IMG/VR virus record: IMGVR_UViG_3300017565_000020
Location: 6,998 to 70,997 of that record
DNA length: 64,000 nucleotides
Source: a virus
Taxonomy: Duplodnaviria; Caudoviricetes
Reading direction: 5' to 3' (one strand)
Under the pieces are notes generated by a model. That model was not told where the DNA came from and searched no databases. It was given only the letters and a program-made list of their open reading frames with translations. Made by a program: the position numbers and the translations under genes. Of the stretch, positions 1 to 64,000 are shown in pieces. Within the stretch, counting starts at the first letter, position 1; the number at the start of each line of letters is the position of its first letter.

Positions 1-450
1 TTCGTACCCTTCAGCTTCCAGGTCAGTCTGCACCTCGTCGAATACCATCCCTCCACCCCAACTAATAAGGCCAGGAACGTTTTCGCCCACGACCTAACGT
101 GGTTGAACCTCTCTAATTGCTCTAAGCATCTCCGGCCAGAGGTGGCGGTCATCTTCCTTTCCTTTTCGTAACCCGGCAACGCTGTAGGGCTGGCAGGGGA
201 ATCCCCCGGTAAGGATGTCGATTTTTCCTCTCCAAACAGTGAAGTCTGTTTGTTTAATATCTGTGTAGTGTGTTGCATCGGCGTATATATCTTTTAAAAC
301 CAGTTGGCAGAACTCGTTAATTTCGCAATGGAATGTGTTTTTCCATCCCATCATTGTGGCAGCAAGCGAAAAGCCATCTATACCGGAAAAGAGTGAGGCG
401 TGGTTAAATCCCCCGCCTTCTGAATACAGGAAGTTTTGTTTGTTAGTCAT
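1..450 (-). pseudogene. C5 cytosine DNA methyltransferase interrupted by an in-frame TAG at 94-96; runs off the window edge
   Basis: Motif I (SLFSGIDG) and motif IV (GGFPCQ) present. After TAG the same frame continues VVGENVPGLISWDGGMVFDEVQTDLEAEGYE (motif VI, ENV); the conserved context is PRWVVGENV. Confidence 0.8.
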
Positions 451-1907
451 GACGCACTCCTTTCCCCAATGACATCAAAAATTGACATCTGGCTTTTTTG
501 TAGATTGACTTTCCTGGTTTCTTCTTCCGCTATCTTTCGCCAGTATGCTGTTCTGGCTTGTATGATAGGGATATACTGTTCTTCAGCTTCCATTAATACG
601 ATATCAATACCCTCTAATTCAGCAGCGCAACCTGTTGTGCCGGAACCGGCAAATAAATCAAGGCTGGTTTCACCCTGTGGAGTAACCATGCGAATTAAGT
701 AACGCATTAAAGCGATAGGCTTAACGGTAGGATGTGTGTTTTTCCTTAACGTTTCACCCCGTTGAAAAGGGTTGTCTATTTCAGTTTTTCGGCCATCATT
801 TACTTTTTCGGATTGCAATTCTTCCAATCCCGCGTTGCGCTCATCCTGGCTCGCCTTTGCGCAGTAAAAAAATCGGCTTGCTCCACCTGTATCGCCATAA
901 CCGGTTACAGGCATTCCGCCTGCAAATTGTCCGTAAATGTTATTGTTATTGCCCGCTTTGGTGCCGGATGGAGTTCCAGAACTTAATTGACCAGTTTGCC
1001 TGTCTAATTCAGTAGCAGATTCCGGATCTAAAATTACATTTGACGGGAAGCGGCCTGTTGGATTCGCTTCTATATTTTTTCTACCATCTGTGTGCTTAGC
1101 ACCTACATAATTGCCACCAATAATATTAGTACCACGTCCAAATGTTGCAGACTTTAAATCTTTGTCACTATCAAATGGTATTCTACAGCCATCTATATTT
1201 AATCCCCCAGTGCCCCACTTCAAAACGTTTTCAGCTACAGTACCGGTTAATGGCTTTCTGGCTACACAGATAGGTTCACACGCTGGTTTTAGCGCTGTGC
1301 CATAGCCTTCCCATTGTTTGGCTTCATCGGTTGTAGGTTGTAACTTTCCAATCCTATCTGATTGACTCGTCTCGTGTGTATAATCCTTTTTTCTAAAACC
1401 CTGTTCTTTGGTGAACTTTGTAATACCCCAATTACCTCTTTCTAACCTTTCTCCGTTCAGTTTACTGAAGTCTTTTTTATTAGAAGTTCCGTTCAAAAGA
1501 GTGCCTTCAATCGCCTTGCTAATGTCTAACGATTTTGGGAACCCACTTCCATAAATCCAGCTTATCATATCTCGTATTTCAAAGCCAGCTAACCGGATAG
1601 CTAAAGTTCCCCAGTCGTATGTGCGGGTACCGAAAAAGGAGAGCAGATAACCGCCCGGTTTAAGCACCCGAAAGCATTCTTTCCATAGGATGGGCTGCGG
1701 TACAAAGGCATCCCAGTTATTGCCCATAAAACCTTTCCCTTTAACTTCGTGGTAGCCTTTTTCCAACCAGTCGCTTAAACATTTTACAGCGTTTGGCTCC
1801 TTGCCAAGTCCATAAGGAGAATCGGTTACGATGCTGGCGAAATAATTATCAGGGAACTGTTTTAGCAGTTCTATGTTATTGCCGTGTAGGATGGTGCACT
1901 TGCTCAT
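447..1907 (-). CDS. N4/N6 DNA methyltransferase (beta-type motif order)
   Basis: TDSPYGL (DPPY-like motif IV) near the N-terminus, HPTVKP, and LDLFAGSGTT (motif I) near the C-terminus. Confidence 0.88.
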   Translation of the reverse strand: MSKCTILHGNNIELLKQFPDNYFASIVTDSPYGLGKEPNAVKCLSDWLEKGYHEVKGKGFMGNNWDAFVPQPILWKECFRVLKPGGYLLSFFGTRTYDWGTLAIRLAGFEIRDMISWIYGSGFPKSLDISKAIEGTLLNGTSNKKDFSKLNGERLERGNWGITKFTKEQGFRKKDYTHETSQSDRIGKLQPTTDEAKQWEGYGTALKPACEPICVARKPLTGTVAENVLKWGTGGLNIDGCRIPFDSDKDLKSATFGRGTNIIGGNYVGAKHTDGRKNIEANPTGRFPSNVILDPESATELDRQTGQLSSGTPSGTKAGNNNNIYGQFAGGMPVTGYGDTGGASRFFYCAKASQDERNAGLEELQSEKVNDGRKTEIDNPFQRGETLRKNTHPTVKPIALMRYLIRMVTPQGETSLDLFAGSGTTGCAAELEGIDIVLMEAEEQYIPIIQARTAYWRKIAEEETRKVNLQKSQMSIFDVIGERSAS

Positions 1908-1908
1908 A

Positions 1909-2202
1909 TTATGTAAATGAATACCGTTCGTCTTCCTGAACTATGATTGTTCTAAATGGAAATCCATCTTCGGGGACCTTTTGTATCTGGTCAATCAGGA
2001 CGGTTGAGCCCGTGAACACTACTTTCTTTTCGCCTTTATGCTCAATTTGCAGATACAGGCATAATCTTGAATTAACCTTGCTGTTTTCAATCTTAAAGGC
2101 ATGTACTTCAATAGTTGTATTGAGTAGTTTGGCAATCTTTATTTTATCACCAACGAACGCTCTGGCCTCAGAGACAATTCCGAAATCTTTAAATGCTTTC
2201 AT
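1909..2202 (-). CDS. Hypothetical protein overlapping the RT stop; candidate DGR-associated gene
   Basis: 97-aa ORF overlapping the 3' end of RT and abutting the MTase start. Confidence 0.6.
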   Translation of the reverse strand: MKAFKDFGIVSEARAFVGDKIKIAKLLNTTIEVHAFKIENSKVNSRLCLYLQIEHKGEKKVVFTGSTVLIDQIQKVPEDGFPFRTIIVQEDERYSFT

Positions 2203-3151
2203 TTGGAAATAAGGTTTTTAATAAATGTTTACTATTGGCGTGTTTAGCCCAGCCTTTGTAGCTGTCTATACTTGCCCTTGGTTTTCGGGCTTTCACCGCC
2301 CGGGCAAAGTTTTTCTTGATAGATTTCCTGATCAGTACCCGGTTGTGGAAGTGCTTATATCCAACCACGTCAATACCTCTGTCTTCCACTTTAAATACCT
2401 GGTAATTACCTTTTACCAGTAAGTGGAGCTTATCGTATAAATAGGCTTGTATTTCTGCCCTTAAAGCATGCAAATAAGCTTTGCTGTTATGGAGAATTAC
2501 CAGGTCGTCTGCATATCTTACATAATACTTAACCCTTTTCACTTCCTTTAGCCAGTGGTCAAAGTAGCTGAGGTAAAAATTGGCGAGATATTGGCTCAGG
2601 TAGTTACCGATAGGCAATCCGGGGGCGCTGTCAATTATTTCGTCGAGCAGCCATAACAGATCCTTATCCTTTATTATTCGGCGTAATAATTGTTTTATAA
2701 TCGCATGGTCTACCGATGGGTAAAATTTCGTGATATCCAGTTTCAGGCAATACGTAGTTTCTGGTATATTTTTCAGGTATTTCCGAACCTTTTTGGATAA
2801 GGCATGTATGCCTCGTTTTTTAATACAGCTATAGGTATCGGCCGTAAATGTGGCTACAAATATTCGCTCCAGAATATTCATCACCGCATGGTGAAGAATA
2901 CGGTCCGGGAAGAAAGGGAGACGGTAGATTATGCGTTCTTTAGGTTCGTGGATTTTAAAAATTGTATATGGTGAGGTTTTATAGGTTTTATCCCTGAGCA
3001 TATTGTACAATGCCATCAGGTATTCGTCCGGATGCTGGCGAAACTCAATAACACCGTATTGCTTTGCCTTTCCGAGGGCCGCAATTTCTGCGGTCCTTTC
3101 AAGGTTATAGATGTTATAAACTTGTTCGTATAAATTATTTTTCCGTTTCAT
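2189..3151 (-). CDS. DGR-type reverse transcriptase
   Basis: RIIYRLPFFPDRILHHA, LKLDITKFYPS, GLPIGNYLSQYLAN and YADD motifs; 320 aa with no maturase or endonuclease domain; adjacent TR/VR repeats. Confidence 0.95.
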   Translation of the reverse strand: MKRKNNLYEQVYNIYNLERTAEIAALGKAKQYGVIEFRQHPDEYLMALYNMLRDKTYKTSPYTIFKIHEPKERIIYRLPFFPDRILHHAVMNILERIFVATFTADTYSCIKKRGIHALSKKVRKYLKNIPETTYCLKLDITKFYPSVDHAIIKQLLRRIIKDKDLLWLLDEIIDSAPGLPIGNYLSQYLANFYLSYFDHWLKEVKRVKYYVRYADDLVILHNSKAYLHALRAEIQAYLYDKLHLLVKGNYQVFKVEDRGIDVVGYKHFHNRVLIRKSIKKNFARAVKARKPRASIDSYKGWAKHANSKHLLKTLFPNESI

Positions 3152-3234
3152 GTACTTATAAAGCCTCTGCTTTAGCAGGTCTTCTTCTCACGATGTATCG
3201 TAATACCAAAGCCCTAAAAGCGCCATGTAATTTT

Positions 3235-3249
3235 TTGCCATGTTGGCAA
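3235..3249 (-). promoter_or_regulatory. Short hairpin in the TR-RT spacer (TTGCCA-3nt-TGGCAA)
   Basis: Perfect 6-bp inverted repeat between TR and the RT start; DGR spacer RNA is known to carry functional structure. Confidence 0.5.
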
Positions 3250-3279
3250 GGTCTGTACTGCCATTAGTTTTTAAAGCAT

Positions 3280-3352
3280 GGTGGGAGCTGACATTCGCAT
3301 TCGTATTGTCGTAGTTGTAGTCGTTGTACGCGAGACCGGACGGCGACGAAGC
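3280..3352 (-). repeat. DGR template repeat (TR), 73 bp
   Basis: Minus strand GCTTCGTCGCCGTCCGGTCTCGCG TAC AAC GAC TAC AAC TAC GAC AAT ACG AAT GCG AAT GTC AGC TCC CAC C; intergenic and rich in AAC/AAT codons. Confidence 0.96.
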
Positions 3353-3378
3353 TACAGCCCAAGCAGTACACCACCCTT

Positions 3379-3765
3379 TTATTTTGGAATCACAAGGATA
3401 TCCTTGTATTTTTCAAAGTGTTGCTTCACCACGTATTTTAATATCTCCAGCGTTGGAAAAACGCGGCGGGAGCCGACATGCGCAGTCGTATCGCCGAAGA
3501 GGTAGACGCTGCACGCGAGACCGGACGGCGACGAAGCAGACATATCCCACCAAGCATAGTATTTACGTTGGTTCCAGTCTGTCCAATCAATTTCCTTGTC
3601 TTCACCTTTCCACGCCGCTTCGGATATTACATCCAGCTCATAACCGGATATTACATTTTGTGCATGTTTCTCCGGTAAGCCGGTTACTACAGGTTTAATG
3701 GTTGGGTCATAGCCGAGGAACTTTGCTGCGGCTTCAAAACTTTCTAAATGCAGATACTTTTTCAT
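3379..3765 (-). CDS. DGR target protein 1 (128 aa)
   Basis: Contains VR1 encoding ASSPSGLACSVYLFGDTTAHVGSR, preceded by KYYAWW. Confidence 0.9.
   Translation of the reverse strand: MKKYLHLESFEAAAKFLGYDPTIKPVVTGLPEKHAQNVISGYELDVISEAAWKGEDKEIDWTDWNQRKYYAWWDMSASSPSGLACSVYLFGDTTAHVGSRRVFPTLEILKYVVKQHFEKYKDILVIPK
3465..3537 (-). repeat. DGR variable repeat VR1
   Basis: 73-bp match to TR with 12 mismatches, all opposite TR adenines. Confidence 0.96.
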
Positions 3766-3776
3766 TTTTGTGTTGG

Positions 3777-4274
3777 TTAATTATTGTAATAGATATAGGT
3801 TGACCAGTCGTCAATGGCTACTTCTGCAAAGTGTTTGGTCTGGTCTGCATCACAAACACAGAGGCGGGAGCCGACATCCGCATCCGTACCGCCGAAGCTG
3901 AAGACGTAGTACGCGAGACCGGACGGCGACGAAGTGCGGTTAAACCACGGATAGTACCAGTAATCTTCTTTGGTGAGCGCCTTACCGCCTCTTATAGCGT
4001 ATGCCCAAACTTCTAATGCTTTACCGGATTTTTCTCCTGGGCTGTCACGTTCTGTTCGCCAGTTAAACTGTTCTAATGTTTCGCCCTTAAAATCCAGCGC
4101 ATCCTGGAATGTCTTAATATCCTTATAATTAAAGGATGTTTTTTTAATAGCAGCTACCTGTTCTTTGGTTAGCTCAATTTCTACGGGCTTGCCGTTTACT
4201 TCGATAGTGGTTTTCATAACTCTTGTTGTTATTTGGTGGTTAAAATCCTTTCTCTGCTTTGGAACCTTTACCAT
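3777..4274 (-). CDS. DGR target protein 2 (about 159-165 aa)
   Basis: Contains VR2 encoding SSPSGLAYYVFSFGGTDADVGSR, preceded by WYYPWF; paralogous to target 1. Confidence 0.9.
   Translation of the reverse strand: MVKVPKQRKDFNHQITTRVMKTTIEVNGKPVEIELTKEQVAAIKKTSFNYKDIKTFQDALDFKGETLEQFNWRTERDSPGEKSGKALEVWAYAIRGGKALTKEDYWYYPWFNRTSSPSGLAYYVFSFGGTDADVGSRLCVCDADQTKHFAEVAIDDWSTYIYYNN
3863..3934 (-). repeat. DGR variable repeat VR2
   Basis: 72-bp match to TR with 12 mismatches, all opposite TR adenines. Confidence 0.96.
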
Positions 4275-4467
4275 AGGATTGGCTGTTCCATAATGGTGAG
4301 TTGCGTTTGAGAAACGGTTTTAAATAGTCACGTTGAGCAAGACTTACAACAGATTCATCTACGCGTAATATCCTTGCAACCTGGCTGATGTTTTTATTAG
4401 GATATTTTTTTAAAGTGCTTATAATGAGGTTCATTGTTGAACGAGTTTTAATTTTGATATGTGACAT
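4240..4467 (-). CDS. Small hypothetical protein, possible HTH
   Basis: NISQVARILRVDESVVS resembles an HTH; in operon. Confidence 0.45.
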   Translation of the reverse strand: MSHIKIKTRSTMNLIISTLKKYPNKNISQVARILRVDESVVSLAQRDYLKPFLKRNSPLWNSQSYGKGSKAEKGF

Positions 4468-4619
4468 GGAAACCTGTATCCTTTTGGATGTTCAAGCAGA
4501 TAGACATCTCCATGCACGCTAATTATTTTTGCTTTTAAACCTGGTTGGGCGTAAACATTCTTTTTGTTGCAGTAACTGGCTATGGTTTCGGTTATGTAGC
4601 AATGTTTTTCTGATTTCAC
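4431..4619 (-). CDS. Small hypothetical protein
   Basis: ORF tightly packed in the leftward operon. Confidence 0.5.
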   Translation of the reverse strand: MKSEKHCYITETIASYCNKKNVYAQPGLKAKIISVHGDVYLLEHPKGYRFPCHISKLKLVQQ

Positions 4620-5741
4620 CTATAGCAGTGTTGAAAACAAGATATTGACATCTTCACGTGGAGCACGCAAGGCAAAATCCATCATGCCGGCATAGTCGCC
4701 CAAATCGTTATCTTTTATTGCTTGTTCAAAACTCTCTGGCGAAAAATGGTCTTTTAAGAATGTTGTAATTGCAGTTGAATTTTTACCAGACCTTGCACCG
4801 GCTTTGTTTAATTCTTCCACCTCTGGAAAAGTTATCTCACTGGCCTGTTCTGTATTAGGCTTGTCTTCAGTTTCTTTGTCTGTTTTTTTATTTTCACTTT
4901 GTATGCTCACATTTTCGGACAAAACTTTATCGCTTTTCTTCAATGAATTCATAGCTGCCATAGTATTGCCGGTTGGCTTTGTTTTAGCGGTTTCTATTTT
5001 TTCTTCTTTTTCCCTCCTGAATGTATCGTAAACCGTTGTGGTACCTTCTTTGATGGCATTTTTTAATCCTGATAAATAAACTACCTTTTCATTGTCTATT
5101 TCATTTATCGAGGATATTCCAAGGTGATTTAATAACTCTTGCTCTGAGACGCCCAAGGTTTTGTAATATGCAATTGCATTGTTACGTTTCTTTTCGATGT
5201 CAAGGGTTTGGCCAATGGCAATTTGTTTAACCTCATCCACTATTTTACGGGTTATTGCCTTTGGTATAACGGCAAGAACTACATTTCTAAAAGCTATAGC
5301 CTGGGCAGCATTGGTGGTAACTACCTGCATATCTTCGGAAAATGTTTGCCCTGTTTTAGTAGTAATTCTCCTATCCACTTCTTTGCTTACAAACAAGTTA
5401 GATTCGAGGTCATGACAAACTCCCTGTACGGTAATCTTTTTACCATCATTCCCAACGGTTCGGGTTCCAATTCTTAGATTGCCCCAACAACTGGCTATAA
5501 TTTCGGCAAAGCGAACTGAAAGCCCCTCTATTAATATCGCATCTTCACCTCTGCCACGCTGGAGGGCATAGAAGCAATCTTCTGCTGTTTCTATGTCTAT
5601 GGTGGCCATAGCTTTTATTTTACTGAGTACCGTAGGCAGGTCTCGTGGCCAGCGCTTAGCAATGTCTACCTGACTTTCCATTTCGGCACGTATTACATGC
5701 TGTAAGGAATCATTTGGGTTTAAGATTTGTAAATCGTTCAT
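4620..5741 (-). CDS. Putative ssDNA-annealing or recombination protein
   Basis: Long ORF directly downstream of the YqaJ-like exonuclease, the usual SSAP position; acidic C-terminal region. Confidence 0.5.
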   Translation of the reverse strand: MNDLQILNPNDSLQHVIRAEMESQVDIAKRWPRDLPTVLSKIKAMATIDIETAEDCFYALQRGRGEDAILIEGLSVRFAEIIASCWGNLRIGTRTVGNDGKKITVQGVCHDLESNLFVSKEVDRRITTKTGQTFSEDMQVVTTNAAQAIAFRNVVLAVIPKAITRKIVDEVKQIAIGQTLDIEKKRNNAIAYYKTLGVSEQELLNHLGISSINEIDNEKVVYLSGLKNAIKEGTTTVYDTFRREKEEKIETAKTKPTGNTMAAMNSLKKSDKVLSENVSIQSENKKTDKETEDKPNTEQASEITFPEVEELNKAGARSGKNSTAITTFLKDHFSPESFEQAIKDNDLGDYAGMMDFALRAPREDVNILFSTLL

Positions 5742-5774
5742 GATAATGAAATTAATATTTGGAATAAGTACAGG

Positions 5775-6869
5775 TTAAATAACCTGTACTGAGAAATATG
5801 CTTTTTTGCCCTCTGCTCTTCGCCATATTATTCTACCTCTTTCGCCAAAATCTATCCTTTCCGCATCACGCATAAGTTCAATCAAGCGGTTTCTGGCAAT
5901 TTGTTTTTTTTCTTTATGGGCTTTCTCTCCATCATTTGCCATATTGTATAATAGAGCTATTTCTAAATGCTCAGGACGACCCTCGATAATTATTTTGTCG
6001 CTTGTATTTTTGTACAGATCAAGCATAAATTCTTCATAGCATTCAGAATCGGAAGGAGAGGGCTCTAATTCTACAATCTTTTGTTCGAGCTTATTAATTT
6101 CATCCTGGTTAGCTGCTTCGCTTTTGGATTTAAGTTTGTTAATCTGCTCCACATATCCTTTTGCCGGTAATACCCGGTTGTACCAGAAGTCTTTTGTGCG
6201 TTCTAATATTTCCTCAACGAATGGTTTATCAAATCCGGCTTCCCTCATTTCTTCTGTAACCACATCGTCTAATTGTATTGGCATATTCTCTATATGATAG
6301 CCGTCCTGCAAATAACAAAACTCCATATATGGCACATTGGATACCAGAAGTTCAGTTTGACATTGTACGTAATAATAAATAGGCAGGCCGTTTATCCACT
6401 GCTTAGTTGCATTTATTGTAGTGTTTTTCATCTGCACCGGAAACCCAAGAGGGTTGAGTTTATCCGGACGTTCAAAGAAATTAAATACATCTAACTGATT
6501 TTTTGGTGCATAATAATCGAAAGAAGCAAATAGCCATGGGTAGTTAGGGTTAATTGTAAATGCCTTCACGCGTCTTAAACTTCTAACCTTTTTACCGGTT
6601 TCAAAATTTGACAGGTACTCTTCCTCATCCGGGACCCATTCACACCAACGGTCTTTGATAAATGGCTCTATAGCATTCCCCATCATCATTTTTTCTGAAC
6701 GGATGTTTTTTTGATACCGCCCAATCTTCATATAATATAGCTTAACGGCATCTTCATAAGGATTTAAGTTTAATATTGTAGCAACCTCGGATGCTCCAAT
6801 ACCCAATTCTGTTCTTTTTACAAGCCATTCGGCCTTTGTCATACCTGTAGTGTAATGTTTAATTTTCAT
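5775..6869 (-). CDS. YqaJ-like (lambda exo family) viral recombinase/exonuclease
   Basis: WLVKRTELGIGASEVATILNLNPY, GNAIEP, PWLFASFD and YYVQCQTEL motifs. Confidence 0.85.
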   Translation of the reverse strand: MKIKHYTTGMTKAEWLVKRTELGIGASEVATILNLNPYEDAVKLYYMKIGRYQKNIRSEKMMMGNAIEPFIKDRWCEWVPDEEEYLSNFETGKKVRSLRRVKAFTINPNYPWLFASFDYYAPKNQLDVFNFFERPDKLNPLGFPVQMKNTTINATKQWINGLPIYYYVQCQTELLVSNVPYMEFCYLQDGYHIENMPIQLDDVVTEEMREAGFDKPFVEEILERTKDFWYNRVLPAKGYVEQINKLKSKSEAANQDEINKLEQKIVELEPSPSDSECYEEFMLDLYKNTSDKIIIEGRPEHLEIALLYNMANDGEKAHKEKKQIARNRLIELMRDAERIDFGERGRIIWRRAEGKKAYFSVQVI

Positions 6870-6898
6870 GATTATTAATAGATTAGGTGAAGACGTGT

Positions 6899-7108
6899 TT
6901 AGCTTATATGGCTCAATAATTCGCCCAAAGCTTTATGGACATTTGACAGATGAGCAATATCTGTGGATGTGAAGCACTTATCGGGCTCGTTTCCCTTCTC
7001 GCATAAATTAAGTTTCTTTATTGTCTTATTTTCTAAAACAGCGGTCATGACACCCGAACCTTCAAAATCCCATTTGATTGTTTCGGTTAAAATGCTTTCA
7101 ATTTCCAT
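6899..7108 (-). CDS. Hypothetical protein
   Basis: ORF in operon. Confidence 0.55.
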   Translation of the reverse strand: MEIESILTETIKWDFEGSGVMTAVLENKTIKKLNLCEKGNEPDKCFTSTDIAHLSNVHKALGELLSHIS

Positions 7109-7370
7109 GTAAACTTGTTTTTAAGGTAAGAATGCTTGATTTAAGATATTCAATTTTTCTACCACCAGCAGAACATTTCCAGATTACTTTTCCAGCAGAT
7201 ACGAACCTTTTCAAGGTGTCTTTAGCTAATCCGCTTATATCCATAGCATCGGCCTCAAAAATCCATTCTTGTGAATTTTGGATTTCCTGATTTTCTAACA
7301 TCTTTTCGATTTTAGCAAGCCTCCGGTTAGCTCTGGATACTTCTTTTAGTAATAAATCTATACCGCTCAT
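7098..7370 (-). CDS. Excisionase-like HTH protein
   Basis: EWIFEADAMDISGLAKDTLKRFV...GRKIEYLKSSI resembles HTH_17/Xis. Confidence 0.6.
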   Translation of the reverse strand: MSGIDLLLKEVSRANRRLAKIEKMLENQEIQNSQEWIFEADAMDISGLAKDTLKRFVSAGKVIWKCSAGGRKIEYLKSSILTLKTSLHGN

Positions 7371-7594
7371 TAAATTACCCTCCTTACAATGAAAACCCCG
7401 TTAACTGTTTTAGACTTGAATTTCTTACCTGTTTTTTTTGATAACTTATTCATTTGCTGACGGATATATTGTTTTTTTTCTGATTCAAATTCCTTATTGG
7501 ACTCTATCTCGATAGAGTCAAGTCTTTCACGCACTGACATCACAATTTCTGATATATTTATTTCCATAATGATATATTTTACTACTTTTGGCAA
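7370..7594 (-). CDS. First gene of the leftward early operon, hypothetical
   Basis: Divergent from the repressor. Confidence 0.5.
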   Translation of the reverse strand: MPKVVKYIIMEINISEIVMSVRERLDSIEIESNKEFESEKKQYIRQQMNKLSKKTGKKFKSKTVNGVFIVRRVI

Positions 7595-7617
7595 TAATTA
7601 GCAATAAAACCATTTAC

Positions 7618-7639
7618 AAATATATCTAAAAGATATAAA
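7618..7639. promoter_or_regulatory. Operator-like palindrome AAATATATCTAAAAGATATAAA, copy 1
   Basis: TATATCT-AAA-AGATATA dyad in the divergent region; exact 22-bp copy at 19199-19220. Confidence 0.7.
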
Positions 7640-7697
7640 ATATAACCAAGGGATATATGATAAAAATGATATTTTTTCCGTAACTAACTCATTAACA

Positions 7698-8354
7698 ATG
7701 AAAAAAAATACACCACTATTAAAGTTAAGAAGGAGTAAGAGCTTAAAACAAAGCGACATAGCGACCGTATTGGGTATTTCTCAGGCTCATTATGCAAATC
7801 TTGAAATGGGTAAAAAGCCATTAACTTTAAATAATGCAAAAATTCTGAGTAAATATTATGGGGTATCGATTACACAACTTTCTGATGAACTTTCCGATAG
7901 TAAATTCATTAGTGATTCGCTATTCAATGATACAGTTCAGCTACACCTACCTTTTTATAGTACTAAAAATCCATTATCAACTATTTTAAATGAAGATGAT
8001 ATGGTATTAATGGAAGAGGCTACTTTGGTTTCTGAGCCCGAAGTTGCCTATAATAAAAGCGACCTGGCGATAATAGAACTGAATGGAAACAATATGGCTG
8101 ACCGATACCGTGATGGAACAAGGTTTTTAGGTACTTTAGTAAGGAGGGAAGATTATAGTTTTCAAACCGGTCTGGTGGCAATTGGTTTCAGTGACCATTT
8201 TAACATATACCGTATAAAAAATAATGAGCTAAGAAGCAAGAAAACACTTACATTGCATAGTGATAATCCGAATTTTGGAGCTTTTGATGTGGGTCAAGAA
8301 GATATTGTTTTAATTTATAAACTTAAAAAAGTTATCTGGAGTGATGTTGACTAA
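7698..8354 (+). CDS. CI-like repressor (XRE HTH plus S24-like C-terminal domain)
   Basis: LKQSDIATVLGISQAHYANLEMGKKP HTH; LNGNNMADRYRDG...LHSDNP S24-like region. Confidence 0.85.
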   Translation: MKKNTPLLKLRRSKSLKQSDIATVLGISQAHYANLEMGKKPLTLNNAKILSKYYGVSITQLSDELSDSKFISDSLFNDTVQLHLPFYSTKNPLSTILNEDDMVLMEEATLVSEPEVAYNKSDLAIIELNGNNMADRYRDGTRFLGTLVRREDYSFQTGLVAIGFSDHFNIYRIKNNELRSKKTLTLHSDNPNFGAFDVGQEDIVLIYKLKKVIWSDVD

Positions 8355-8865
8355 AATGAAATTCAAATCGTTTGAAAATAGCAATGAAAGGTTCTGGTAT
8401 ATCGCAGAATTGCTCGGCCTGAGCATTTACCAATATGCTGATATTTTAGGATACAGTAAAAGCTATATTGAAAAAATACGAGCTGGCGAACGTGAAATAA
8501 CTGAATCGATCGCTATTAGAATGCAGGTTAAATTGAATGTCTTGGATAAATGGCTGTTATATGGTATAGGAGAGCCGTTTAAAGATGGTGTGTGGCCGGG
8601 TATTGAACCAAAGGATTTAACGCCAGATGAAAATTATGCTATTGGAGATATTGTTAAACATTATATCGCTTTGACCGAACGTTTGGCAAAGGTTGAGGAT
8701 ATTATGCAGAAATTGTATCATTTACCCAAGCCAAAACTTACACCAAAGAAAATATCGGTTCAGGATGCCGATGCAGAAACCCTTCTCAGAGCTTATAATT
8801 TTGTCAATAAACGCATTACAAGCATTGAATTATTTCTGAGAAAGAATAAAACCAACCAAAAATAA
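8341..8865 (+). CDS. HTH transcriptional regulator
   Basis: LSIYQYADILGYSKSYIEKIRAGER...WLLYGIGEPF. Confidence 0.75.
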   Translation: MMLTKMKFKSFENSNERFWYIAELLGLSIYQYADILGYSKSYIEKIRAGEREITESIAIRMQVKLNVLDKWLLYGIGEPFKDGVWPGIEPKDLTPDENYAIGDIVKHYIALTERLAKVEDIMQKLYHLPKPKLTPKKISVQDADAETLLRAYNFVNKRITSIELFLRKNKTNQK

Positions 8866-8884
8866 AAGGAGTAGGCTTTAAGGT

Positions 8885-8916
8885 TTTGTATGTCATAAGA
8901 AAATTAAGTATCTTTG
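8885..8916 (+). promoter_or_regulatory. Bacteroidota sigma-A-type promoter
   Basis: TTTG (8885-8888), 20-nt spacer, TATCTTTG (8909-8916); matches TTTG-N19-21-TAnnTTTG. Confidence 0.7.
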
Positions 8917-8956
8917 GTTTCATGGCAGGTTTAGTCCCTTGCCGTTGAATGATTAA

Positions 8957-8989
8957 AGCCCGGATTAGTCCTCCGGGCTATTTTTATTT
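8957..8989 (+). terminator. Intrinsic terminator
   Basis: AGCCCGGA/TCCGGGCT stem followed by ATTTTTATTT. Confidence 0.75.
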
Positions 8990-9033
8990 GATTGCCGAAT
9001 TGTTGAATAATACATCGCAATTCAGATTGAATT

Positions 9034-9229
9034 TGTAGAAATAATGTAGAAAATATATCTTAAAGAAATAGAAAGATATGCTGATTTTATCGTTAAATGG
9101 GTATGTATTTAACTTTGGATAATAAAAAATTAACTGATTTATGAGGTAAAAAATGTATACAATTTATAGTTAAATCCCTCATGGTGTTATAATCGCTGTT
9201 TTTATATGTGATGTAGAAAATTGTAGAAA
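9034..9229. other. Putative attP with two pairs of TGTAGAAA arm-type repeats
   Basis: TGTAGAAA at 9034, 9045, 9212 and 9222, immediately upstream of the integrase. Confidence 0.6.
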
Positions 9230-9268
9230 TATTTTTTAGATTACACCACATAAGAGCGTTACAAAAGT

Positions 9269-10624
9269 ATGAATTTAAATCGTGTTGAAATAGATAATAG
9301 TAATTATTATTTACCTCCGGACGAACAGCTTTATAAGGGAAGTCCAGAGCTTAAAACGCCCGAAAATGGGGATTGGTATGTGTATTACCATATTTGGGAT
9401 TTTGAAAAGGGTAGGTGGTTGCCCCAAAAATATTACTCTACAGTCCTTAACAAAAAGGATATTATTAAGAATTTAAGAGAACGTAAGATTAATGGAGCAG
9501 CCGTAAAAAATACCGTTTATAAAGCCTTAAAAAACGGTATCAACCCTAAGACCGGTAATCCTATTTCACCGTTTTTAAATAAATCTGCAAAAGATATTTT
9601 AGCTGAAGCAGCAAACGATTCTCCTGTACCAACAGTTGAAAATGCTATAAAAAAATGGCTTTCTATAAAAGCAGGAAAAGATAATGCGAAAAAAAGTGCT
9701 CCGGAAAATAAAGAGAATACGGAAAATACCTATAATTCATTTTTTAATATATTCCTTGATTATGCCAAGAAGCATAATTATGAAAAGAAGATGCTTAATG
9801 AAGTGCCGAAGCATTTTGTTTATAGTTTTTTTGAAGAACGTTACAGTAAAGGGACTATAAATGATTCAACCTGGAATATCCAATTGGGTTATATCAAAGG
9901 GCTTTTTTCTCATTTCGCCAAACTCTACGACTATAAGAATACGATCAAGAACATTGATAATAAAGAAGATGTGGAGGATAGCGAACGGTTTGAACCGTTT
10001 ACCAAAGAACAATTAAAAGCTATTTTTAATTTCCTTGATAATCCGCAGGTTATAAAATACCGGCAATATGAAGTAGTATCACCGCCAAATAAGTTACTTT
10101 CATATGCCAGTCGTGCCATACTGTACACGTTTATTCGGATATCGGAACTCCGACGATTAAAAATTAAAAATGTTCGAAATTACAAAGAGGGATTTTTTGA
10201 CTTATCTACGGGCATTACTAAAAATAAAAAGAAGATATTCAACAGGTTATATATTGACCCGGTATTTGTAGCTGAGCTTGAAAAACTAAACTGGGAGAAG
10301 TATTTTGATAATGAAAAATTAGATGACTATTACGTATTTACAAATAATATGGTTCCATATCCGGTTAAAGTGAACTCTTACAGGCTTAGTAAGTCATTCC
10401 GAACTGTTCTTGAAAAATTAGAAATTTACAATACTGAAAATAAGAAATATTCTTTGTATTCAATGAAGGCATCTGGAAATATTGATGCTTATGAATCAGG
10501 ATGGGATTTGTTTCAAATTTCTATTCAAAATCGGCACAGTACGGTAAAGCAAACAGAAGTTTATTTGAGAAAGCTAAAATGCAATATTGCGGAGCGGCCT
10601 CGACCATCGAGAGCTGTATATTAG
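9269..10624 (+). CDS. Phage integrase (tyrosine recombinase)
   Basis: FIRISEL (R), TKNKK (K), YSMKASG, NRHS and TEVYL (Y); 451 aa with an N-terminal arm-binding-sized region. Confidence 0.88.
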   Translation: MNLNRVEIDNSNYYLPPDEQLYKGSPELKTPENGDWYVYYHIWDFEKGRWLPQKYYSTVLNKKDIIKNLRERKINGAAVKNTVYKALKNGINPKTGNPISPFLNKSAKDILAEAANDSPVPTVENAIKKWLSIKAGKDNAKKSAPENKENTENTYNSFFNIFLDYAKKHNYEKKMLNEVPKHFVYSFFEERYSKGTINDSTWNIQLGYIKGLFSHFAKLYDYKNTIKNIDNKEDVEDSERFEPFTKEQLKAIFNFLDNPQVIKYRQYEVVSPPNKLLSYASRAILYTFIRISELRRLKIKNVRNYKEGFFDLSTGITKNKKKIFNRLYIDPVFVAELEKLNWEKYFDNEKLDDYYVFTNNMVPYPVKVNSYRLSKSFRTVLEKLEIYNTENKKYSLYSMKASGNIDAYESGWDLFQISIQNRHSTVKQTEVYLRKLKCNIAERPRPSRAVY

Positions 10625-10809
10625 CGTTTTGAGCCTTTCATTAGAATATCAAACATTATCTTATCTTCAATAGATTGTTTTTTTTCCTTCTTGCTCGTCG
10701 TTTTGTTCAGGTTAAGGACTTTATTTATTTTAGCAATCTCTTGCCTTAGAACCTCCATTTCCTGTAAATTCTTTCTGAGCAATTCTTCTAATTCTTCTCT
10801 GCTCTCCAT
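10621..10809 (-). CDS. Small coiled-coil hypothetical protein
   Basis: ORF converging on the integrase. Confidence 0.5.
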   Translation of the reverse strand: MESREELEELLRKNLQEMEVLRQEIAKINKVLNLNKTTSKKEKKQSIEDKIMFDILMKGSKR

Positions 10810-10842
10810 AATAATATTATTGTAATTATCAGCGTTAATACC

Positions 10843-11295
10843 TCACCTCCGTCCAGTGGATAAGCCCTCATACTCCCAAAATCTTAATTTACCCTTAACA
10901 TTCAGTATGGGTTTGTCGTAGAGCACCGGATTAGCTAATACCCAATTATAGACAGGTTTTTTATATAATGGAAAGTAAAATTCATCAAAATCATAAGGTT
11001 GTGCCTTCTCCGCCCAGATACTCGGATGGTTAATTACGCAGTCGATGATGTCTACTTCGCCTATGATTGTGGATGTTTGCCAAATACCATTTGTAAAGTA
11101 ATGCTGCAAATCTTCGGGAATAGACTTGAACTGTTCGTAATTTATAATTGTTTCCAAGTCGTTACCAACTGATTTTGCCGAAGCATGAATATAAATCCTG
11201 CCTCGGAAGTTAGTTCGCCATGTGCGGTTCTCGATGTCTTTAATACCGTGAGCAATTAAGGATGCCCATGGTTGCTTAATTGTAAGTGCTTTCAT
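10843..11295 (-). CDS. ASCH domain protein
   Basis: MKALTIKQPWASLIAHGIKDIENRTWRT...IYIHAS...KGKLRFWEY. Confidence 0.9.
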   Translation of the reverse strand: MKALTIKQPWASLIAHGIKDIENRTWRTNFRGRIYIHASAKSVGNDLETIINYEQFKSIPEDLQHYFTNGIWQTSTIIGEVDIIDCVINHPSIWAEKAQPYDFDEFYFPLYKKPVYNWVLANPVLYDKPILNVKGKLRFWEYEGLSTGRR

Positions 11296-11337
11296 AATAA
11301 ATAATCCATAATTTCGTCTATGCTATCCAGCAGGTAA

Positions 11338-11574
11338 TCAATAGCTTTTCCCATTGTTTAAATAATTACAATAATCCTGTGCCGCATCTTCCAGGCCGGG
11401 TTTAAATACTACGACTTCTTTACCATCAGCATCCAGCACGGCACGTTTTTGTTTTCGGCCAACCCTGAAAGGCGGTTTGAATTGCTTGTATGCAAACCAA
11501 TGCTCAACAGATTGCTTAGTCTCTTTTGACAGAGAATTGTCTAATAATGTGGCTAATTTCTTTAAGTTCAACAT
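11338..11574 (-). CDS. Hypothetical protein
   Basis: ORF in operon. Confidence 0.55.
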   Translation of the reverse strand: MLNLKKLATLLDNSLSKETKQSVEHWFAYKQFKPPFRVGRKQKRAVLDADGKEVVVFKPGLEDAAQDYCNYLNNGKSY

Positions 11575-11580
11575 GGTTTA

Positions 11581-11910
11581 TTACCTTTTCGGCGGTTCCA
11601 GGAGCGGTTGCCAGTGGGTGATATACTGGCATACAGCACCATAGCTATTAATTGTAAATACTTTAGCAGACTCGTTATAATAAGCCATGCTTATTTGTTT
11701 ACTTGCTTCGTGATAGGTCATGTAGTCGCCGGCTTCTTCCGGCAATCTATCCTCAACACTTATCCATCTATCCTGCTTCTGCATCCATTCTATCACCTCA
11801 TCCAAATCCGATATTCTATCTTCAAATTCGCTGTTAGGCTCTGTATCCGGGTGAACCTGTAAGTTTAACCGTAGCGACTTTAGCCGCTGTATTGCTTTTT
11901 CTTTGTTCAT
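11581..11910 (-). CDS. DUF551-like protein
   Basis: RWISVEDRLPE...ITHWQPL. Confidence 0.8.
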   Translation of the reverse strand: MNKEKAIQRLKSLRLNLQVHPDTEPNSEFEDRISDLDEVIEWMQKQDRWISVEDRLPEEAGDYMTYHEASKQISMAYYNESAKVFTINSYGAVCQYITHWQPLLEPPKR

Positions 11911-11917
11911 AGTGCTG

Positions 11918-12250
11918 TTATTTATTACTTTTTAATAAGGTCAACTTAGCTTCCAGTTTTTCTATCTTATTTTTTAATTGCCTTTCTTCAAAGACAGTGG
12001 CCGATTCAATCACAGGGCAATATTCTTCGCGTGATGGAAAAAAATCTAAAATGCTACACTCAAAGACGATAGACGCTTTCAGGATATTAGATGGTATAAG
12101 TGACTGCTTGCCAGCTTCTATATTGCAAATAGATACCCTTGTAAGCCCCATTAAAAAAGCAACCTCGTCCTGATTTAAGTCTTTACGCTTTCTTAAATAT
12201 TTAAATTTAAGACCCATTATTTTGCGTAGTTTATCGTCTGTTGGTTTCAT
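11918..12250 (-). CDS. XRE-family HTH regulator
   Basis: LNQDEVAFLMGLTRVSICNIEAGKQ. Confidence 0.85.
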   Translation of the reverse strand: MKPTDDKLRKIMGLKFKYLRKRKDLNQDEVAFLMGLTRVSICNIEAGKQSLIPSNILKASIVFECSILDFFPSREEYCPVIESATVFEERQLKNKIEKLEAKLTLLKSNK

Positions 12251-12256
12251 ATTAGC

Positions 12257-12445
12257 TTATTTATCAAAAAAGTTATCCATTTTATATTTGCCCCACGTTC
12301 TGACTATTTGAACTCCAAAAATCCCTTTAATGCCGTAGTAATAATTTTCAATTCCACCACAGTACATGCCGCGAACAATATTTATATGGCCGAATCTTGT
12401 TCTTTTACATTTTTTACCTAAGTAAATTTTCCATTCTGTTTTCAT
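12257..12445 (-). CDS. Hypothetical protein
   Basis: ORF in operon. Confidence 0.45.
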   Translation of the reverse strand: MKTEWKIYLGKKCKRTRFGHINIVRGMYCGGIENYYYGIKGIFGVQIVRTWGKYKMDNFFDK

Positions 12446-12747
12446 GGCAACTTTATTTCAGTGTTTAAGATTGATTGTTTACTAACAACGTATCGTATTT
12501 CTTCGCCATAATACGGGTCATCAACAGGGATATATTTTTCTTTAATTTTTGCATTCTCCGCACACCGTTGCCTAACATCTTCGGCGACTTGTTGAGCGTA
12601 TATCCTTGCTACTTCATTAAGTACTTTTTCAAACCATTTTAAACCGGCATTACCTTCTCCATCTGCCATTGCCCATAATAAGCTCTCAAAGTCATCATGG
12701 CCGTACTCTTTCGCTAATTCGTCTTTTATTTCGTCTAAGGTTTTCAT
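12442..12747 (-). CDS. Hypothetical protein
   Basis: ORF in operon. Confidence 0.6.
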   Translation of the reverse strand: MKTLDEIKDELAKEYGHDDFESLLWAMADGEGNAGLKWFEKVLNEVARIYAQQVAEDVRQRCAENAKIKEKYIPVDDPYYGEEIRYVVSKQSILNTEIKLP

Positions 12748-12887
12748 TGTTAATTAGATTTATCTATTCTTATCATTGTTCTGTTTTATTAAGTTCAGCT
12801 ATTAAGTATTCACCCATTTTAATTGCTTGTTCTTCTGTAAGCTGATTTTCAGCCCATTTTTTACTTTCTTCCATATTGTCATTCATT

Positions 12888-13124
12888 TTACTTTGCCCAA
12901 CCAGCAACATTACACAATCGATATACTTTACAGGGGTAAGTGTCATGGATTTCAGCCGCCATAAAATCAGCTCCGCTTTCAAAAACATTCCCATTTTTAT
13001 CTACCCAAATCCATGTTTCACCGCCTCTGATTTTATCGGGTAAAATCTGTGGAACCCTGTTGACCCATTCCTGTTTACTTTTTAATTCAAAGAGAAATTC
13101 TCCTTTTACTTCAATTGTTTCCAT
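12888..13124 (-). CDS. Hypothetical protein
   Basis: ORF in operon. Confidence 0.55.
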   Translation of the reverse strand: METIEVKGEFLFELKSKQEWVNRVPQILPDKIRGGETWIWVDKNGNVFESGADFMAAEIHDTYPCKVYRLCNVAGWAK

Positions 13125-13143
13125 ATTATAATTTTTCCTTTTT

Positions 13144-13165
13144 ACAAAGCCGGGAGCGCTAACCC
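13144..13165. repeat. 22-bp direct repeat ACAAAGCCGGGAGCGCTAACCC, copy 1
   Basis: Exact second copy at 16698-16719. Confidence 0.85.
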
Positions 13166-13169
13166 TGCG

Positions 13170-13586
13170 TTATTTTCTCCCATAAACCAACAATCCTGAA
13201 ACACGCTTTTCACTATTTGTCTGACCTTTATACCCTGTTATTTTGCAGAAATCTTTATGCGTATAACTGCTATATCCTTTCGGCATCACAAGCTCAAAAC
13301 TTATCTTATTATCCGTCAAAAACTTCTCAATTTGGCGACCTATTTCGTTGTTGGCGCCGACCCGTTTAGCCATGCCGTTACCGCCTTTGTGCCATGTTTT
13401 TTTTACCTTATGCCCGGCTTCGAGTACTACGGTCAAGTCATAATTTTTGTGATACCCCAAAAGCTCGTTAAACAGGTCAAAAAGGCTGTATTGGTTTAAC
13501 ATAAGCTCTTTAAATTCCGGTAGCCATAGTGCGAAACCTGATTTGTCTACGTCCGGGTCAATGCCGATGAATAATTTCTCTTTCAT
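13170..13586 (-). CDS. RuvC-like Holliday junction resolvase
   Basis: FIGIDPDVDKSGFA, VVLEAG, NSEKRVSGLL. Confidence 0.75.
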   Translation of the reverse strand: MKEKLFIGIDPDVDKSGFALWLPEFKELMLNQYSLFDLFNELLGYHKNYDLTVVLEAGHKVKKTWHKGGNGMAKRVGANNEIGRQIEKFLTDNKISFELVMPKGYSSYTHKDFCKITGYKGQTNSEKRVSGLLVYGRK

Positions 13587-14419
13587 AACCTAATAGCGTT
13601 TAAAGGTGAAGGTATCCTGCTAATCAGGTTATGGCTTATATGCGTGTAAATGGACGTAGTTTTAACGCTATTGTGCCCTGCAAGTCGCTGTATCAGATTA
13701 ATGTCCGTTCCGGCCTCTAACATGTGCGTAAAGGCGCAATGGCGCATTAAATGTGTGTATACACGCTTATTTATGCCTGCTTTTTGAGCTAACTGTTTAA
13801 TGACCTGCCCAACGCTACGTTCTGAGTATTGAGGCTCATTATGCCAGCCGTTCAATACATATTCCCGGCTGTGGTAAGCGTGCCAGTATTTCTCCAGCAA
13901 AGGCACAATATCTGGCGTAAGCATCACATGCCTGTCTTTTTTGCCTTTGGCGGCTATAATGTTAATAATCATCCGGCTGCGGTCTATGTGCTGCCATTTA
14001 AGGTTTATAAGCTCCGAAACCCGCAATCCGGCAGAATACAATAAGGCCAGTATTACTTTATGCTTTAAGTTCTCGCACACGTTGAACATCGCTTGAATTT
14101 CCGCTTGCGATAGCACAATAGGCAACTTCTTGTCGCTTCTGGGATATTCAATGTACTTAAATTTTAACGGCTGTTTACCCGTTAACGAGTAGAATAGCTT
14201 AACAGCGGATATACGATGTTTACGGCCGTTAATGGATTTAGCTTGTAGTAACCATTCTTTAATCTGCCTTTCATTAATTTCTGATGGCTTTGTGGCTATT
14301 CCGTTAAAGTGGTTTAAAAAACAACGGACTTGCGATACATAATTACTTATAGTACGTTCTCCGTAGTTTTTTAACCGTAAATCTTCGGAATATAAATCCA
14401 GGTACTTTCCGATATTCAT
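13583..14419 (-). CDS. IntI-like tyrosine recombinase (integron-integrase-like, no obvious IntI-specific insertion)
   Basis: NYGERTISNY N-terminal SAM-like region; GLRVSE (R), AAKGKKDR (K), HLMRH, LAGH, TTSIYTH (Y); C-terminal IPSPL as in IntI. Confidence 0.9.
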   Translation of the reverse strand: MNIGKYLDLYSEDLRLKNYGERTISNYVSQVRCFLNHFNGIATKPSEINERQIKEWLLQAKSINGRKHRISAVKLFYSLTGKQPLKFKYIEYPRSDKKLPIVLSQAEIQAMFNVCENLKHKVILALLYSAGLRVSELINLKWQHIDRSRMIINIIAAKGKKDRHVMLTPDIVPLLEKYWHAYHSREYVLNGWHNEPQYSERSVGQVIKQLAQKAGINKRVYTHLMRHCAFTHMLEAGTDINLIQRLAGHNSVKTTSIYTHISHNLISRIPSPLNAIRL

Positions 14420-14439
14420 AACGTATTTTGTTAATTATT

Positions 14440-14481
14440 AGTTAGTTACAGGGGGGTGAATACATATATTAGTTGGCGGCA
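14440..14481 (+). other. attI-like site with core GTT at 14472-14474
   Basis: Lies between the integrase start and cassette 1; ...TACATATATTAGTTGGCGGCA with no long palindrome. Confidence 0.65.
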
Positions 14482-14484
14482 ATA

Positions 14485-15060
14485 CTACCTCCGCTTAATT
14501 TCAACGGTTATTATCGTGTCATTGTGACAAGCTCCATGACAGACAAGCATTATTTCTACTATCTCAAATCCACGCTTCTTGCCAATGCCTGTGCTATCCC
14601 AACAAAATGAAATAACAGTACCGCCAACTTTTACTATTCGCCTTATTTCATCTTTGCATTTTGCCCAATATTCAGCCCTACCAGCAGTTCCTTTTTGCTT
14701 TGGCGTGTATCGCCTCAAACATTGTTCGGTTGAATAAGGTGGGTCAAAAAAGCAGCCATCTAATGAATTATCAGGCAAAGATTTTAGGAACTCTAAAGCA
14801 TCCATTTGATGTTTTGCCCCACGTCCTTCAATGTCGTTTGTTATTTCAGCAGGTGAATTTTCGCCAGCAAAAGGGTCTGCCCACGTTCCAAAATGGTATT
14901 TAGAAATAAGTCCTGCAATTGGCTTTACTGTGAATGTCCAAATAGAAGGCATTGCCCAAACCCTACTTAATTCAACCGTACTGCCGCCAACACTGCATTG
15001 CTGCAATGCTGGCTGACGTACATCACTCATCGGTATATTTTCAAATAAACTGTTTTGCAT
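14485..15060 (-). CDS. Cassette 1: small amino-methyltransferase-like protein
   Basis: WADPFAG (motif I-like) and FFDPPYS (motif IV); start codon lies inside attC-like site 1. Confidence 0.78.
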   Translation of the reverse strand: MQNSLFENIPMSDVRQPALQQCSVGGSTVELSRVWAMPSIWTFTVKPIAGLISKYHFGTWADPFAGENSPAEITNDIEGRGAKHQMDALEFLKSLPDNSLDGCFFDPPYSTEQCLRRYTPKQKGTAGRAEYWAKCKDEIRRIVKVGGTVISFCWDSTGIGKKRGFEIVEIMLVCHGACHNDTIITVEIKRR

Positions 15061-15120
15061 AATTCAACTTTTTGTTTTTCAAATTCCAGCACTGACAGCA
15101 ATGCTTCAACGTTATGTGCC
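14982..15120 (+). other. attC-like site 1
   Basis: TGCCGCCAAC - GCATTGCTGCAATGCTGG ... CCAGCACTGACAGCAATGC - GTTATGTGCC. Confidence 0.85.
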
Positions 15121-15121
15121 A

Positions 15122-15367
15122 TTAAGCAGACGCCTCACGAATACCAACGACAACAGGGTTTTTAGGAGTTCCGTCCTCAAAATAGCCGTCGTGTTCTATT
15201 TCTGCAATCTTTCTATCAGTCCAATTTCCTTTGCAATAATTCCACAACTCATTAAACTTTTCTAATCCTAATCCGTTTTTTGCCCAAAAGATATTTTCGT
15301 TTTGCAAAGGCTCACAGGTAAATGACTGTGGACGGCTCAACCCTGTTAATTTGAAATCTGTTTTCAT
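15122..15367 (-). CDS. Cassette 2: hypothetical protein (81 aa from ATG 15367)
   Basis: ORF between att sites; C-terminal EIEHDGYFEDGTPKNPVVVGIRE recalls a ligase OB-like motif. Confidence 0.65.
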   Translation of the reverse strand: MKTDFKLTGLSRPQSFTCEPLQNENIFWAKNGLGLEKFNELWNYCKGNWTDRKIAEIEHDGYFEDGTPKNPVVVGIREASA

Positions 15368-15382
15368 CGTTCTAAATTTAAC

Positions 15383-15484
15383 GGCACATAACAAGGGTTT
15401 TGCGTAATAGCCCTATCAAGTGTCGTGGTTAATTTTAAGTTTATACTAAGGGCTACTACGCAAAGCCCCGATATGTTACAGGCA
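15383..15484 (+). other. attC-like site 2
   Basis: GGCACATAAC - GGGTTTTGCGTAATAGCCCT ... AGGGCTACTACGCAAAGCCC - GTTACAGGCA. Confidence 0.88.
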
Positions 15485-15487
15485 ATA

Positions 15488-16381
15488 CTACGACCACTCC
15501 GCAAAAGACAGAATGTGTGCTATAATATCAACTGTCCACGCATCGCCTATACAATCATACGCTTCATCGTAAGACAATGTTTTTGTGTAACCAATAGGTA
15601 GTGTTTGTAGTTTTTCAATTTCAGTTTGTGAAAGGTAGCGATACACACCATCTTTCAATAAATAGTTTTCGTTCCATTTTCGGTGTCCGTTTGCAGTTAA
15701 GCAACCGCTTTTAGGATATGGATTTACTCTTGTGTACCCATTTTCAACCGATTTTTTACCGCTTTCAGAAGTTAGCCATTTTACTCTACATTCGTCAGCT
15801 AAATCTCCAGAGTAATCAAAAACATCAGCAGTTGTAATTCCTTTGTCTTTCGGTTGCTTAATTCCGGGAATATTTGTCCAATAGTATCTCGGTCTATTCT
15901 GAGCAGAAACTAACTTACTATTTATTGAAATAGGTTTAACTCCTAATGTTTCTGTAATTATTTCGGTGGCTTTTTTGTTGCCGTGTGTGTTTTCAAGTAA
16001 AAAGTATTTTGGTTTTACTTCTTCAAGTAATCTAATATACTCCCAAAACAATTTACTTTCAGCGTGTTCAAGTCCTTCTTGGTTTTTATTCAATCTTGAA
16101 ATCCCTTTACAAGGAGAGCCACCTATCAATAAATCAATTTTTGGTAAGTCGCTACCTTTCACATTCAAAACACTACCTAATTGTATTGTGTTTGGGTAGT
16201 TGCTTTGTGTACATTTAATTGCGTGTGGTTTAATCTCACTTGCAAAATATTGTCTTACTTCATACCCAGCACGGTCTAAGGCAATCTGTCCGCAGGAAAT
16301 ACCATCAAATAAAGAAAGTACTGCCTGTAACACGGGTTTTGCGTCATTGGGGCTTTGGTTTTTCAAATAAAGTTCTGTCAT
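15488..16381 (-). CDS. Cassette 3: C5 cytosine DNA methyltransferase
   Basis: VLSLFDGISCG (I), GGSPCKG (IV), FLLENT (VI), QNRPRYYW (VIII), LQTLP and GDAW (IX/X); start codon lies inside attC-like site 3. Confidence 0.9.
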   Translation of the reverse strand: MTELYLKNQSPNDAKPVLQAVLSLFDGISCGQIALDRAGYEVRQYFASEIKPHAIKCTQSNYPNTIQLGSVLNVKGSDLPKIDLLIGGSPCKGISRLNKNQEGLEHAESKLFWEYIRLLEEVKPKYFLLENTHGNKKATEIITETLGVKPISINSKLVSAQNRPRYYWTNIPGIKQPKDKGITTADVFDYSGDLADECRVKWLTSESGKKSVENGYTRVNPYPKSGCLTANGHRKWNENYLLKDGVYRYLSQTEIEKLQTLPIGYTKTLSYDEAYDCIGDAWTVDIIAHILSFAEWS

Positions 16382-16459
16382 ATATTCAAATTTTGTTTTT
16401 CAAATGGGCTTTAGTGCTGGAAATCCCCAACGAACGCAAAGCCCGAAACCGTTGAGCGT
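16322..16459 (+). other. attC-like site 3
   Basis: TGCCTGTAAC - CGGGTTTTGCGTCATTGGGG ... CCCCAACGAACGCAAAGCCCG - GTTGAGCGT. Confidence 0.87.
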
Positions 16460-16673
16460 ATTGTCTCATAACATCTGACACCCTGGTTCTGGGGGCGCTT
16501 CCACCACCGCTAATTCCAGAATCTATAGGGGGATTTTTCAACCCTTTCTGTTTTGCAATGGAATCTTCTGTTAACTGCTTCTTTGGTTCTTTTTTTATCC
16601 GTTCTGAATACGGACTATTCCCACTTAACGCCATCATTGTGGCTAATTGTAACATTGCTAATTTTTTACTCAT
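16386..16673 (-). CDS. Hypothetical protein whose C-terminus reads through attC-like site 3
   Basis: ATG at 16673; the last ~25 codons are encoded by the att palindrome. Confidence 0.5.
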   Translation of the reverse strand: MSKKLAMLQLATMMALSGNSPYSERIKKEPKKQLTEDSIAKQKGLKNPPIDSGISGGGSAPRTRVSDVMRQYAQRFRALRSLGISSTKAHLKNKI

Positions 16674-16697
16674 ATTTTTAATTGCCTATAACCGTTC

Positions 16698-16723
16698 ACA
16701 AAGCCGGGAGCGCTAACCCGGCT
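16698..16723. repeat. 22-bp direct repeat copy 2, here forming a full hairpin AGCCGGG-8nt-CCCGGCT
   Basis: Sequence inspection. Confidence 0.8.
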
Positions 16724-16825
16724 GTATTTTACCTAAACCTAACGTATAAGAACCATTTTGCGCTTTTGGGGGTATCTCTTTACCTCTGGTGGTTATCCGA
16801 TAGTGTAATGCGTATTGTTTACGTG

Positions 16826-17245
16826 TCATACGGTCTCCTTTTTACGTTTAATAGTTCTGGGTTTCTTTTCTGCTGCACCCCGTAATAAATATTCAGGGCT
16901 TGTTTTCCATCCATAAGAATTAAGTACTGGAGAGATAATGGCAGCATAGTGTTTTGTCATGTTGAGCGTACCATCAGTGAGCCTTATTAGCGTACTGGCC
17001 TGAAGCTTAGTTTCCTTATGAAGTCGGCTAAATACAACACCTGGTTTACGATTCAGGAACTGGATAAAATCCAGGGAATTGCTAATGAATACCTTGTCTA
17101 ATATTATTCCGCGTTCGTTTAGCCTATCCAAAACTTCTTTTATTCGCGACTTGCTGCCATATCGTTCTATTGACGATGTCTTGCCATTGCTTCTGTAAAA
17201 GAAGTAGTAATTGCCCTTTCGTTCCTTTCTTCCCCGTGTTTCCAT
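16826..17245 (-). CDS. Hypothetical protein, possible HTH
   Basis: VFSRLHKETKLQASTLIRL segment; basic C-terminus. Confidence 0.5.
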   Translation of the reverse strand: METRGRKERKGNYYFFYRSNGKTSSIERYGSKSRIKEVLDRLNERGIILDKVFISNSLDFIQFLNRKPGVVFSRLHKETKLQASTLIRLTDGTLNMTKHYAAIISPVLNSYGWKTSPEYLLRGAAEKKPRTIKRKKETV

Positions 17246-17333
17246 TAGCTGAATATTAAAAACATGATAAACAGTATGATTTCTACCCGGTACTGGTATA
17301 CTGGATGAGATTTAATTTGCCGCCAATATTTGC

Positions 17334-18374
17334 TCATGATTCTTCATTGATAGTTACAGGCATAACCAGTATATTCTTGTTGAGTATTGCGGCCCTGGTT
17401 GGTGATCCTAATTCAATGGTTGCAGCGTATGAATTTGTAGTGCTCAGCGCTTTATCAAAAAATTTACCGTTAAACCCTATTTCAATTTCATAACCGTCAA
17501 TCTTGGCCAAATCAACCGTTCTTTTATAAGCTCGGCCATGATTAGAATTTTTAGCAGTTATCTGCAAAGTTCCGTTTGCTTTAAACTTTACCAGCTTTGT
17601 TATTGGATCAGCTACAAGTAATGCTTTTCTGATGGTGTCGTGAAGTTCATCTTTGCTCACCACAATAGAAGTAGTAGTTTCTGTTGGGATGACTTTTTGA
17701 AAATCTGGATAATTTTCATCAACACTGCGTGAAACTATTTTTACAATGCTGTTTTCAATAGTAATATATGCAGTTCCTACGCTAAGGCGGAGGGGTTCAA
17801 TATATCCAAACAATGAAATTAGGTGACAGGTTGATTTTGATAATAATACCGGTTTCTTTGGTTGGATGCCTGATTTTTTAAAGTATAATAAATGGGCATC
17901 TGTTGCAGCTATATATCCGTCTTTTAAAGCTATACAAGTCAGTGCCGGTCTCAGCTCATCATGCCCTGTAAACTTTACTGCCTCAGCGATATGATCAACG
18001 TCTTCTTTTGTAATAAATCCCTGTATTTCGCTGTTTTCTACGGGAGTTTTTGGAAACTCTCCCGCTTCTTCATACTCAAAAATCATTTTTTCTGAATATG
18101 AACAGAACTCAATGCTTCTTCCCTGGCTTATAGAAAATGTACTCATGTTGTCTATTACATTAAGCAGGGATTTTCCATCTATGCAGAACTGCAAGTCTTT
18201 GTTCAGGTTTAAACCTTTGATGGTGACGAAATTCTGCAAATCTGTTGCCATCAGCTCGCCATTTTGTATTAAAAAGCTATCTAAAATGGGTAAAACGCCG
18301 TTTTTTTTAATTGTCAGACGAGCAACCTTTTTGATGTAGTTCACCTGAAATGGAGTTAATGTTGTTTTTTTCAT
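17334..18374 (-). CDS. dnaN: DNA polymerase III beta sliding clamp-like protein
   Basis: LPILDSFL, MATDL, RPALTCI, AATDAHLL, ENYPDFQKVIP, IGFNGKF, LVMPV; likely ATG at 18374. Confidence 0.88.
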   Translation of the reverse strand: MKKTTLTPFQVNYIKKVARLTIKKNGVLPILDSFLIQNGELMATDLQNFVTIKGLNLNKDLQFCIDGKSLLNVIDNMSTFSISQGRSIEFCSYSEKMIFEYEEAGEFPKTPVENSEIQGFITKEDVDHIAEAVKFTGHDELRPALTCIALKDGYIAATDAHLLYFKKSGIQPKKPVLLSKSTCHLISLFGYIEPLRLSVGTAYITIENSIVKIVSRSVDENYPDFQKVIPTETTTSIVVSKDELHDTIRKALLVADPITKLVKFKANGTLQITAKNSNHGRAYKRTVDLAKIDGYEIEIGFNGKFFDKALSTTNSYAATIELGSPTRAAILNKNILVMPVTINEES

Positions 18375-18415
18375 ATATTTTTTATTTATAATTTCACTTA
18401 GTATGCACACATAAT

Positions 18416-18739
18416 TTAACAAATAAAAGCCTCTAATTGTATTGGGTTTGTAGTATGTTCCCGAATTACCAATTCTTTAAAACTGTCTGTTGATTTGGAA
18501 GCCAATACAATATTTAATTGCCCAAACTTTACAGATCCTCTGCTCTCCGTTTCATCCAGTAAGCAATTGGGTACCCTGTAGTAATTATCTTTTCGATATT
18601 CTTTACACCAGGTATCTAATTTATTGCAACTTAGATGGTGACAATAGCAGGTTTTGCCGTTTATTTGCAAAATCAGGTATTTCATTTGCTGAATTAAAAA
18701 ATAATTACTTGCGGCTATTCGGGTCGCCTGTACCAACAC
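18416..18739 (-). CDS. Hypothetical protein
   Basis: ORF in operon; start uncertain. Confidence 0.4.
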   Translation of the reverse strand: MLVQATRIAASNYFLIQQMKYLILQINGKTCYCHHLSCNKLDTWCKEYRKDNYYRVPNCLLDETESRGSVKFGQLNIVLASKSTDSFKELVIREHTTNPIQLEAFIC

Positions 18740-18951
18740 CAGGCAGAATTAAATCCAGCTTCAACATCCCCGTCCTGTTCCCAACCATCATCAAGCATTA
18801 GATAATGATGTTTTTCCAAAATATCCAAACTGGTGTGCTTAATCCGGCGGTAGGTGTACCCACGCTCAAATTTATGCCCGAACCACACGGATAAACAACG
18901 CCTAACAAGTAGGTTTATACCTTTGTTTTGTAAATGCTGTTTGCAATTGTT

Positions 18952-19140
18952 TCATGCTCTAATTTTTATTTTAACCCCGTCTGCTACCGCAGAGAATTCA
19001 GGGCAGGTATGCCCCTCCCAGTGCCTTATTTTGCACAAAACGCTAACTTTTTTGGCTCCTAAATCTTTTTTAATCAAATCCGCTATAGATTTCTCTATCT
19101 CAGGCATGGCCATCTTGGCCCTATTAACTAATACTTCCAT
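18952..19140 (-). CDS. Hypothetical protein
   Basis: ORF downstream of operator copy 2. Confidence 0.5.
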   Translation of the reverse strand: MEVLVNRAKMAMPEIEKSIADLIKKDLGAKKVSVLCKIRHWEGHTCPEFSAVADGVKIKIRA

Positions 19141-19198
19141 TGTGTTGAATGATTAATTTTTACAGTCCTTTTGTATTGCTTATTTCTAAACACAAAGC

Positions 19199-19220
19199 AA
19201 ATATATCTAAAAGATATAAA
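19199..19220. promoter_or_regulatory. Operator-like palindrome, copy 2
   Basis: Identical to 7618-7639; upstream of a leftward operon. Confidence 0.7.
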
Positions 19221-19277
19221 TATGCAATATAATTGTATTGAAAAAGTTATAAGTTATTGATAATCAACAGGAAAAAT

Positions 19278-19802
19278 TTATTTATTTTGATATATTAAAG
19301 ATATATATTGTCTGTATTTGTCCAGAAATTGACCGGCTGCCTTTATGCCAGTTCTATTTAATGTTATGCTGTGTCGCTTAAATTGCTCGGCTCTCTTTGA
19401 TTGCTCCACGACAAAAGAGATATGTCCCTGCTTATTAAGAGATTTGAGTGTTTCGTTTAACCTGGCGTTGTGGCAAAAAGGGTATAGCCGGTAAATATCA
19501 TTTTTGCATAAAAGCTGAGGTTTTAATTTACCTTTTCCGCTCGCCGTTAAGATGTTTTCTGTATAGAATGAATAGAGTAGGAGCAACACCCCTAATTCGT
19601 ACCGTGTTAAACCTAAATCCTTGTTAGTGCGGCAAAAATCGCTTTTAAAGGCATCAAGTAAAACAAACTGCACGTAAAAATCCCTGAAGTCGATATTGCC
19701 GGCGTCAAGCCGGGGCAAGCTGCTATTTAACACGCAAACGTGTATTTTATGTTCTCTGTTTACCGTTCTGAATAACTTACCTTCCTGTAGTTTAGATTTC
19801 AT
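19278..19802 (-). CDS. Putative winged-helix protein
   Basis: LTRYELGVLLLL...LNETLKSLNKQGHI...ITLNRTG, MarR-like pattern. Confidence 0.5.
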   Translation of the reverse strand: MKSKLQEGKLFRTVNREHKIHVCVLNSSLPRLDAGNIDFRDFYVQFVLLDAFKSDFCRTNKDLGLTRYELGVLLLLYSFYTENILTASGKGKLKPQLLCKNDIYRLYPFCHNARLNETLKSLNKQGHISFVVEQSKRAEQFKRHSITLNRTGIKAAGQFLDKYRQYISLIYQNK

Positions 19803-19955
19803 ATACTATTTATCTATCAAATGTTAATAATGTGCAACTATTGCGAGTGTCTGCGTGTGTGTACGTGTAAAAAAAACAGATCATTCGTTTGTTTTTAGCC
19901 TTTGCCAGGTATTGGACCTTGCCCATTTATTGTATATAAATTACCCTTGCCTATG

Positions 19956-19983
19956 TGGATATATAATGAACATTATGTTAAGT
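19956..19983 (+). other. dif-like XerC/XerD site
   Basis: TGGATATATAA-TGAACA-TTATGTTAAGT versus E. coli dif GGTGCGCATAA-TGTATA-TTATGTTAAAT; XerD arm matches 10/11. Confidence 0.75.
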
Positions 19984-20299
19984 AGGCTGTAAATCATGCG
20001 TAATTGTGTGCCTCTCCTACTCTATTGTATTGCCCAGAATATAATATTATAAATATTCGTTTTTGACCCCCATACGGCACATTTAAGTCGTTTGCCCATT
20101 TTGTTTTTTCGCCCCCATATCCTATCGGTAGTTGCGTGTACTTCTGGATGCAAGGGGAGAAGAAAAAACGTTACGGATGTAAAAATATAACTAATGGATA
20201 TAAAATATATCAAAATATTTCTTTTTTAAAATTTTGTACCTATGTTTGTGTCATAAAATGACTACGAAATACGGGGTTTGGTGGTAATATTCTGACACT

Positions 20300-20509
20300 A
20301 TGAAGGAAATAGGTAAGGAAATAAAACGGGTAAGACTTGGAAATAAATATAGCCTGGCTGTTTTGGCGGACATGTCCGGGGTTGATAAGTCGTACCTGTC
20401 AAAAATAGAACGGGGGGAGATAAAGAAGCCGGGAGAGAGGAATTTAAAAAAAATTTTTTCGGCGCTGGGAGTGGAGATGATAGTTTTTTTAAGGGAGGCT
20501 GTAAAATGA
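20300..20509 (+). CDS. XRE/Cro-like HTH protein
   Basis: SLAVLADMSGVDKSYLSKIERGE. Confidence 0.88.
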   Translation: MKEIGKEIKRVRLGNKYSLAVLADMSGVDKSYLSKIERGEIKKPGERNLKKIFSALGVEMIVFLREAVK

Positions 20510-20712
20510 AAAAAAAATTTTTCGCGGGGGCAATCCGGCCCGGCAAGTCCACCCCACTGCATGACGCCCAAAATGGGCGAGCAGATGACCAGGTTAAGGG
20601 AAGGTATGTTGCCGGCGTTGACCCGTACGATGGGGGAGAAGGCCATATTTCCGTTTTCAGGATTAAAGATGGTATTGTACAACCTGTAAAAATGAACAAA
20701 TGCGCAGGATAA
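20506..20712 (+). CDS. Hypothetical protein
   Basis: ATGA overlap with the upstream gene. Confidence 0.45.
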   Translation: MKKKFFAGAIRPGKSTPLHDAQNGRADDQVKGRYVAGVDPYDGGEGHISVFRIKDGIVQPVKMNKCAG

Positions 20713-20807
20713 TCAAATATTACGGTATTGGGGGCATTTTTTTAATCGGTCGGTTAATGCTGAGCGACTATCTCATGCGGGCGATACGCAAAATTTTAAA
20801 ATAATAC

Positions 20808-20939
20808 CGGGTGGTGGCGGAATTGGTAGACGCTAACCAGACATAGTAATGAAACGTACAAGCTGCCGGTTGCAAACGGTGTAAAGCACGTTAGTAATTA
20901 TTTTTTAAAGTCTTGCAGGTTCGAATCCTGTCCACCCGG
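20808..20939 (+). ncRNA. tRNA-like RNA with an enlarged (~80 nt) anticodon/variable region
   Basis: Acceptor CGGGTGG/CCACCCG; Leu/Ser-type D arm TGGCGGAATTGGTAGACGC; T arm GCAGG-TTCGAAT-CCTGT; no canonical anticodon arm and no encoded CCA. Confidence 0.72.
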
Positions 20940-20956
20940 CAAATTAAACAAAAACA

Positions 20957-21073
20957 ATGAGTACACCAATCTACAACATCCTGAGAAAACGCTACCCGGA
21001 AGCGGAATATGCGCTTCTGGAAGAGGTGAGCAATGCACCAGGTTTTGGCAGAACACGGTCTCCACTGTTATGA
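20957..21073 (+). pseudogene. 38-aa ORF, probably a truncated N-terminal fragment of a phage nuclease-like gene
   Basis: LRKRYPEAEYALLEEVSNAPGFGRTRS then an early stop; resembles, from memory, the N-terminus of MmcB/PD-(D/E)XK-like phage proteins. Confidence 0.4.
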
Positions 21074-21076
21074 AAA

Positions 21077-21418
21077 ATGAAATGTGTCAAAATGAAAAAC
21101 AATAATTTAAGCAGTAAGATAGATTTCGTACCGTCAAAAGATGCGTATGACGGCAAAAAACTAAACCAATATACATTGGACGAATATGGGCAAATAGATT
21201 CTACCGGAAAGATATTTAAGATTGGCAAAATATTTTACCTGCATTATAAAAAACATTTTTTCTGGTTTAGATTTTTTGGCAGTTACGGCATTTGGGGAAG
21301 AGGTCAGAAAATGAAAGCATTTGAATTGTTTTCAGAACGATACGGATATACCAAATACCTAAAAATTTTGGGTTGGAAATTTAAGTTGCTAAAACCGTCT
21401 AAACCTAACCAATTATGA
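21077..21418 (+). CDS. Hypothetical protein
   Basis: ORF in the rightward operon. Confidence 0.5.
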   Translation: MKCVKMKNNNLSSKIDFVPSKDAYDGKKLNQYTLDEYGQIDSTGKIFKIGKIFYLHYKKHFFWFRFFGSYGIWGRGQKMKAFELFSERYGYTKYLKILGWKFKLLKPSKPNQL

Positions 21419-21642
21419 ATAATATTCCATCTACAGAATTATTGCATGAACTTTTAGACTATAGCAATAAAAAATCCTTAGAGATAAAGGTTCAAAGAGT
21501 TTATCATAAAGCTATAATTCATCGTAAACTGGCCTTGGCAAAAAGGATAGAAGACAAATACAAATATCTGCTTCCGAAATCAGATTTAGCTATGGCTATG
21601 CCCTTGGCCCTTAGTTTCTCAAAGGAACTTACGCTTATATAA
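21415..21642 (+). CDS. Hypothetical protein
   Basis: ORF in operon. Confidence 0.5.
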   Translation: MNNIPSTELLHELLDYSNKKSLEIKVQRVYHKAIIHRKLALAKRIEDKYKYLLPKSDLAMAMPLALSFSKELTLI

Positions 21643-21655
21643 CAAAAACACAATC

Positions 21656-21895
21656 ATGAGCAGATTAGACAAAGAGCGGGAACAAAAATTACAGCCCGAA
21701 AGAATGCAATATGTAAAAAAGATATTGATTGAACTGGAATATAGAATTGAATCAGAAACAAAAACAGCTCTCACTTTTATATTTAAAGGAGAGATTGTAA
21801 CTGTATTTCCATATTCAGGATGGCATACAGGAAAATCTATTATTGATGGTAGGGGAATTAAAGAATTAGTTAAACAAATAAACCATGGAAAGTAA
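21656..21895 (+). CDS. Hypothetical protein
   Basis: ORF in operon. Confidence 0.6.
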   Translation: MSRLDKEREQKLQPERMQYVKKILIELEYRIESETKTALTFIFKGEIVTVFPYSGWHTGKSIIDGRGIKELVKQINHGK

Positions 21896-22151
21896 TAACG
21901 AACAGCTACCAACTGTATTAATCTGCGAATGCAATAGCAGGGAACATCAAATAATTATCGAATATGATGAGGATGACAATATTTTTTACTGTTATATCCA
22001 TCTAACACATCAGGGATTTTTAAGGCGCTTAAAAGCGGGGTTAAAATATATTTTTGGCTATAAATGTAAATATGGACACTGGGATGAGTTTGTATTTAAG
22101 CCAGAGCACGCCGAAAAGCTACAGGAAATTACAGATTTACTTTCTAAGTAA
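21885..22151 (+). CDS. Hypothetical protein
   Basis: ORF in operon. Confidence 0.6.
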   Translation: MESNNEQLPTVLICECNSREHQIIIEYDEDDNIFYCYIHLTHQGFLRRLKAGLKYIFGYKCKYGHWDEFVFKPEHAEKLQEITDLLSK

Positions 22152-22176
22152 ACCAATCTGTCAAAATCATTCAACA

Positions 22177-23145
22177 ATGGCAAAGAAATACACGTTTGAA
22201 TTTAATTCAAAGGACTGGCTGGCGGATACTGCCGAAATGACGGATGCCGAAGCCCGGTCATTGATAGATTTGATATGTTACAACCACATTAACCAAACAT
22301 TACCATCGGATGAGGAGCGCTTAGCCAGGCAAACCAAGCGTTCGGTTGAGGATTTCAGAAAAATATGGTCTGTAATTAAAAGTAAATTCAGGGAAGTTCC
22401 TATAGCGAACGGTACACCGAACGGTGTAGTAAACGGTGACCAAGTCGGTGTACCTAACGGTGGTACCGTCGGTGACACCGAATGTATCCGGTTGGTCAAT
22501 AAAAAGCTATCTAAGGTGTTGGAGGCAAACTCTTCAAAAATCAGAAAGAATAAACTTATCGGAACATTTGCCTATGTTCTGAATAAGATGAATTTGAATA
22601 AAAAAGAGGCCAGTGAGCTTAAAAACAGGTTTAATGTCGATGAGTTACTTGCTGAGTCAGATTCGTGGACTACTGAGCAGTTGACCGAATGGTGTGAAAA
22701 CGCTATAGCGAACGGTACACCGAACGGTGTAGTAAACGGTGACCAAGTCGGTGTACCGTCGGTCAAAAACGGTCTATATATAAATAATAATATATATAAT
22801 AGAGATAATATATTATATACTAATACTATTAATAAAAGAAAAAAATCAAAAATTGAAAAAAATGAAGAAATTGATTTTTTTAAAGATTTTACCGATGAAG
22901 AAAAACTGATCTGGGAAGATTTTGTATCGTGGAAGAAGCAGAATAATTTTTCAAGGGTAGATCAGATGAAAAAGCCGCTTCAACCCAAAGAACTTATTAC
23001 CCTCATCCGTAAAAACGTGTCAGCTAAACTCATTAAGGAAAAATACAAGGCTATGGAGAATACCGCAGACCTGCTTAAGAAGTATGTTTCGGCTTACCTC
23101 ACGTTAGCAGATTGGATAAGGCGGGCACAGGGAAACGGGCAATGA
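22177..23145 (+). CDS. Phage replication initiator (DUF1376/YdaU-like N-terminus)
   Basis: KDWLADTAEMTDAEARSLIDLICYNH; internal iterons; likely ATG at 22177. Confidence 0.75.
   Translation: MAKKYTFEFNSKDWLADTAEMTDAEARSLIDLICYNHINQTLPSDEERLARQTKRSVEDFRKIWSVIKSKFREVPIANGTPNGVVNGDQVGVPNGGTVGDTECIRLVNKKLSKVLEANSSKIRKNKLIGTFAYVLNKMNLNKKEASELKNRFNVDELLAESDSWTTEQLTEWCENAIANGTPNGVVNGDQVGVPSVKNGLYINNNIYNRDNILYTNTINKRKKSKIEKNEEIDFFKDFTDEEKLIWEDFVSWKKQNNFSRVDQMKKPLQPKELITLIRKNVSAKLIKEKYKAMENTADLLKKYVSAYLTLADWIRRAQGNGQ
22400..22757. repeat. Iteron cluster and putative origin: two exact 55-bp repeats (22400-22454, 22703-22757)
   Basis: CGGT recurs every 12 bp (22410, 22422, 22434, 22446, 22458, 22470; 22713, 22725, 22737, 22749); AT-rich tract follows. 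Confidence 0.8.
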
Positions 23146-23173
23146 TTTTGATTTGTTAATTTTTATATCAAAA

Positions 23174-23197
23174 TTTGTGTGCACACTTTGTGAAATT
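23174..23197 (+). promoter_or_regulatory. 24-bp motif TTTGTGTGCACACTTTGTGAAATT, copy 1 (putative late promoter or activator site)
   Basis: Further copies at 32152, 46723, 52133 and 63827 (reverse), each just upstream of a gene start. Confidence 0.75.
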
Positions 23198-23208
23198 AAA
23201 AAATAGAA

Positions 23209-23583
23209 ATGGCAATTAAACTTAACCAGGTAAAGCCGGTAAACCACCGGTTACTTATTCAGAAATTACCGGACAGCGGACCGGAAGAGCTAAACATTAA
23301 AACCAATGCAGGGGAGCAGAAAAAGCTGACGATTTTTAAGCGTGACGGCAATTTTATGCGTGTAAAAATCATTAAGTGCGCTGAAGGTACACCCGAATAC
23401 CCCATGCCGTACAAGCCCGGACAGGTTATTGTAATACCCAGACAGGGCTTAAAAGCCGATTACACCATTGACGGGTTAGAGTACACGTTCATTTCCATGT
23501 TTGATGTGGTAGCGGTAGAGGAAGAGGCGCAAAGCTTTTCCTCGCAGTTTGCAAAATCAGCATCAGCTAAACTGATAAACTAA
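23209..23583 (+). CDS. GroES-like co-chaperonin
   Basis: VKPVNHRLLIQK...KPGQVIV...IDGLEYTFISMFDVVAV. Confidence 0.7.
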   Translation: MAIKLNQVKPVNHRLLIQKLPDSGPEELNIKTNAGEQKKLTIFKRDGNFMRVKIIKCAEGTPEYPMPYKPGQVIVIPRQGLKADYTIDGLEYTFISMFDVVAVEEEAQSFSSQFAKSASAKLIN

Positions 23584-24347
23584 TGCACTATTCAACGGCC
23601 CATAATTATGTGCTGGTTAAGCCAGATAAAAACCTGACCCACTACAAATTTGACGGCGGCGCAGAATTATTTGCCCGCACGGATATTAACCCGCAAAACT
23701 TTTGGTCGGTTACCGGAACAGTGCTTTCTGTTCCTGAAAACCTCATCTACAACGGGCATAAAACCAATGCCCTCAAGAAACTTCACCCCAAATTCACCCA
23801 CAACCGGTTTATCGTTAAAAAATTACAGGACCTGAATAAAGTGTCGTGTTCGTTTGATACGCCCATTGAGGTTGTTGAAGGTGATAAGGTTTATTTTCAT
23901 TATATCCAGCATGACGAATGCCAGGAAGACGGCAGGATTGTAGAAATTGACGGCGACCCCTGTTATTTCATCCCCTACGATCAACTATACCTGGTTAAGC
24001 GTGAGAAGGATGTAGTTATGCTCAACGGATATGTACTGGTGGAGCCCATAGGGTACCAGCACCATGACCTGTACTCGACCAGCGGGTTAAAAATAAAACC
24101 TACCACCGAGGTGGGCGAGGATAAGCCCGGTTATGGTAAGGTGCGTTATACTGGCAGCCTGAATAACGGCTACCTCGGTTACCGGGAATGGGTAAAGGAT
24201 GCCGATGTGGTGAATCCCGGAGATATGATTTTATTCAAAAGACTTTCTGATGTTCCGCTGGAGTTCAGGTACCTGGAGACCTTTGACGGGTTAAACCGGT
24301 TTTACCTGATGCAGCGAAGAGATATTTACGCCATCATTACCAACTAA
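23583..24347 (+). CDS. Protein with two tandem GroES-like domains
   Basis: YVLVKP..GTVLSVP..VEGDKVYF and YVLVEP..GKVRY..NPGDMILF..RRDIYAI. Confidence 0.65.
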   Translation: MHYSTAHNYVLVKPDKNLTHYKFDGGAELFARTDINPQNFWSVTGTVLSVPENLIYNGHKTNALKKLHPKFTHNRFIVKKLQDLNKVSCSFDTPIEVVEGDKVYFHYIQHDECQEDGRIVEIDGDPCYFIPYDQLYLVKREKDVVMLNGYVLVEPIGYQHHDLYSTSGLKIKPTTEVGEDKPGYGKVRYTGSLNNGYLGYREWVKDADVVNPGDMILFKRLSDVPLEFRYLETFDGLNRFYLMQRRDIYAIITN

Positions 24348-24348
24348 T

Positions 24349-24552
24349 ATGTCATTTACAACACCAAAAGAAGCGCAGGATTATATCGACAAACTCGAAG
24401 TCGATAATGTAAAATTACAACAATTATTACAATCCAGAAATACCAATATCCGGATGGATTGTGTGAATATCGCTTCGCGTAACCACAATGAAACGGAATA
24501 CATCATACAAACAGCCGAAAAGCTATACGAATGGGTAATCACTAATTCTTAA
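24349..24552 (+). CDS. Hypothetical protein
   Basis: ORF in operon. Confidence 0.55.
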   Translation: MSFTTPKEAQDYIDKLEVDNVKLQQLLQSRNTNIRMDCVNIASRNHNETEYIIQTAEKLYEWVITNS

Positions 24553-24556
24553 TATC

Positions 24557-25186
24557 ATGGGAAATAAAAAAACAGCCAAAGGTCCGGAAGCTAAAACTAC
24601 CGGCAAAAGTCCGAAAACAGAGAAAACCGCCGAAGTTGTAACAGAAGAAAAAATACCTGTTGCGGAGAAACCAACCCCGGAAGTGGAAATTGTACCGGGT
24701 GAAACAACAAAACCAGTTGACGAAGCCGAAACTAATTCGAAACAATTGGATGAAAGCCAGGAAACAGATGCTCCATCAAACACCGTTGCCGAGACAGAAA
24801 ACCCGGTTGGTGAATTGAAAAAAACCGAAGAGAATATCCGGGACGATGCCCCGGTAAATGAAGCTGAGGAAATTCTGAAATCGGAAATTGTAAAGCTGGC
24901 GCCAAAAGGTGTTGATGTTAATACCAGCAAAAGCGGAGTTGAAATATGGGAGCAAATCTTTATGGGTATTAAAGGCAAGGAATCTGTACCCGTAGCCCTA
25001 TGCCTGTTGGATGAGACGGGTAAATATAAAAATTACCGGAAAGAGGATAAGGCTTATTTCAAAAAGGGTCTTGACCTTTTCAGGAACAAAGGATTGCTGA
25101 AACGACTGCTGTATGTTCGTTTTTCTGATGAGCAGGATATGGGACTGCTGAATGAAATTTTAGCGCTTGGCGGTAAATCGTTCTAA
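24557..25186 (+). CDS. Hypothetical protein with an acidic low-complexity N-terminus
   Basis: ORF in operon. Confidence 0.65.
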   Translation: MGNKKTAKGPEAKTTGKSPKTEKTAEVVTEEKIPVAEKPTPEVEIVPGETTKPVDEAETNSKQLDESQETDAPSNTVAETENPVGELKKTEENIRDDAPVNEAEEILKSEIVKLAPKGVDVNTSKSGVEIWEQIFMGIKGKESVPVALCLLDETGKYKNYRKEDKAYFKKGLDLFRNKGLLKRLLYVRFSDEQDMGLLNEILALGGKSF

Positions 25187-25803
25187 TGTCTGATAAAAAG
25201 CAAAATAAGCTGCTCTATGATTTTTCTGTAATCACCGGATCGCAGAAAATAGCGGAGGTATACCCGGAATTAGGTTACTATAAAGAATTTGACAAGCCTA
25301 TTCCGGGTTTATCGCTTATAAAAATTTGTATCTACGTCAGCAACCTGATAGACCGCGGCTCTGATATATCCAATATTAAGGATTATACCCAACGGGCGGA
25401 ACTGGCCCTACAGGTAGCCGGATTTGAAAAGAAAGGGAAATGGCCGGAAAAGCTTTTAAAGGTTATTGAGGGTAAAAACCAGTATGTTAATGCTATTATA
25501 ACTAAATATTTTGAGTTGTATGCCTCATACGATTACGAAGCGTGGTTGACCAAGAAGATTTCATTTCACCAGATATCCGCCGAAATGCGTAAACCGCTGG
25601 ATAAAAATTCGGATGATATTCTTCGAGATATTGAAAAGAAAAATAAAATTTCCGCTCAACTGGATACTATGAAAACGGATTTAATGAAGCTGGAAGAGCG
25701 CCTGTTTGACGATAAGCGGATACGGGACATGATCATCTCTGAAACCTCTAAAAATCAACGGCATTACGCGGAAGAATATGCCCAGGAGAATACGGTAATA
25801 TAA
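25186..25803 (+). CDS. Hypothetical protein, candidate small terminase
   Basis: Position upstream of terL; helical or coiled-coil C-terminus. Confidence 0.4.
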   Translation: MSDKKQNKLLYDFSVITGSQKIAEVYPELGYYKEFDKPIPGLSLIKICIYVSNLIDRGSDISNIKDYTQRAELALQVAGFEKKGKWPEKLLKVIEGKNQYVNAIITKYFELYASYDYEAWLTKKISFHQISAEMRKPLDKNSDDILRDIEKKNKISAQLDTMKTDLMKLEERLFDDKRIRDMIISETSKNQRHYAEEYAQENTVI

Positions 25804-25821
25804 CCATTAACTATATTAATC

Positions 25822-26508
25822 ATGAAATACTTTATCGACACGGAATTTATTGAAGGATTTAAAAAGCCCATAAAATGGCTGCCTACCATTGGTAAGTTCA
25901 ACAAACCCTATCACTTTATTGATTTAATCAGCATTGGTATAGTTTGCGAGGATGGGCGGGAATATTACGCCATATCAAATGAGTTTGACCCATCAGATGC
26001 AGATGACTGGGTGAAGGAAAATGTACTTAGACCTATGGCTGAGGAATACGAAATATTCGATTTTGACCCGTCAGTGGTAAGGTCTATCCGAAATCTACAA
26101 AGGGAGTATGGCAAAAGTAATAAGCAAATAGCTAATGATATAAGAGAGTTTGTATTGCACCCCTGGCACTCTGACAGAAGATATGGTTTTGATTATAGAT
26201 CAGATGCTGAATTCTACGCCTACTATGCAGACTATGATTGGGTGGTTTTCTGCTCCTTATTTGGTCGAATGATTGACCTGCCAAAAGGCCTTCCAATGTA
26301 TTGCCGGGACTTGAAACAGATGCTGGATGAAAGGGCAATAAAAAATATGAAATTCTTCGCTGAACAGGGATTGGCTGAGTTAACATTTGAGCAAGCACTT
26401 AAAAACACCAAAGGTAATCCTCACTATCCAAAACAAGAAAACGAACATAACGCCTTAGATGATGCCCGTTGGAACCAGAAGTTGTATCAATTTCTTTCCG
26501 GGGTTTAA
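25822..26508 (+). CDS. 3'-5' exonuclease (DEDDh, Rv2179c/DUF5051-like)
   Basis: MKYFIDTEFIE, DLISIGIVCEDGREYYA, YADYDWVVF, EHNALDDARW. Confidence 0.85.
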   Translation: MKYFIDTEFIEGFKKPIKWLPTIGKFNKPYHFIDLISIGIVCEDGREYYAISNEFDPSDADDWVKENVLRPMAEEYEIFDFDPSVVRSIRNLQREYGKSNKQIANDIREFVLHPWHSDRRYGFDYRSDAEFYAYYADYDWVVFCSLFGRMIDLPKGLPMYCRDLKQMLDERAIKNMKFFAEQGLAELTFEQALKNTKGNPHYPKQENEHNALDDARWNQKLYQFLSGV

Positions 26509-26549
26509 CATTTAGCCTGAATTGTATGCGTACAAAGTGAAAATAAAAT

Positions 26550-28652
26550 ATGGAGAGTAATTATACATACGAAATACCGCATATCATTTCCGATAAGACC
26601 ATTAAAAAATCGGTAAAGGTGTGGGAGTATGATGTAACTATGCCGAAATCGCCTCCATTAAAAGAATACGTCAACTTCGGGTTGCCGGAAAAAAAACAAA
26701 AATTTCACCGAACCGAACTACCACGCAACCTGAGAACACTGCCCCGCGAAGAGCGTGATAAAATCATAGACCTTGAATTTCAGCGCCGGTACCACGGCAT
26801 TTGGATTTTAGTAAAAGGGTATCCGCTATGGATACCCGGTTTGTATTACTATTACCTGAACTACTGGACCATGGAAGATGGCGGCAAGCCTGAATTCTGT
26901 ATCCATGATCTATTATGGTTTTACTGGTGGCACTATATCGTTAATGATTCCAAATGCTTTGGTGGGTATGATATAAAGCCCCGGCGTGTGGGAGATACAG
27001 AAAAGGCACTTTGCGTGATTTATGAATATTGCAGCCGTGTCAGGAACGTTCGCGGCGGTATGCAGAATAAAACCGGTGACGACGCCTTTGAAAACTACAT
27101 GCGGCTTATTAACGCCCATCAAAATATGGTCTGGTTTTTCAAGCCGATAAACCAGGGAACCACGGAGCCAAAAAAAGGGTTGAAGTTCCGGATGCCGGAA
27201 AAGAAAATCACCTCAAAGGGACTGTCGGATGAGGAAAAGGAAGAATATAACATTGCCGATGAAGAGGACAATATCAGGGCCTTAAATTCATCTATTGACT
27301 ACAAGCCCACGGTAGAAAAAGCCTACGATGGCAAGCGCCGTGAGCGTTATCACCTGGATGAGGTTGGTAAGATGGATGAGCAGGATATGGACCCAACCGT
27401 AGCGTGGGGCACGTATGTAAAACCTACGCTCACCCTGAAAAACGGTTCTAAAATAATCGGCAAGGGTATTGTAACCACTACGGTTCAGGAAATAAAATCG
27501 TTAAAGAGCCTGGAATATGCCAAATGGTTCTGGGATGGTTCAGACCCCGCAAATATTAATAAGAACGGTTCTACCTCTACCGGTCTGCTGCGTATTTTTC
27601 GTGATGCCATTACCTGTGGAAATTACGATGAATTTGGATTCCCGACCGTTGAGGAAAACATCGCGTTCATTGAAAACGAGGTTGCCCACCTAATATCCGA
27701 AGGCAAGTTAAAGGAAGCCATTGAGTTCAGGAGAAAATACCCGCGTAATATTGACGATGCGCTTACACCTTCTGCCGAAACCTGCCTGTTTAACGCCGCT
27801 GGTATTTCGGCGAAAATCATGGAAATTCAGAATTACACCAATTCTAAGGTACGGCGTGGCAACCTGGTATGGGTAAATGGCATATTTGGTGGCAGCGTTG
27901 AATTTATTGACCATCCGCAGGGGGATTTTGAATTTTCAGAGTTGTTTGCCGACCCGTCGGAAGCGAATAAGAAAATCCATTACCCCAGCAAAGGCTTCGG
28001 TCCGGGTAATTACCATCGCTATTGCATCGGGGTAGACCCATACGACCATGATACTACCAATGACGGACGTATGTCAAACGGTGCTATCTGCATCTTTAAA
28101 AAGCATGATTTCTCGTTAGACGGGCTGCTCGACAGACAGGATGAAGACCAGGTACGGCAGATGAAAAGCAACCGTTTCGTGGGCATATACTGCATCCGGA
28201 AAGATTCGGCAGAGCTGCTTTATGAGGATGCCCTGAAAGCGGCTATTTATTTTGGCTGCGAGGTGCTTGTTGAAACCAATAAGCCCGGATTAAGAAATTA
28301 CTTTAATAAATATGGTTTTGCCAGGTACCTGATGTTCAGACCGGAAGAAACCAAAACCAGTTCAAACAATAAAAAGAACGAGGTTGGCGCCGCATCAACA
28401 GTATCGCTTATAGACCAGTACCTGGAAGCTATACAGGTTTATACCGCCAACTACTGCCCATTGGTAGAGCATTACAACCTGCTTAAAGACTGGCAGGCAT
28501 TTACCCGGGCAAAACGTACCAAACATGATTTAACTGTAGCCAGCGGCTTTGCCTTGCTTGGCGCTAACAAGCGTTATGCGAAGTTACCCGATGAAGGGAA
28601 TGAAAATTCCATTAACTCACATTGGTTCCACTCATTCAAATTATCAGCGTAA
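26550..28652 (+). CDS. terL: Terminase large subunit
   Basis: Walker A-like IKPRRVGDT, Walker B YHLDEVGK, nuclease IGVDPY and C-terminal HDLTVASG. Confidence 0.88.
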   Translation: MESNYTYEIPHIISDKTIKKSVKVWEYDVTMPKSPPLKEYVNFGLPEKKQKFHRTELPRNLRTLPREERDKIIDLEFQRRYHGIWILVKGYPLWIPGLYYYYLNYWTMEDGGKPEFCIHDLLWFYWWHYIVNDSKCFGGYDIKPRRVGDTEKALCVIYEYCSRVRNVRGGMQNKTGDDAFENYMRLINAHQNMVWFFKPINQGTTEPKKGLKFRMPEKKITSKGLSDEEKEEYNIADEEDNIRALNSSIDYKPTVEKAYDGKRRERYHLDEVGKMDEQDMDPTVAWGTYVKPTLTLKNGSKIIGKGIVTTTVQEIKSLKSLEYAKWFWDGSDPANINKNGSTSTGLLRIFRDAITCGNYDEFGFPTVEENIAFIENEVAHLISEGKLKEAIEFRRKYPRNIDDALTPSAETCLFNAAGISAKIMEIQNYTNSKVRRGNLVWVNGIFGGSVEFIDHPQGDFEFSELFADPSEANKKIHYPSKGFGPGNYHRYCIGVDPYDHDTTNDGRMSNGAICIFKKHDFSLDGLLDRQDEDQVRQMKSNRFVGIYCIRKDSAELLYEDALKAAIYFGCEVLVETNKPGLRNYFNKYGFARYLMFRPEETKTSSNNKKNEVGAASTVSLIDQYLEAIQVYTANYCPLVEHYNLLKDWQAFTRAKRTKHDLTVASGFALLGANKRYAKLPDEGNENSINSHWFHSFKLSA

Positions 28653-31042
28653 TGAAGGATTTTGACCTGAAACAAAACTATCCAATGCCGGACGATAACA
28701 TGGACCCGGAATTGAAGAAAGATAAAAGCTATTACCTGGCCTGTGTGAAACATTTTTACATGCTTTACACCCAGAACAAGTGCCTGGTGCCTTATTCCGG
28801 CGATGAAAAAACGTTTGAACTGCTCCGGGCATACGGGGCAGGCCGTCAACCGATACATACCTATTTAGACCAGTTATACCCGATAGACAGTTTTCAGCGG
28901 AAACGGAACATCGCCTTCAGTAATATTTCAAAAAGTATTGTTAAGGTAATTCCGAAGTTTAAGCATACGTTACTGGGAATTTTCCTGCAACAGGAATACG
29001 AATACATTGCCGCGTTCATAGACCCCGCCTCATCCAAATTAAAGGAAGAAGAAAAAGGCTGGCTGAAATGGCGACTGAATAATGAATTTCAGAAATTTAT
29101 GGATGAGGTAGGTATGAGGCCCAGTCGCGATACACAGTCGCAGGATATGCCTCAATTCAATACCGAACGGCAAATCGATACTTTTTTTGAGCAGGGCGGA
29201 TTCCAGTTGGATGTGGAGATAGCTATCAAAAACCTGCTCGACATTACCCGTGATGACAGTAAATGGGATACGGTTTTGTTATTAAAATTCCTGAACGATA
29301 TTCTTGACCTCGGCATGTGGGCCTGCGAAGATTACGTGGATACCGACATGCGTGTAAAGGGTAAATATGTAGACCCAGCCCGGTTAATTTGTCCGTGGAG
29401 TGAACTTCCGGACCATTCTGACAAAGATTTTGGCGGCTACCTTGGAGAAGTAAGCGTCAGTGAGCTACGGCGTAGCGGCGAGTTTTCAGATATTGAAATC
29501 ATCAATATCACCAAGGCGTATGCCGGCAGAAACGGGAATACTTCATATCCTGCCGATTTATATACCTCAACCCAGCAATATTACAATCAATATAAGTGTT
29601 ATCCTAACGACGATATGCGGGTAACCGTAATGACGATGTACTGGGTAAGCCCGGATACAGAAAAATATACCACCGTGACCAACAAACGCGACGGAACCAC
29701 GGTAACCCGTAAGGTGGATTTTGATTATAAGCTGAGGGAACGTTCTAAACGTGAGGGTAAACTGCTGAACACCGGCAGCGTAGATTTTGTACAGCGCTGC
29801 AAATGGATTGTGGGCACCAATTACGTTTATAATTGCGGTAAGCTTGACTTTGTTCCCCGTGAGATAAAGCGGCGTTCAAACGGTTCCGTTTTCCGCCGGG
29901 CTGTGGTGCCTATACACGTTACCCGCTTAGAAGGACCCAGTATGGTAGAAAGCTGCAAGGAAGCTGCCGACCAGATACAGCTTGACGTGATGCGGCTCCG
30001 GGTTTTGAAAACCAAAATTCCAAGCGCTCCGGCCGTAGCCGTGGTAAAGGAAGCCCTTGAAGGTATTACGCTTGGAAACGTTAAAATGGGGCCACGCGAC
30101 CTGATGGACATGTTCCAGGAAGACGGATGGCTGATATTTCAACGGTTGGATGATTTTCAAAACCCCAATGGCGCCGGAAATCCCATTATACCGATAGATA
30201 TGAGCAATATCTACAACCTCATTAAAACCTACCGGGAGGAAATTAACGCTTCATTTTCAGATATACGGAGCCTGACCGGTATCAGCGAGATTGTAGATGG
30301 CACCACGCCGGCCCCACGAACAGGATTAGGGGTGGCCAATATTTCCGCTTCGGCAACAAACAATGCCATTTATATCTGGAAGCAATGTTACGAAATGGGA
30401 TTCCTTAATTTCCTGAAAAACGCTACACTTCGCTGGCAGATTGTTAACCAGACCGAAGATATCGAGGCAATTTACCGTCCGTATGGTTCTGAAACCACAA
30501 AATCCATATCGTTGGTTAAAAATTCGCTCAACGGCGAATGTGCACTACGCATACAACTCATGTCTACGGCGGAAGAGCGCAATTTGTTATTACAGGAAGC
30601 CAATACCCTGAAAAATAACAGAGCTACCCAGAATACGGGCGGAATAACGCCATCGCAGTATATTATGGTTGCCAGGATATTGCGTTCAGGAAACCTGCTG
30701 CTCGCCCAGCAAATGCTGGCCGTGTACGAGGAAGAAACCCGCGAGAAAGATATACAGCAGCAGATGGCGCTGGCCAATAATAAAGCACAGCAAGACCAGC
30801 AAAGCGCACTGGTTGCCCAGCAGGCTTCCCGCGAAACCCTTGCTTTTGAGTATGACCTCAGAACCAAATTCATGATCAGGGAACAGCAGGAAATCCGAGA
30901 AACCAAATTACTTGAAAAAGGCATGGCGCATAAAACCACGATAGACAACACGTTGGCAGGCCGGGGAGAGCTGCCGCCTGAGCCGCAGGTTCAGCAGCAA
31001 ATTCAGCCTGAGCAAATATCTCAACCCGAATTACAGCAATAA
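28652..31042 (+). CDS. Portal protein
   Basis: Large ORF coupled to terL by TAATG; helical, Q-rich C-terminal barrel-like tail. Confidence 0.8.
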   Translation: MKDFDLKQNYPMPDDNMDPELKKDKSYYLACVKHFYMLYTQNKCLVPYSGDEKTFELLRAYGAGRQPIHTYLDQLYPIDSFQRKRNIAFSNISKSIVKVIPKFKHTLLGIFLQQEYEYIAAFIDPASSKLKEEEKGWLKWRLNNEFQKFMDEVGMRPSRDTQSQDMPQFNTERQIDTFFEQGGFQLDVEIAIKNLLDITRDDSKWDTVLLLKFLNDILDLGMWACEDYVDTDMRVKGKYVDPARLICPWSELPDHSDKDFGGYLGEVSVSELRRSGEFSDIEIINITKAYAGRNGNTSYPADLYTSTQQYYNQYKCYPNDDMRVTVMTMYWVSPDTEKYTTVTNKRDGTTVTRKVDFDYKLRERSKREGKLLNTGSVDFVQRCKWIVGTNYVYNCGKLDFVPREIKRRSNGSVFRRAVVPIHVTRLEGPSMVESCKEAADQIQLDVMRLRVLKTKIPSAPAVAVVKEALEGITLGNVKMGPRDLMDMFQEDGWLIFQRLDDFQNPNGAGNPIIPIDMSNIYNLIKTYREEINASFSDIRSLTGISEIVDGTTPAPRTGLGVANISASATNNAIYIWKQCYEMGFLNFLKNATLRWQIVNQTEDIEAIYRPYGSETTKSISLVKNSLNGECALRIQLMSTAEERNLLLQEANTLKNNRATQNTGGITPSQYIMVARILRSGNLLLAQQMLAVYEEETREKDIQQQMALANNKAQQDQQSALVAQQASRETLAFEYDLRTKFMIREQQEIRETKLLEKGMAHKTTIDNTLAGRGELPPEPQVQQQIQPEQISQPELQQ

Positions 31043-31087
31043 TTTTTAACTAAAACCTTGTGGTGTACAGGTAACCACATTAATAGT

Positions 31088-32119
31088 ATGGAAAATACAG
31101 ATGAATTAAAAAATGCTTTAAATGAGTTTCAAAACGAGGGTGTTCTTGTGAAACAACTAAAATCAGATGATGGCAATATTGGTGATTTAAACAAGGAAAG
31201 ATGTACTGAAGGCTCAGTTAATACATGTAGTCCAAAGCCAACACTTCGGGAATTGTTTGAAAAAGAAGAACCCACCAATGGTATTAAACTACCCGAATGG
31301 GATGGATTCTGGTTCAAATCCGGTGATGTAGTGTACGTGTTTACCAAAGAGCATCAGCTTTTAAATTCTCCACAATATGAAAAATACGGAGACCGTACGG
31401 ATTGGGAAAATATTGGTGGTGAAACCTCATGGGCTGAACCCTTCTTAAAAACCAACAGAGTAAGAATTGACGAAATTATACAGAAGGTTGAGTTGCATTT
31501 GTCAGCTAACCGAGCAACATCCATGGCAAAGACCAAGCTCCGGGAGGCGTTTATGTGGATTGGCATAGAACTTGGCCATATTGGTTCGGTAAATCCGTAT
31601 CCTAAATCTATGGATGCAGGCAGTCCGATAATTGAAAAACCGGCAGATTTAAAAATATCGTCAGAGTCCGGACTAATGGAAGCTCTCGGAAGATTGGATG
31701 AAACCGGAGTAACCAAACAACTCAGGTTGGAAATACAGCATTCTTTAAATATTATTCGTTGGTATTTACGAGCAGGAATTCCTAAAAAAGAAGAAGGATA
31801 TCCTGCATACATGGCTATTGACAAGGCACTTGTTGAAGCAAAATTGTGGTTGGGCCAGCACTTGAATTACATCCGTATCAGACAATTAAATAATTCACTT
31901 AATAATAATCTTACCGGAGCCCCATCGGGTATGACCACACATCAGTACCTGGCCCGAAGATTATATGATGTTTACTGCGAGGCCGTAGGAGGAAAGGCAT
32001 TTAACGGCGACCCGCTACCTAAGTCGGAGGAATTTTTCAATGACGAAAGCAAGCGAAAGCAGGCCAATGCGTGGTTGGCTGCTTCAGGGGAAGCGTTTAG
32101 TTTCTTCAATTCAAAATAA
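31088..32119 (+). CDS. Multidomain accessory protein (DUF2829-like region, two helical-hairpin repeats, C-terminal domain)
   Basis: GFWFKSG..RTDWE; RATSMAKTKLREAFMW and AYMAIDKALVEAKLW repeats. Confidence 0.6.
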   Translation: MENTDELKNALNEFQNEGVLVKQLKSDDGNIGDLNKERCTEGSVNTCSPKPTLRELFEKEEPTNGIKLPEWDGFWFKSGDVVYVFTKEHQLLNSPQYEKYGDRTDWENIGGETSWAEPFLKTNRVRIDEIIQKVELHLSANRATSMAKTKLREAFMWIGIELGHIGSVNPYPKSMDAGSPIIEKPADLKISSESGLMEALGRLDETGVTKQLRLEIQHSLNIIRWYLRAGIPKKEEGYPAYMAIDKALVEAKLWLGQHLNYIRIRQLNNSLNNNLTGAPSGMTTHQYLARRLYDVYCEAVGGKAFNGDPLPKSEEFFNDESKRKQANAWLAASGEAFSFFNSK

Positions 32120-32151
32120 CTGTTATAAGTGCACACAAAATTTTCCAAAAT

Positions 32152-32175
32152 TTTGTGTGCATACTTTGTGTAATT
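32152..32175 (+). promoter_or_regulatory. 24-bp motif, copy 2, overlapping a 16-bp inverted repeat (32129-32162)
   Basis: TTTGTGTGCATACTTTGTGTAATT upstream of the scaffold gene. Confidence 0.7.
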
Positions 32176-32210
32176 AAATAAAATTTATTTTTAACTTTAA
32201 CGCGATAACC

Positions 32211-33518
32211 ATGAGTACAGTAGCAACAGATACTACCAAGGACGAACCGAAGGATATAGAAACAACCGGCGGAGGAACGCCACCTTCCGCAGAACCTGTT
32301 TCTACACCTGAAACTACAGCATCCCAATTGCCGCTAAATGACCCTATTAGCCGGGCTAAAAGGGTATTAGGGGTAATCAATGATACCAACCAAGATGGAA
32401 ACCAGGAAACCAAGCAGGATTCGAAAAAGGATGCGCCGGGCGCAGTAAAAAATCCAAAGGATAATGCTTCTGATCCGGGTAAACAGCCGGGAACTGATAA
32501 AACAGATCCGCAGCCTGCATTTAATGTATTACAGTGGTTGAAAGAAACCCATAACATTGAATTAACAAGTGAGGATGATTTTAAGAAACGGCTGTCCGCA
32601 TTTGACGAATTAAAAACCATTACTGAACAGCGAAACCAGTTTGAGGCTAAACTCAAAGAAACTGCCGAGCAGTTGGAGAAGTCTAAAATTGAAGACCCGT
32701 ACGTACTTAAATTACATGATTTAAGGAAGAACGGCGCCACAACTGAACAGCTCAGGGCTTTTAACTTCGTGAATGAACTTGGCGATATCAGCACACTGGG
32801 AGATGCAGACAAAATTAAACTGCAATTAACCCTTGAAAAGGGATACACCGAAAAACAGGCTGATGCTTATATCCGTCGTTATTTTAACCTGGAAGCACCT
32901 GATGCCAACAACTTTGAAGCACCTGAAGATTTCGATGCAGCCATGGATGAATTCCTGCTGGCGGAAGCTGAGGTGAAGGACAAGGTCAGGTCGGCAGAAA
33001 AGTTTCTGAACGGTTATATTGCCTCCGCAAACGATCCGCTTGCCGGTAAAAAACAGGAACAGCTTGACCAGCAAAAGGCGCATGAAGCCTATATAAAACA
33101 GGTTGAGGCGCTGGCTCCGAAAATTGCTGAACAGTTTTCAACGTTAACGGTAAACCTGAACCCGGCAGCGAAAGAGGGAGAGGATGCCAGGGCATTTGAT
33201 TTCGGTATTGCAGACGACTTCAAAAAGGAGATACCTAATCTCCTGGTTGAATATTATAAAAATACGAATACCAAACTCGACGAGGATGGTATTAAGTCGG
33301 GGTTGACGTACGTTCAAGCCATGGCTAAATCTTATCAATACGATCGTGATGTTGCAGCGGCTTATGCACACGGAGCTTCTACCAGAGAGGCTGAATTGCG
33401 GGCTGAATATGACCGTAACGGTTCATTTGTACGTTCAACAACACAACCATCTGACCGCCAGGAAAGCGCCTTTGAAACATGGAGGCGAAAGAAATTAACG
33501 GGACAGGGTGCGTCTTAA
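32211..33518 (+). CDS. Putative scaffolding protein
   Basis: Acidic and coiled-coil; directly upstream of the capsid gene. Confidence 0.6.
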   Translation: MSTVATDTTKDEPKDIETTGGGTPPSAEPVSTPETTASQLPLNDPISRAKRVLGVINDTNQDGNQETKQDSKKDAPGAVKNPKDNASDPGKQPGTDKTDPQPAFNVLQWLKETHNIELTSEDDFKKRLSAFDELKTITEQRNQFEAKLKETAEQLEKSKIEDPYVLKLHDLRKNGATTEQLRAFNFVNELGDISTLGDADKIKLQLTLEKGYTEKQADAYIRRYFNLEAPDANNFEAPEDFDAAMDEFLLAEAEVKDKVRSAEKFLNGYIASANDPLAGKKQEQLDQQKAHEAYIKQVEALAPKIAEQFSTLTVNLNPAAKEGEDARAFDFGIADDFKKEIPNLLVEYYKNTNTKLDEDGIKSGLTYVQAMAKSYQYDRDVAAAYAHGASTREAELRAEYDRNGSFVRSTTQPSDRQESAFETWRRKKLTGQGAS

Positions 33519-33554
33519 CTGTAAATAACAAACCACAAAAAGAATGACACAGAG

Positions 33555-35015
33555 ATGTACACTCCAGATATTCCCGCAGCTTCACTGCCGGGAGGATTAA
33601 AACCCGCCGCATTTGCCGGCGTTCACTCACAGGCGATATTGACCGATTACGACCTGTACTCGCCACAGGAATTAACCGTTTTATTTGAGCGCCATGGTTA
33701 TAAACCAGGTTTTGCCATGATGCTTGACGTTTTTGGGTTCAGTAAACCCGGAAATGGAGACCATGTAGGGCACTGGGAGGCAGATTGGAAAATTGACAAT
33801 ATTACCGTTGGTAGTATCATCACCGAATCTGAAGGTCCCGGTACAGCGATTGTTATTGAGCTGGATGCAACCAATATGATCGCCTCTACCATTGGCGGAA
33901 CTACCGTTCGCGGTTCATATCCTGTAGAGGGAGACCAGATTTATTTGCCCAACGGGGACAAGGCTTTTGTAGATTCAAAAAATATTTCTACAAACCCTCA
34001 CCGGTTAACCTTAAAGCCCACCCGCCAGACCGTTGACCTTGCCACCTCTATTGTAGAGGGCGGAACCTATTTTATTTCCGATAATGCGCACCCGGAAGGC
34101 AGCGGACAACCACAGGGACGTATCAGCCGCGTTATCAAATACAAAAATACTTATCAAATCATTAAAGAGCGTGTTTCGGCAACAGGTTCTGAAATGACCA
34201 ATAAGGCATATTTTGAGCCGGTTGAAGGCCGCGAAGGTTCGTTCTACCTGAAAAGCCAGCAAGATACCAATTACCGGTTCGAGGTGGCAAAAGACGGCGC
34301 CCTGATTTTCGGTCAGCAGATTGACAACATTACCAAGAATGTTGATGGTTTAGGCTATTCCGTACCGGTACAAGGCACACAGGGTCTGCTTGACTTCGGT
34401 CAGAAGAACGGTTATACCGATGAGTTTGACTCTTCGAACTATACTATCGAAGATTACGACGATATTGGCCGTATCTACACCAAAGAACGTATCCCGCGTA
34501 AGGATATCATGGGTATTCATGGCTATGAGCACTTCCTGCTGGTTGAAAATGCCGCGGTAGAGTTTGTACAAAATACCATGGTTGATTTCACGGTGAAGAA
34601 ATACTTCGGTATAGATAAGATGGAGGATTATAACCTGGATGCCAGTGATTTTGCCCTGAACATCGGCTTTAACTTCATCAAAAAAGGTGGATACAGCTAT
34701 GTGCATAAATCCTGCGACGCGTTCAATGACCCGAACTACGCCGGAACAGCCGGATATGATTTTCCATTCCTGGCTATTTATATGCCATTGGGTAAAACCA
34801 AAGACCAGCAAACCAATACTGAAATTCCTTCAGTAGGCTACCACTATAAATCGCTTAACGGCTACAATCGTAAAGCTGAACTGTGGAACACCGGTGGTGC
34901 CGGCCCCATCACCAAAACCGATGAATTTGATATTATGCACACCAATTACCGTTCAGAAATTGCATTTCACGGTGCCTGTGCCAACCAGATCATCATACAG
35001 CGGCCTGCCGCATAA
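33555..35015 (+). CDS. Major capsid protein
   Basis: Position after portal and scaffold, 486 aa, followed by a strong terminator. Confidence 0.8.
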   Translation: MYTPDIPAASLPGGLKPAAFAGVHSQAILTDYDLYSPQELTVLFERHGYKPGFAMMLDVFGFSKPGNGDHVGHWEADWKIDNITVGSIITESEGPGTAIVIELDATNMIASTIGGTTVRGSYPVEGDQIYLPNGDKAFVDSKNISTNPHRLTLKPTRQTVDLATSIVEGGTYFISDNAHPEGSGQPQGRISRVIKYKNTYQIIKERVSATGSEMTNKAYFEPVEGREGSFYLKSQQDTNYRFEVAKDGALIFGQQIDNITKNVDGLGYSVPVQGTQGLLDFGQKNGYTDEFDSSNYTIEDYDDIGRIYTKERIPRKDIMGIHGYEHFLLVENAAVEFVQNTMVDFTVKKYFGIDKMEDYNLDASDFALNIGFNFIKKGGYSYVHKSCDAFNDPNYAGTAGYDFPFLAIYMPLGKTKDQQTNTEIPSVGYHYKSLNGYNRKAELWNTGGAGPITKTDEFDIMHTNYRSEIAFHGACANQIIIQRPAA

Positions 35016-35026
35016 TTCCCAATCCG

Positions 35027-35059
35027 AGTACTTCCGGACAGTGTCCGGAAGTACTTTTT
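35027..35059 (+). terminator. Intrinsic terminator after the capsid gene
   Basis: 13-bp stem AGTACTTCCGGAC/GTCCGGAAGTACT plus TTTT. Confidence 0.88.
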
Positions 35060-35083
35060 AATTAACCTTAAAATTTTAACGAC

Positions 35084-36439
35084 ATGTTTTTAATTGACGA
35101 AAAAAAGCAGGACGAAAACGCACTGATTAAAAAGTTTAAACTTGAAAAGTATTTCAGGGATCGCCGTGCCGTTTTTGTGCTCAACCCTAACTTAATCACC
35201 AAAGACGAATTAAATAACCGTGAAACGTCTGGTGCAGGAACAAGGATGCTGCCCTATTACAGGGTTTTTGATGCAGACCTTGGAATGGATGTGGAAATGC
35301 GGTATTGCAAAAGCAATGCTTCTAAAAAAACTAAAGAGGGCAATTACGTGCCCAATTATAAACCCCGGAGATTTGATTATACCGGCAAGCAAAAACAGGT
35401 GTTTTCTACCGATGAATTCCTGTTTTTATACCTAAACCCCAAATGCCTTAACAGTCCGTTTTATGTAAAAGGCACCGCCTGGATGTACAAGCTGAAAGAT
35501 GTTGAAGCAGAAAGTCAGATTGTTCTGAACAAAGGCAAATTGCTTCAGGAGTGCCTGGAGTGGATCAATGAATTGCCCGGAGCGGAACTTCGTATCAAGG
35601 CGAAAGCTATGGCCATATCAGACAACGCGAAATTGAAAGCGCATTTTACCGGGGCTAAAAAACTTACCGATGGTGAAATACGGGCCCGGCTGACCAATGC
35701 CGCTATTGATATGCCCGAAGTATTTCACAAGGTATTTAACAATGTTACCAATGACTTTTACGGCGCTATACAGGAAGCGATAGACCAGGGTGTAATTGTG
35801 AAGATTCACGACGGAGGCCGGGATAAATGGAAGTTCAGCAAAGGAATTTACAAGGATGTTGATATCTGTACCGTTCCCGCCGGGATAGACGCGGAATTAA
35901 CCCTTAGAGATGCCATTGCCAGCGATATGAGCAATTTATGGCTGAAACTGAAGGAAAGTATTGCTGCTATCGATATTGAGCGAAAAATATCCGGGTTTAC
36001 TTCCGAATCGCTGAACGAAAGTACAAACCAGGCAATGAATATTGCGCATCAAAATCACGTTGCGCCTGTCAATTGGCCTGTAGTGTTAAGCACCAGTGCT
36101 ATTGTTTCCAAGGCCATTGACGCCGATATTATTGGTTACGACCGCAATTTAAAAACCTACAACTTCATTGATGAAGAAGGGTTTCCGGGTGAGTTGCTTT
36201 ACGATCATGAAAACGGTGATCCGAAAAACCACCGGGCCAGCTTAGTGGAATTCCTGGATACCGAGGAAGGCGACCAAATGCTGGATAAATTAAAGGAATT
36301 GCTTGGCATAGATGAGGTTGTTAACGAAACAGGGGACAATGCCGGGAAAATGGTTAATGATTTAACCGCCAATGGTGTGATTGCAACAACCCCGAAAACA
36401 AACAACAATAACAAAAGAGGTCCTAAACCCAAAAAATAA
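35084..36439 (+). CDS. Virion-associated or assembly protein of unknown function
   Basis: Long ORF after the capsid gene. Confidence 0.6.
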   Translation: MFLIDEKKQDENALIKKFKLEKYFRDRRAVFVLNPNLITKDELNNRETSGAGTRMLPYYRVFDADLGMDVEMRYCKSNASKKTKEGNYVPNYKPRRFDYTGKQKQVFSTDEFLFLYLNPKCLNSPFYVKGTAWMYKLKDVEAESQIVLNKGKLLQECLEWINELPGAELRIKAKAMAISDNAKLKAHFTGAKKLTDGEIRARLTNAAIDMPEVFHKVFNNVTNDFYGAIQEAIDQGVIVKIHDGGRDKWKFSKGIYKDVDICTVPAGIDAELTLRDAIASDMSNLWLKLKESIAAIDIERKISGFTSESLNESTNQAMNIAHQNHVAPVNWPVVLSTSAIVSKAIDADIIGYDRNLKTYNFIDEEGFPGELLYDHENGDPKNHRASLVEFLDTEEGDQMLDKLKELLGIDEVVNETGDNAGKMVNDLTANGVIATTPKTNNNNKRGPKPKK

Positions 36440-36445
36440 AACGGC

Positions 36446-37783
36446 ATGATCACCCAGGATGATATAGTTTTGAAATTTTATGCTGACAGCAAAGCGGACA
36501 GGTTCATCTTTACCGATGCTACCCCTTATACTGTTAAGCTATCTAACGGAGATACCGTATTTGGCAATATCAAAATCATATCGCCCTTGGGAACGATAAT
36601 TTATCAAAACACCGATTTTTCATCCGGGCTGGCCGATGTTAACGTGATTATCGGCACCAGTGTTTCAGTTACAAAAAATACGGAGACTGCCATACCCAAA
36701 GCCGGGAACGGCAGTTTCCTTAACGGAACCTACCAGGTAGAATATACGGTAGTTGTTACGCCAGATGGCGGAAGTTCTGTTACCTACCAGCTATCCAAAT
36801 CATTTTACCTGAAGTTCAATCCGATATCCGGAAGCGTGAATATCACCTACGATTATTTTAAGCGAAAGGTAAAAACACTGGATACCACATTGTACCCGGA
36901 ACATGCTGATATTGAAAGCCGGGTTTTAACCCTAAAATTCCCATACACCTCGAACCGGGAAGATATAACAGCCGGGAATACCGGTATTGAAGCCACAAGT
37001 ATTGTAGCAGGAGATTATATCAGCACGCTGCTGACCACGTATACCGATGAAACAGAACCCAATGTATTTATCAGGTATGAGATAAAAGCTGAGGATGCAC
37101 TTAATGTAAGTAATAAGTATAATTTCTGTCGTATTGAAAAGGCGTTGCTGAAATTTCTGAAGCAATATAAAGCACAGGCGTCTGCCAGCGGCGGAGCAAG
37201 TCTTGAAATGACCGATAAGGCCAATGGAGTGATGCTTCATTTCTCCGGACTTGTGCTAAGCCAGTCCTGTTCAAACTCAACCGACTTTGTTTATCATTTT
37301 GATGCCCTGTATAAGTTATTAGGCTTAGACTGCAACTGCCCTGATGAGATAGTTAAAGATACCTATACCGATGATGTGTACAATGGCGATTTTCCAATAA
37401 ATTTTGTTGACACCGTTGATATTAATTTTTCTGTAGCCGGCAATTCCGTATCCGCATTTTTAGCTGAAAACGGGGTAACCGCCGGAACCTACGGCATGGA
37501 TGGTTATTACTGCACCATTACCGTGGATGCTACGGGGCGAATTACATCTATCAGCCAGCATCCCGTTCCGGAGGGTCCGCAGGGAGAACAGGGAGAACAA
37601 GGCGAACAGGGACCTGCCGGACCACAAGGCGAACAGGGTGAAACTGGCGCTACCGGTCCGCAGGGCGAGCAAGGCGAGCAAGGCGAACAAGGTCCCGCCG
37701 GAAGAAGTATACAGGTATTTGTGCAGGAAACTGAACCTACAGGAGGCACTTATTACAATGGCGATGTTTGGATAACTCCATAA
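36446..37783 (+). CDS. Structural or fibre protein with a collagen-like repeat
   Basis: [19 protein letters not shown] fibre motif; (GPQ/GEQ)n at about 37570-37700. Confidence 0.75.
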
Positions 37784-37787
37784 AATA

Positions 37788-38459
37788 ATGGGCAAGCTCA
37801 ATATTCGATATGGCAACCGGTTTTACGACGCATGTGTAAATCCCATGTCTTTTTACAAAGACGGGGCGTGGCATTCGTTAAAAGACGGTGATCATATTTT
37901 TTTTAACGGAGAGTGGCAGGAATTAACCTGCAATACCATTATCCTGAACCCGTTTGATTATGCCGTATTAAGTTACCAGTTAATGCCGGGCGGAGGACAG
38001 GACCTCGACACCTTTACGGGGATGTATGACAATGGAACCATCTATGATAACACGTACGTAGGTTTCGGGCAGGGCAGCAAAATCCCCAATAATTCCACTA
38101 ATCCATTTCTGACATGGGGAGGAGACAATACCTCAAATAACGGTGTAGAATCCGTACTGGTAAATTTCAACGCTATTTCGGAGGAGTTTCCCGATTTGGA
38201 AACCATTAAAATACGCATGAATGCCGTTTGGTATTCATCAAAGGGAACGGGTGACATACAGGTAGCGCTAAAGACCTACCTGGGCGGCACTATGCAGCAA
38301 AATGGATATGATTTTGTCAATATCGGCGGTGACATTGTAGACAACTTTACCATTTACAGGAACGTGCAGGTACAATCGCACAACGCTAATATCAATCAAT
38401 CCAGCAATGTTGGAAATGTAACGTATGATGTTGAAACCAAACAAGCCATGCTCATCTAA
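37788..38459 (+). CDS. Putative tail or fibre-associated protein
   Basis: Beta-rich; DLDT..WGGDN motif; between fibre genes. Confidence 0.55.
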
Positions 38460-40366
38460 TGGTATTACGAGGAATAGGATATATTGACACTAAAGACGTT
38501 TCGAGCCTGATAACTCCCGAGTTATTTGTGGGTGAGGACTACGACCGGGTAGTGCTTACGTCTGTTATCGACTTGTCGTCTACTAATATGCATACGGTAT
38601 ACCATGTTCCGAGCGGCAGGTATTTATTTTCATCGAATAACAAATCCGTAAATCCATTCAAGGCACTTGGAAACAACCAGTTTGAATTTCAAATACCCAA
38701 GCGTTATGCCGGAATTTCTACCGGAGATCAGATATGGGTGCGGATAAAAGTAACTTCCAAACAGGAGTATGAATGGCTGCTGGAGCGAATACGCATTGCA
38801 TTAATTACTATTGGTGCACCCGGAAGTCCGCTGGGATTGCTTATTACGAATACCGTTTTAAATCCAGACAGTTCCTTAACTTTCACCTATTCCGACAGTT
38901 CGACCTTTACTACGATACCACTGAAAGGCGCTACCGGTTCACAAGGGCCAAAAGGCGACCAGGGAATACAAGGCCCGCAGGGAGAAATTGGTGAAAAAGG
39001 AGACAAAGGCGATAAAGGAGACAAGGGTGACACCGGCAGCCAGGGGACACAAGGACCGGCAGGTCCGCAAGGCATACCCGGCCCAACAGGAGCAACCGGA
39101 CCCGCAGGTCCGCAGGGTCCAACAGGACCGTCTGGTCCGCAGGGCGTACAGGGGCCCGCAGGTCCGGCAGGACCACAGGGAGTGCAAGGGCCTAAAGGAG
39201 ATAAAGGCGACGCCGGAGATAAAGGACCTGAGGGACCTATAGGCCCGGCAGGTCCTCCGGGATTAAAAGGACAGCAGGGGGATAAAGGAGATACCGGTGC
39301 ACAGGGTCCTGCCGGACCGATGGGGCCACAGGGAGAAAAAGGGGATAACGGCGGTATCGAGTTTTATAACAGTACATCGGAGCCCACACCAGAAGACGGG
39401 GATGACGATGATATGTGGCTTAAAACATCGGAAACCGAAGCGGTGCTCTACAAAAAAGTGGAAGGCGAATGGCAAACTGTTTATACATTTTCAAACAATC
39501 CCGGAACGCCGGCCGATCATATTTCTACCGAGAGCATTGGCAGCATACATCCCGGCGATACCTACACTGTAGGAACCGTAGAAGCAAATTCGGCTACCCT
39601 TATAGCCATGCTAACAAATACGTATACCCCCACCTTCGTACTCCCCACGTTCAGCCTGAGCCAAAATGCCGGCAGCTTGCGTGAAATAGGGCAGCGTGTT
39701 GATGTTGGATTAACGTTCAACTTTAACCGGGGGCAGATAAAAGGCGCTTTAGTAGACGGAATATGGAACCCGAACGCGGTACAGGATTCACGGGCAGGGG
39801 AGGCGACTGATTATACCTTTATCGGACTTGGCGAAGAAGGGGCAGACGTTGTGCAACCCGGAAATACCTTTACCGTTGAGGATTATGAGTGCGTTCAGGG
39901 GCTGAATACATTTACTGCAAAGGTGAGCTATGATGAAGGTCCACAACCTAAGAACAGCGAGAACGAGGATTTCGACAGTCCATACCCGGACGGGACTTCT
40001 GCTAACCAGTCGGCCAGCTTTGAGGGAGTTTACCCCTTATTTGCAGCTACTTCTGATATTGAAACCGCTACCAAACAGGCTTTGGTGAGCATGATTACTG
40101 GGAATAACATCCAGTTTAACCTGGTAGCTGAAACCGGGGGCAATAAACAGTTTTTTGATGTGCCTGACGCGTGGTTGGAGGAAAGGGAATTGACCAGTAT
40201 TCAATACTTCAACCCGGTATCCGGGCAATGGGACACTACCAACCGTTTAAGCGATTTTACACCAAGCAGTGTAACTCAAACCATACAAGGAAATTTAGTT
40301 GACTATACCCGGAATACTTATAACGGCATAGACAGAGGTTCGGTACTTATCAGATTAATATTCTAA
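38459..40366 (+). CDS. Collagen-repeat fibre protein
   Basis: About 47 G-X-Y triplets at about 38930-39350. Confidence 0.85.
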
Positions 40367-42822
40367 TGACAGCACAAAAGGGAGATATTGATTTTTCATT
40401 CGCTTTTGAAACCAGGAAGAAACAACTTCTGGATGCGAAGATGTATGCAGAGAATTATGCTGATTTATTTACCTATACAACAGACCGCTATCTGTTTAAG
40501 ATGCCTGTTTTTGTTGCCGGACTTGATGATCCGTCGAAGCAGGGATGGTGGCTGTTATTAGATCCGGAACACCCAGAACTTGAATCCTCATGGAGTGCCG
40601 GTAATCAACCTGTGCCATTTAACCAGGTAATACAAATAGGGAGCTATTCTTACGATGAAGAAAGCTATGTAGCCACAATGGGAGCTACCTTAGACTGGAT
40701 ATTCAACGAGAATGGTGTAAACATAGCTGTTGGAGAAGAAGATGTACAATTAGAGGCTCCGGATGATACTTATCCACGTGCTGACCTGATTGTTTGGTCG
40801 AGTTCAAACGGATACGAAGTTGTAAAAGGTGATGCTGCCGAAGACTTTGTAATACCGAACACTCCGGTAGGAACTATACTTGCAAGAACTATTATTAGAA
40901 ATGTAGATGGTAGCACCGACCCGATAGACCCGCCAGATTTATCGGCTTATGCTAAAAATGAGGATGTTGTTCATAAAACAGGAAATCTGGCTGAAAATAT
41001 TACAGGAATTAAAACATTCTTTAATACACCACATCTAAAATCAGGAATTACTAATAGTTCTGATTATGTATTTCTTTCTATATCTGGATTTTTAGGAGCT
41101 ATTCAAAAACCAGATTCTCCTCTTACAGGAAATAGACAATGGAAATTTCAAGATAAAGGAGGAATTATAGCTCTTACGTCTGATATAACATCAGCTCTTA
41201 CAAGTTATCAATTATTATCAGAAAAGAATGAAAATAATGGATACGCCGGTCTTGATGCGGGTGGTAAGATTCCATTTTCTCTTCTTCCTGCCACTTTATT
41301 AATATATAAAGGAGTATGGGATGCTTCTACTAATACCCCTGAACTGGAAGATGGTACGGGTACTCCAGGAGATATGTACAGAGTTACGGGAGCTCCTACG
41401 CCAGTTAACCATGACTTTGGTTCAGGTGATATAGAAGTTACTAATGGAGATTACCTAATTTATAACTCAGATAATAAATGGGAAAAATCTGATGGTACCG
41501 ATGCTGTAACATCTGTTAATGGACAACAAGGCACAGTTACTTTAGATACTGATGATATAGAAGAAGGTTCTACAAATCTCTACTATACTGATGACAGAGT
41601 ACAAACAATAGGAGATGCAAGATATGTAAGGTTATCTCCTCCAAGCACCCAGACTGGCAATATCCATGTATCAGGATATATACAATCCAATGGAGCAATG
41701 ATAGCAGGTGGAGACTTAACAAACAATGCATCTACTTCTGTTTCTGGCGAATATTATTTTCTGGTTAAACAAACCGCTGACAATAAGTTTAGAAGCATAT
41801 CAGGAGTTCCATTTGCAAAATTAAGCGGTACACCAACAGATAACGATGCTTTAGCAAGCGTTTTGGACACAAAAGCTGATTTAGTTGGTGGTGTTATACC
41901 AGCAAATCAATTACCAGGATTTGTTGATGATGTCTTGGAAGGCACTTATATTGATTCCACCACCTTTAATGACCCTGATGATAACCCATACACCCCAGAA
42001 GCAGGAAAAGTTTATGTTGATACCATAACCAATAAAACCTATCGTTGGAGCGGAAGCGCCTATATTATGATAGGTAGCGACCTTGCTTTAGGAGAAACAT
42101 CAGCAACAGCCTACCGAGGTGACAGGGGTAAGACAGCTTATGACCATAGCCAAACAACAGGTAATCCGCATAATACTGCTATTGGTGATATTAGTGGGTT
42201 GCAATCTGCAATAGATGCTAAACTCACAGGCACACTTGCCGCAGATGCAGATCTGCAAACTCAAACAACACCGAGCGAGGACAGCAAGTTTGTAAGTCGT
42301 CACGGGTTAATCTATTTCTGGAACTGGCTGAAAACGCAAACAGTCAACATCGCAGCATCATGGAGCTTTACAAAGGGTTTATTCGGCACTACAACCGCCA
42401 AGAATGCCCATATTACCGTAGCGGCCTCAACATCGACTACAGCACAGATAAACTTAGCGCCCGGTGCGGAGTATATCGGCAATGAAAGTGGAGCAATTAA
42501 TAACGTTGGGGGTGAATTAAAGTTCTATGATGGCACAGGTGCAAACCGGATTCTAAAGGCATTATCAAATGCTGTACTGGCCGGTTCTACAAACAGATCA
42601 GTAAGCGTAAATGCCTCTGGAGATATAAGTGCCAACGATGAAGAGATAGAAGGCTTCGTGATGGATACCGATGTGATAGATGCTATTACCGGAGCTACTT
42701 ATACCAGTGACCGGGCTACCATTACACCAGATGATGACAAGGTAATGCATCTCGGACAAATGTATGATGATGGTACCTATACCTATTTAGCCATAGGTGA
42801 TAACGAAGTAAGGAGATGGTAA
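40366..42822 (+). CDS. Tail fibre protein (mosaic)
   Basis: YAGLDAGGKIP, VTSVNGQQGTVTL, GETSATAYRGDRGK and HNTAIGDISGLQSAID fibre motifs. Confidence 0.8.
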   Translation: MTAQKGDIDFSFAFETRKKQLLDAKMYAENYADLFTYTTDRYLFKMPVFVAGLDDPSKQGWWLLLDPEHPELESSWSAGNQPVPFNQVIQIGSYSYDEESYVATMGATLDWIFNENGVNIAVGEEDVQLEAPDDTYPRADLIVWSSSNGYEVVKGDAAEDFVIPNTPVGTILARTIIRNVDGSTDPIDPPDLSAYAKNEDVVHKTGNLAENITGIKTFFNTPHLKSGITNSSDYVFLSISGFLGAIQKPDSPLTGNRQWKFQDKGGIIALTSDITSALTSYQLLSEKNENNGYAGLDAGGKIPFSLLPATLLIYKGVWDASTNTPELEDGTGTPGDMYRVTGAPTPVNHDFGSGDIEVTNGDYLIYNSDNKWEKSDGTDAVTSVNGQQGTVTLDTDDIEEGSTNLYYTDDRVQTIGDARYVRLSPPSTQTGNIHVSGYIQSNGAMIAGGDLTNNASTSVSGEYYFLVKQTADNKFRSISGVPFAKLSGTPTDNDALASVLDTKADLVGGVIPANQLPGFVDDVLEGTYIDSTTFNDPDDNPYTPEAGKVYVDTITNKTYRWSGSAYIMIGSDLALGETSATAYRGDRGKTAYDHSQTTGNPHNTAIGDISGLQSAIDAKLTGTLAADADLQTQTTPSEDSKFVSRHGLIYFWNWLKTQTVNIAASWSFTKGLFGTTTAKNAHITVAASTSTTAQINLAPGAEYIGNESGAINNVGGELKFYDGTGANRILKALSNAVLAGSTNRSVSVNASGDISANDEEIEGFVMDTDVIDAITGATYTSDRATITPDDDKVMHLGQMYDDGTYTYLAIGDNEVRRW

Positions 42823-42823
42823 G

Positions 42824-43597
42824 ATGAGCAGAATATATCTTTCAAAACGGGCTAAAGACTTTATCGATGCCGCCGATGACAGCGGAAATATCCGCAATGA
42901 CAGAAAAGGGTTGCTATATGTAAATGCCATTGACAACGCCTGTAAGGTAGCAGGAATTACTACAGGTGCTGTTTATCTATTTGCTGGAAAAGATACTGGT
43001 GATTTAAGTATTAGTCATAAGTTTAATTTTCTTGACCTCATAGATTCAGATAGTGCTTTTAGGATGACATTCCCTAATGGTGTGACTTATAATAATTTAG
43101 GAGTTAAATTTAGTACGTCGCAATATGGAGATACAAAATTAGTACCATATACAGATTTAGAAGATAGTAATATTTCTTTATCCTTTTATAGAACTGTTGC
43201 TTCTCAAAACTCGGGTGGAGATGATTTGAGAAGTGGCTTTGGCAATAATATATTACTTAGGGGTCAAAGAACAACACTACCTGGAGGAATTAATACACAA
43301 ATTAATTACGTGGGGCACGATAATGTTGGATTTATATTATCATCAAAAACAGCCACTGAATTTTTTGCAATATGTAAAAATATAGTCAACACAACAGCTC
43401 TAAGTAATCCTCAAGTTACCAGGTTGCTATATTCGTTTTATTTAGGAGCATGTAATGACGGTCAAAACCATACTGTTTTAAACTTCACAGGTGCTGGTTA
43501 TGGATTTTGCCATATATCCACAGGAATGTCAAGCCAACAAGCAATAGCATTTTCACATCTAATAACAGCCGCTCAACGGGCATACAGGGGAGTATAA
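42824..43597 (+). CDS. Putative receptor-binding or lectin-like protein, paralog A
   Basis: Shares DFIDAA, DSAFRMTF and SQQAI.SH with the next gene. Confidence 0.55.
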   Translation: MSRIYLSKRAKDFIDAADDSGNIRNDRKGLLYVNAIDNACKVAGITTGAVYLFAGKDTGDLSISHKFNFLDLIDSDSAFRMTFPNGVTYNNLGVKFSTSQYGDTKLVPYTDLEDSNISLSFYRTVASQNSGGDDLRSGFGNNILLRGQRTTLPGGINTQINYVGHDNVGFILSSKTATEFFAICKNIVNTTALSNPQVTRLLYSFYLGACNDGQNHTVLNFTGAGYGFCHISTGMSSQQAIAFSHLITAAQRAYRGV

Positions 43598-43599
43598 TA

Positions 43600-44421
43600 A
43601 TGATACTAACACATAACGGCAAGAAACTACGATACTTTGATAAAGACGCTATCAACTTCATTGATGCCGCTGGATTGAATGACGATGCCAACATCAACGG
43701 TGAAGGCAACTATACAGGTAAAGAAGCGAGGCTATATGTAGATGCTATTGTAAAAGCTTTTAAGTCTTGTGGGGCTTGGGATGGCACTAAGGCTATCTAT
43801 CCTTTTGTTGGCGGCAATACCAGTCAGCACATGCTTAATTTGAAAGATCCGAGAGATGATGATAGTGCTTTTAGAATGACATTTAGTGGAGGTTTAACAC
43901 ATGATAAGTATGGAATGACCGGTAATGGAATAAATGGAATAGCAAATACTCATTTAAAGGCAAATAGTTTTTCTGATTCATCTTATCATTTATCATTTTA
44001 TGGAGATAGAACAAAAACAGATGCGAATGATAGTAGATGTATGGGAGCAAACAAAGACCTATCACAAATGTGTATAGCTTTTCATAGACTAAATAGCTTT
44101 AGTACATTGGCATCATTATCTAATAATGTAAGCTTTACATTATCAAGTATAATTAAACAAACATCCTATTTAATTGGAAATGTATTATCTGGTAATACAG
44201 GACAATATAATGATGGTGTTTTTCAAGCAAGTTCATCAAACTATGCGATTAATTCTTTAGCAACAAATGATAATAATATAAATATTTTATCAACAGGTGG
44301 TTCAACATTTAGTACACAAACTACCAGATTTGCCTCTATAGGAAATGGATTAACTTCACAACAAGCTATTTACCTATCACATCATATAAGAGTTGCACAA
44401 GCAATTTTAAAACGTCAGTAA
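43600..44421 (+). CDS. Putative receptor-binding or lectin-like protein, paralog B
   Basis: AIYPFVGG, NLKDPRD, DSAFRMTF; likely ATG at 43600. Confidence 0.55.
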   Translation: MILTHNGKKLRYFDKDAINFIDAAGLNDDANINGEGNYTGKEARLYVDAIVKAFKSCGAWDGTKAIYPFVGGNTSQHMLNLKDPRDDDSAFRMTFSGGLTHDKYGMTGNGINGIANTHLKANSFSDSSYHLSFYGDRTKTDANDSRCMGANKDLSQMCIAFHRLNSFSTLASLSNNVSFTLSSIIKQTSYLIGNVLSGNTGQYNDGVFQASSSNYAINSLATNDNNINILSTGGSTFSTQTTRFASIGNGLTSQQAIYLSHHIRVAQAILKRQ

Positions 44422-44433
44422 ACCGGAAAAACT

Positions 44434-44742
44434 ATGGACGAAAGGAAAAAAATAACAGCCTGGGAAGATTTGCAATTCAAAGCAAAGGATTTGATACTAT
44501 TCTGTAGTTATCTGACTGCCGGGGTAATGTTTATTACTAAAATAACTTCGGCTATAGAGCGTCAGGGCGATAAAATAACGGATGTTCAGGCTCAAATTAT
44601 TGAACTGAAGAATGATGGCAAAGGCAGCACTAAAGATACACAGATATTCATGCAGTCGCTGCAAAATCAAATTAATGCCACATCAACACAGGTTAGGTTG
44701 CTTGACCAACGGGTAACGGTTTTAGAAAATAATAAAAAGTAG
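44434..44742 (+). CDS. Single-TM, coiled-coil lysis-region protein
   Basis: LILFCSYLTAGVMFI TM segment followed by a coiled coil. Confidence 0.55.
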   Translation: MDERKKITAWEDLQFKAKDLILFCSYLTAGVMFITKITSAIERQGDKITDVQAQIIELKNDGKGSTKDTQIFMQSLQNQINATSTQVRLLDQRVTVLENNKK

Positions 44743-44744
44743 TT

Positions 44745-45092
44745 ATGAAACACAAAACAGTAGTATTTATCAAAGAGTATTCGGCGCTTATTATGGCTGT
44801 GCTGACATTCTTTATATCTCCGTACATCCTGCGAATATTCGACCCTACAGCGGGGGCGTACGATGCGGGCGTCCTGCAAATCATCGTTGTTACATTAGTA
44901 ATGTATGCCGTTTTTCAGGCGGTGACCTGGAGTGTAGTTAAAACCTTGTGGCCGGCCATCGGTCAGTATATGAAATACTTTTTCAATAACGATTTTAAAG
45001 AACTTCAACCATGGCAAAAAATCTGCTTATCGTTGTTTGTGTACTTTACCATTTTGGTATTACTTGTTTCGCTCAGCCGGGTAATACAGTAA
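44745..45092 (+). CDS. Holin-like membrane protein
   Basis: Three hydrophobic segments; upstream of the endolysin. Confidence 0.6.
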   Translation: MKHKTVVFIKEYSALIMAVLTFFISPYILRIFDPTAGAYDAGVLQIIVVTLVMYAVFQAVTWSVVKTLWPAIGQYMKYFFNNDFKELQPWQKICLSLFVYFTILVLLVSLSRVIQ

Positions 45093-45541
45093 GGGCTAAA
45101 GTACAGCACACGTATTATTCACAGGTCGGCATACGTGAGAAAACCGGCCATAATGACGGCGTTGAAGTTGAGCGATACTTATCGTATGTATGGCTTAAAA
45201 AAGGCAACCCCTGGTGTGCCGCTTTCGTCTCGTGGACGTTTGGGCAAAACGGAATAAAAAAAGCTCGCAGCGGCGGATGTGTTCAGCTTATGGAGCAAGG
45301 CCGGACCATTTACAAATCCGGCAAGCAAACACTGGAACCCCAACAGGCTGATGTGTTTTTTATATGGTTTAGCAACCTGAAGCGTGTTGCTCATACAGGA
45401 TTTGTCGATAAATGGTCTGATACCTGGGTAACCACTGTTGAGGGCAATACAAACGAGGCCGGTAGCCGTGAAGGTGACGGCGTTTATAAAAAGAAGCGAT
45501 TAAGGAGACAGATATATGCGGTATGTAGTTATATTAATTAG
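45011..45541 (+). CDS. CHAP-domain endolysin with a possible signal peptide
   Basis: PWCAAFVSW (Cys), VAHTGFV (His), TVEGNT; hydrophobic N-terminus ending CFAQ. Confidence 0.85.
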   Translation: MAKNLLIVVCVLYHFGITCFAQPGNTVRAKVQHTYYSQVGIREKTGHNDGVEVERYLSYVWLKKGNPWCAAFVSWTFGQNGIKKARSGGCVQLMEQGRTIYKSGKQTLEPQQADVFFIWFSNLKRVAHTGFVDKWSDTWVTTVEGNTNEAGSREGDGVYKKKRLRRQIYAVCSYIN

Positions 45542-46043
45542 CCTGGTATTGTTCAGCTGTGGTACTCGCAAAGCGGCCACAACAAAGGTATTGCAGGCGG
45601 TTGAGCTAAAATCCTCAACAGATATTAAAACCGATAGTGAGATTCAGGTCAAGAATGAGGTTGAGGATAAGGTTGAGCAGCAAAACGATATTCAGAAGAA
45701 GAATACCTTTACAACCGTAGAAGAAGAATTTGACCCGAAAACAGGTAATCTTACTAAGCGAAAAACCTCTACCGGCACAAAAAGCAAGTCGGATAACAGC
45801 AAAATAAGTGGCTCTAAGACCGTTAAATCGGATAGCAGTGCCAAGGTTAAGATTGAGGCTAAGGTTAAGGTGGATAGCACCGGGAAATCGCTCAATAAAA
45901 CCAAGCAGGTTGAAGCGGATAAGACGGTGGTTAATAATTTTGGCGGCAGAATCGTGCTTATTATACTATTCTCCATACTTATAGCGGGTATTCTAATTTA
46001 TGTATTAATAAAAACATTCATCATCAATAAAATCAAACCATGA
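45516..46043 (+). CDS. Spanin-like lipoprotein
   Basis: Lipobox LFSC near the N-terminus, C-terminal TM; follows the endolysin. Confidence 0.6.
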   Translation: MRYVVILISLVLFSCGTRKAATTKVLQAVELKSSTDIKTDSEIQVKNEVEDKVEQQNDIQKKNTFTTVEEEFDPKTGNLTKRKTSTGTKSKSDNSKISGSKTVKSDSSAKVKIEAKVKVDSTGKSLNKTKQVEADKTVVNNFGGRIVLIILFSILIAGILIYVLIKTFIINKIKP

Positions 46044-46708
46044 GAAATTTACCAGCAACAGGATTTATTGACACCGCGGTAGCCGGTAGCCAATGTTCAG
46101 CGTCACTTACTGTAGACAGCAACAGTTTTAAAGTGACCGTTACGTCAAATATCGAGCTTGACGAAAAAAATGAAATTATTGTTACACATGTATCTTCCGG
46201 TAAGAAGCTCAACCCGAGATTTACCAATTTTGAACGGTTGTCTGCTACTCAATTCAGGTACACCTTGCCTAAAAACCTTACCGGAATCAGTACGGGTAAC
46301 GCCATTGCGGTTAAAATAGCAATTAATCCCCACCAGGAAGTGGCTTACCTGCGTAAATGCCTTGAAGCCAATACCACAGGATTAGCCGGAAACACCACGT
46401 CATTGGGGGATAAAGCCAGTATTGCTGATGTGCAGAATGGCGCATTAAACTTTGCCGTGGCGGAAGGTACAGACACGTATACCGCCGACCTCGAACCGGA
46501 GATAACCGAGTACGCCACCGGTCAGCCTGTAACCATACAATTTACGAATGCCAATACCGGAGCCGCAACGCTCAACATGAATGACTTAGGCGCTAAAGCC
46601 ATTGTAAAGAATGGTTCTACCGCACTGGCTTCAGGAAATATAGCGGCAGGACAGGTAATGAACCTGGTGTATGATGGCACAAACTTCCAAATAGTAGGAA
46701 AGATTTAG
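46040..46708 (+). CDS. Structural protein sharing an N-terminal domain with 38459-40366
   Basis: GISTG motif region; C-terminal ANTGAATLN..LGAKAI..GNIAAGQ..YDGTNFQ fibre-like domain. Confidence 0.65.
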   Translation: MRNLPATGFIDTAVAGSQCSASLTVDSNSFKVTVTSNIELDEKNEIIVTHVSSGKKLNPRFTNFERLSATQFRYTLPKNLTGISTGNAIAVKIAINPHQEVAYLRKCLEANTTGLAGNTTSLGDKASIADVQNGALNFAVAEGTDTYTADLEPEITEYATGQPVTIQFTNANTGAATLNMNDLGAKAIVKNGSTALASGNIAAGQVMNLVYDGTNFQIVGKI

Positions 46709-46722
46709 TTATTTTAAATAGA

Positions 46723-46746
46723 TTTGTGTGCACACTTTGTGAAATT
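46723..46746 (+). promoter_or_regulatory. 24-bp motif, copy 3
   Basis: Exact TTTGTGTGCACACTTTGTGAAATT, 2 nt before ATG 46749. Confidence 0.75.
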
Positions 46747-46748
46747 AG

Positions 46749-47444
46749 ATGATTAGCGAAAAAGTACTTTACGACAAAGTCTGTCAGCTACTTAAAAAGC
46801 AATTTAAAGGTTTTTTAAACGGGGAGGACTTTACCAGATCTATACAGACGGCAGAACTGGAGGCTTTTGAGCATTTTGTAACGTACTTTGAGCGAACACA
46901 GCGTATTGCCGACGCCTTGCTGCCATTCATTGCCAGAGCTGATATACAATCCAGCCCTGGCGGTGAAGTCGTCCCGCCGTCAAACTACCGGCACCATATA
47001 CGCTTATCGCACAAAATCATTGTCAACACTACGGGAGAACCGCAGGTAAAGATTAGAAAAATACGCTATGCCGCTTCCAATCAGGTTGAAGATATGCTTG
47101 ACGATTATATCGACCGTCCTGATAAAACACGCGGGAAATACATCTATACCTATGAAAACGGGAAGATTCAACTATATGAAGCCGGTTCTATTTTAACGGT
47201 ATTGCGATATATCCGTACGCCGGTATTTGGTAAAATAGCATTTACGCTCAGCGAAACTGAAAACGGCATTACCTACACGCATGATGCTGAAAACTCGAAC
47301 GCGTTGGAATGGCCGGAACATGTGTACCCGCTGATTGAAAACCTGGTACTGGAGCAGTTTGGTGTGGAGACCAGGGAGCAAATTATACAACAGTATGCCA
47401 TGTTGGAAAAGCAGCAGTACATGGATATGGCTAAAATGAACTAA
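46749..47444 (+). CDS. Putative tail ring or adaptor protein 1
   Basis: First of three similar-sized ORFs before the large tail gene; YIRTP motif. Confidence 0.5.
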   Translation: MISEKVLYDKVCQLLKKQFKGFLNGEDFTRSIQTAELEAFEHFVTYFERTQRIADALLPFIARADIQSSPGGEVVPPSNYRHHIRLSHKIIVNTTGEPQVKIRKIRYAASNQVEDMLDDYIDRPDKTRGKYIYTYENGKIQLYEAGSILTVLRYIRTPVFGKIAFTLSETENGITYTHDAENSNALEWPEHVYPLIENLVLEQFGVETREQIIQQYAMLEKQQYMDMAKMN

Positions 47445-47446
47445 GC

Positions 47447-48076
47447 ATGAAAAAAGGTGAGCTACTCAGCCTGGTAACCCAAAAAATCAATGGAGGCATG
47501 ACCACGTCCGACAGTATTATTACCCCGGAGCGTGTAGAAGTTTATATGCCAGCGGCCGTGGGATACGTGATGCTTGTTCAGTACCGAAACCAGATACGTT
47601 TTGACGACACCCGTGACCTGCCGGAGGATTTTATCCTTCCGTACATTTTACCGGTAGCCAAAGACGAACTGGGGCATAAATACAGTACGTTCACTGTACG
47701 CCCGCTTTCTTTCCCGCAAAACAGGGGTATCCGGTTTGTGGGTCCCGAAGATTACAGCGATAAATATATTGTACAGTCTGAAGGAGCCATACACGCGTTT
47801 AAGTTTTACAATCAAACACTTGATGCCGGTATTGTGCGTGTGCGGCCAGAGGGAAACCGGCTTTATTTCCAGAATTTGCCGGACTCGGCAGAAAAGGTAA
47901 AGGTTAAAATAGTGCCCAATCCCATTGACCTGAACGAGGATGACGAACTGCCGTTGCCTGCCGGGTATGAAGTAGATGTGATGGATATTATGGAAAAGTT
48001 CTTTACTGGCGAAAAGGCTGTACCAAAAGATTTTATAGCTGACCAAAAGGATATTGTATCTGGTAATAAGGTTTAA
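47447..48076 (+). CDS. Putative tail ring or adaptor protein 2
   Basis: Size and position; ends DDELPLP. Confidence 0.5.
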   Translation: MKKGELLSLVTQKINGGMTTSDSIITPERVEVYMPAAVGYVMLVQYRNQIRFDDTRDLPEDFILPYILPVAKDELGHKYSTFTVRPLSFPQNRGIRFVGPEDYSDKYIVQSEGAIHAFKFYNQTLDAGIVRVRPEGNRLYFQNLPDSAEKVKVKIVPNPIDLNEDDELPLPAGYEVDVMDIMEKFFTGEKAVPKDFIADQKDIVSGNKV

Positions 48077-48077
48077 T

Positions 48078-48845
48078 ATGGGATTAATTACATTACGAGA
48101 AGTAGCACAGGACGCCTGCATAGAAGATGGCGATATGCAGTTGAATTACCTGGAAAGGAACATGACCTTTTGCCAGCGTGCATACGGTGACTTATACCTG
48201 TACCAGTTTCCCAACGTGAAAACCATATTGCTTGAAATAAGTGATGTGCTCACCTGCCGGCTACCCAATGATTATGTGCAATGGACAAAAGTCGGGTTAA
48301 TGGATACCTGCACCGGGCGAATTGTAGTATTGGGATACGACGCTACACTTTGTACCGCACATAAAAACGTATGCCCATGCGACCGTGAAAGTTGTGAACG
48401 GGAAATCAACGAATTATTTGCCTATAACGATTCTCAGCGGGCCGATCAGTTCATGTTTGTCAACCCCATATTTACCAACGGTACGGTTTACGGGCTTGGC
48501 GGAGGCTATAACCGGTTTGGTTTTTTTAAAGAAAACCGTGAAGACTGGGAATTGCAATTCTCCGGGAAGATTAACTACGGTGAGCGAATGAAGCTGGTAA
48601 TGGAGTATAAGGCCGACGGAACTACAGGCGGAGTAAATCTTGTTCCATCTGAAGCAAAGGAGGCTATTATCAACTTCTGCCTGAGCAAAGTAAATAAAAA
48701 GCGGGACCGAGGATTATCCAACGAGTATAAACGGGATTGGCAGGTTGAATATAAGCGCCTGCAAAGCCTGTATCGGGGAATGAGCAAAGAACAATGGAGT
48801 GACTTATTTAAACGGCACGCGGTGCAAACAGTAAGCAGCTATTAG
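48078..48845 (+). CDS. Putative tail ring or adaptor protein 3
   Basis: LPNDYVQWTKV motif; likely ATG at 48078. Confidence 0.5.
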   Translation: MGLITLREVAQDACIEDGDMQLNYLERNMTFCQRAYGDLYLYQFPNVKTILLEISDVLTCRLPNDYVQWTKVGLMDTCTGRIVVLGYDATLCTAHKNVCPCDRESCEREINELFAYNDSQRADQFMFVNPIFTNGTVYGLGGGYNRFGFFKENREDWELQFSGKINYGERMKLVMEYKADGTTGGVNLVPSEAKEAIINFCLSKVNKKRDRGLSNEYKRDWQVEYKRLQSLYRGMSKEQWSDLFKRHAVQTVSSY

Positions 48846-48880
48846 AGGCGTAAGGTAAAAGGTAATAAAGAGTAATAATT

Positions 48881-51800
48881 ATGCCGGATCAAAGTCATAA
48901 AATAACGTTTACCGGGGCTATGAACTCGGACTTAGAACCGAGACTTATCCCGGAAGGTGACTATTTGCCCGGTACCAAAAACTTTGACAATGCCGATGCT
49001 ATTACCGGGAAAGTCGGAGCTATGGTTAACCCCGTTTCAAACCGGTTAATACCGTACACACAACCGGCAGGTGAAAATGAAGTTATGGGCAATTACTTCC
49101 ATGACGAAACCAGAAAGCTGTACCGGTTTGTATGGAACTCTAACAACTACCATCATATTATTGAAACCGATGAAGCGACAGAAGATACGGTTTACCTGGT
49201 GCATAACCTGGTTCAAACCGGTGGAGTAAACGTGCTTAACTTTGACAGGGAACATCCGATAGTACACATTAATATTAAAAGAGGCTTACTTTTCTGGGTT
49301 GAGGGTGGATATAATGATGCCCGGAAACTTAATATTGAACGTGCCCGTAACAGTGAATATGGGTTAATAACCGAAGATATTATTTCGGCGGCAAAAGCGC
49401 AGCCACTTGCTCCGCCGACCATAGTTTATACTACTGATGCCAGCAAATCATACAACCGGCTGAAGAGAAAGCTGTTTTATGCCAGAACTCAATTTGTTTA
49501 TGATGACTATGAAGAATCGGCGTGGAGCAGTATATCCAAACGTCCGTTTATTCCTGGTGAAGGGGACCCCAATAAAGACAGTAATGCCATTCTGAATAAT
49601 GTTTTGGTAATAACCATTAATACCGGGCCTTCAAATGTCAGGAAAATAAATATTGCCGTTTCTGATAACGATGAGATGAAGTTCTATAAAGTAGCAACTA
49701 TTGATAAGGCTGATTTAGGACTGGCAGATAACATATCTTGCGCCTATAATTTTTACAATGATGTTAACGGTATCGCTATCCCTGATGAAGATAGTTTACT
49801 CAACTATGATAACTTCCCGGAAAAACCGGTTTGCCAGGATTTAGTGAATGACGATATCATTGATTATGCCAATTTTGAGGAGGGGAAGGATAATTTAACC
49901 GAATTGAATGCGCAGTTTACATTTATATTTAATAACCCTACAGCGAACAATGGAATTATTAATGTTTATAAAACCTTTAAACACAATAGTTCATATTTAC
50001 CGGGTATTATATACGAGGATAAAATAGGCAGACAATGGTTGGTGCAGAGTAAACAAGGATGGTTGAGAGAAACACCAAAAATAAACCAAAATTATGGTAC
50101 GTATGGTATTTTAGAATATCAAATTAATCATAAGCCGCCGTTAGAGGCTGTAAAATGGCAACCATGCTTAACCAGGAATTTAACACATGTAGCATCGTTG
50201 GAATGGGTAACCGATCATATTGTTCCGGGATATGACACCAATGTAACCAATAGGAACGGGAATGATTATTTAATGCTTGAACTCAATTCCTTTTATGAAT
50301 ACAAAGCCTATAAAAAATATGAAGCTATCGGTTATGATTTTGAAGCCGGTGACAGGATTAATTTTATAGGATTGGTAGATAGTGCAACAGCCTCACCGTC
50401 TTTTTCGCCATCCAGTTATTACGATACCGAAATATTGGATATCATAGAAGATGAACGCAGGGATTATGATGCGATCGCTTCCTGTTCCGGCAATGAATTT
50501 ACAGTTAATATAGATGGATTTTTTGATAGCACTTTCAGGGGATTGCAGGTATATATCACAGGTACTATCCATATAATGGGTTCTGTTAGCAATAACGGAA
50601 GAACAATATTTATCACTCCGCCGAAGAGTGTAGAGAATACAACTGACTGGCATGTAATATTACCAGGAAAATGGTTGAAAATCGCTAAACCAACATTTAC
50701 GGTTTCAAAAAATCTATTTATCGAGATTTATAAACCTAAGCAGTTAAATTCAGATACAAATTCAGATAATGTATTTTATGAAATAGGTGAATGTTATGAT
50801 GTGCTCAATCCGGGTTTATCTAACAGAGCCCATCAGGGACCCATCCAGGATCAGGATGAAAACCAGCCTGCTATAGGAAGGATTTACGGAGCAGATTGCT
50901 ATATAAAAACAAGAAATATTAAATTTAAGCGAATAGATAGAATTTCCGATGTGGGTTTAATTAATCTTATCGTTGAAGATTTTAATTTCTCAGACTATTA
51001 CCCATCGAAGTTATATGACTATGGGCGTTTCTCAGCACAAAATCCCAATGCCAAACGGTTAAAAAGAATTGCTACGCACCGATTTAGCCGTCCTTATGTA
51101 GCGGAAACCAATATTAATGGATTGAGCCGGTTTTATCCAGGCAATCAAAAAACGTACGAAGAGCAATATGGTGAGATATTACGCATCAAATACAATGACC
51201 GCGTACTGGCTAATTTACAGGAATTGCGTGTAGGTAAAATACTGGTCAATCAACGTATGCTGACCAGCCCTGACGGGTCAGCTACAGTAGCCGTATCAGA
51301 CCAGTTACTCAACGATATACAATATGCTCCCCAGAAATTCGGTATTGGCAGAAGTCCGGAATCCTATGCCCTTTATGGCGGGATAGAATACTTTGCCGAT
51401 ACATACCGCGGTGTAATATGCGCCATGAGCGGACTTGAAATTAAAGCCGTTTCTGAAGAAGCATTTTACGCTCAGTTCTGGACAAAAACATTGGCCGATA
51501 TACGAAACACATCCGCCAAGATGCCGGGATATATCGACCCTGAACGTAAGCGCTATATTTTGAGCATAAAACCAAAAGAAGGTATAGCGGCCGATACCGT
51601 TGTGCTGGATATTAAGAAGCAACGTTTTATTTATCATGCCGATTACCTGCCTGAATCCGGCGGTAACTTCGGAAATAAATTGTGCACGTTTAAGGATGGA
51701 AACCTGTGGGTCCATGATGATGTAACCCAACGGAATAATTTTTATGGTGAGCAGTACGCATCCGTTTTAAAAACCGTATTTAACCCATCGCCATCGGCCA

Positions 51801-52132
51801 ATAAGATACTATTGTCTATGAAATACCAGGCTAACCGGGTGTTGTGGTTACCTGAAATAACTATTCCCGGCGACAGCAGGCATCCGTTAGGTATGAAAAG
51901 CAAGTTGACAGCCAACTGGTTTGAATACTTTGAAGGAGATTATTATGCGCCCTTTCTTCGGGATATGCTGACGCCGGACGCTAACCCTGATAAAACGGAA
52001 TTACAGAAGTTATTTGAAGGAAGGGATTTAATGGGTAAGGTGGCTATGCTGACCTTACGGCACGAAGGGCCAGAAGAAGTTGTGCTGATACTGGCAGAGA
52101 TATATTACACGGCAAGCAATCCTACAGATTGA
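48881..52132 (+). CDS. Tail stabilisation or muzzle protein (P22 gp10-like position)
   Basis: GAMNSDLEPRLIPEGDY N-terminus, beta-propeller-like repeats, NNFYGEQY near the C-terminus. Confidence 0.7.
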   Translation: MPDQSHKITFTGAMNSDLEPRLIPEGDYLPGTKNFDNADAITGKVGAMVNPVSNRLIPYTQPAGENEVMGNYFHDETRKLYRFVWNSNNYHHIIETDEATEDTVYLVHNLVQTGGVNVLNFDREHPIVHINIKRGLLFWVEGGYNDARKLNIERARNSEYGLITEDIISAAKAQPLAPPTIVYTTDASKSYNRLKRKLFYARTQFVYDDYEESAWSSISKRPFIPGEGDPNKDSNAILNNVLVITINTGPSNVRKINIAVSDNDEMKFYKVATIDKADLGLADNISCAYNFYNDVNGIAIPDEDSLLNYDNFPEKPVCQDLVNDDIIDYANFEEGKDNLTELNAQFTFIFNNPTANNGIINVYKTFKHNSSYLPGIIYEDKIGRQWLVQSKQGWLRETPKINQNYGTYGILEYQINHKPPLEAVKWQPCLTRNLTHVASLEWVTDHIVPGYDTNVTNRNGNDYLMLELNSFYEYKAYKKYEAIGYDFEAGDRINFIGLVDSATASPSFSPSSYYDTEILDIIEDERRDYDAIASCSGNEFTVNIDGFFDSTFRGLQVYITGTIHIMGSVSNNGRTIFITPPKSVENTTDWHVILPGKWLKIAKPTFTVSKNLFIEIYKPKQLNSDTNSDNVFYEIGECYDVLNPGLSNRAHQGPIQDQDENQPAIGRIYGADCYIKTRNIKFKRIDRISDVGLINLIVEDFNFSDYYPSKLYDYGRFSAQNPNAKRLKRIATHRFSRPYVAETNINGLSRFYPGNQKTYEEQYGEILRIKYNDRVLANLQELRVGKILVNQRMLTSPDGSATVAVSDQLLNDIQYAPQKFGIGRSPESYALYGGIEYFADTYRGVICAMSGLEIKAVSEEAFYAQFWTKTLADIRNTSAKMPGYIDPERKRYILSIKPKEGIAADTVVLDIKKQRFIYHADYLPESGGNFGNKLCTFKDGNLWVHDDVTQRNNFYGEQYASVLKTVFNPSPSANKILLSMKYQANRVLWLPEITIPGDSRHPLGMKSKLTANWFEYFEGDYYAPFLRDMLTPDANPDKTELQKLFEGRDLMGKVAMLTLRHEGPEEVVLILAEIYYTASNPTD

Positions 52133-52156
52133 TTTGTGTGCACACTTTGTGAAATT
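52133..52156 (+). promoter_or_regulatory. 24-bp motif, copy 4
   Basis: Exact copy upstream of the ejection-protein genes. Confidence 0.75.
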
Positions 52157-52186
52157 ATGTATATTTGAAATGATAAAATTATTGTT

Positions 52187-52765
52187 ATGCCTATACCATT
52201 TGCATTACCCTTAGCATTGTCCGTAGGAAAAGGATTATTCGGATTATTCTCGAATAAATCTAAAGTGGAACGGCCGACCATTACTGAAAACCCGTACCTG
52301 TTACAGGCGCTGGACATAGCGAAACGGGAGGCTGCAACCAAAGGACTTACCGGTGCAGACACACTTCAGAAAAAGCTGGACCAGGATGTTGCCGGTTATA
52401 TTAACCAGGGAAAGGCGTCTACCAATGGTGCCGACTTTTTAACCGGACTGGCAACGGCGCAAGCGGGTAAAATGAACCAGGAGGCTGATATGGCCTATAA
52501 GGGAGCCCTCGAAGACAAGCAAGACGAAGCAACCCTGATTAACCAGTTAGGGGTAAATGCACAGGATGCCAACCGTGTAGTTGACTGGAATACCATTGGT
52601 AAATACCAGGACGATGTAGCCCGTGAAAAAGCCCGTAAGGAGAGTATTGGAAATGGTATAGGAGATATTTCATCCGCCTTTTCAACGTTGCTGAAGGGCA
52701 ATAGCCAACTGGCCGGAGCGGGCGGTGACGCTTCTTCCATATTAACAAAATTATTAGGCTTATAA
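52187..52765 (+). CDS. Putative ejection (cargo) protein 1
   Basis: A/G-rich helical protein with a hydrophobic N-terminus; after the muzzle gene. Confidence 0.6.
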   Translation: MPIPFALPLALSVGKGLFGLFSNKSKVERPTITENPYLLQALDIAKREAATKGLTGADTLQKKLDQDVAGYINQGKASTNGADFLTGLATAQAGKMNQEADMAYKGALEDKQDEATLINQLGVNAQDANRVVDWNTIGKYQDDVAREKARKESIGNGIGDISSAFSTLLKGNSQLAGAGGDASSILTKLLGL

Positions 52766-52774
52766 TCCAGCGAA

Positions 52775-54169
52775 ATGGCACAACCCGGAGTTCCAGATTT
52801 TTACGCCTACCAAGCAGAAACAAATCCCATAAAGGCTTTTGACGAACTTGTACAGACTGTTGCCGAGCAGCCTAAAATTGAGGCGGCACGGCAGGAAGCG
52901 GAGCGCAAAAGAAACATGGAGCTTGAAAAGATATATACGCCTGAAACTCCAGACTTTACATTCCGGTGGCAGGAAGAGCAACAAAAAGCCCTTGATGATA
53001 TCAATGACATTGGTCACAAGCTCACCGTTATGCGGTACGACCCTTACAAATCCGGGGCATTGACCAATGATAAGGCTGCTCAGCTTTACAAAGATTTTCA
53101 TACCAAAAGCAATTTACTGAAACAGACCAATTCGGCAGCGAAGTATCTTCAGGGCACGTGGGATACGCTTACCAAATCTATCAGGGAACATCCGGATAAA
53201 TATAATGAAGATGCCTTGGCAAAGGTTAATGAATTTTACAACCGGCCGCTTTCTGAAATTATGAAAGAGGGTAAACCGGCCCCTGATATTACCCAATTGG
53301 AGAAACCCTATAATTTCACCGCATGGGCAAGTAAGACGAAGAATGCGATAGACCCGACACAAAATGGCTATATACTGCAACGCAGTCCCGGTGCTATAGA
53401 AAATCATTTTCTGGCCGAATACCAGAACAACCCGCAGGCCAAGCAATACTGGGCAAAAACATTTTCAGCCCTTCCCGAAGATGAACGTAAACAGTATGCC
53501 GCAAGGGCAATTAAGGAAGATACCGCACCGGAATATTTATACGGGCTGGATGTAGCTAAAGAAAGCCTGATTGGCCGTAAAAATAAACCCAAGCCGGCTT
53601 CCATTATCTGGCCGTGGTATACCCGTTTACAAGGTAATACCTCTCAAAGCTCATCGCCCTATTCGGTAGCAGCTATAGACCCATCGAAATCTAAAGATGT
53701 GACCTTCAGGACTGGTAAGAATACAGGTACAATTCCCGGGTTTAACGAGACACCTGTTACTATTAACCAGAATGTGGATTTATCCTCCGGCTATTATGAC
53801 CTGGACCATGGCGGAACGAAGGGCAGGCAAACGGCATCCGGTAGTGTATCGTTCAAAGCTTCTCAAATTAAGGATGTACCTGTAGACAGCCAGGGAAACC
53901 CTATTTCAAAAGAAAAGTACCTGTCGTTGCCTAACGGTACCAAGGTAGATTATATACCCATGCTTATCGGTACGGCTAAAATACGGGACAGGGATGTGAA
54001 TGTGATGATACCAGCCTCGCAGTTGTCTGTGAATAAAACGACTACCAAGTCTATGCAGCAGACCCTGAAGGCTCATTCAAAGGGTGGCGGAAGCGCATTT
54101 TCGACCAGCAAGAAGGAAACTCCGAAGCCAAAGACAAAATTAACCAAAGGGGGCTTAAATGATTTGTAA
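52775..54169 (+). CDS. Putative ejection (cargo) protein 2
   Basis: Position and composition. Confidence 0.55.
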   Translation: MAQPGVPDFYAYQAETNPIKAFDELVQTVAEQPKIEAARQEAERKRNMELEKIYTPETPDFTFRWQEEQQKALDDINDIGHKLTVMRYDPYKSGALTNDKAAQLYKDFHTKSNLLKQTNSAAKYLQGTWDTLTKSIREHPDKYNEDALAKVNEFYNRPLSEIMKEGKPAPDITQLEKPYNFTAWASKTKNAIDPTQNGYILQRSPGAIENHFLAEYQNNPQAKQYWAKTFSALPEDERKQYAARAIKEDTAPEYLYGLDVAKESLIGRKNKPKPASIIWPWYTRLQGNTSQSSSPYSVAAIDPSKSKDVTFRTGKNTGTIPGFNETPVTINQNVDLSSGYYDLDHGGTKGRQTASGSVSFKASQIKDVPVDSQGNPISKEKYLSLPNGTKVDYIPMLIGTAKIRDRDVNVMIPASQLSVNKTTTKSMQQTLKAHSKGGGSAFSTSKKETPKPKTKLTKGGLNDL

Positions 54170-57100
54170 TGGCAGATAATCCGAAATACAAATTATGGAA
54201 AGCACTTAACGATGCCGATTATTATACCAAGTCGTACGATGATTTTGACAAGCAATTTTCTTCGGATGAAGGTATAGCAAAACTGCACGGAGCGCTGCAA
54301 AGCGCTGAGTATTATACCAAGGATATCCAATCCTTTAAAAGTCAATTTTTTAAGCCCGCGTCTTACGGAATACAGCTACCCGGAGCGTTCGCTACACCAG
54401 ATACATCGACACCAATGGTACTTACCCAAAGCGGTAAAAAAGTTTACGACCGGGTTTTACAGGATGAAGAGAATAAGACAGCGAATCTTTCCAGACGGCT
54501 TAACGGGGGTAAACAAGCCTATGATGCGCAGCATGGGGCCGGCGCAAGTGACGCTATTATCGGGCAGGCCAATGAACGTCTGGCAGATACCCTTACGGAG
54601 GCAGATGACAATCGTGGCTTAGCCAATGATATTGTACAGGCATTAAAATTACCGGCTCTAAATAAAGGAGTATCGGATACGGTTTTGCGCCCATTAGATG
54701 CCGGAGCAACATTTGTTGATGATGTGATGGGTAAAATATATACCGGAATTACCGGTAAAGCTTACCAGTCGCAAAAGGCTAACTGGTTTAAGGATGCAGC
54801 GGATTCATACGACAAGCAATTCGAGCAACGCAGTCAGCCCGAAACCATAGCCGGACATGTAGCTGAAGGAGTTATGCAAACCGTTCCGCTACTGGCAGCT
54901 ACCGCACTAACAGGAGGGGAAAATCTGGTTGCCAACGGAACAATGTTGACCGAGAGTCAATCGGCGCCTGTTATATCACATCTCACCAAGTTTTTAGCTA
55001 CTACCGGCGCATTAAAGGGCTACGGAGAAGCCCGGAACGAGGGCAAGGATATGACCGAATCCCTTGGAAATGCAAGCGAGGGATTTGTACATGGCGGCAT
55101 TGAGGGGATGAGCATTGAGGCACAAATGCTGGTGGGTAAAACATTTGGCAAAGAAGCAGCCAACCTGCTCGCCCAAAAAGGATTGTTTAAGGGTGGTGAA
55201 GTTACCAAAGCATTACTTAACGCTTTGGGGGTAAGCGCCGTTTTCGGCGGCACATCAGTTGGCAGTGACCTGGTTAACGGCCGGGAGATTAACTGGGATA
55301 ACGCTGCCGTACAGGCTGGCATGGGAGCCGCTTTTGAAGCACCGGGAATTGTCACCGGGACGGGCAGGGAGATAAGCAAGATAAGGTTGGATAAAAGCAT
55401 TCTCAGTACACTTACCGATGCCCGCGACATGTCGCGTGTAGCCAATTTTATAAAAGCTACCCCGGAGCAAATAGGGGCCGCTGTAAGCATCAAGGACCGC
55501 CCGGGTAAGCTGATAGCCAAATCCATTGAACAGGGCATGCAGGCCGGAGAAAGCGCCGATTATGCGACCAAAACCCAAGGGCACATTGCACAGCTATCAT
55601 TACAGAATGCGGCGGACCTGAAAATTGTTGTAGGGCAGATAGGGAAGAACAAGCAAAAGTTTATTGAGTCCATTAACAATTCAGACCTTCCGGAAGATAC
55701 TAAAAATCAACTACTTGGCAAGGTTGAGCAGGTTTACACCGCCTATACACCCATCGCCAAACAACAGGCAGACCTGAGCGAGCAGATAAAAGGCATGGAT
55801 GACCAGATACAGGGTTACGAGGAAACCATCAAAACATCTGCCGACCCTTTAGAAACGGCCAATGCCGAAGTTCGTCTTGAAGCATTGAAAGAGCGGCGAA
55901 ACACTCAATTCGACAAGCTTAAAAAGCTGATTAAAGACAACCCTGAAGTTAAACCCGAGCAACCGGAGCCAGAGGTAAGCCATAAGCATTCGTTTGATGA
56001 GTTTGGTAACCTGACCTCCGAACAACAAACACAACGCAATGAACCGGCAAACGAAACTGTACCTGCTGCTGAGGCTGTATTACCTGAACAAAAACAACCG
56101 GAAGAAGCAAAGGCTGCTGCTGAAGAAAGCGCTAAGCCTGTTAAGATAGGAAAAGCGAGTAACACGTTAAAAGATGTGGAAAGTACAGCTAAGGCATTGG
56201 GAGACGTTAAATTTGACTTGGGACAAAATGATGAATACAGCAAATATGGAGATGTTCTCAGCTTGGTGCCTGATTATGAAGCAAAGCAAAAAAGTAAACT
56301 GAGCGAAGAGGTAATTTCAGAAGCCTACCATAAAGCCAAAGCAGACGGCAGCAACCCTGAACTGGTAAAAGCGGTAGAAGATTTATTGGGAGAAAAAGGA
56401 GATGCGGAAGGTGCCCCAGAGCAAAGTTATGTTAAAGAGAAGATAGGCAAGCTGTTTGATTTAGCCCAAAAGGTAAAGGATAGGGTTGTAAAAGAATTTA
56501 TCCGCCCGGTTACCAAAGAAGAGGTTAAAGCCATAAAAGAGAAGACCGGGATTGATATTGATGAAGAATTTGAACATACCATAGATAATTCAGCCATAAA
56601 CCACATTTTAAAAGAACATGGCAATGAAAGTACAGAAGCGAAACAAGGGCAGACGGCAATAACAAAAGATGACGTATCGCTTATACCTGATATTATAGAC
56701 AACTATGATGCCATAGAAAAGAAGATAGAGCCCGGCAAGCCAGAAAGGATACTTTACACTAAAGGATACCCAGATGGCACAACTTATTACTTTGAAGAAG
56801 TCAGAACAGGAAAAAAGGAATTAGCTGCGGTTACTATGTATAAGAAAAAGGGGAACGCGAAAATGGATACTGAAACAGTCCCCTTACGCCCAACGTCCGA
56901 AACGACTCCCACCACAAATATAGAAAAAACAGATGATAAGAGCATAAAAGAACTGTTAGAAGAAAATTTTGATGCTGTTGATGAAGATGTAATACCAGAA
57001 GGGGCAAAAAGAGCGGGGCAAAAAGAGTACAGGGCAACTACAAAAGATGGATATAGTCTATCCATTAGCCCTGCTAAAGAAGGGTATTCTGTTTTCTTAG

Positions 57101-60100
57101 GAAAGCCGGGCAAAGATGTGAGCAATGTGGATTCATTCAATCAGATAGAAAGCTGGTTTCCGTCTGACGATAAGGAGCTATTGGAAGTTATAGCAAAGTC
57201 AAACCAGTTAATTGAGAAAAGAAGAACTGTACCTGCTACTAAGGATGTTCCCGACACGAATGCCGGGGACAAAGAACCTGTAAAAGCTACCGGTACATTA
57301 ATAGAGGATGTTCCACAGCACCTGACAGATGCAGGTTACCAATTCGCCGCCGCCCCGGCCGGAGAAGGTAAATTCGCCGTGTTTGAGACCAATAGCGGCA
57401 GAAAAATAAGCAACAACTTTGACAGTGAAGCAGAAGCTATCAAAGCTTTTCAGGATAATAAAGATAAACTTACCGTTGAGGCGGTTGCCAATAAAACAGG
57501 CGCCAAGGCAGAAGGAAAAGAAGAACCGGGAGAGCTGGAACAAGGCGCTGAACAAGCTGGTACCGCTGATGGACGCGGCGGGAGTGTACGATCTGCCGAA
57601 GAAGGACCAGAAAAAACCGACAGAAAAGTAAAGTCATTAACAGACGAGGAATTAGCCCGGAAAAAAGAACTTGGCGCTAAATTTCGTGGCCGTTTCAATG
57701 ATATAACCGGCATACCGGCACTGCTTGCCGATAAGGAGTTCAGGGAATATGCCGGTCTGATTTTGAAAGAGGCCAAAGGCGATTTTAAGCAGTGGGCCAG
57801 GGATATGATTGACAATGTAGGTTCAAAAATTGAAGAACACCTGCCTGCCTTATATAAAAGCCTGACCGAGGCAAAAGAGCCAAACCCAGAAGCGCTCAGC
57901 AAGGAAGAAGCTAAGGCTATCCGCGAAGACGGTATTACACCAGAAGACATTAAAGCGTATGAAGAAGAACACAAGTCCGCTGAAGCTACAGGCGTACCGG
58001 AACCTGTACCAGGACCAGAGCATGACCGAGGATCAGGTATCGGCCAAGATAAAAGCAGTGCAGAACTGGCTGAACCGGAAAAACCCGGGCCGTCCGGTGA
58101 ACCCGCTGAAGGGAAGCAGCCTGAGCGAGAACAGCCGGAAACAGAAAGTGCTAACCAACCGACTGAACAAAAAGCTAAACCCGAAGGGGATGGGGAAAAT
58201 TTAAGTGGTTCTGAGCGAAAAAAGGCTTTACTAAACAGGCTTGCCGACCCGGAGCAAAGCAACCTGAGCGAAACCACCATAGAAAATATAAAGAAAAAAG
58301 GTCTGGGATACGAGGCATTTTCTAACGAAGAAGCCAATTTAATAGCCAAGGACATTATTTCATTTGAAGGTGTTGACCGGGCGGTTGAAATGGCCGATAA
58401 CCGGGCTAATGATTTGAACGGCGCCGTACGCACTATGCTGTATTCGGAGGCCATCAATCATTATTATGAATCAGAGAAATCCGCAAAAACGGATGCTGAG
58501 AAAACACGAGCCAGCGACTTGCAGGCTGACCTTTCTGACAGGCTGGATATTTATTTACGGGATTCTGGACGTTCTATTCAGGCGGTGCAACGTTATTACC
58601 GGATGTCGCCTGACGGTATCTACAAATCCATCAAGCGGCGCATTGAACGCGAAGACCTAACTGAAAAGAAAATCGGGAAGGGAAACCTTTCGGAAAAGAT
58701 AAGTTCGGCAGCCGAACAGCTTATAGAGGGATTAAAGAAACAGATTTCAGATTTAGAGAAGAAGCTATCTGAAAAAACCAAAAAAACGACAGGAGAAAGT
58801 AATAGCAATTACTTTACCCGGACAAGGGAAGAGCGGCTGAAACGTATTGCCGATGCTAAGGAGCGATTTAAAAAGGCATCAAAAGGAACATTGAGCTCCA
58901 GTATAATCGGGTTAAACCAGGCTCAAGTTGAAGCTGCGCTTGAAATAGGCGCTGAGTACGCTGCACTTGGGTTTACCAAGTTTGCAGACTGGAGCCGTAA
59001 AATGATAAACGAGCTTGACCTTACCGAAAAGCAGGCCCGGGCATTGTGGAGCAGTAAACTGGATGCGGCCATAGATAACAAGCAACGGACTTTACGCGAC
59101 TTTGCCGGTGATGAGTTTGACGTGGAGTTTAAAGAAAGGCTAAATCAGGAATCGAAAAAGCTTATTGACAAGCTATTTCCGCCCACCATTATTGAACGTA
59201 CCTACCCGAAAGCTAAAAAGGCAAGGGCGGAAATTCATGAAAAAATAGTTGACGCGATACAGGCCGGTGTGCTGGATGGTACCATTCAAAACGTAACGGA
59301 TATATTTGGCGAAGCTAAACGGGTAAACCGTGTAGACCAGTTGTTTTATGAAAAATTCGGTATTGTTCATGCGGACAATCCGGATGTGGCACGGCGTTTA
59401 AAAGAATTATCGGCCAAAGTAGCCGAAACAGAGCCCGGCTCGCTTTACCAGGCAGAGGCATATATTAAGCTGAACGACTATATCGCCAACCTGAAAAAAG
59501 AAAGCCTGCTCAACATGGGCATTCCGGTTATGTACGCCAATATGCTGTATGGCATTGAAACACACCAACGGAATATGGGATTTAACGCCCAGGTAGTGTT
59601 GCAAAAGTTTACTACAGCGGCATTGCGTAATCCAAAATACGTATCTGTTCTATGGAATGCCCTTAAAAAGGGGACATTTGAACGTGGTTCGGCCGAAGCC
59701 CGTAACGTACTGGCAACAGGCTATCCAAAAACCGGTACGGTTCCTAAAGAGCGGGACATTATGGAGCGTATTGAGAAAAGGGGGCTTGCCCGTGCCTTGA
59801 TGTTCTATAACTATCCCGGACGGGCGCTTTCGGCCGCAGACGCTTTCCTGAATTACGGATTACGGGAAATGAAGACGGCAGAACTGCTGATTAACGGATT
59901 GAAGGAAGAGAATAAAAAGTTGCCAAGAGACCAACGCAAAACCAATAAGCAGATAGAGGCTGAGGTAAATGACCTGCTCAGCTATACTACCTTACGAAGG
60001 CAACGTGCCGAGCAACAGGCCATGCGTGAAACGATGAAGTATTATAATTTATCGAACCCTGTCTATACCCCTGGTGCCGATGGATTATATACCCGTGACC

Positions 60101-61596
60101 GGGATACCGGCTACAGCGCAGAGGCATCACGTAATTTTAAGCGAAGAGTATTTGAGCTGATGGAACAGGAGCGGGACAGTGAAGTTGTTGCCGAAGCTAA
60201 AGATTTTGCTGATTCAAGCCTGGTTATGGGGCCGCCTAAAGGTTATGCCGGAATTATTGCCAACGGCATACAAACGTTGTTTGGTGCTATTCCGCCATTA
60301 AGGGTTACCGTGGCGCCGTTTGTTAATGTTCCGCTCAACGTAGCCAATCACATGATTGAGTATTCTCCACTTGGATTTATTACCCTTGCCGCCGGAAAAG
60401 AAGCTAACCTGGTAACCGATAATGTGGCACATAAGTTTGGTGTTAAAAAGGAGCTATCGGCAGAACGCAAAAAGGAGTTGCTCATTAAAGCATCGGTTGG
60501 CACAGCCATATTGGGTGCTATGTATGGACTCACCGGATTAACCTATACCGATGACAAAGGAAAGAAACGGCCGGTATTAACCGTATTTGCTGACGGAACC
60601 GGAGACTATAATAAAAACAGGGAACTGGCCAATACGGATGTCCAGTTTGAAGAGTATACCGCGGATTTTATGGGTCAGAAATTCAGCTATAAATACTCAC
60701 CTTTTGCCCCGGCATTTGCCGCTATAGGTTACTGGCAGGATAATGAACGCTTCAAAAACGGAAATGATAAAGCGATTGCTGAAAAACTATCGGTAGAGTT
60801 ATACAAATACATGGGCTATGTATTCGACCAGGCATCTTTAACCGGAATAGCCGACCTGTTTAATGTGGGCAACCGATATGGAAACGATGATACCCAAATC
60901 TCAGCCCAAATAAAAGAAAGCCTGTCGAGAACCGGCAAACGGAGCTTACGGACCTTATTATTCCCGAATTTCATTCCCCAAATAAATACCGATGTAAAAG
61001 GCTTGCTTGAACTTGACAATAAGCGGGCTATGGAAGGATGGGACGAGTTTAACCGGGGAATACCTATGCTGGAACAACAACTGGTGAGCAGGCACGATCA
61101 GTTTGGCCGGCCGGTAAAAGACCGGTTTAACATACCGTGGTTGCCTGCTCAACACGGGCAGATAGACGAATATACCAACATGCTTTGGAATAAGGGCTAT
61201 TGGTTAAAACCATATACAGACCGAACCTATTTCGATGGGGATGTTGAGCATGAAATGAGTAAACGGGAAGTCTATGAAATAGACCGGCTTCGCGGGCAGT
61301 ATGTGTTGAAGCAGCTTGAAAACACAGAACCTGTTGTTTATGATGCCGAAGACAATGAAGTAACTGTAAAAGAATACCTGAACTGGTTAAACAAGCAGGA
61401 TTTTAAAGAGGCAATGAACGCACTGAACCTGTATGCTGTTAAAATGGCTAAAAACCAGGTATTGGGAGCCGGCAAATGGAGTAATACCGCTAAAAAGAAT
61501 GAAGAACCGACTGATGAGGAATTAGACCAAAAATCGGCGTTGAGAAGTTTCAAGGCATACCTTAAAGATTTACTGTCCGAATCTGTGGAAGAATAG
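54169..61596 (+). CDS. Large polyvalent or ejection protein (2475 aa) with an embedded PBECR-like nuclease domain
   Basis: HTIDNSAINHILKEHG..ITKDDVSLIPDII..YFEEVR..AAVTMYK at about 56550-56850; helical C-terminal half. Confidence 0.7.
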   Translation: MADNPKYKLWKALNDADYYTKSYDDFDKQFSSDEGIAKLHGALQSAEYYTKDIQSFKSQFFKPASYGIQLPGAFATPDTSTPMVLTQSGKKVYDRVLQDEENKTANLSRRLNGGKQAYDAQHGAGASDAIIGQANERLADTLTEADDNRGLANDIVQALKLPALNKGVSDTVLRPLDAGATFVDDVMGKIYTGITGKAYQSQKANWFKDAADSYDKQFEQRSQPETIAGHVAEGVMQTVPLLAATALTGGENLVANGTMLTESQSAPVISHLTKFLATTGALKGYGEARNEGKDMTESLGNASEGFVHGGIEGMSIEAQMLVGKTFGKEAANLLAQKGLFKGGEVTKALLNALGVSAVFGGTSVGSDLVNGREINWDNAAVQAGMGAAFEAPGIVTGTGREISKIRLDKSILSTLTDARDMSRVANFIKATPEQIGAAVSIKDRPGKLIAKSIEQGMQAGESADYATKTQGHIAQLSLQNAADLKIVVGQIGKNKQKFIESINNSDLPEDTKNQLLGKVEQVYTAYTPIAKQQADLSEQIKGMDDQIQGYEETIKTSADPLETANAEVRLEALKERRNTQFDKLKKLIKDNPEVKPEQPEPEVSHKHSFDEFGNLTSEQQTQRNEPANETVPAAEAVLPEQKQPEEAKAAAEESAKPVKIGKASNTLKDVESTAKALGDVKFDLGQNDEYSKYGDVLSLVPDYEAKQKSKLSEEVISEAYHKAKADGSNPELVKAVEDLLGEKGDAEGAPEQSYVKEKIGKLFDLAQKVKDRVVKEFIRPVTKEEVKAIKEKTGIDIDEEFEHTIDNSAINHILKEHGNESTEAKQGQTAITKDDVSLIPDIIDNYDAIEKKIEPGKPERILYTKGYPDGTTYYFEEVRTGKKELAAVTMYKKKGNAKMDTETVPLRPTSETTPTTNIEKTDDKSIKELLEENFDAVDEDVIPEGAKRAGQKEYRATTKDGYSLSISPAKEGYSVFLGKPGKDVSNVDSFNQIESWFPSDDKELLEVIAKSNQLIEKRRTVPATKDVPDTNAGDKEPVKATGTLIEDVPQHLTDAGYQFAAAPAGEGKFAVFETNSGRKISNNFDSEAEAIKAFQDNKDKLTVEAVANKTGAKAEGKEEPGELEQGAEQAGTADGRGGSVRSAEEGPEKTDRKVKSLTDEELARKKELGAKFRGRFNDITGIPALLADKEFREYAGLILKEAKGDFKQWARDMIDNVGSKIEEHLPALYKSLTEAKEPNPEALSKEEAKAIREDGITPEDIKAYEEEHKSAEATGVPEPVPGPEHDRGSGIGQDKSSAELAEPEKPGPSGEPAEGKQPEREQPETESANQPTEQKAKPEGDGENLSGSERKKALLNRLADPEQSNLSETTIENIKKKGLGYEAFSNEEANLIAKDIISFEGVDRAVEMADNRANDLNGAVRTMLYSEAINHYYESEKSAKTDAEKTRASDLQADLSDRLDIYLRDSGRSIQAVQRYYRMSPDGIYKSIKRRIEREDLTEKKIGKGNLSEKISSAAEQLIEGLKKQISDLEKKLSEKTKKTTGESNSNYFTRTREERLKRIADAKERFKKASKGTLSSSIIGLNQAQVEAALEIGAEYAALGFTKFADWSRKMINELDLTEKQARALWSSKLDAAIDNKQRTLRDFAGDEFDVEFKERLNQESKKLIDKLFPPTIIERTYPKAKKARAEIHEKIVDAIQAGVLDGTIQNVTDIFGEAKRVNRVDQLFYEKFGIVHADNPDVARRLKELSAKVAETEPGSLYQAEAYIKLNDYIANLKKESLLNMGIPVMYANMLYGIETHQRNMGFNAQVVLQKFTTAALRNPKYVSVLWNALKKGTFERGSAEARNVLATGYPKTGTVPKERDIMERIEKRGLARALMFYNYPGRALSAADAFLNYGLREMKTAELLINGLKEENKKLPRDQRKTNKQIEAEVNDLLSYTTLRRQRAEQQAMRETMKYYNLSNPVYTPGADGLYTRDRDTGYSAEASRNFKRRVFELMEQERDSEVVAEAKDFADSSLVMGPPKGYAGIIANGIQTLFGAIPPLRVTVAPFVNVPLNVANHMIEYSPLGFITLAAGKEANLVTDNVAHKFGVKKELSAERKKELLIKASVGTAILGAMYGLTGLTYTDDKGKKRPVLTVFADGTGDYNKNRELANTDVQFEEYTADFMGQKFSYKYSPFAPAFAAIGYWQDNERFKNGNDKAIAEKLSVELYKYMGYVFDQASLTGIADLFNVGNRYGNDDTQISAQIKESLSRTGKRSLRTLLFPNFIPQINTDVKGLLELDNKRAMEGWDEFNRGIPMLEQQLVSRHDQFGRPVKDRFNIPWLPAQHGQIDEYTNMLWNKGYWLKPYTDRTYFDGDVEHEMSKREVYEIDRLRGQYVLKQLENTEPVVYDAEDNEVTVKEYLNWLNKQDFKEAMNALNLYAVKMAKNQVLGAGKWSNTAKKNEEPTDEELDQKSALRSFKAYLKDLLSESVEE

Positions 61597-62307
61597 TTAT
61601 TTATCCTTTACAAAGCGGATAGATAATGGCGGGTTTTCATTATTATCTGAACCGATATAGCCATTATTATAATCATAATTGCTGTAAATGCCAGCTTCGC
61701 AATTATCGCCAATAAGTACATAGTCGAGCTTTTTTATACTGCCACCTGAACACATGTAATAGGTATTCAAATAACCTTTACTACTTTGTTTTAATACCGG
61801 ATAGGCATTATATCCTGATTGTCCGTTGTATTTTCCAGAAGTTTCCCACGCATCTTTTGAAAGTAGGTTAGCATATACACCTGCCTCTATGGCAAAAAAT
61901 TGATAGTTTGTACTGTTTATGGTTTTATTAGTCCATGACGAAGCGGATCCTATAGTTTTCAATAGTTTCACATAATCCTCTTTTGAAGGAACTCTCCATC
62001 CGGAGGGCAATTGAATGTCTACGGTATCAGTGAACGTATATACCCTGTGTTCGTAATATGCAAATTCGAACTGGTTGCCAAGTTGTGTTGTTCCTCCCAA
62101 TCCGGAATAATTTTCAGTGGTCCAAAGCTGATTCCCGATGCTGATGACCGGATAATCGGTACCTGAAATATTTATTTTAGTTATATCGGTATTGGTATCC
62201 CCGGTTGTTTGCTCATCCTGAATTGTATTTTCACTTTTATCGCATGACGTTAATGCTAAAAATACAATTAATAGCAAAAGGAGGTTGTTTTTTATAAGTG
62301 ACTTCAT
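61597..62307 (-). CDS. Lipoprotein with a FISUMP-like domain
   Basis: Lipobox LTSC; IGNQLWTTEN, PSGWRVPSKED, SIRFVKD. Confidence 0.75.
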   Translation of the reverse strand: MKSLIKNNLLLLLIVFLALTSCDKSENTIQDEQTTGDTNTDITKINISGTDYPVISIGNQLWTTENYSGLGGTTQLGNQFEFAYYEHRVYTFTDTVDIQLPSGWRVPSKEDYVKLLKTIGSASSWTNKTINSTNYQFFAIEAGVYANLLSKDAWETSGKYNGQSGYNAYPVLKQSSKGYLNTYYMCSGGSIKKLDYVLIGDNCEAGIYSNYDYNNGYIGSDNNENPPLSIRFVKDK

Positions 62308-62400
62308 GGTATAAGCAATTGATTCTAATTGTTTTATAAAGATATAAAGTTTTGTATAATTGTTAATTATATCAAATATAGTTAATAAAAATTTTAACTT

Positions 62401-62820
62401 ATGAAAATAGGGGGATTGATTATTTGTTTTGTTTTAATGTATACTTCATTCTCCTTTGCTCAAAAACCATTTGGATTTGGGCAAACCGAGGCAGAAATAA
62501 GAGACTCTAAAAGGGCCGATCCTTATTTTGCATTTTGGCATAAGGGAACTACTTCTAATGGGGGAATGTTTATTGCGTATAAAATTACGAGTGGTTCTGG
62601 ATATGTTACCTATCATTTTAATGATAATGATGTGTGTTGGATGTATACGGTAACTTCAGACATCATACAATTAAATTTTGCCAGAAAGGAACTTGAAAAG
62701 AATTTTGACAGGATAAATGATGAAACATGGATAAGTAAAGATTTATTTACCGCTGCCAGCATAAAAATTTCTGAAGAGAAAAAGCAGTTTACAATTATTT
62801 ATGTTGATAAGACCCCTTAA
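62401..62820 (+). CDS. Secreted hypothetical protein
   Basis: Signal peptide ending SFAQ. Confidence 0.65.
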   Translation: MKIGGLIICFVLMYTSFSFAQKPFGFGQTEAEIRDSKRADPYFAFWHKGTTSNGGMFIAYKITSGSGYVTYHFNDNDVCWMYTVTSDIIQLNFARKELEKNFDRINDETWISKDLFTAASIKISEEKKQFTIIYVDKTP

Positions 62821-62825
62821 TAAAA

Positions 62826-63254
62826 ATGAGTACAATTATGGCTCTACTGTATTTTATCAGAAATGTTATATATTACATCTTAATTACACTACTCAATTTT
62901 GTGATTTATTACGGTGTATTTAAGATTGATTTATTGTTTTACAATCTGTTTGTTTCAAAAAACAATTTTTTAATTAAGTTCTTAATTCTATTTGGCTGCG
63001 CATTTTGTATTTTAATGTTTATGATTATTAGTGGCGTAGGTTACACTATTATCATGAAGTTACCTAAAAATAAAACGATGGTCATTTCTGTAACCAAATT
63101 CTTATTTGCACTTGTTACCATTATTTGTTTGGCCTACTATGTTAGCATTTCAGCACATTTTTTACGAATTATCTGTGCGGGTTCTATTCTATTGTCCTGG
63201 TATTGTATCAATAAATCATTGTCAGCTATTGGAATGAAGTCGGCAGTACGATAA
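62826..63254 (+). CDS. Four-TM membrane protein
   Basis: Highly hydrophobic, AT-rich. Confidence 0.6.
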   Translation: MSTIMALLYFIRNVIYYILITLLNFVIYYGVFKIDLLFYNLFVSKNNFLIKFLILFGCAFCILMFMIISGVGYTIIMKLPKNKTMVISVTKFLFALVTIICLAYYVSISAHFLRIICAGSILLSWYCINKSLSAIGMKSAVR

Positions 63255-63662
63255 TCCCAATTTCCTTGCTTCGTCCGGATGGGATTCCACGTATTGGTGA
63301 TGTGGCCAGCACAGTGATTTAAAGTATCGCTTATCTGTCAGAAAAGCGCCTACGCGTCCACGTGCGTGATGCAACGTTACTTCCCTGCAATTGCAGCCCG
63401 GAAACATGCACACGGGATTTTCTGCCAGGAACTTATCCCTGAGCCTGCGATAATGTTTTAATTTGTCGAGCATCTTATCTGAAACCGGTTTAATAGCTGT
63501 CTTTTTCTTTTTAGGTTTTTCAACTTGTTTAGCTCTATATTTTTCCTGCTGATATTTCTGGTAACAGAAAGACGGTGCTTCAAAGCAATGTTTAGCGATG
63601 AGTTTTTTATTTTCCAGTTTACAGGAAATACAAGTTCCAATGGGAAATGGTATTCTTGACAC
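63222..63662 (-). CDS. HNH endonuclease-like protein
   Basis: CMFPGC..TLHHARGR..SLCWPHH; start uncertain. Confidence 0.7.
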   Translation of the reverse strand: MSRIPFPIGTCISCKLENKKLIAKHCFEAPSFCYQKYQQEKYRAKQVEKPKKKKTAIKPVSDKMLDKLKHYRRLRDKFLAENPVCMFPGCNCREVTLHHARGRVGAFLTDKRYFKSLCWPHHQYVESHPDEARKLGLSYCRLHSNS

Positions 63663-63670
63663 GATAGTAT

Positions 63671-63799
63671 TTATTCGTCTTCTTCGTTGTATGCGTAGTC
63701 CTCATCGTGTGGATCGGGATACTCATAACCATCATCTATTTCTATTACCTCGCCGTTGGCAAGTGTCCGCGTGAATGTTATTGGGCGACCGGGATTCAT
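63671..63799 (-). CDS. 42-aa acidic ORF, not in the ORF track
   Basis: MNPGRPITFTRTLANGEVIEIDDGYEYPDPHDEDYAYNEEDE; downstream of the reverse 24-bp motif. Confidence 0.4.
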   Translation of the reverse strand: MNPGRPITFTRTLANGEVIEIDDGYEYPDPHDEDYAYNEEDE

Positions 63800-63826
63800 G
63801 AAACCAAATTAAAATAAATTTTTCTT

Positions 63827-63850
63827 AATTTCACAAAGTGTGCATACAAA
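63827..63850 (-). promoter_or_regulatory. 24-bp motif, copy 5 (reverse)
   Basis: TTTGTATGCACACTTTGTGAAATT on the minus strand. Confidence 0.7.
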
Positions 63851-63867
63851 ATTTATAAATTTATGCC

Positions 63868-64000
63868 ATGAACATTACACCAGAAGATATACAGAACCTT
63901 GCCTGCGAGTTTGAACTTGAAACGGATGTAATCAAAGCCTTACTTGACGTTCACGGCTGTCCTACCGGGTTTAGCAAAGAAACGGATGCAATTGTAATAC
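63868..64000 (+). CDS. Partial ORF running off the window edge
   Basis: MNITPEDIQNLACEFELETDVIKALLDV..., weakly reminiscent of N-acetylmuramidase (DUF3380) N-termini. Confidence 0.35.
   Translation, partial: MNITPEDIQNLACEFELETDVIKALLDVHGCPTGFSKETDAIVI

Follow-up and report, generated by a model that had tools for sequence, protein, structure and literature searches.

A putative integron-like cassette array with a compact Xer/IntI-type recombinase in a complete phage genome

The window analysed here (the whole stretch of DNA, 64,000 nucleotides) belongs to a complete 71-kb phage genome from soil with direct terminal repeats. A tyrosine recombinase gene and three candidate cassettes lie side by side in it, and the recombinase gene and all three cassette ORFs share the minus strand. 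The features are as follows.

13583-14419, minus strand: tyrosine recombinase gene, 278 aa, Xer/IntI-like (Pfam Phage_integrase, 2.6e-34).
14420-14474, no strand given: attI-like site, placed by a conserved motif and by the point at which otherwise identical loci diverge.
14472-15113, minus strand: cassette 1, adjoining attI, with site 1 and an N6-adenine DNA methyltransferase ORF (14485-15060).
14989-15113, minus strand: site 1, attC-like, from AAC to GTT (folding; scanner score 18).
15111-15477, minus strand: cassette 2, with site 2 and an 81-aa ORF (15122-15367).
15390-15477, minus strand: site 2, attC-like, of the short-loop class with a 20-bp stem (folding z = -3.2 on the minus strand; scanner score 19).
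15475-16453, minus strand: cassette 3, with site 3 and a C5-cytosine DNA methyltransferase ORF (15488-16381; Pfam DNA_methylase, 2.7e-34).
16329-16453, minus strand: site 3, attC-like, at the distal end of the array (folding; scanner score 22).

This layout agrees with an earlier note on this DNA, which had described three palindromes upstream of a 278-aa tyrosine recombinase. In a scan of the whole window the three sites scored 18-22 and nothing else scored above 15. The ORF of cassette 1 matches the DNA methyltransferase family phrog_11619 (8.9e-39), with the homology beginning at residue 31. The 81-aa protein of cassette 2 has no family match in Pfam, PHROG or NCBIfam, and the Atlas places it only in clusters of hypothetical viral proteins, in which DNA_ligase_OB_2 has a weak share. 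Both DNA methyltransferase cassettes probably protect the phage from host restriction enzymes.

Each site in the window folds into a stem of about 20 bp; that of site 1 pairs about 14995-15012 with 15086-15104, and its loop contains the ATG at 15060. The ORFs of cassettes 1 and 3 start within the hairpin loops. The loops of sites 1 and 3 also have a common leader, with start codons. On the plus strand the spacers measure 2-3 nt on the left and 6 nt on the right, and a bulged T appears in the 5' arm of sites 1 and 3 on the minus strand, in agreement with the longer right spacer and the unpaired T reported previously. The palindromes are framed by AAC...GTT at the site limits given above, and perfect 10-bp inverted pairs mark the cassette ends: GTTGGCGGCA (14472-14481) with TGCCGCCAAC (14982-14991), GTTATGTGCC (15111-15120) with GGCACATAAC (15383-15392), and GTTACAGGCA (15475-15484) with TGCCTGTAAC (16322-16331). 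All three pairs reach 14-16 nt if one mismatch is allowed. These pairs and frames, which the earlier note had also claimed, were all recovered by direct reading and by a repeat search, and lie far beyond chance. Between the two outer 7-nt ends of a palindrome there is no pairing; they pair instead with the neighbouring palindrome across the gene. A chain-walk from attI delimits cassette 1 as a 639-nt unit and cassette 2 as a 364-nt unit, both with ends matching 10/10. For the outer 7 nt of site 3 (TACGCTC, minus strand), no inverted partner was found further upstream, and there was no nearby plus-strand match to TACGCTCAAC. TACGCTCAAC occurs twice more as an exact direct copy, in coding sequence within a Tyr-Ala-Gln codon run, and these copies look coincidental.

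In the attI-like site, the conserved TACATATA (14461-14468, plus strand) is followed after 3 nt by the crossover triplet GTT (14472-14474), which reads AAC on the minus strand and lies about 52-53 nt from the recombinase ATG. Among the related phages, the motif Y-AAC-N3(4)-TATATGTA stands 50-54 or 68 nt before the ATG in 73/84 loci (63 unique), and the integrase is transcribed away from it, so that the attI-like site proposed earlier is well supported. The hairpin sites are also concentrated on this side of the gene: upstream of the recombinase we counted 157 same-orientation sites in 373 kb, and downstream of it five same-orientation sites and one reversed in 547 kb (83 loci on related phage contigs).

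On the gene-sense strand these sites read 5'-YAAC-G-N4-stem-loop-stem-N0-2-T-GTTR-3'. Of 132 unique sites, 127 have Y before AAC and 129 have R after GTT. A bulge is favoured in the 5' arm of 39 sites and in the 3' arm of 15, with none needed in the remaining 78, and stem position 4-5 shows a C-A mismatch in 43 sites; the spacers are asymmetric (5 nt versus 1-3 nt). The extrahelical pattern appears to differ from the canonical T/G, and an asymmetry that marks the strand is nonetheless present. Within the array, pairing of the outer 'R box' is limited to 5 bp. Stem sequences vary with their pairing kept (92.4% of cells paired versus 70.2% in shuffles), and the stem covariation score is 0.52, against 0.14 when shuffled and 0.05-0.12 when slid. 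Since a whole-site MAFFT alignment left the distal stems unaligned, scoring was confined to the R box and the basal helix. In 108/132 sites the better-folding strand is the gene-sense strand. The covariation and strand-asymmetry figures are partly circular, because the scanner that selected the sites demanded pairing and tolerated G-T. Moreover, the strand that folds better is also that of the mRNA, and 44/101 ORFs have their start inside a site, so the hairpins may also, or instead, act at the RNA level. No Rfam family match was obtained within 13000-17500 at E ≤ 1. The three window sites are not terminator-like; promoter-like, sigma-70-like and terminator-like motifs at the sites show no excess over chance.

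The site scanner ignored the complementarity of cassette ends, and this property was counted separately. The 7 nt after GTT and the 7 nt before the next AAC are complementary at 7/7 positions in 38/98 adjacent pairs of sites and at 6/7 in a further 18/98; the same 7-nt complementarity occurs in 0/155 cases within one site and in 2/149 between non-adjacent sites. Chain-walks from attI tiled 123 contiguous units with end matches of 9-10/10. Judged from these sequences, cassette ends are demonstrably complementary over 7-11 nt beyond the AAC/GTT triplet. Such ends meet only in a closed circle, a feature by which integron cassettes are classically recognised. In 101/103 units the longest ORF runs in the same direction as the integrase gene, and in 44 it begins inside the site. 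The 101 cassette ORFs include 19 DNA methyltransferases, four PAPS-reductase-like proteins, TAGT and Lar; the cargo is mainly orphan DNA methyltransferases together with other DNA-modification and anti-restriction genes, and most cassette ORFs have no known function.

Comparison between phages indicates how these units move. Cassette 3 of the window and the attI-proximal cassette of the related locus L075 share 99.4% identity over 984 nt, with the homology bounded by AAC on both sides, unrelated flanks and recombinases only 59% identical. The unit is taken as a site followed by its gene because of this comparison; with the complementary strand as the frame, the last cassette would be left without a site and the methyltransferase start codons would fall in the neighbouring cassette. 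Four other loci (L047, L048, L049 and L050) are 99.9-100% identical in attI and recombinase and carry four unrelated first cassettes, with the divergence beginning exactly at the AAC of attI. L049 and L048 have different arrays on backbones that share 99.985% identity over 6856 nt counted from attI, and L049 and L051 have four units in common (98.8-100% identity) in a different order. A check suggested in the earlier note, for different cassettes beside the same integrase in related phages, is therefore strongly positive. On its own, the cassette 3 sequence also turns up in runs of wastewater, sludge, aquatic and marine origin, from at least 12 studies, and the predicted junctions (15475/15479 and 16453) are where contigs of unrelated metagenomes end. 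This comparison used assembled contigs only and no raw reads; candidate contig joints with short sides (22-24 nt) were excluded, and uncovered stretches in runs X3, X4, X7 and X17, as well as small word shares elsewhere, were given no weight. At the level of sequence comparison, these loci establish that crossover inside the shared 3-nt AAC/GTT triplet exchanges cassettes, inserts them at attI and changes their order. The suggestion that the system is active or recently active is supported to the extent that near-identical cassettes occur in different contexts, but present activity remains an inference from assembled contigs, with neither excised circles nor junction reads seen.

The best NCBIfam match of the recombinase is XerA_Arch (202 bits, cut-off 220); the integron integrase model TIGR02249 gives 162 bits (cut-off 265), XerD 160 bits (cut-off 330) and XerC 159 bits (cut-off 335). 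Among PDB structures, VchIntIA matches its sequence best, level with XerA. The enzyme is as much Xer/XerA-like as IntI-like and lies below every curated cut-off. Alignment to 2A3V and 4A8E places a complete R-K-H-R-H-Y set at R133, K158, H223, R226, H249 and Y258, all invariant in 25 homologues, and family members are all 277-279 aa long. TIGR02249 is matched in two stretches (model positions 3-178 and 239-314) with 179-238 missing, and query residues 178-200 align to VchIntIA 180-244, confirming the lack of the IntI-specific insertion that had been noticed previously. In VchIntIA, this segment of about 40-60 aa, between patches II and III, contacts the extrahelical bases. Because it is missing, recognition of a folded strand by the phage recombinase is unproven. 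As a lone query against viral contigs the recombinase gave no matches, and an alignment-based scan did find homologues; among GenBank phages, recombinase identity does not exceed 36%. Among about 185,000 species genomes, homologues are present in 12, all on MAG contigs (2-81 kb), and in no isolate genome.

Taken together, we regard it as very likely that the locus is a phage-borne integron-like platform for gene capture, consisting of a compact Xer/IntI-type recombinase, a conserved attI and a row of cassettes upstream. That the neighbouring recombinase catalyses the exchange is inferred, catalysis not having been observed; that enzyme and sites belong together is supported solely by their association, because Polaribacter phage P12002L has such sites without any recombinase. 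It is likewise inferred that the recombinase acts on a folded single strand, equivalent to the 'bottom' strand of integrons and here the gene-sense strand. Resolution would be by replication during phage DNA synthesis. In this picture expression does not rely on an attI promoter; the genes are read toward the integrase from upstream phage promoters, and many start codons fall in the site loops. The benefit is likely a rapid swapping of counter-defence genes between phages.

Other explanations were weighed against the same evidence. One is an exchange of modules on double-stranded DNA in the manner of Xer/dif, by the phage Xer-like enzyme or by host XerC/XerD on duplex cores at AAC, with hairpins that are incidental or regulatory. 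In the pdif modules of Acinetobacter plasmids, genes are flanked by inverted recombinase-binding arms; XerCD acts on the folded single-stranded site of CTX phage, and Xer enzymes move gene modules (pdif). The phage protein has the architecture and length of a plain Xer-type enzyme, collinear with XerA and without the IntI insertion, and its cassettes resemble pdif modules in carrying genes within inverted arms. However, the 7 nt before AAC, as well as the spacer and stem after it, differ between cassettes, conserved duplex binding arms are absent except in attI, and the associated sites are hairpins of 60-230 nt with no dif-like 28-bp duplex unit. Compensatory changes preserve the pairing potential, the complementary ends are useful only in a folded circle, and the enzyme scores under all Xer equivalog cut-offs. 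We therefore consider this explanation improbable.

The sites could alternatively be pieces of bacterial integrons (CALINs) captured by phages and moved by a bacterial IntI in trans, the neighbouring recombinase being an unrelated phage integrase. Clusters of attC sites without an integrase, with methyltransferase cargo, were reported in virulent phages including P12002L (Qi et al. 2023; PMC9892861), where IntegronFinder, HattCI and Infernal called the sites attC and IntI1 recombined one of them. The cores in our data match YAAC/GTTR, and our scan of P12002L found the same site type as in the window array and no recombinase. Against this, the sites lie almost exclusively upstream of one phage recombinase family in a single orientation, insertion occurs exactly at an attI conserved at a fixed start-codon distance (the 73/84 loci above), ORF polarity is opposite to that of bacterial cassettes in 101/103 units, and the recombinase is nearly absent from species genomes (the 12 MAG-borne cases), which together leave this origin very doubtful. 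The published clusters resemble the window array in their phage-borne attC-type sites flanking methyltransferase genes, but they were described without a phage recombinase, an attI or a comparison of cassette turnover and were read as bacterial integron fragments (PMC9892861), whereas the window phage has the complete platform with a dedicated non-IntI enzyme. Phage attC clusters in published work are integrase-less only; the earlier remark that no characterised phage system of this kind was known thus stands for the complete platform, but not for the attC clusters as such.

Even less probable is an origin as promoter/terminator stem-loops of the PeSL type, with genes shuffled by homologous recombination between repeated hairpins and no dedicated recombinase. 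PeSLs of T4-like phages border mobile genes in hyperplastic regions (PMC2839356, PMC4122927), and like our sites they are stem-loops next to small accessory genes in the variable parts of lytic phage genomes, in units that are shuffled between relatives; the leader and start codons in the loops of sites 1 and 3 fit as well. Nevertheless, PeSLs are regulatory motifs of conserved sequence, thought to be exchanged by homologous recombination, and are found without a recombinase, an AAC/GTT core or cassette-specific end pairs, which homologous exchange would not predict. In the phage arrays the stems have diverged too far for homologous recombination, the breakpoints lie at the 3-nt core outside the repeats, and regulatory motifs are not above chance. 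Finally, an ordinary lysogeny module, in which the recombinase integrates the phage via an attP by its gene and the hairpins regulate the early operon at the RNA level, is suggested by the int gene adjoining its site as in temperate phages and by the better folding of the transcript strand, but it is hardly tenable with homologues in no isolate genome and only on 12 MAG contigs, with a complete genome bearing direct terminal repeats, and with exact boundaries, end complementarity and array variation on identical backbones left unexplained.

The integron-like platform that we favour agrees with classical integrons (such as class 1 and the Vibrio cholerae chromosomal integron) in a recombinase gene that abuts the primary site and points away from it, in single-gene cassettes separated by imperfect palindromes with YAAC...GTTR cores and a crossover between G and TT (AA and C), in complementary cassette ends, insertion at attI and reordering, and in sites of conserved structure and variable sequence of which one strand folds better. 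In a classical cassette the ORF stands before attC and, usually having no promoter of its own, is expressed from Pc on the integrase side. The phage ORFs, by contrast, are reversed, with the site 5' of the gene and the genes read toward the integrase, and there is no Pc-type arrangement. The integron cassette signature claimed earlier is thus retained for end complementarity and the G/TT crossover, but not for gene polarity and the position of the site, which is upstream of its gene. The phage enzyme also lacks the IntI-specific insertion and falls under the IntI model cut-off, the spacers are asymmetric (5 versus 1-3 nt) and seem not to follow the canonical G/T extrahelical arrangement, the attI motif, TATATGTA, is its own, and the genomes that carry the platform are apparently those of lytic phages. 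We favour, with some reserve, a 'mirror' integron lineage of its own in Bacteroidota phages and some others. In this lineage a minimal Xer-like recombinase, lacking the domain regarded as essential for reading folded attC sites, would take up cassette circles in the form of folded single strands while the phage replicates lytically, and co-infecting phages would thereby exchange counter-defence genes (methyltransferases, Gad2, Lar and DNA hypermodification enzymes) from a common pool in global circulation.

By the usual view, integrons belong to bacteria and are defined by IntI with its special domain. In the present case the same cassette logic is seen in genomes of lytic phages, served by a plain Xer-type enzyme and with the gene polarity inverted, which questions what protein features the recombination of folded DNA sites really requires. 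New counter-defence genes in viromes can be sought by a simple sequence handle made up of this recombinase family, the TATATGTA attI and the hairpin sites, and the compact enzyme with its small sites could serve as a recombination tool. The platform also accounts for the orphan attC clusters earlier reported in phages and offers a concrete mechanism by which phages can rapidly turn over their anti-restriction and anti-defence genes. If the mirror-integron reading is true, it would be the viral counterpart of the defence 'biobanks' of bacterial integrons.

The source record in IMG/VR is complete, with 70,997 bp and direct terminal repeats, and the window represents its bases 6998-70997. The minus strand carries every gene between 11 and 18.5 kb of the window, arranged in transcription order as follows.

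Features of the array region and its neighbours (window coordinates; cassettes numbered outward from attI)
17334-18422, minus strand, DNA polymerase III beta-like clamp, first in transcription order of the region
between the clamp and the C5-cytosine methyltransferase, minus strand, two small ORFs
16329-16453, attC-like site 3, AAC to GTT
15488-16381, minus strand, C5-cytosine methyltransferase (cassette 3), methyltransferase domain from residue 21
15390-15477, attC-like site 2, AAC to GTT
15122-15367, minus strand, 81-aa ORF (cassette 2)
14989-15113, attC-like site 1, AAC to GTT
14485-15060, minus strand, N6-adenine methyltransferase (cassette 1), methyltransferase domain from residue 31
14461-14474, attI-like site: TACATATA at 14461-14468, TTA, GTT at 14472-14474
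13583-14419, minus strand, tyrosine recombinase of 278 aa
after the recombinase, minus strand, Holliday-junction resolvase, last in transcription order

The starts of both methyltransferase ORFs fall in hairpin loops, and these loops have a leader sequence in common. A 95-aa ORF (16386-16673) runs into site 3 and has its stop codon in the loop of that site. Between this ORF and a 139-aa ORF, immediately upstream of the array, lies a GC-rich hairpin with a T-rich tail (16702-16723), which is terminator-like on the plus strand.

The earlier note, made from the sequence alone, described three palindromes framed AAC...GTT, and its coordinates and sequences all proved correct when the window was read again. 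Each palindrome folds into a stem of about 20 bp, and in a scan of the whole window the three sites scored 18-22 while everything else scored at most 15. The reported spacer asymmetry is real (on the plus strand, 2-3 nt from AAC to stem on the left versus 6 nt on the right), as is the extra unpaired T in sites 1 and 3, visible as a bulged T on the minus strand. The perfect 10-bp inverted pairs were likewise recovered: the two outer 10-nt ends of a palindrome are not complementary to one another; they pair instead, without mismatch, with the outer 10 nt of the neighbouring palindrome across the gene, and these matches reach 14-16 nt. We also noted three exact minus-strand copies of TACGCTCAAC (12591-12600, 16451-16460 and 16961-16970), of which one forms the outer box at site 3. 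The remaining two fall within ORFs, where one reads as a Tyr-Ala-Gln codon run, and probably arose by coincidence.

Sites of this type also occur in related loci. We collected 83 of these, three through exact-protein look-ups and 80 from IMG/VR, oriented with the recombinase on the plus strand (the minus strand of the window), and scanned them for a stem-loop with AAC placed 5-7 nt before its first arm and GTT placed 1-4 nt after its second. In the 373 kb upstream of the recombinase this retrieved 157 sites, whereas the 547 kb downstream yielded 5, along with 1 in reverse orientation. The 132 unique sites vary widely in sequence and have a common layout: Y precedes AAC in 127 and G follows it in 128, T precedes GTT in 128 and R follows it in 129, while the 5' spacer is 5 nt in 114 and the 3' spacer 1-3 nt in 127. 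The modal lengths are 120-129 nt (77 sites) and 80-89 nt (20 sites). The basal helix carries many compensatory changes (paired cells 92.4% versus 70.2% in shuffles; covariation score 0.52 versus 0.14 for shuffled and 0.05-0.12 for slid partners), and the gene-sense strand is the better folder in 108 of the 132. These pairing and strand results are partly circular, because the scanner required pairing and allowed G-T. A C-A mismatch at stem position 4-5 occurs in 43 sites and 5'-arm bulges in 39; together with the constant spacer asymmetry, they are candidate strand markers.

The cassette-end signature is independent of the scanner, since the flanks were not used in scanning. In 38 of 98 pairs of adjacent sites, the 7 nt following GTT match the reverse complement of the 7 nt ahead of the next AAC at every position, and in 18 more at 6/7, compared with 0/155 within a site and 2/149 for non-adjacent sites. 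Walking back from the recombinase, 123 contiguous units could be tiled with end matches of 9-10/10. The last unit ends at AAC followed by N3(4)-TATATGTA, 50-54 or 68 nt ahead of the recombinase ATG, in 73/84 loci (63 unique sequences), which bears out the attI-like site proposed earlier. One 94-nt unit common to two loci (L082:7853-7949 and L084:3577-3673) has proper complementary ends but is too small for a gene, and amounts to an 'empty' cassette with little beyond a site.

Different cassette content beside the same integrase in related phages, suggested in the earlier note as a check, was indeed found. In four loci from four samples (L047, L048, L049 and L050), attI and the recombinase are 99.9-100% identical over 900 nt, and four unrelated cassettes are joined to this near-identical attI, with divergence beginning exactly at AAC. 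The backbones of L049 and L048 are 99.985% identical over 6856 nt from the attI AAC, and they also share a conserved segment on the far side of the array; the arrays themselves, of 2.65 kb and 1.7 kb, are otherwise different. L049 and another locus, L051, have four units in common at 98.8-100% identity, in changed order. Moreover, cassette 3 of the window and the attI-adjacent cassette of a 63-kb contig (L075) are 99.4% identical over 984 nt, and the two recombinases are only 59% identical. The same cassette thus occupies the third position from attI in the window phage and the first in L075. This homology has AAC at both limits and unrelated flanks, which establishes that a cassette unit consists of a site and then a gene. 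Of the words sampled from window 13400-16700, about 28%, a share equivalent to the size of cassette 3, occur in runs from at least 12 studies of wastewater, sludge, aquatic and marine samples. In two such runs the contigs cover the sites and cassette 3 only, with ends at 15475/15479 and 16453. Being assembled contigs, these matches show presence in other contexts and not excision. Comparison of sequences shows that each cassette is a discrete unit with the AAC/GTT triplet at its limits, and that cassettes are inserted at attI, change order and are shared among distant phages.

Some further contigs touch on array variation. An 874-nt contig from activated sludge (run X7, record 25; depth 50) contains window 14978-15105, that is, site 1 and a few nt, with 4 differences; its remainder is unlike the window, and hence site 1 heads a different gene there. 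In a soil sample (X4) holding the window phage at at least 99%, a single contig differs to the left of the site 1 AAC (window 14986), which hints that a close relative has another cassette as neighbour there. Many IMG/VR contigs start 30-280 nt upstream of the recombinase start, at or just past attI (L011, L012, L013, L014, L019, L022, L025, L044, L063, L066 and L085), and these look like assembly breaks where arrays differ within a sample.

The recombinase has a complete catalytic set (R133, K158, H223, R226, H249 and Y258, all invariant) and falls in no curated family: it scores 202 bits with XerA (cut-off 220), 162 bits with the integron integrase (cut-off 265) and about 160 bits each with the XerD and XerC models. 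It lacks the IntI-specific insertion, as suspected from the sequence, for the integron model covers positions 3-178 and 239-314 only, and the alignment to VchIntIA sets 22 recombinase residues against 64 in IntI at the insertion. VchIntIA and archaeal XerA tie as its best solved relatives. The family is large and tightly conserved, with more than 4000 homologues, the top 120 being 277-279 aa long and 73-84% identical. Among ~185,000 species genomes, it was found on only 12 contigs, all MAG, of 2-81 kb and mostly binned as Bacteroidota, and in no isolate genome; GenBank phages yielded no close homologue. Homologous recombinases (54-62% identical) on two genome contigs binned as Saccharimonadales and Woesebacteria (L095 and L097; candidate phyla radiation) reflect either phage DNA placed in the wrong bin or a broader host range.

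Of the 105 unique units, 101 have a longest ORF that reads in the same direction as the recombinase gene and 2 have an antisense one; 44 cassette ORFs begin within the site. Two stop-codon positions predominate: one, used in 20 units, overlaps the TAAC core and ends 1 nt before the AAC end, and the other, used in 25 including both window methyltransferases, ends 13 nt before it. Pfam matches among 101 ORFs comprise N6_N4 methylase (9), C5 methylase (6), Dam (3), D12 methylase (1), PAPS-reductase-like (4), TET-associated glycosyltransferase (1), radical SAM (1) and Lar restriction alleviation (1), most of the remainder having unknown function; a Gad2 family match is recorded for one cassette of L004. 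One of the 101 aligned ORFs matches Pfam Phage_integrase (9.8e-38), and is either a second recombinase inside an array or a product of the chain-walk passing the array boundary. The C5 gene of cassette 3 has 76% nucleotide identity to a gene (3001-3819) of a 635-kb uncultured phage (LR745206.1). That gene has an N-terminus of its own and lacks a flanking site, and its homology to cassette 3 stops at GTAC, immediately before the cassette-end motif of the window.

In integrons, cassettes are excised as circles, exchanged as folded strands and resolved by replication. By inference from this biology, a phage cassette would be excised as a circle, in which pairing of its ends over 10-14 bp would give an 'R box' that closes the hairpin site. 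The recombinase would bind the folded strand and cleave at AA|C, and one strand would be exchanged with attI or another site, with replication resolving the product. Phage DNA replication would supply the single strands. Site polarity relative to integrase and attI is the same as in integrons: in the window the plus strand corresponds to the 'top' strand, every site having G|TT at its 3' end, and the minus strand, which folds better, corresponds to the 'bottom'. Unlike in integrons, the genes are inverted within the cassettes, and therefore each site precedes its gene and transcription proceeds toward the recombinase.

Phage precedents exist for parts of this arrangement. Qi et al. 2023 (PMC9892861) reported attC clusters without an integrase in virulent phages, frequently with methyltransferase cargo, and found that IntI1 recombines 5/6 tested sites, including one of Polaribacter phage P12002L; their paper refers neither to a phage recombinase nor to a Xer enzyme. 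P12002L, an isolated lytic phage with no integrase gene, carries sites of exactly the phage-array type on the gene-sense strand beside methyltransferases (14503-14624 on the plus strand; 32224-32280, 38880-38935 and 39516-39709 on the minus strand). One of its sites, in the structural-gene region, lies on the other strand. The PeSL elements of T4-like phages (PMC2839356, PMC4122927) also give a phage example of mobile genes bounded by stem-loops, but differ from the phage array in every defining feature. Full-text literature searches gave no description of the complete platform. With its enzymology and single-strand mechanism resting on inference, the reading of the locus as an integron-like array with an IntI-like recombinase is supported with refinements, the recombinase being non-IntI and the cassettes mirror-image.

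Follow-up and report, generated by a model that had tools for sequence, protein, structure and literature searches.

Integrons are bacterial gene-capture devices whose definition rests on an insert specific to the integrase IntI, on an attC site located downstream of each gene, and on Pc expression. A folded single strand as the substrate of recombination has a precedent in CTX-phage integration. The pdif modules of plasmids, in turn, lie between 28-bp XerC-XerD sites (11-6-11) whose orientation alternates. In T4-type phages, small early genes flanked by repeated stem-loops with expression signals are reportedly shuffled between phages, as promoter/stem-loop 'mobile regulatory cassettes' in the words attributed to Arbiol et al. 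in 2010. To our knowledge these are thought to move by homologous recombination, with no dedicated recombinase, docking site or core-precise junctions. The catalytic domain of IntI carries an extra insert of ~35-40 residues that has been called essential for integron function (PMC8138268), and defence cassettes have been reported in bacterial chromosomal integrons (bioRxiv 10.1101/2024.07.02.601686). On systems such as the one described below we found only fragments in the literature, namely the CALIN in Polaribacter phage P12002L, in which attC sites in 'divergent directions' are present without a recombinase and attC1 is the sole site unconfirmed for recombination with IntI1 (Qi et al. 2023, PMC9892861).

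We analysed a window of 64,000 nucleotides, the whole stretch of DNA considered here, from a phage of ~71 kb whose source was a soil sample. At positions 14472-16453 of this window an attI-like half-site adjoining a recombinase gene is followed by three cassettes, each closed by an imperfect palindrome. The cargo consists of three small genes, two of which encode DNA methyltransferases (MTases) and the third a small protein of unknown function. We consider it likely that the region is a phage gene-cassette platform that is integron-like in its working and the mirror image of an integron in its build. Although integron-like in function, it is not a member of the integron family because its recombinase lacks the IntI-specific insert.

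The locus shares with integrons a tyrosine recombinase gene beside a non-palindromic docking site, promoter-poor single-gene cassettes split by AAC...GTT imperfect palindromes, exchange at the core, an R box completed by the cassette ends, and site types common to many cassettes. The polarity of docking site, recombinase gene and cleaved arm also corresponds to that of the integron bottom strand. In contrast to integrons, the phage ORFs are inverted, the site heads the gene and often holds its start, and the direction of the array is into the recombinase gene. A layout of the Pc type is absent from the phage (the promoter is unmapped), and the criterion of an attC downstream of the gene is not met. 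The boxes of the phage sites are 5 nt and 1 nt apart on the two arms, whereas attC has a central bubble and two extrahelical bases, and R-box complementarity extends over ~10-14 bp rather than the 7 of integrons. Also unlike integrons, the system is located on lytic-looking phages.

The recombinase gene and its docking site

The 278-aa recombinase meets the test for the tyrosine recombinase superfamily, with matches to PF00589 (2.6e-34) and to an N-terminal SAM-like domain (PF13495, 2.3e-07). The XerA, XerD and XerC models score best, and the protein has the same size and domain make-up as Xer recombinases. However, it misses every curated NCBIfam cut-off, with 202 bits against 220 for XerA_Arch, 160 against 330 for XerD and 159 against 335 for XerC, and an assignment as an XerC, XerD or XerA equivalog was rejected on this ground. 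The integron integrase model TIGR02249 gives 162 bits, in two stretches, against a cut-off of 265, and PRK15417 gives 101 against 435. Residues 178-200 of the recombinase align across residues 180-244 of VchIntIA (2a3v), and therefore the IntI insert is absent. The missing insert, together with the two scores below cut-off, rules out an integrase of the IntI group. The system also differs from Xer recombination in its sites, which are hairpins of 45-140 nt and not 28-bp dif sites, and in its presumed role, cassette exchange rather than dimer resolution. A pdif/Xer plasmid module was likewise discarded, as the junctions found here are 45-140-nt hairpins, and the 1-nt spacer at the 3' junction leaves no 11-6-11 arrangement there.

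Homologues of the recombinase number 3651 at E<=1e-30, and relatives on Bacteroidota chromosomes (L016-L023, L047) show 33-55% identity. Among GenBank phages no close homologue of it was found, the best match being 36% identical. In IMG/VR, the single protein used as query found no loci, and an alignment of 13 homologues found 71. No experiment ties the recombinase to cassette exchange, and its catalytic role is inferred.

The docking motif, TAAC-TAYT-ATATGTA, is non-palindromic, lies ~51-52 nt ahead of the recombinase ATG, and is kept in the window (W) and in the related loci L003, L004 and L006. Among 63 IMG/VR loci, the shorter pattern AAC-N4-ATATG is found unchanged in 45, at a distance of 51-53 nt ahead of the recombinase start, and in ~61 when 1-2 base changes are allowed. 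The docking site is a breakpoint in four further related loci (L008-L011), and the integron criterion of a non-palindromic attI adjoining the integrase gene, with cassettes inserted there, is met. Features of the locus are collected in the table.

Table. Positions in the window of the recombinase gene, docking site, cassettes and hairpin sites
Feature	Position	Strand	Evidence
278-aa Xer-like tyrosine recombinase, presumed cassette integrase	13583..14419	-	Pfam Phage_integrase 2.6e-34
attI-like half-site, no hairpin	14420..14474	-	ORF sense AAC(14474-14472)-TAAT-ATATGTATTC, then 52 nt to recombinase ATG
Cassette 1: 191-aa N6/N4-type DNA methyltransferase (ORF 14485-15060), site 1 at head	14473..15111	-	phrog_11619 8.9e-39, DPPY motif
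Site 1, 125 nt, loop with ATGs 15060 and 15030	14989..15113	-	R1 102.6 bits (training-set member); fold
Cassette 2: 81-aa protein of unknown function (ATG 15367, stop 15122), site 2 at head	15112..15475	-	Ends are inverted repeats
Site 2, 88 nt, 26-nt loop, 23 pairs	15390..15477	-	R1 60.1 bits, E 1e-10 (outside training set)
Cassette 3: 297-aa C5 cytosine DNA methyltransferase (Dcm; 15488-16381), site 3 at head	15476..16451	-	Pfam DNA_methylase 2.7e-34, from residue 21
Site 3, 125 nt, loop with ATG 16381	16329..16453	-	R1 106.2 bits (training-set member)
Possible old fourth unit (status uncertain): 95-aa ORF (16386-16673) behind decayed site	16386..16800	-	Repeat families D2, D15 and sequence reading

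Hairpin sites and the candidate start codons within them

The covariance model R1 has exactly three matches in the window (E 2e-20, 1e-19 and 1e-10), all on the minus strand. Sites 1 and 3 were in its training set and site 2 was not. The model was used instead of a plain hairpin scan (AAC...GTT with a stem), which was too permissive and gave 80+ matches per strand. Read on the plus strand, all three palindromes have the form AAC-N1-stem...stem-N5-GTT, with AAC/GTT cores at 14989-14991/15111-15113 (site 1), 15390-15392/15475-15477 (site 2) and 16329-16331/16451-16453 (site 3). Between the R and L boxes lie 5 nt on the cleaved-side arm and 1 nt on the opposite arm, and there is one additional 1-nt bulge. 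A possible fourth site, decayed, is represented by a remnant of the 3' arm at ~16745-16775, whose core is now CTT; the covariance model does not match it.

The predicted structure is well supported by an alignment of 24 related sites, in which 89% of cells are paired compared with 63% in shuffles (0 of 500 shuffles as high) and compensatory changes are observed in 13 of 16 pairs. In 27 of 38 sites the more stable fold is that of the ORF-sense strand (Wilcoxon p=9e-5), with 72 versus 45 G.T pairs. This bias could reflect an mRNA role of the hairpin instead of a role as single-stranded DNA, and folding of a single strand is inferred. With this spacing of the boxes, and with the sense-strand fold favoured, the integron criterion of a folded bottom strand carrying an unpaired central spacer and two extrahelical bases is not met. 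A further integron criterion, imperfect palindromes bounded by AAC...GTT with exchange at the core, is met, the breakpoints being located at TAAC/ (a slash marks the break) within 4 nt.

Each cassette is bounded by its own terminal inverted repeats (I4, I11 and I15), at 14472-85/14978-91, 15111-25/15378-92 and 15474-89/16317-32. The stop codons (14485-87, 15122-24 and 15488-90) overlap the outer 1-4 nt of these repeats, in agreement with a sequence-only reading of this DNA, which had placed the stops 1-4 nt inside the opposite 10-bp core. Across 87 cassettes, the 10 nt behind GTT are complementary to the 10 nt before the next AAC at 7.6 of 10 positions, against 3.7 for random pairs and 3.8 for the two flanks of one site. 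In the 71 IMG/VR loci, matches to the covariance model are located on the recombinase strand in 143 of 147 cases, each of these 143 lying upstream of the recombinase. The same position holds for every match in which both cores were located (122 of 122 upstream, 0 downstream). In relatives, most of the cargo is made up of MTases, HNH, small unknown proteins and an anti-defence protein of the Gad2 family. The 81-aa protein of cassette 2 has no match in Pfam, PHROG or NCBIfam, and its nearest Atlas clusters are viral hypothetical proteins. Cassette 3 is 76% identical at the DNA level to a cassette of phage LR745206, whose ATG is outside its site.

The sequence-only reading had placed the start codons of cassettes 1 and 3 in the loops of their own sites, and we confirmed these positions (15060 and 16381); a further in-frame ATG, at 15030, is also in the loop of site 1. 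In two of the three cassettes the site thereby spans the ATG and ~20 codons after it. It was also correct that the N-termini QPALQQCSVGGS and SPNDAKPVLQAV are encoded by arm, core and flank of the sites and that the two loops have an A-rich block in common (repeat families D1, D3 and D6). Its suggestion of a portable translation-initiation module gains support, with use of the starts an inference, from the presence of the same site-3 interior ahead of three unrelated genes. This interior, comprising the ATG and 17 codons, is observed at an identity of at least 91% ahead of Dcm in the window, an N6/N4 MTase in L004 and HNH in L009. Identity is 91% with L004:2271-2408 and nearly complete with L009:5316-5440, with unrelated ORFs behind, and the three genes have the leader MTEL.LKN.SPNDAK.VL in common. 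The start ATG of cassette 2 is 22 nt outside site 2.

Alternative start codons of the two MTase genes, GTG at codon 17 in Dcm and TTG at codon 19 in the 191-aa MTase, are also within the sites. Because Pfam and PHROG homology begins at residues 21 and 31, any plausible start of cassettes 1 and 3 is located in its site. In 55 of 122 independent sites (~45%) an ATG inside the site has a frame open into the gene, and 26 of these 55 lack a further in-frame ATG in the 30 codons that follow GTT. However, the open-frame statistic is not discriminating (45% versus 33% in random coding-backbone windows) and was not counted as support. Since this rate is near that of random coding windows, the use of in-site ATGs rests on individual cases.

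Cassette junctions and competing explanations

An identical recombinase protein (P0039) is encoded on contigs L008, L009, L010 and L011, which have backbones 98.9-100% identical but different arrays. Every junction in these contigs, including that at the docking site in all four, is at TAAC/, 5' of a hairpin when read in ORF sense. An MTase cassette at L008:5597-6417 recurs at L010:5865-6685 (99% identical) with TAAC/ junctions; in one contig it adjoins the docking site, in the other it lies within the array. This cassette opens with C/GTATG and the 5' arm, and its loop contains the ATG. Two L010-specific cassettes have TAAC/ junctions likewise. The cut can be placed only within 4 nt because TAAC is common to all junctions. 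As the boundaries fall at the core 5' of each hairpin (ORF sense), the att site belongs to the ORF behind it, and a hairpin site with the ORF behind it forms one cassette, the mirror image of an integron cassette. Similarity also breaks at the GTT core, both between site 3 and L004 and at loose ends at 16328, and a single crossover at AAC does not account for these breaks.

The sequence-only reading had taken the plus strand as the top strand, with the cassette ORFs antisense to it, all on the minus strand in the direction of the recombinase gene, and had described the integron layout as inverted, the site standing ahead of the ORF. This assignment is borne out by the order of recombinase gene, attI-like ...G/TT and cassettes, with which the boundaries in near-identical arrays agree. 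Read-through of early transcripts from the array into the recombinase gene is inferred. The same reading had named the extrahelical bases as evidence that could reverse the polarity. The extra bases are on the arm opposite to that of canonical attC (5-nt versus 1-nt spacer), which alone would suggest that the minus strand is the top strand. However, the junctions and the attI-like half-site overrule this evidence. The assignment of the strands is retained, and the attC analogy was dropped as a means of calling the top strand because it conflicts with the junction data.

The position of the extra bases, on the 5' arm in ORF sense, is what an array of canonical integron polarity would lead one to expect by analogy with attC, the ORF strand then being the top strand. 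In such an array each ORF would be followed by its own attC, with a crossover at the 3' G/TT, and the leader and ATG would be owned by the preceding cassette and fused to the incoming ORF. The loss of similarity between the site-3 interior and L004 at GTT also fits. We nevertheless give this layout almost no credence, as it is contradicted by the junctions. Behind the shared MTase cassette there is a docking site without a hairpin in L008 and a different hairpin in L010, which shows that the ORF moves without the hairpin downstream of it. Breakpoints of high identity coincide with the 5' AAC in 5 of 5 cases, the array terminates in a half-site on the recombinase side and in a full hairpin on the other, and site 2 is 93% identical to L006:3271-3381, with similarity that begins at AAC and continues through GTT into the leader as far as the ATG. 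A rather different possibility is that the hairpins function as RNA or regulatory elements, for translation control or attenuation, or as repeats for homologous recombination as in T4-type phages, and that the recombinase has a different task, for instance dimer resolution or lysogeny. The better folding of the sense strand with its G.T pairs, the enclosure of start codons and A-rich leaders by hairpins, and the arrays of P12002L and LR745206, in which no homologue of this recombinase was detected, are all compatible with it. We regard it as quite improbable, since docking site and hairpins have only TAAC in common, too little for homologous exchange, and the breaks are always at the same core and not scattered over the shared 60-125 nt. 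Moreover, the cassette-specific terminal inverted repeats are such as a circular intermediate would require, and the arrays lie strictly upstream of the recombinase family (all 122 matches with both cores located). An mRNA regulatory role may exist alongside recombination.

Even if the cassette system is real, the ATGs in the loops might be unused, with GTG, TTG or ATG starts at or behind the 3' arm and untranslated leaders. Sites 1 and 3 have similar loop DNA but frames offset by 1 nt, the frame of the loop ATG in L006:5737-5859 is short and ends at a TAG in the core, and the three leaders of the site-3 type differ solely by non-synonymous changes, all of which would be consistent with untranslated leaders, as would another in-frame ATG within 10 codons in 17 of the 55 sites. 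The individual genes are less easily accommodated. The only alternative start of Dcm before motif I, the GTG at codon 17, is still within the site, and homology of the 191-aa MTase begins at residue 31, whereas its next Met is residue 37. The 26 of 55 sites without a further in-frame ATG also count against unused ATGs, as does the depletion of phase 1, which would read TAA or TAG at the core (3 of 55). We allow this explanation a small but real chance, and initiation at the in-loop ATGs, which we prefer, is inferred.

Proposed mechanism and distribution of the cassettes

In the mechanism that we propose from these comparisons, a conserved, non-palindromic docking site (ORF sense ...TAA/C-TAYT-ATATGTA) lies ahead of the recombinase gene, with upstream cassettes all reading toward it. 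Each cassette opens with its own folded site (C-N5-stem-loop-stem-N1-GTT and ~10 nt, ORF sense), and its 3' end, just past the stop, is a stretch of ~10-14 nt reverse-complementary to what follows its own GTT. Because of this complementarity, an excised circle would close a long R-box helix. Exchange is placed at the AAC core of the 5' arm, whose polarity is that of the docking site and has the geometry of the integron bottom strand. Standing ahead of the gene, the site brings the A-rich initiation region with it, and ~45% of sites may also bring an ATG and the first 15-25 codons, in which case translation of arm, core and flank would yield an N-terminal leader. The system would probably serve for the quick swapping of anti-restriction genes and further counter-defence genes between Bacteroidota phages, a biological role that is inferred.

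With slightly more confidence than doubt, we suggest that a large family of Bacteroidota phages possesses its own gene-capture system, either derived from integrons or parallel to them, whose minimal Xer-like recombinase lacks the IntI domain. The site would have moved to the 5' end of the gene and become a portable start module, comprising an A-rich leader, an ATG and an N-terminal tag of 15-25 residues joined in frame to unrelated proteins, so that anti-restriction and counter-defence genes are traded ready to express. A recombinase without the IntI insert appears to run a cassette system of opposite gene polarity, in phages. If confirmed, this would widen the scope of integron-type systems and reveal a dedicated phage route for swapping counter-defence genes, the counterpart of bacterial defence cassettes. 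It would also provide a natural case of a recombination site translated within many unrelated proteins, and account for integron-finding tools giving only 'orphan' or 'divergent' attC in such phages.

The CALIN of P12002L consists of sites of the same family and likewise has DNA methyltransferase cargo. Its attC1 is a true member of the phage site family, and attC1 and the other hairpins between MTase genes have the form AAC-N4/5-stem...stem-N1-GTT; the P12002L hairpins and LR745206 have the loop TCGTTTTAATG in common. A phage CALIN comprises two or more attC-like sites in the absence of an integron integrase. Unlike P12002L, the present phage has a dedicated non-IntI recombinase and a docking site, so its array is not 'orphan' and its polarity is fixed. 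LR745206 and P12002L have arrays of the same family, yet no homologue of this recombinase was found in either (tblastn, E<=1e-30). Searches of LR745206 with the recombinase protein and with R1 were empty, but they missed a training-set site too and are uninformative.

Sequencing runs were examined as Logan contigs, in which transcript starts, strand and circular junctions cannot be shown, and the runs labelled 'RNA?' are probably DNA. For X7 and X11, uncovered parts of the stretch are not evidence of absence. The joints 15131/15374 and 16346/16431 were left out, having sides of 19-24 nt beside inverted repeats. Cassettes and sites of 14978-16453 are present in wastewater and activated-sludge runs without the recombinase gene or backbone of this phage, and a wastewater contig of 953 nt matches 15475-16414 at 99%.

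Arrangement of the array and its recombinase

The window belongs to a complete virus record of 70,997 bp with direct terminal repeats. A leftward early operon occupies about 10.8–19.8 kb on the minus strand, and the structural operon runs rightward. The early operon includes a tyrosine recombinase gene, directly upstream of which are three ORFs, all on its strand, with three imperfect palindromes located between and over their 5' ends. The coordinates and sequence statements of a sequence-only reading of this region were checked against the window and are correct. Judging from gene co-orientation alone, early-operon transcription may pass through the array and continue into the recombinase gene.

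Features of the cassette array and of related loci
Feature	Position	Strand	Remarks
RuvC-like Holliday-junction resolvase gene	13170-13586	-	phrog_1770, 3.8e-15; 4-nt overlap with recombinase stop
Tyrosine recombinase, 278 aa	13583-14419	-	in early operon; Pfam Phage_integrase and SAM-like N-domain
Docking site (attI-like half-site)	14420-14474
Site 1	14989-15113	-
Site 2	15390-15477	-
Site 3	16329-16453	-
N6/N4-type DNA methyltransferase, 191 aa	14485-15060	-	phrog_11619, DPPY motif
Protein of unknown function, 81-90 aa	stop 15122, ATG 15367	-
C5 cytosine methyltransferase (Dcm), 297 aa	15488-16381	-
Possible fourth, decayed unit	16386-16800	-	marks far end of array
Cassette-end inverted repeats	14472-85/14978-91; 15111-25/15378-92; 15474-89/16317-32
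Bacterial site loci	L018 6750-6889; L021 4030-4169; L047 11561-16224; L023 11348-16180		covariance model (R1) matches
Contigs ending at docking site	L098-L101, L107, L111, L118, L119, L127, L129, L133, L140, L147, L152, L157, L162		IMG/VR

In the possible fourth unit, a 95-aa ORF terminates 5 nt short of the Dcm ATG after running through both the 5' arm and the loop of site 3. It is preceded by what is left of the 3' arm of a decayed site, with the core changed to CTT, and by a terminator-like GC-rich hairpin (~16700–16725). At the other end of the array, a functional link of the RuvC-like resolvase to resolving recombination intermediates is possible. The gene following the recombinase varies in other loci (DEAD helicase, DUF1064 or a 128-aa ORF).

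Site structure and cassette polarity

In the ORF-sense orientation (S; the window minus strand) every site consists of xxx(T)AAC, 5 nt, stem, loop, stem, 1 nt and GTT(A)xxx, where the stem is formed by two helices of about 8 bp each with a small bulge. Loops are either short (9–35 nt) or, more commonly, long. Long-class sites span about 123–127 nt, with a loop of about 70 nt that opens with ATTTGAAAAAC... and often carries an ATG. When 24 long sites drawn from nine loci are aligned, covariation is strong: 13 of 16 stem pairs show compensatory changes, 89% of cells pair versus 63% in shuffles (none of 500 was as high), and the covariation score is 0.62 versus at most 0.15 with slid partners. 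The covariance model trained on this alignment yields three significant matches, no more, across the 64-kb window. All are on the minus strand, and they include site 2 (E-value 1e-10), which was outside the training set.

Of 38 distinct sites, 27 fold more stably as the S strand (p=9e-5), with 72 G.T pairs in S-strand folds versus 45 on the other strand. This bias is consistent with a folded S strand; a role in the mRNA could equally explain it. The spacers are also asymmetric, with 5 nt on the cleaved-side arm and 1 nt opposite, which is the reverse of the arm placement of extra bases in attC. The extrahelical-base analysis proposed as a possible refutation of the antisense assignment is therefore not transferable to this site design.

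Because the flanking inverted repeats are symmetric and no direction can be read from them, arrays that differ through recent change are required. Contigs L008, L009, L010 and L011 encode an identical recombinase protein (P0039) and have a common downstream backbone, with segments 98.9–100% identical and differing cassettes. Every breakpoint among them lies at ...TAAC/ in S (the slash marks the break), and the docking site is a breakpoint in all four (xxxTAAC/TATTATATGTACGC). A methyltransferase cassette (L008:5597-6417, equivalent to L010:5865-6685, 99% identical) adjoins the docking site in L008, whereas in L010 another hairpin comes after it. It opens with C/GTATG and the 5' arm, and its ATG lies in the loop. 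Two further cassettes specific to L010 are inserted at AAC/. Since all breakpoints are at ...TAAC/, the cassette consists of a site and the ORF behind it, and the hairpin downstream of an ORF stays behind when that ORF travels. The canonical reading of an ORF followed by its attC is thereby rejected.

With the recombinase and docking site at the left, the plus strand of the window is the canonical top strand, to which all ORFs are antisense. This assignment had been made in the sequence-only reading and is supported by the breakpoints at the 5'-side AAC of near-identical arrays. In its geometry the S strand matches the bottom strand of an integron (5'-cassettes-AAC-spacer-L box-recombinase gene in sense), the ORFs alone being flipped. 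Similarity between site interiors also breaks at the GTT core, which calls for either another exchange mechanism or some as yet unknown route of cassette formation.

In the window, the 14–16 nt that follow each GTT and the 14–16 nt preceding the next AAC are reverse complements, and the stop codons touch the outer edge of these inverted repeats, as had been noted. Complementarity of the ends is 7.6 of 10 in 87 cassettes from independent IMG/VR loci, versus 3.7 for random pairs and 3.8 for the two flanks of a single site. An excised circle would thus close a long R-box helix, like that of integron cassettes but longer. The stretch that separates the last cassette of the window from the recombinase ATG has no hairpin and instead carries a conserved motif (in S, variable flank - TAAC - TAYT - ATATGTA, then 51–52 nt to the ATG; 14474-14456). 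This motif is exact in 45 of 63 IMG/VR loci and has one or two changes in nearly all of the remainder, with recombinases merely 45–75% identical to that of the window. Many viral contigs (listed in the table) stop at the docking site, only 55–210 nt before the recombinase gene begins; this would be expected if the array varies within the population and assemblies break there.

Distribution and relation to integrons

At E<=1e-30 the recombinase has 3651 homologues; the best 120 of these are 73–100% identical, 269–282 aa long and metagenomic almost throughout. Every locus analysed with its upstream sequence (L003, L004, L006, L008–L012) has the same layout of co-oriented small ORFs and methyltransferases with hairpins between them. 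In 71 IMG/VR loci (0.8 Mb, both strands) the covariance model gives 147 matches, 143 of them on the recombinase strand. The 122 matches for which both cores could be placed all lie upstream of the recombinase, none downstream, and one array (L158) contains 15 or more sites. L165 (2388-4025) is the sole locus with sites opposite in strand to the recombinase match. Its four sites are downstream of a truncated match (residues 1–154), an arrangement that may represent inversion or misassembly.

Species-representative bacterial genomes contain only distant relatives of the recombinase. Full-length matches reach 55% identity at best; one at 71% is only partial and lies on a 2-kb MAG contig. Sites matching the model are present beside 33–46% identical recombinases in Bacteroidota (Chryseobacterium, Aureispira, the Marivirga tractuosa chromosome and a Cytophagales MAG). 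Chryseobacterium and Aureispira are among the few relatives with a site upstream of the recombinase, whereas the Marivirga and Cytophagales sites are downstream and on the opposite strand, which is a different layout.

Contigs from unrelated wastewater and activated-sludge runs cover the sites and cassettes (14978-16453) but not the recombinase gene or backbone; one of 953 nt matches 15475-16414 at 99%. Their summed depth is several-fold higher at site interiors than at ORFs, as expected if few site types head many cassettes. The product of one cassette (L012:7687-8298) belongs to the Gad2 family (PF26128) of anti-Gabija proteins, and other cargo in related arrays includes HNH, BubE, DUF4406 and many N6_N4 and C5 methyltransferases, giving the cargo a counter-defence flavour.

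The cassette system is integron-like in its working. However, two integron-defining features, the IntI insert and an attC downstream of the ORF, are lacking. Identification of the recombinase as IntI was rejected, as its alignment to VchIntIA (query 178-200 versus chain 180-244) skips the ~40-residue insert described as essential for integron function (PMC8138268). Scores against IntI models are far below the cut-offs, and those for Xer equivalogs are likewise below theirs.

In Polaribacter phage P12002L, a 'CALIN' with two methyltransferases and attC sites 'in divergent directions' has been described, in which attC1 was the one site without confirmed IntI1 junctions (Qi et al. 2023, PMC9892861). 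The hairpins between these methyltransferase genes have the architecture of the present sites and a loop motif in common with LR745206 (L001), a 635-kb uncultured phage with short-loop sites whose loop, TCGTTTTAATG, is also found in P12002L. The LR745206 locus (2424-5235) carries at least five cassettes (Dcm, Dam-like methyltransferase, small ORFs) of the present site family, and its array ends with ...TAAC/TTATG at the start of a helicase-like gene. No recombinase homologue was detected in this record (tblastn, E<=1e-30). A full-text literature search, incomplete in coverage, found no description of the dedicated recombinase, docking site, reversed polarity or site-encoded leaders, although such absence is not proof of novelty.

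Sites as possible translation-initiation modules

The ATGs reported to lie in the loops are indeed there, at 15060 (and 15030) in site 1 and 16381 in site 3; the A-rich block is common to both loops, and the N-terminal peptides are encoded by arm, core and flank. The further proposal of a portable initiation module is upheld insofar as the site 3 interior and its leader head three unrelated genes; use of the in-site ATGs is not shown. This interior shares 91% identity with L004:2271-2408 and is almost the same as L009:5316-5440, with similarity beginning exactly at AAC and stopping at GTT. The genes behind it encode a C5 methyltransferase (window), an N6/N4 methyltransferase (L004) and an HNH endonuclease (L009), and the three proteins begin with MTEL(Y/D/N)LKN(Q/E)SPNDAK(P/T)VL and then diverge. 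The L004 homologue of the HNH gene has a different leader, from a different site, and in the LR745206 C5 methyltransferase gene (76% DNA identity to that of the window) the ATG falls outside the site, which is of the short-loop type. Site 2 matches L006:3271-3381 at 93% identity, beginning at AAC and extending past GTT as far as the ATG; the ORFs that follow the two copies differ.

An in-site ATG with a frame open into the gene is present in 55 of 122 independent sites; in 26 of these 55, no second in-frame ATG occurs within 30 codons. The phase that would read TAA or TAG at the core is under-represented (3 of 55). In the two methyltransferase genes of the window, the site contains all plausible start codons (ATG, GTG or TTG) that precede the conserved domain. 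Differences between leader copies are few and non-synonymous, which fits a peptide whose sequence is set by the DNA site and not by the function of the protein. In one long-loop site (L006:5737-5859) the loop ATG opens a 23-codon frame with its TAG stop inside the 3' core, and the cassette gene's own ATG is 40 nt further on; some loop ATGs thus yield only a short upstream ORF or go unused.
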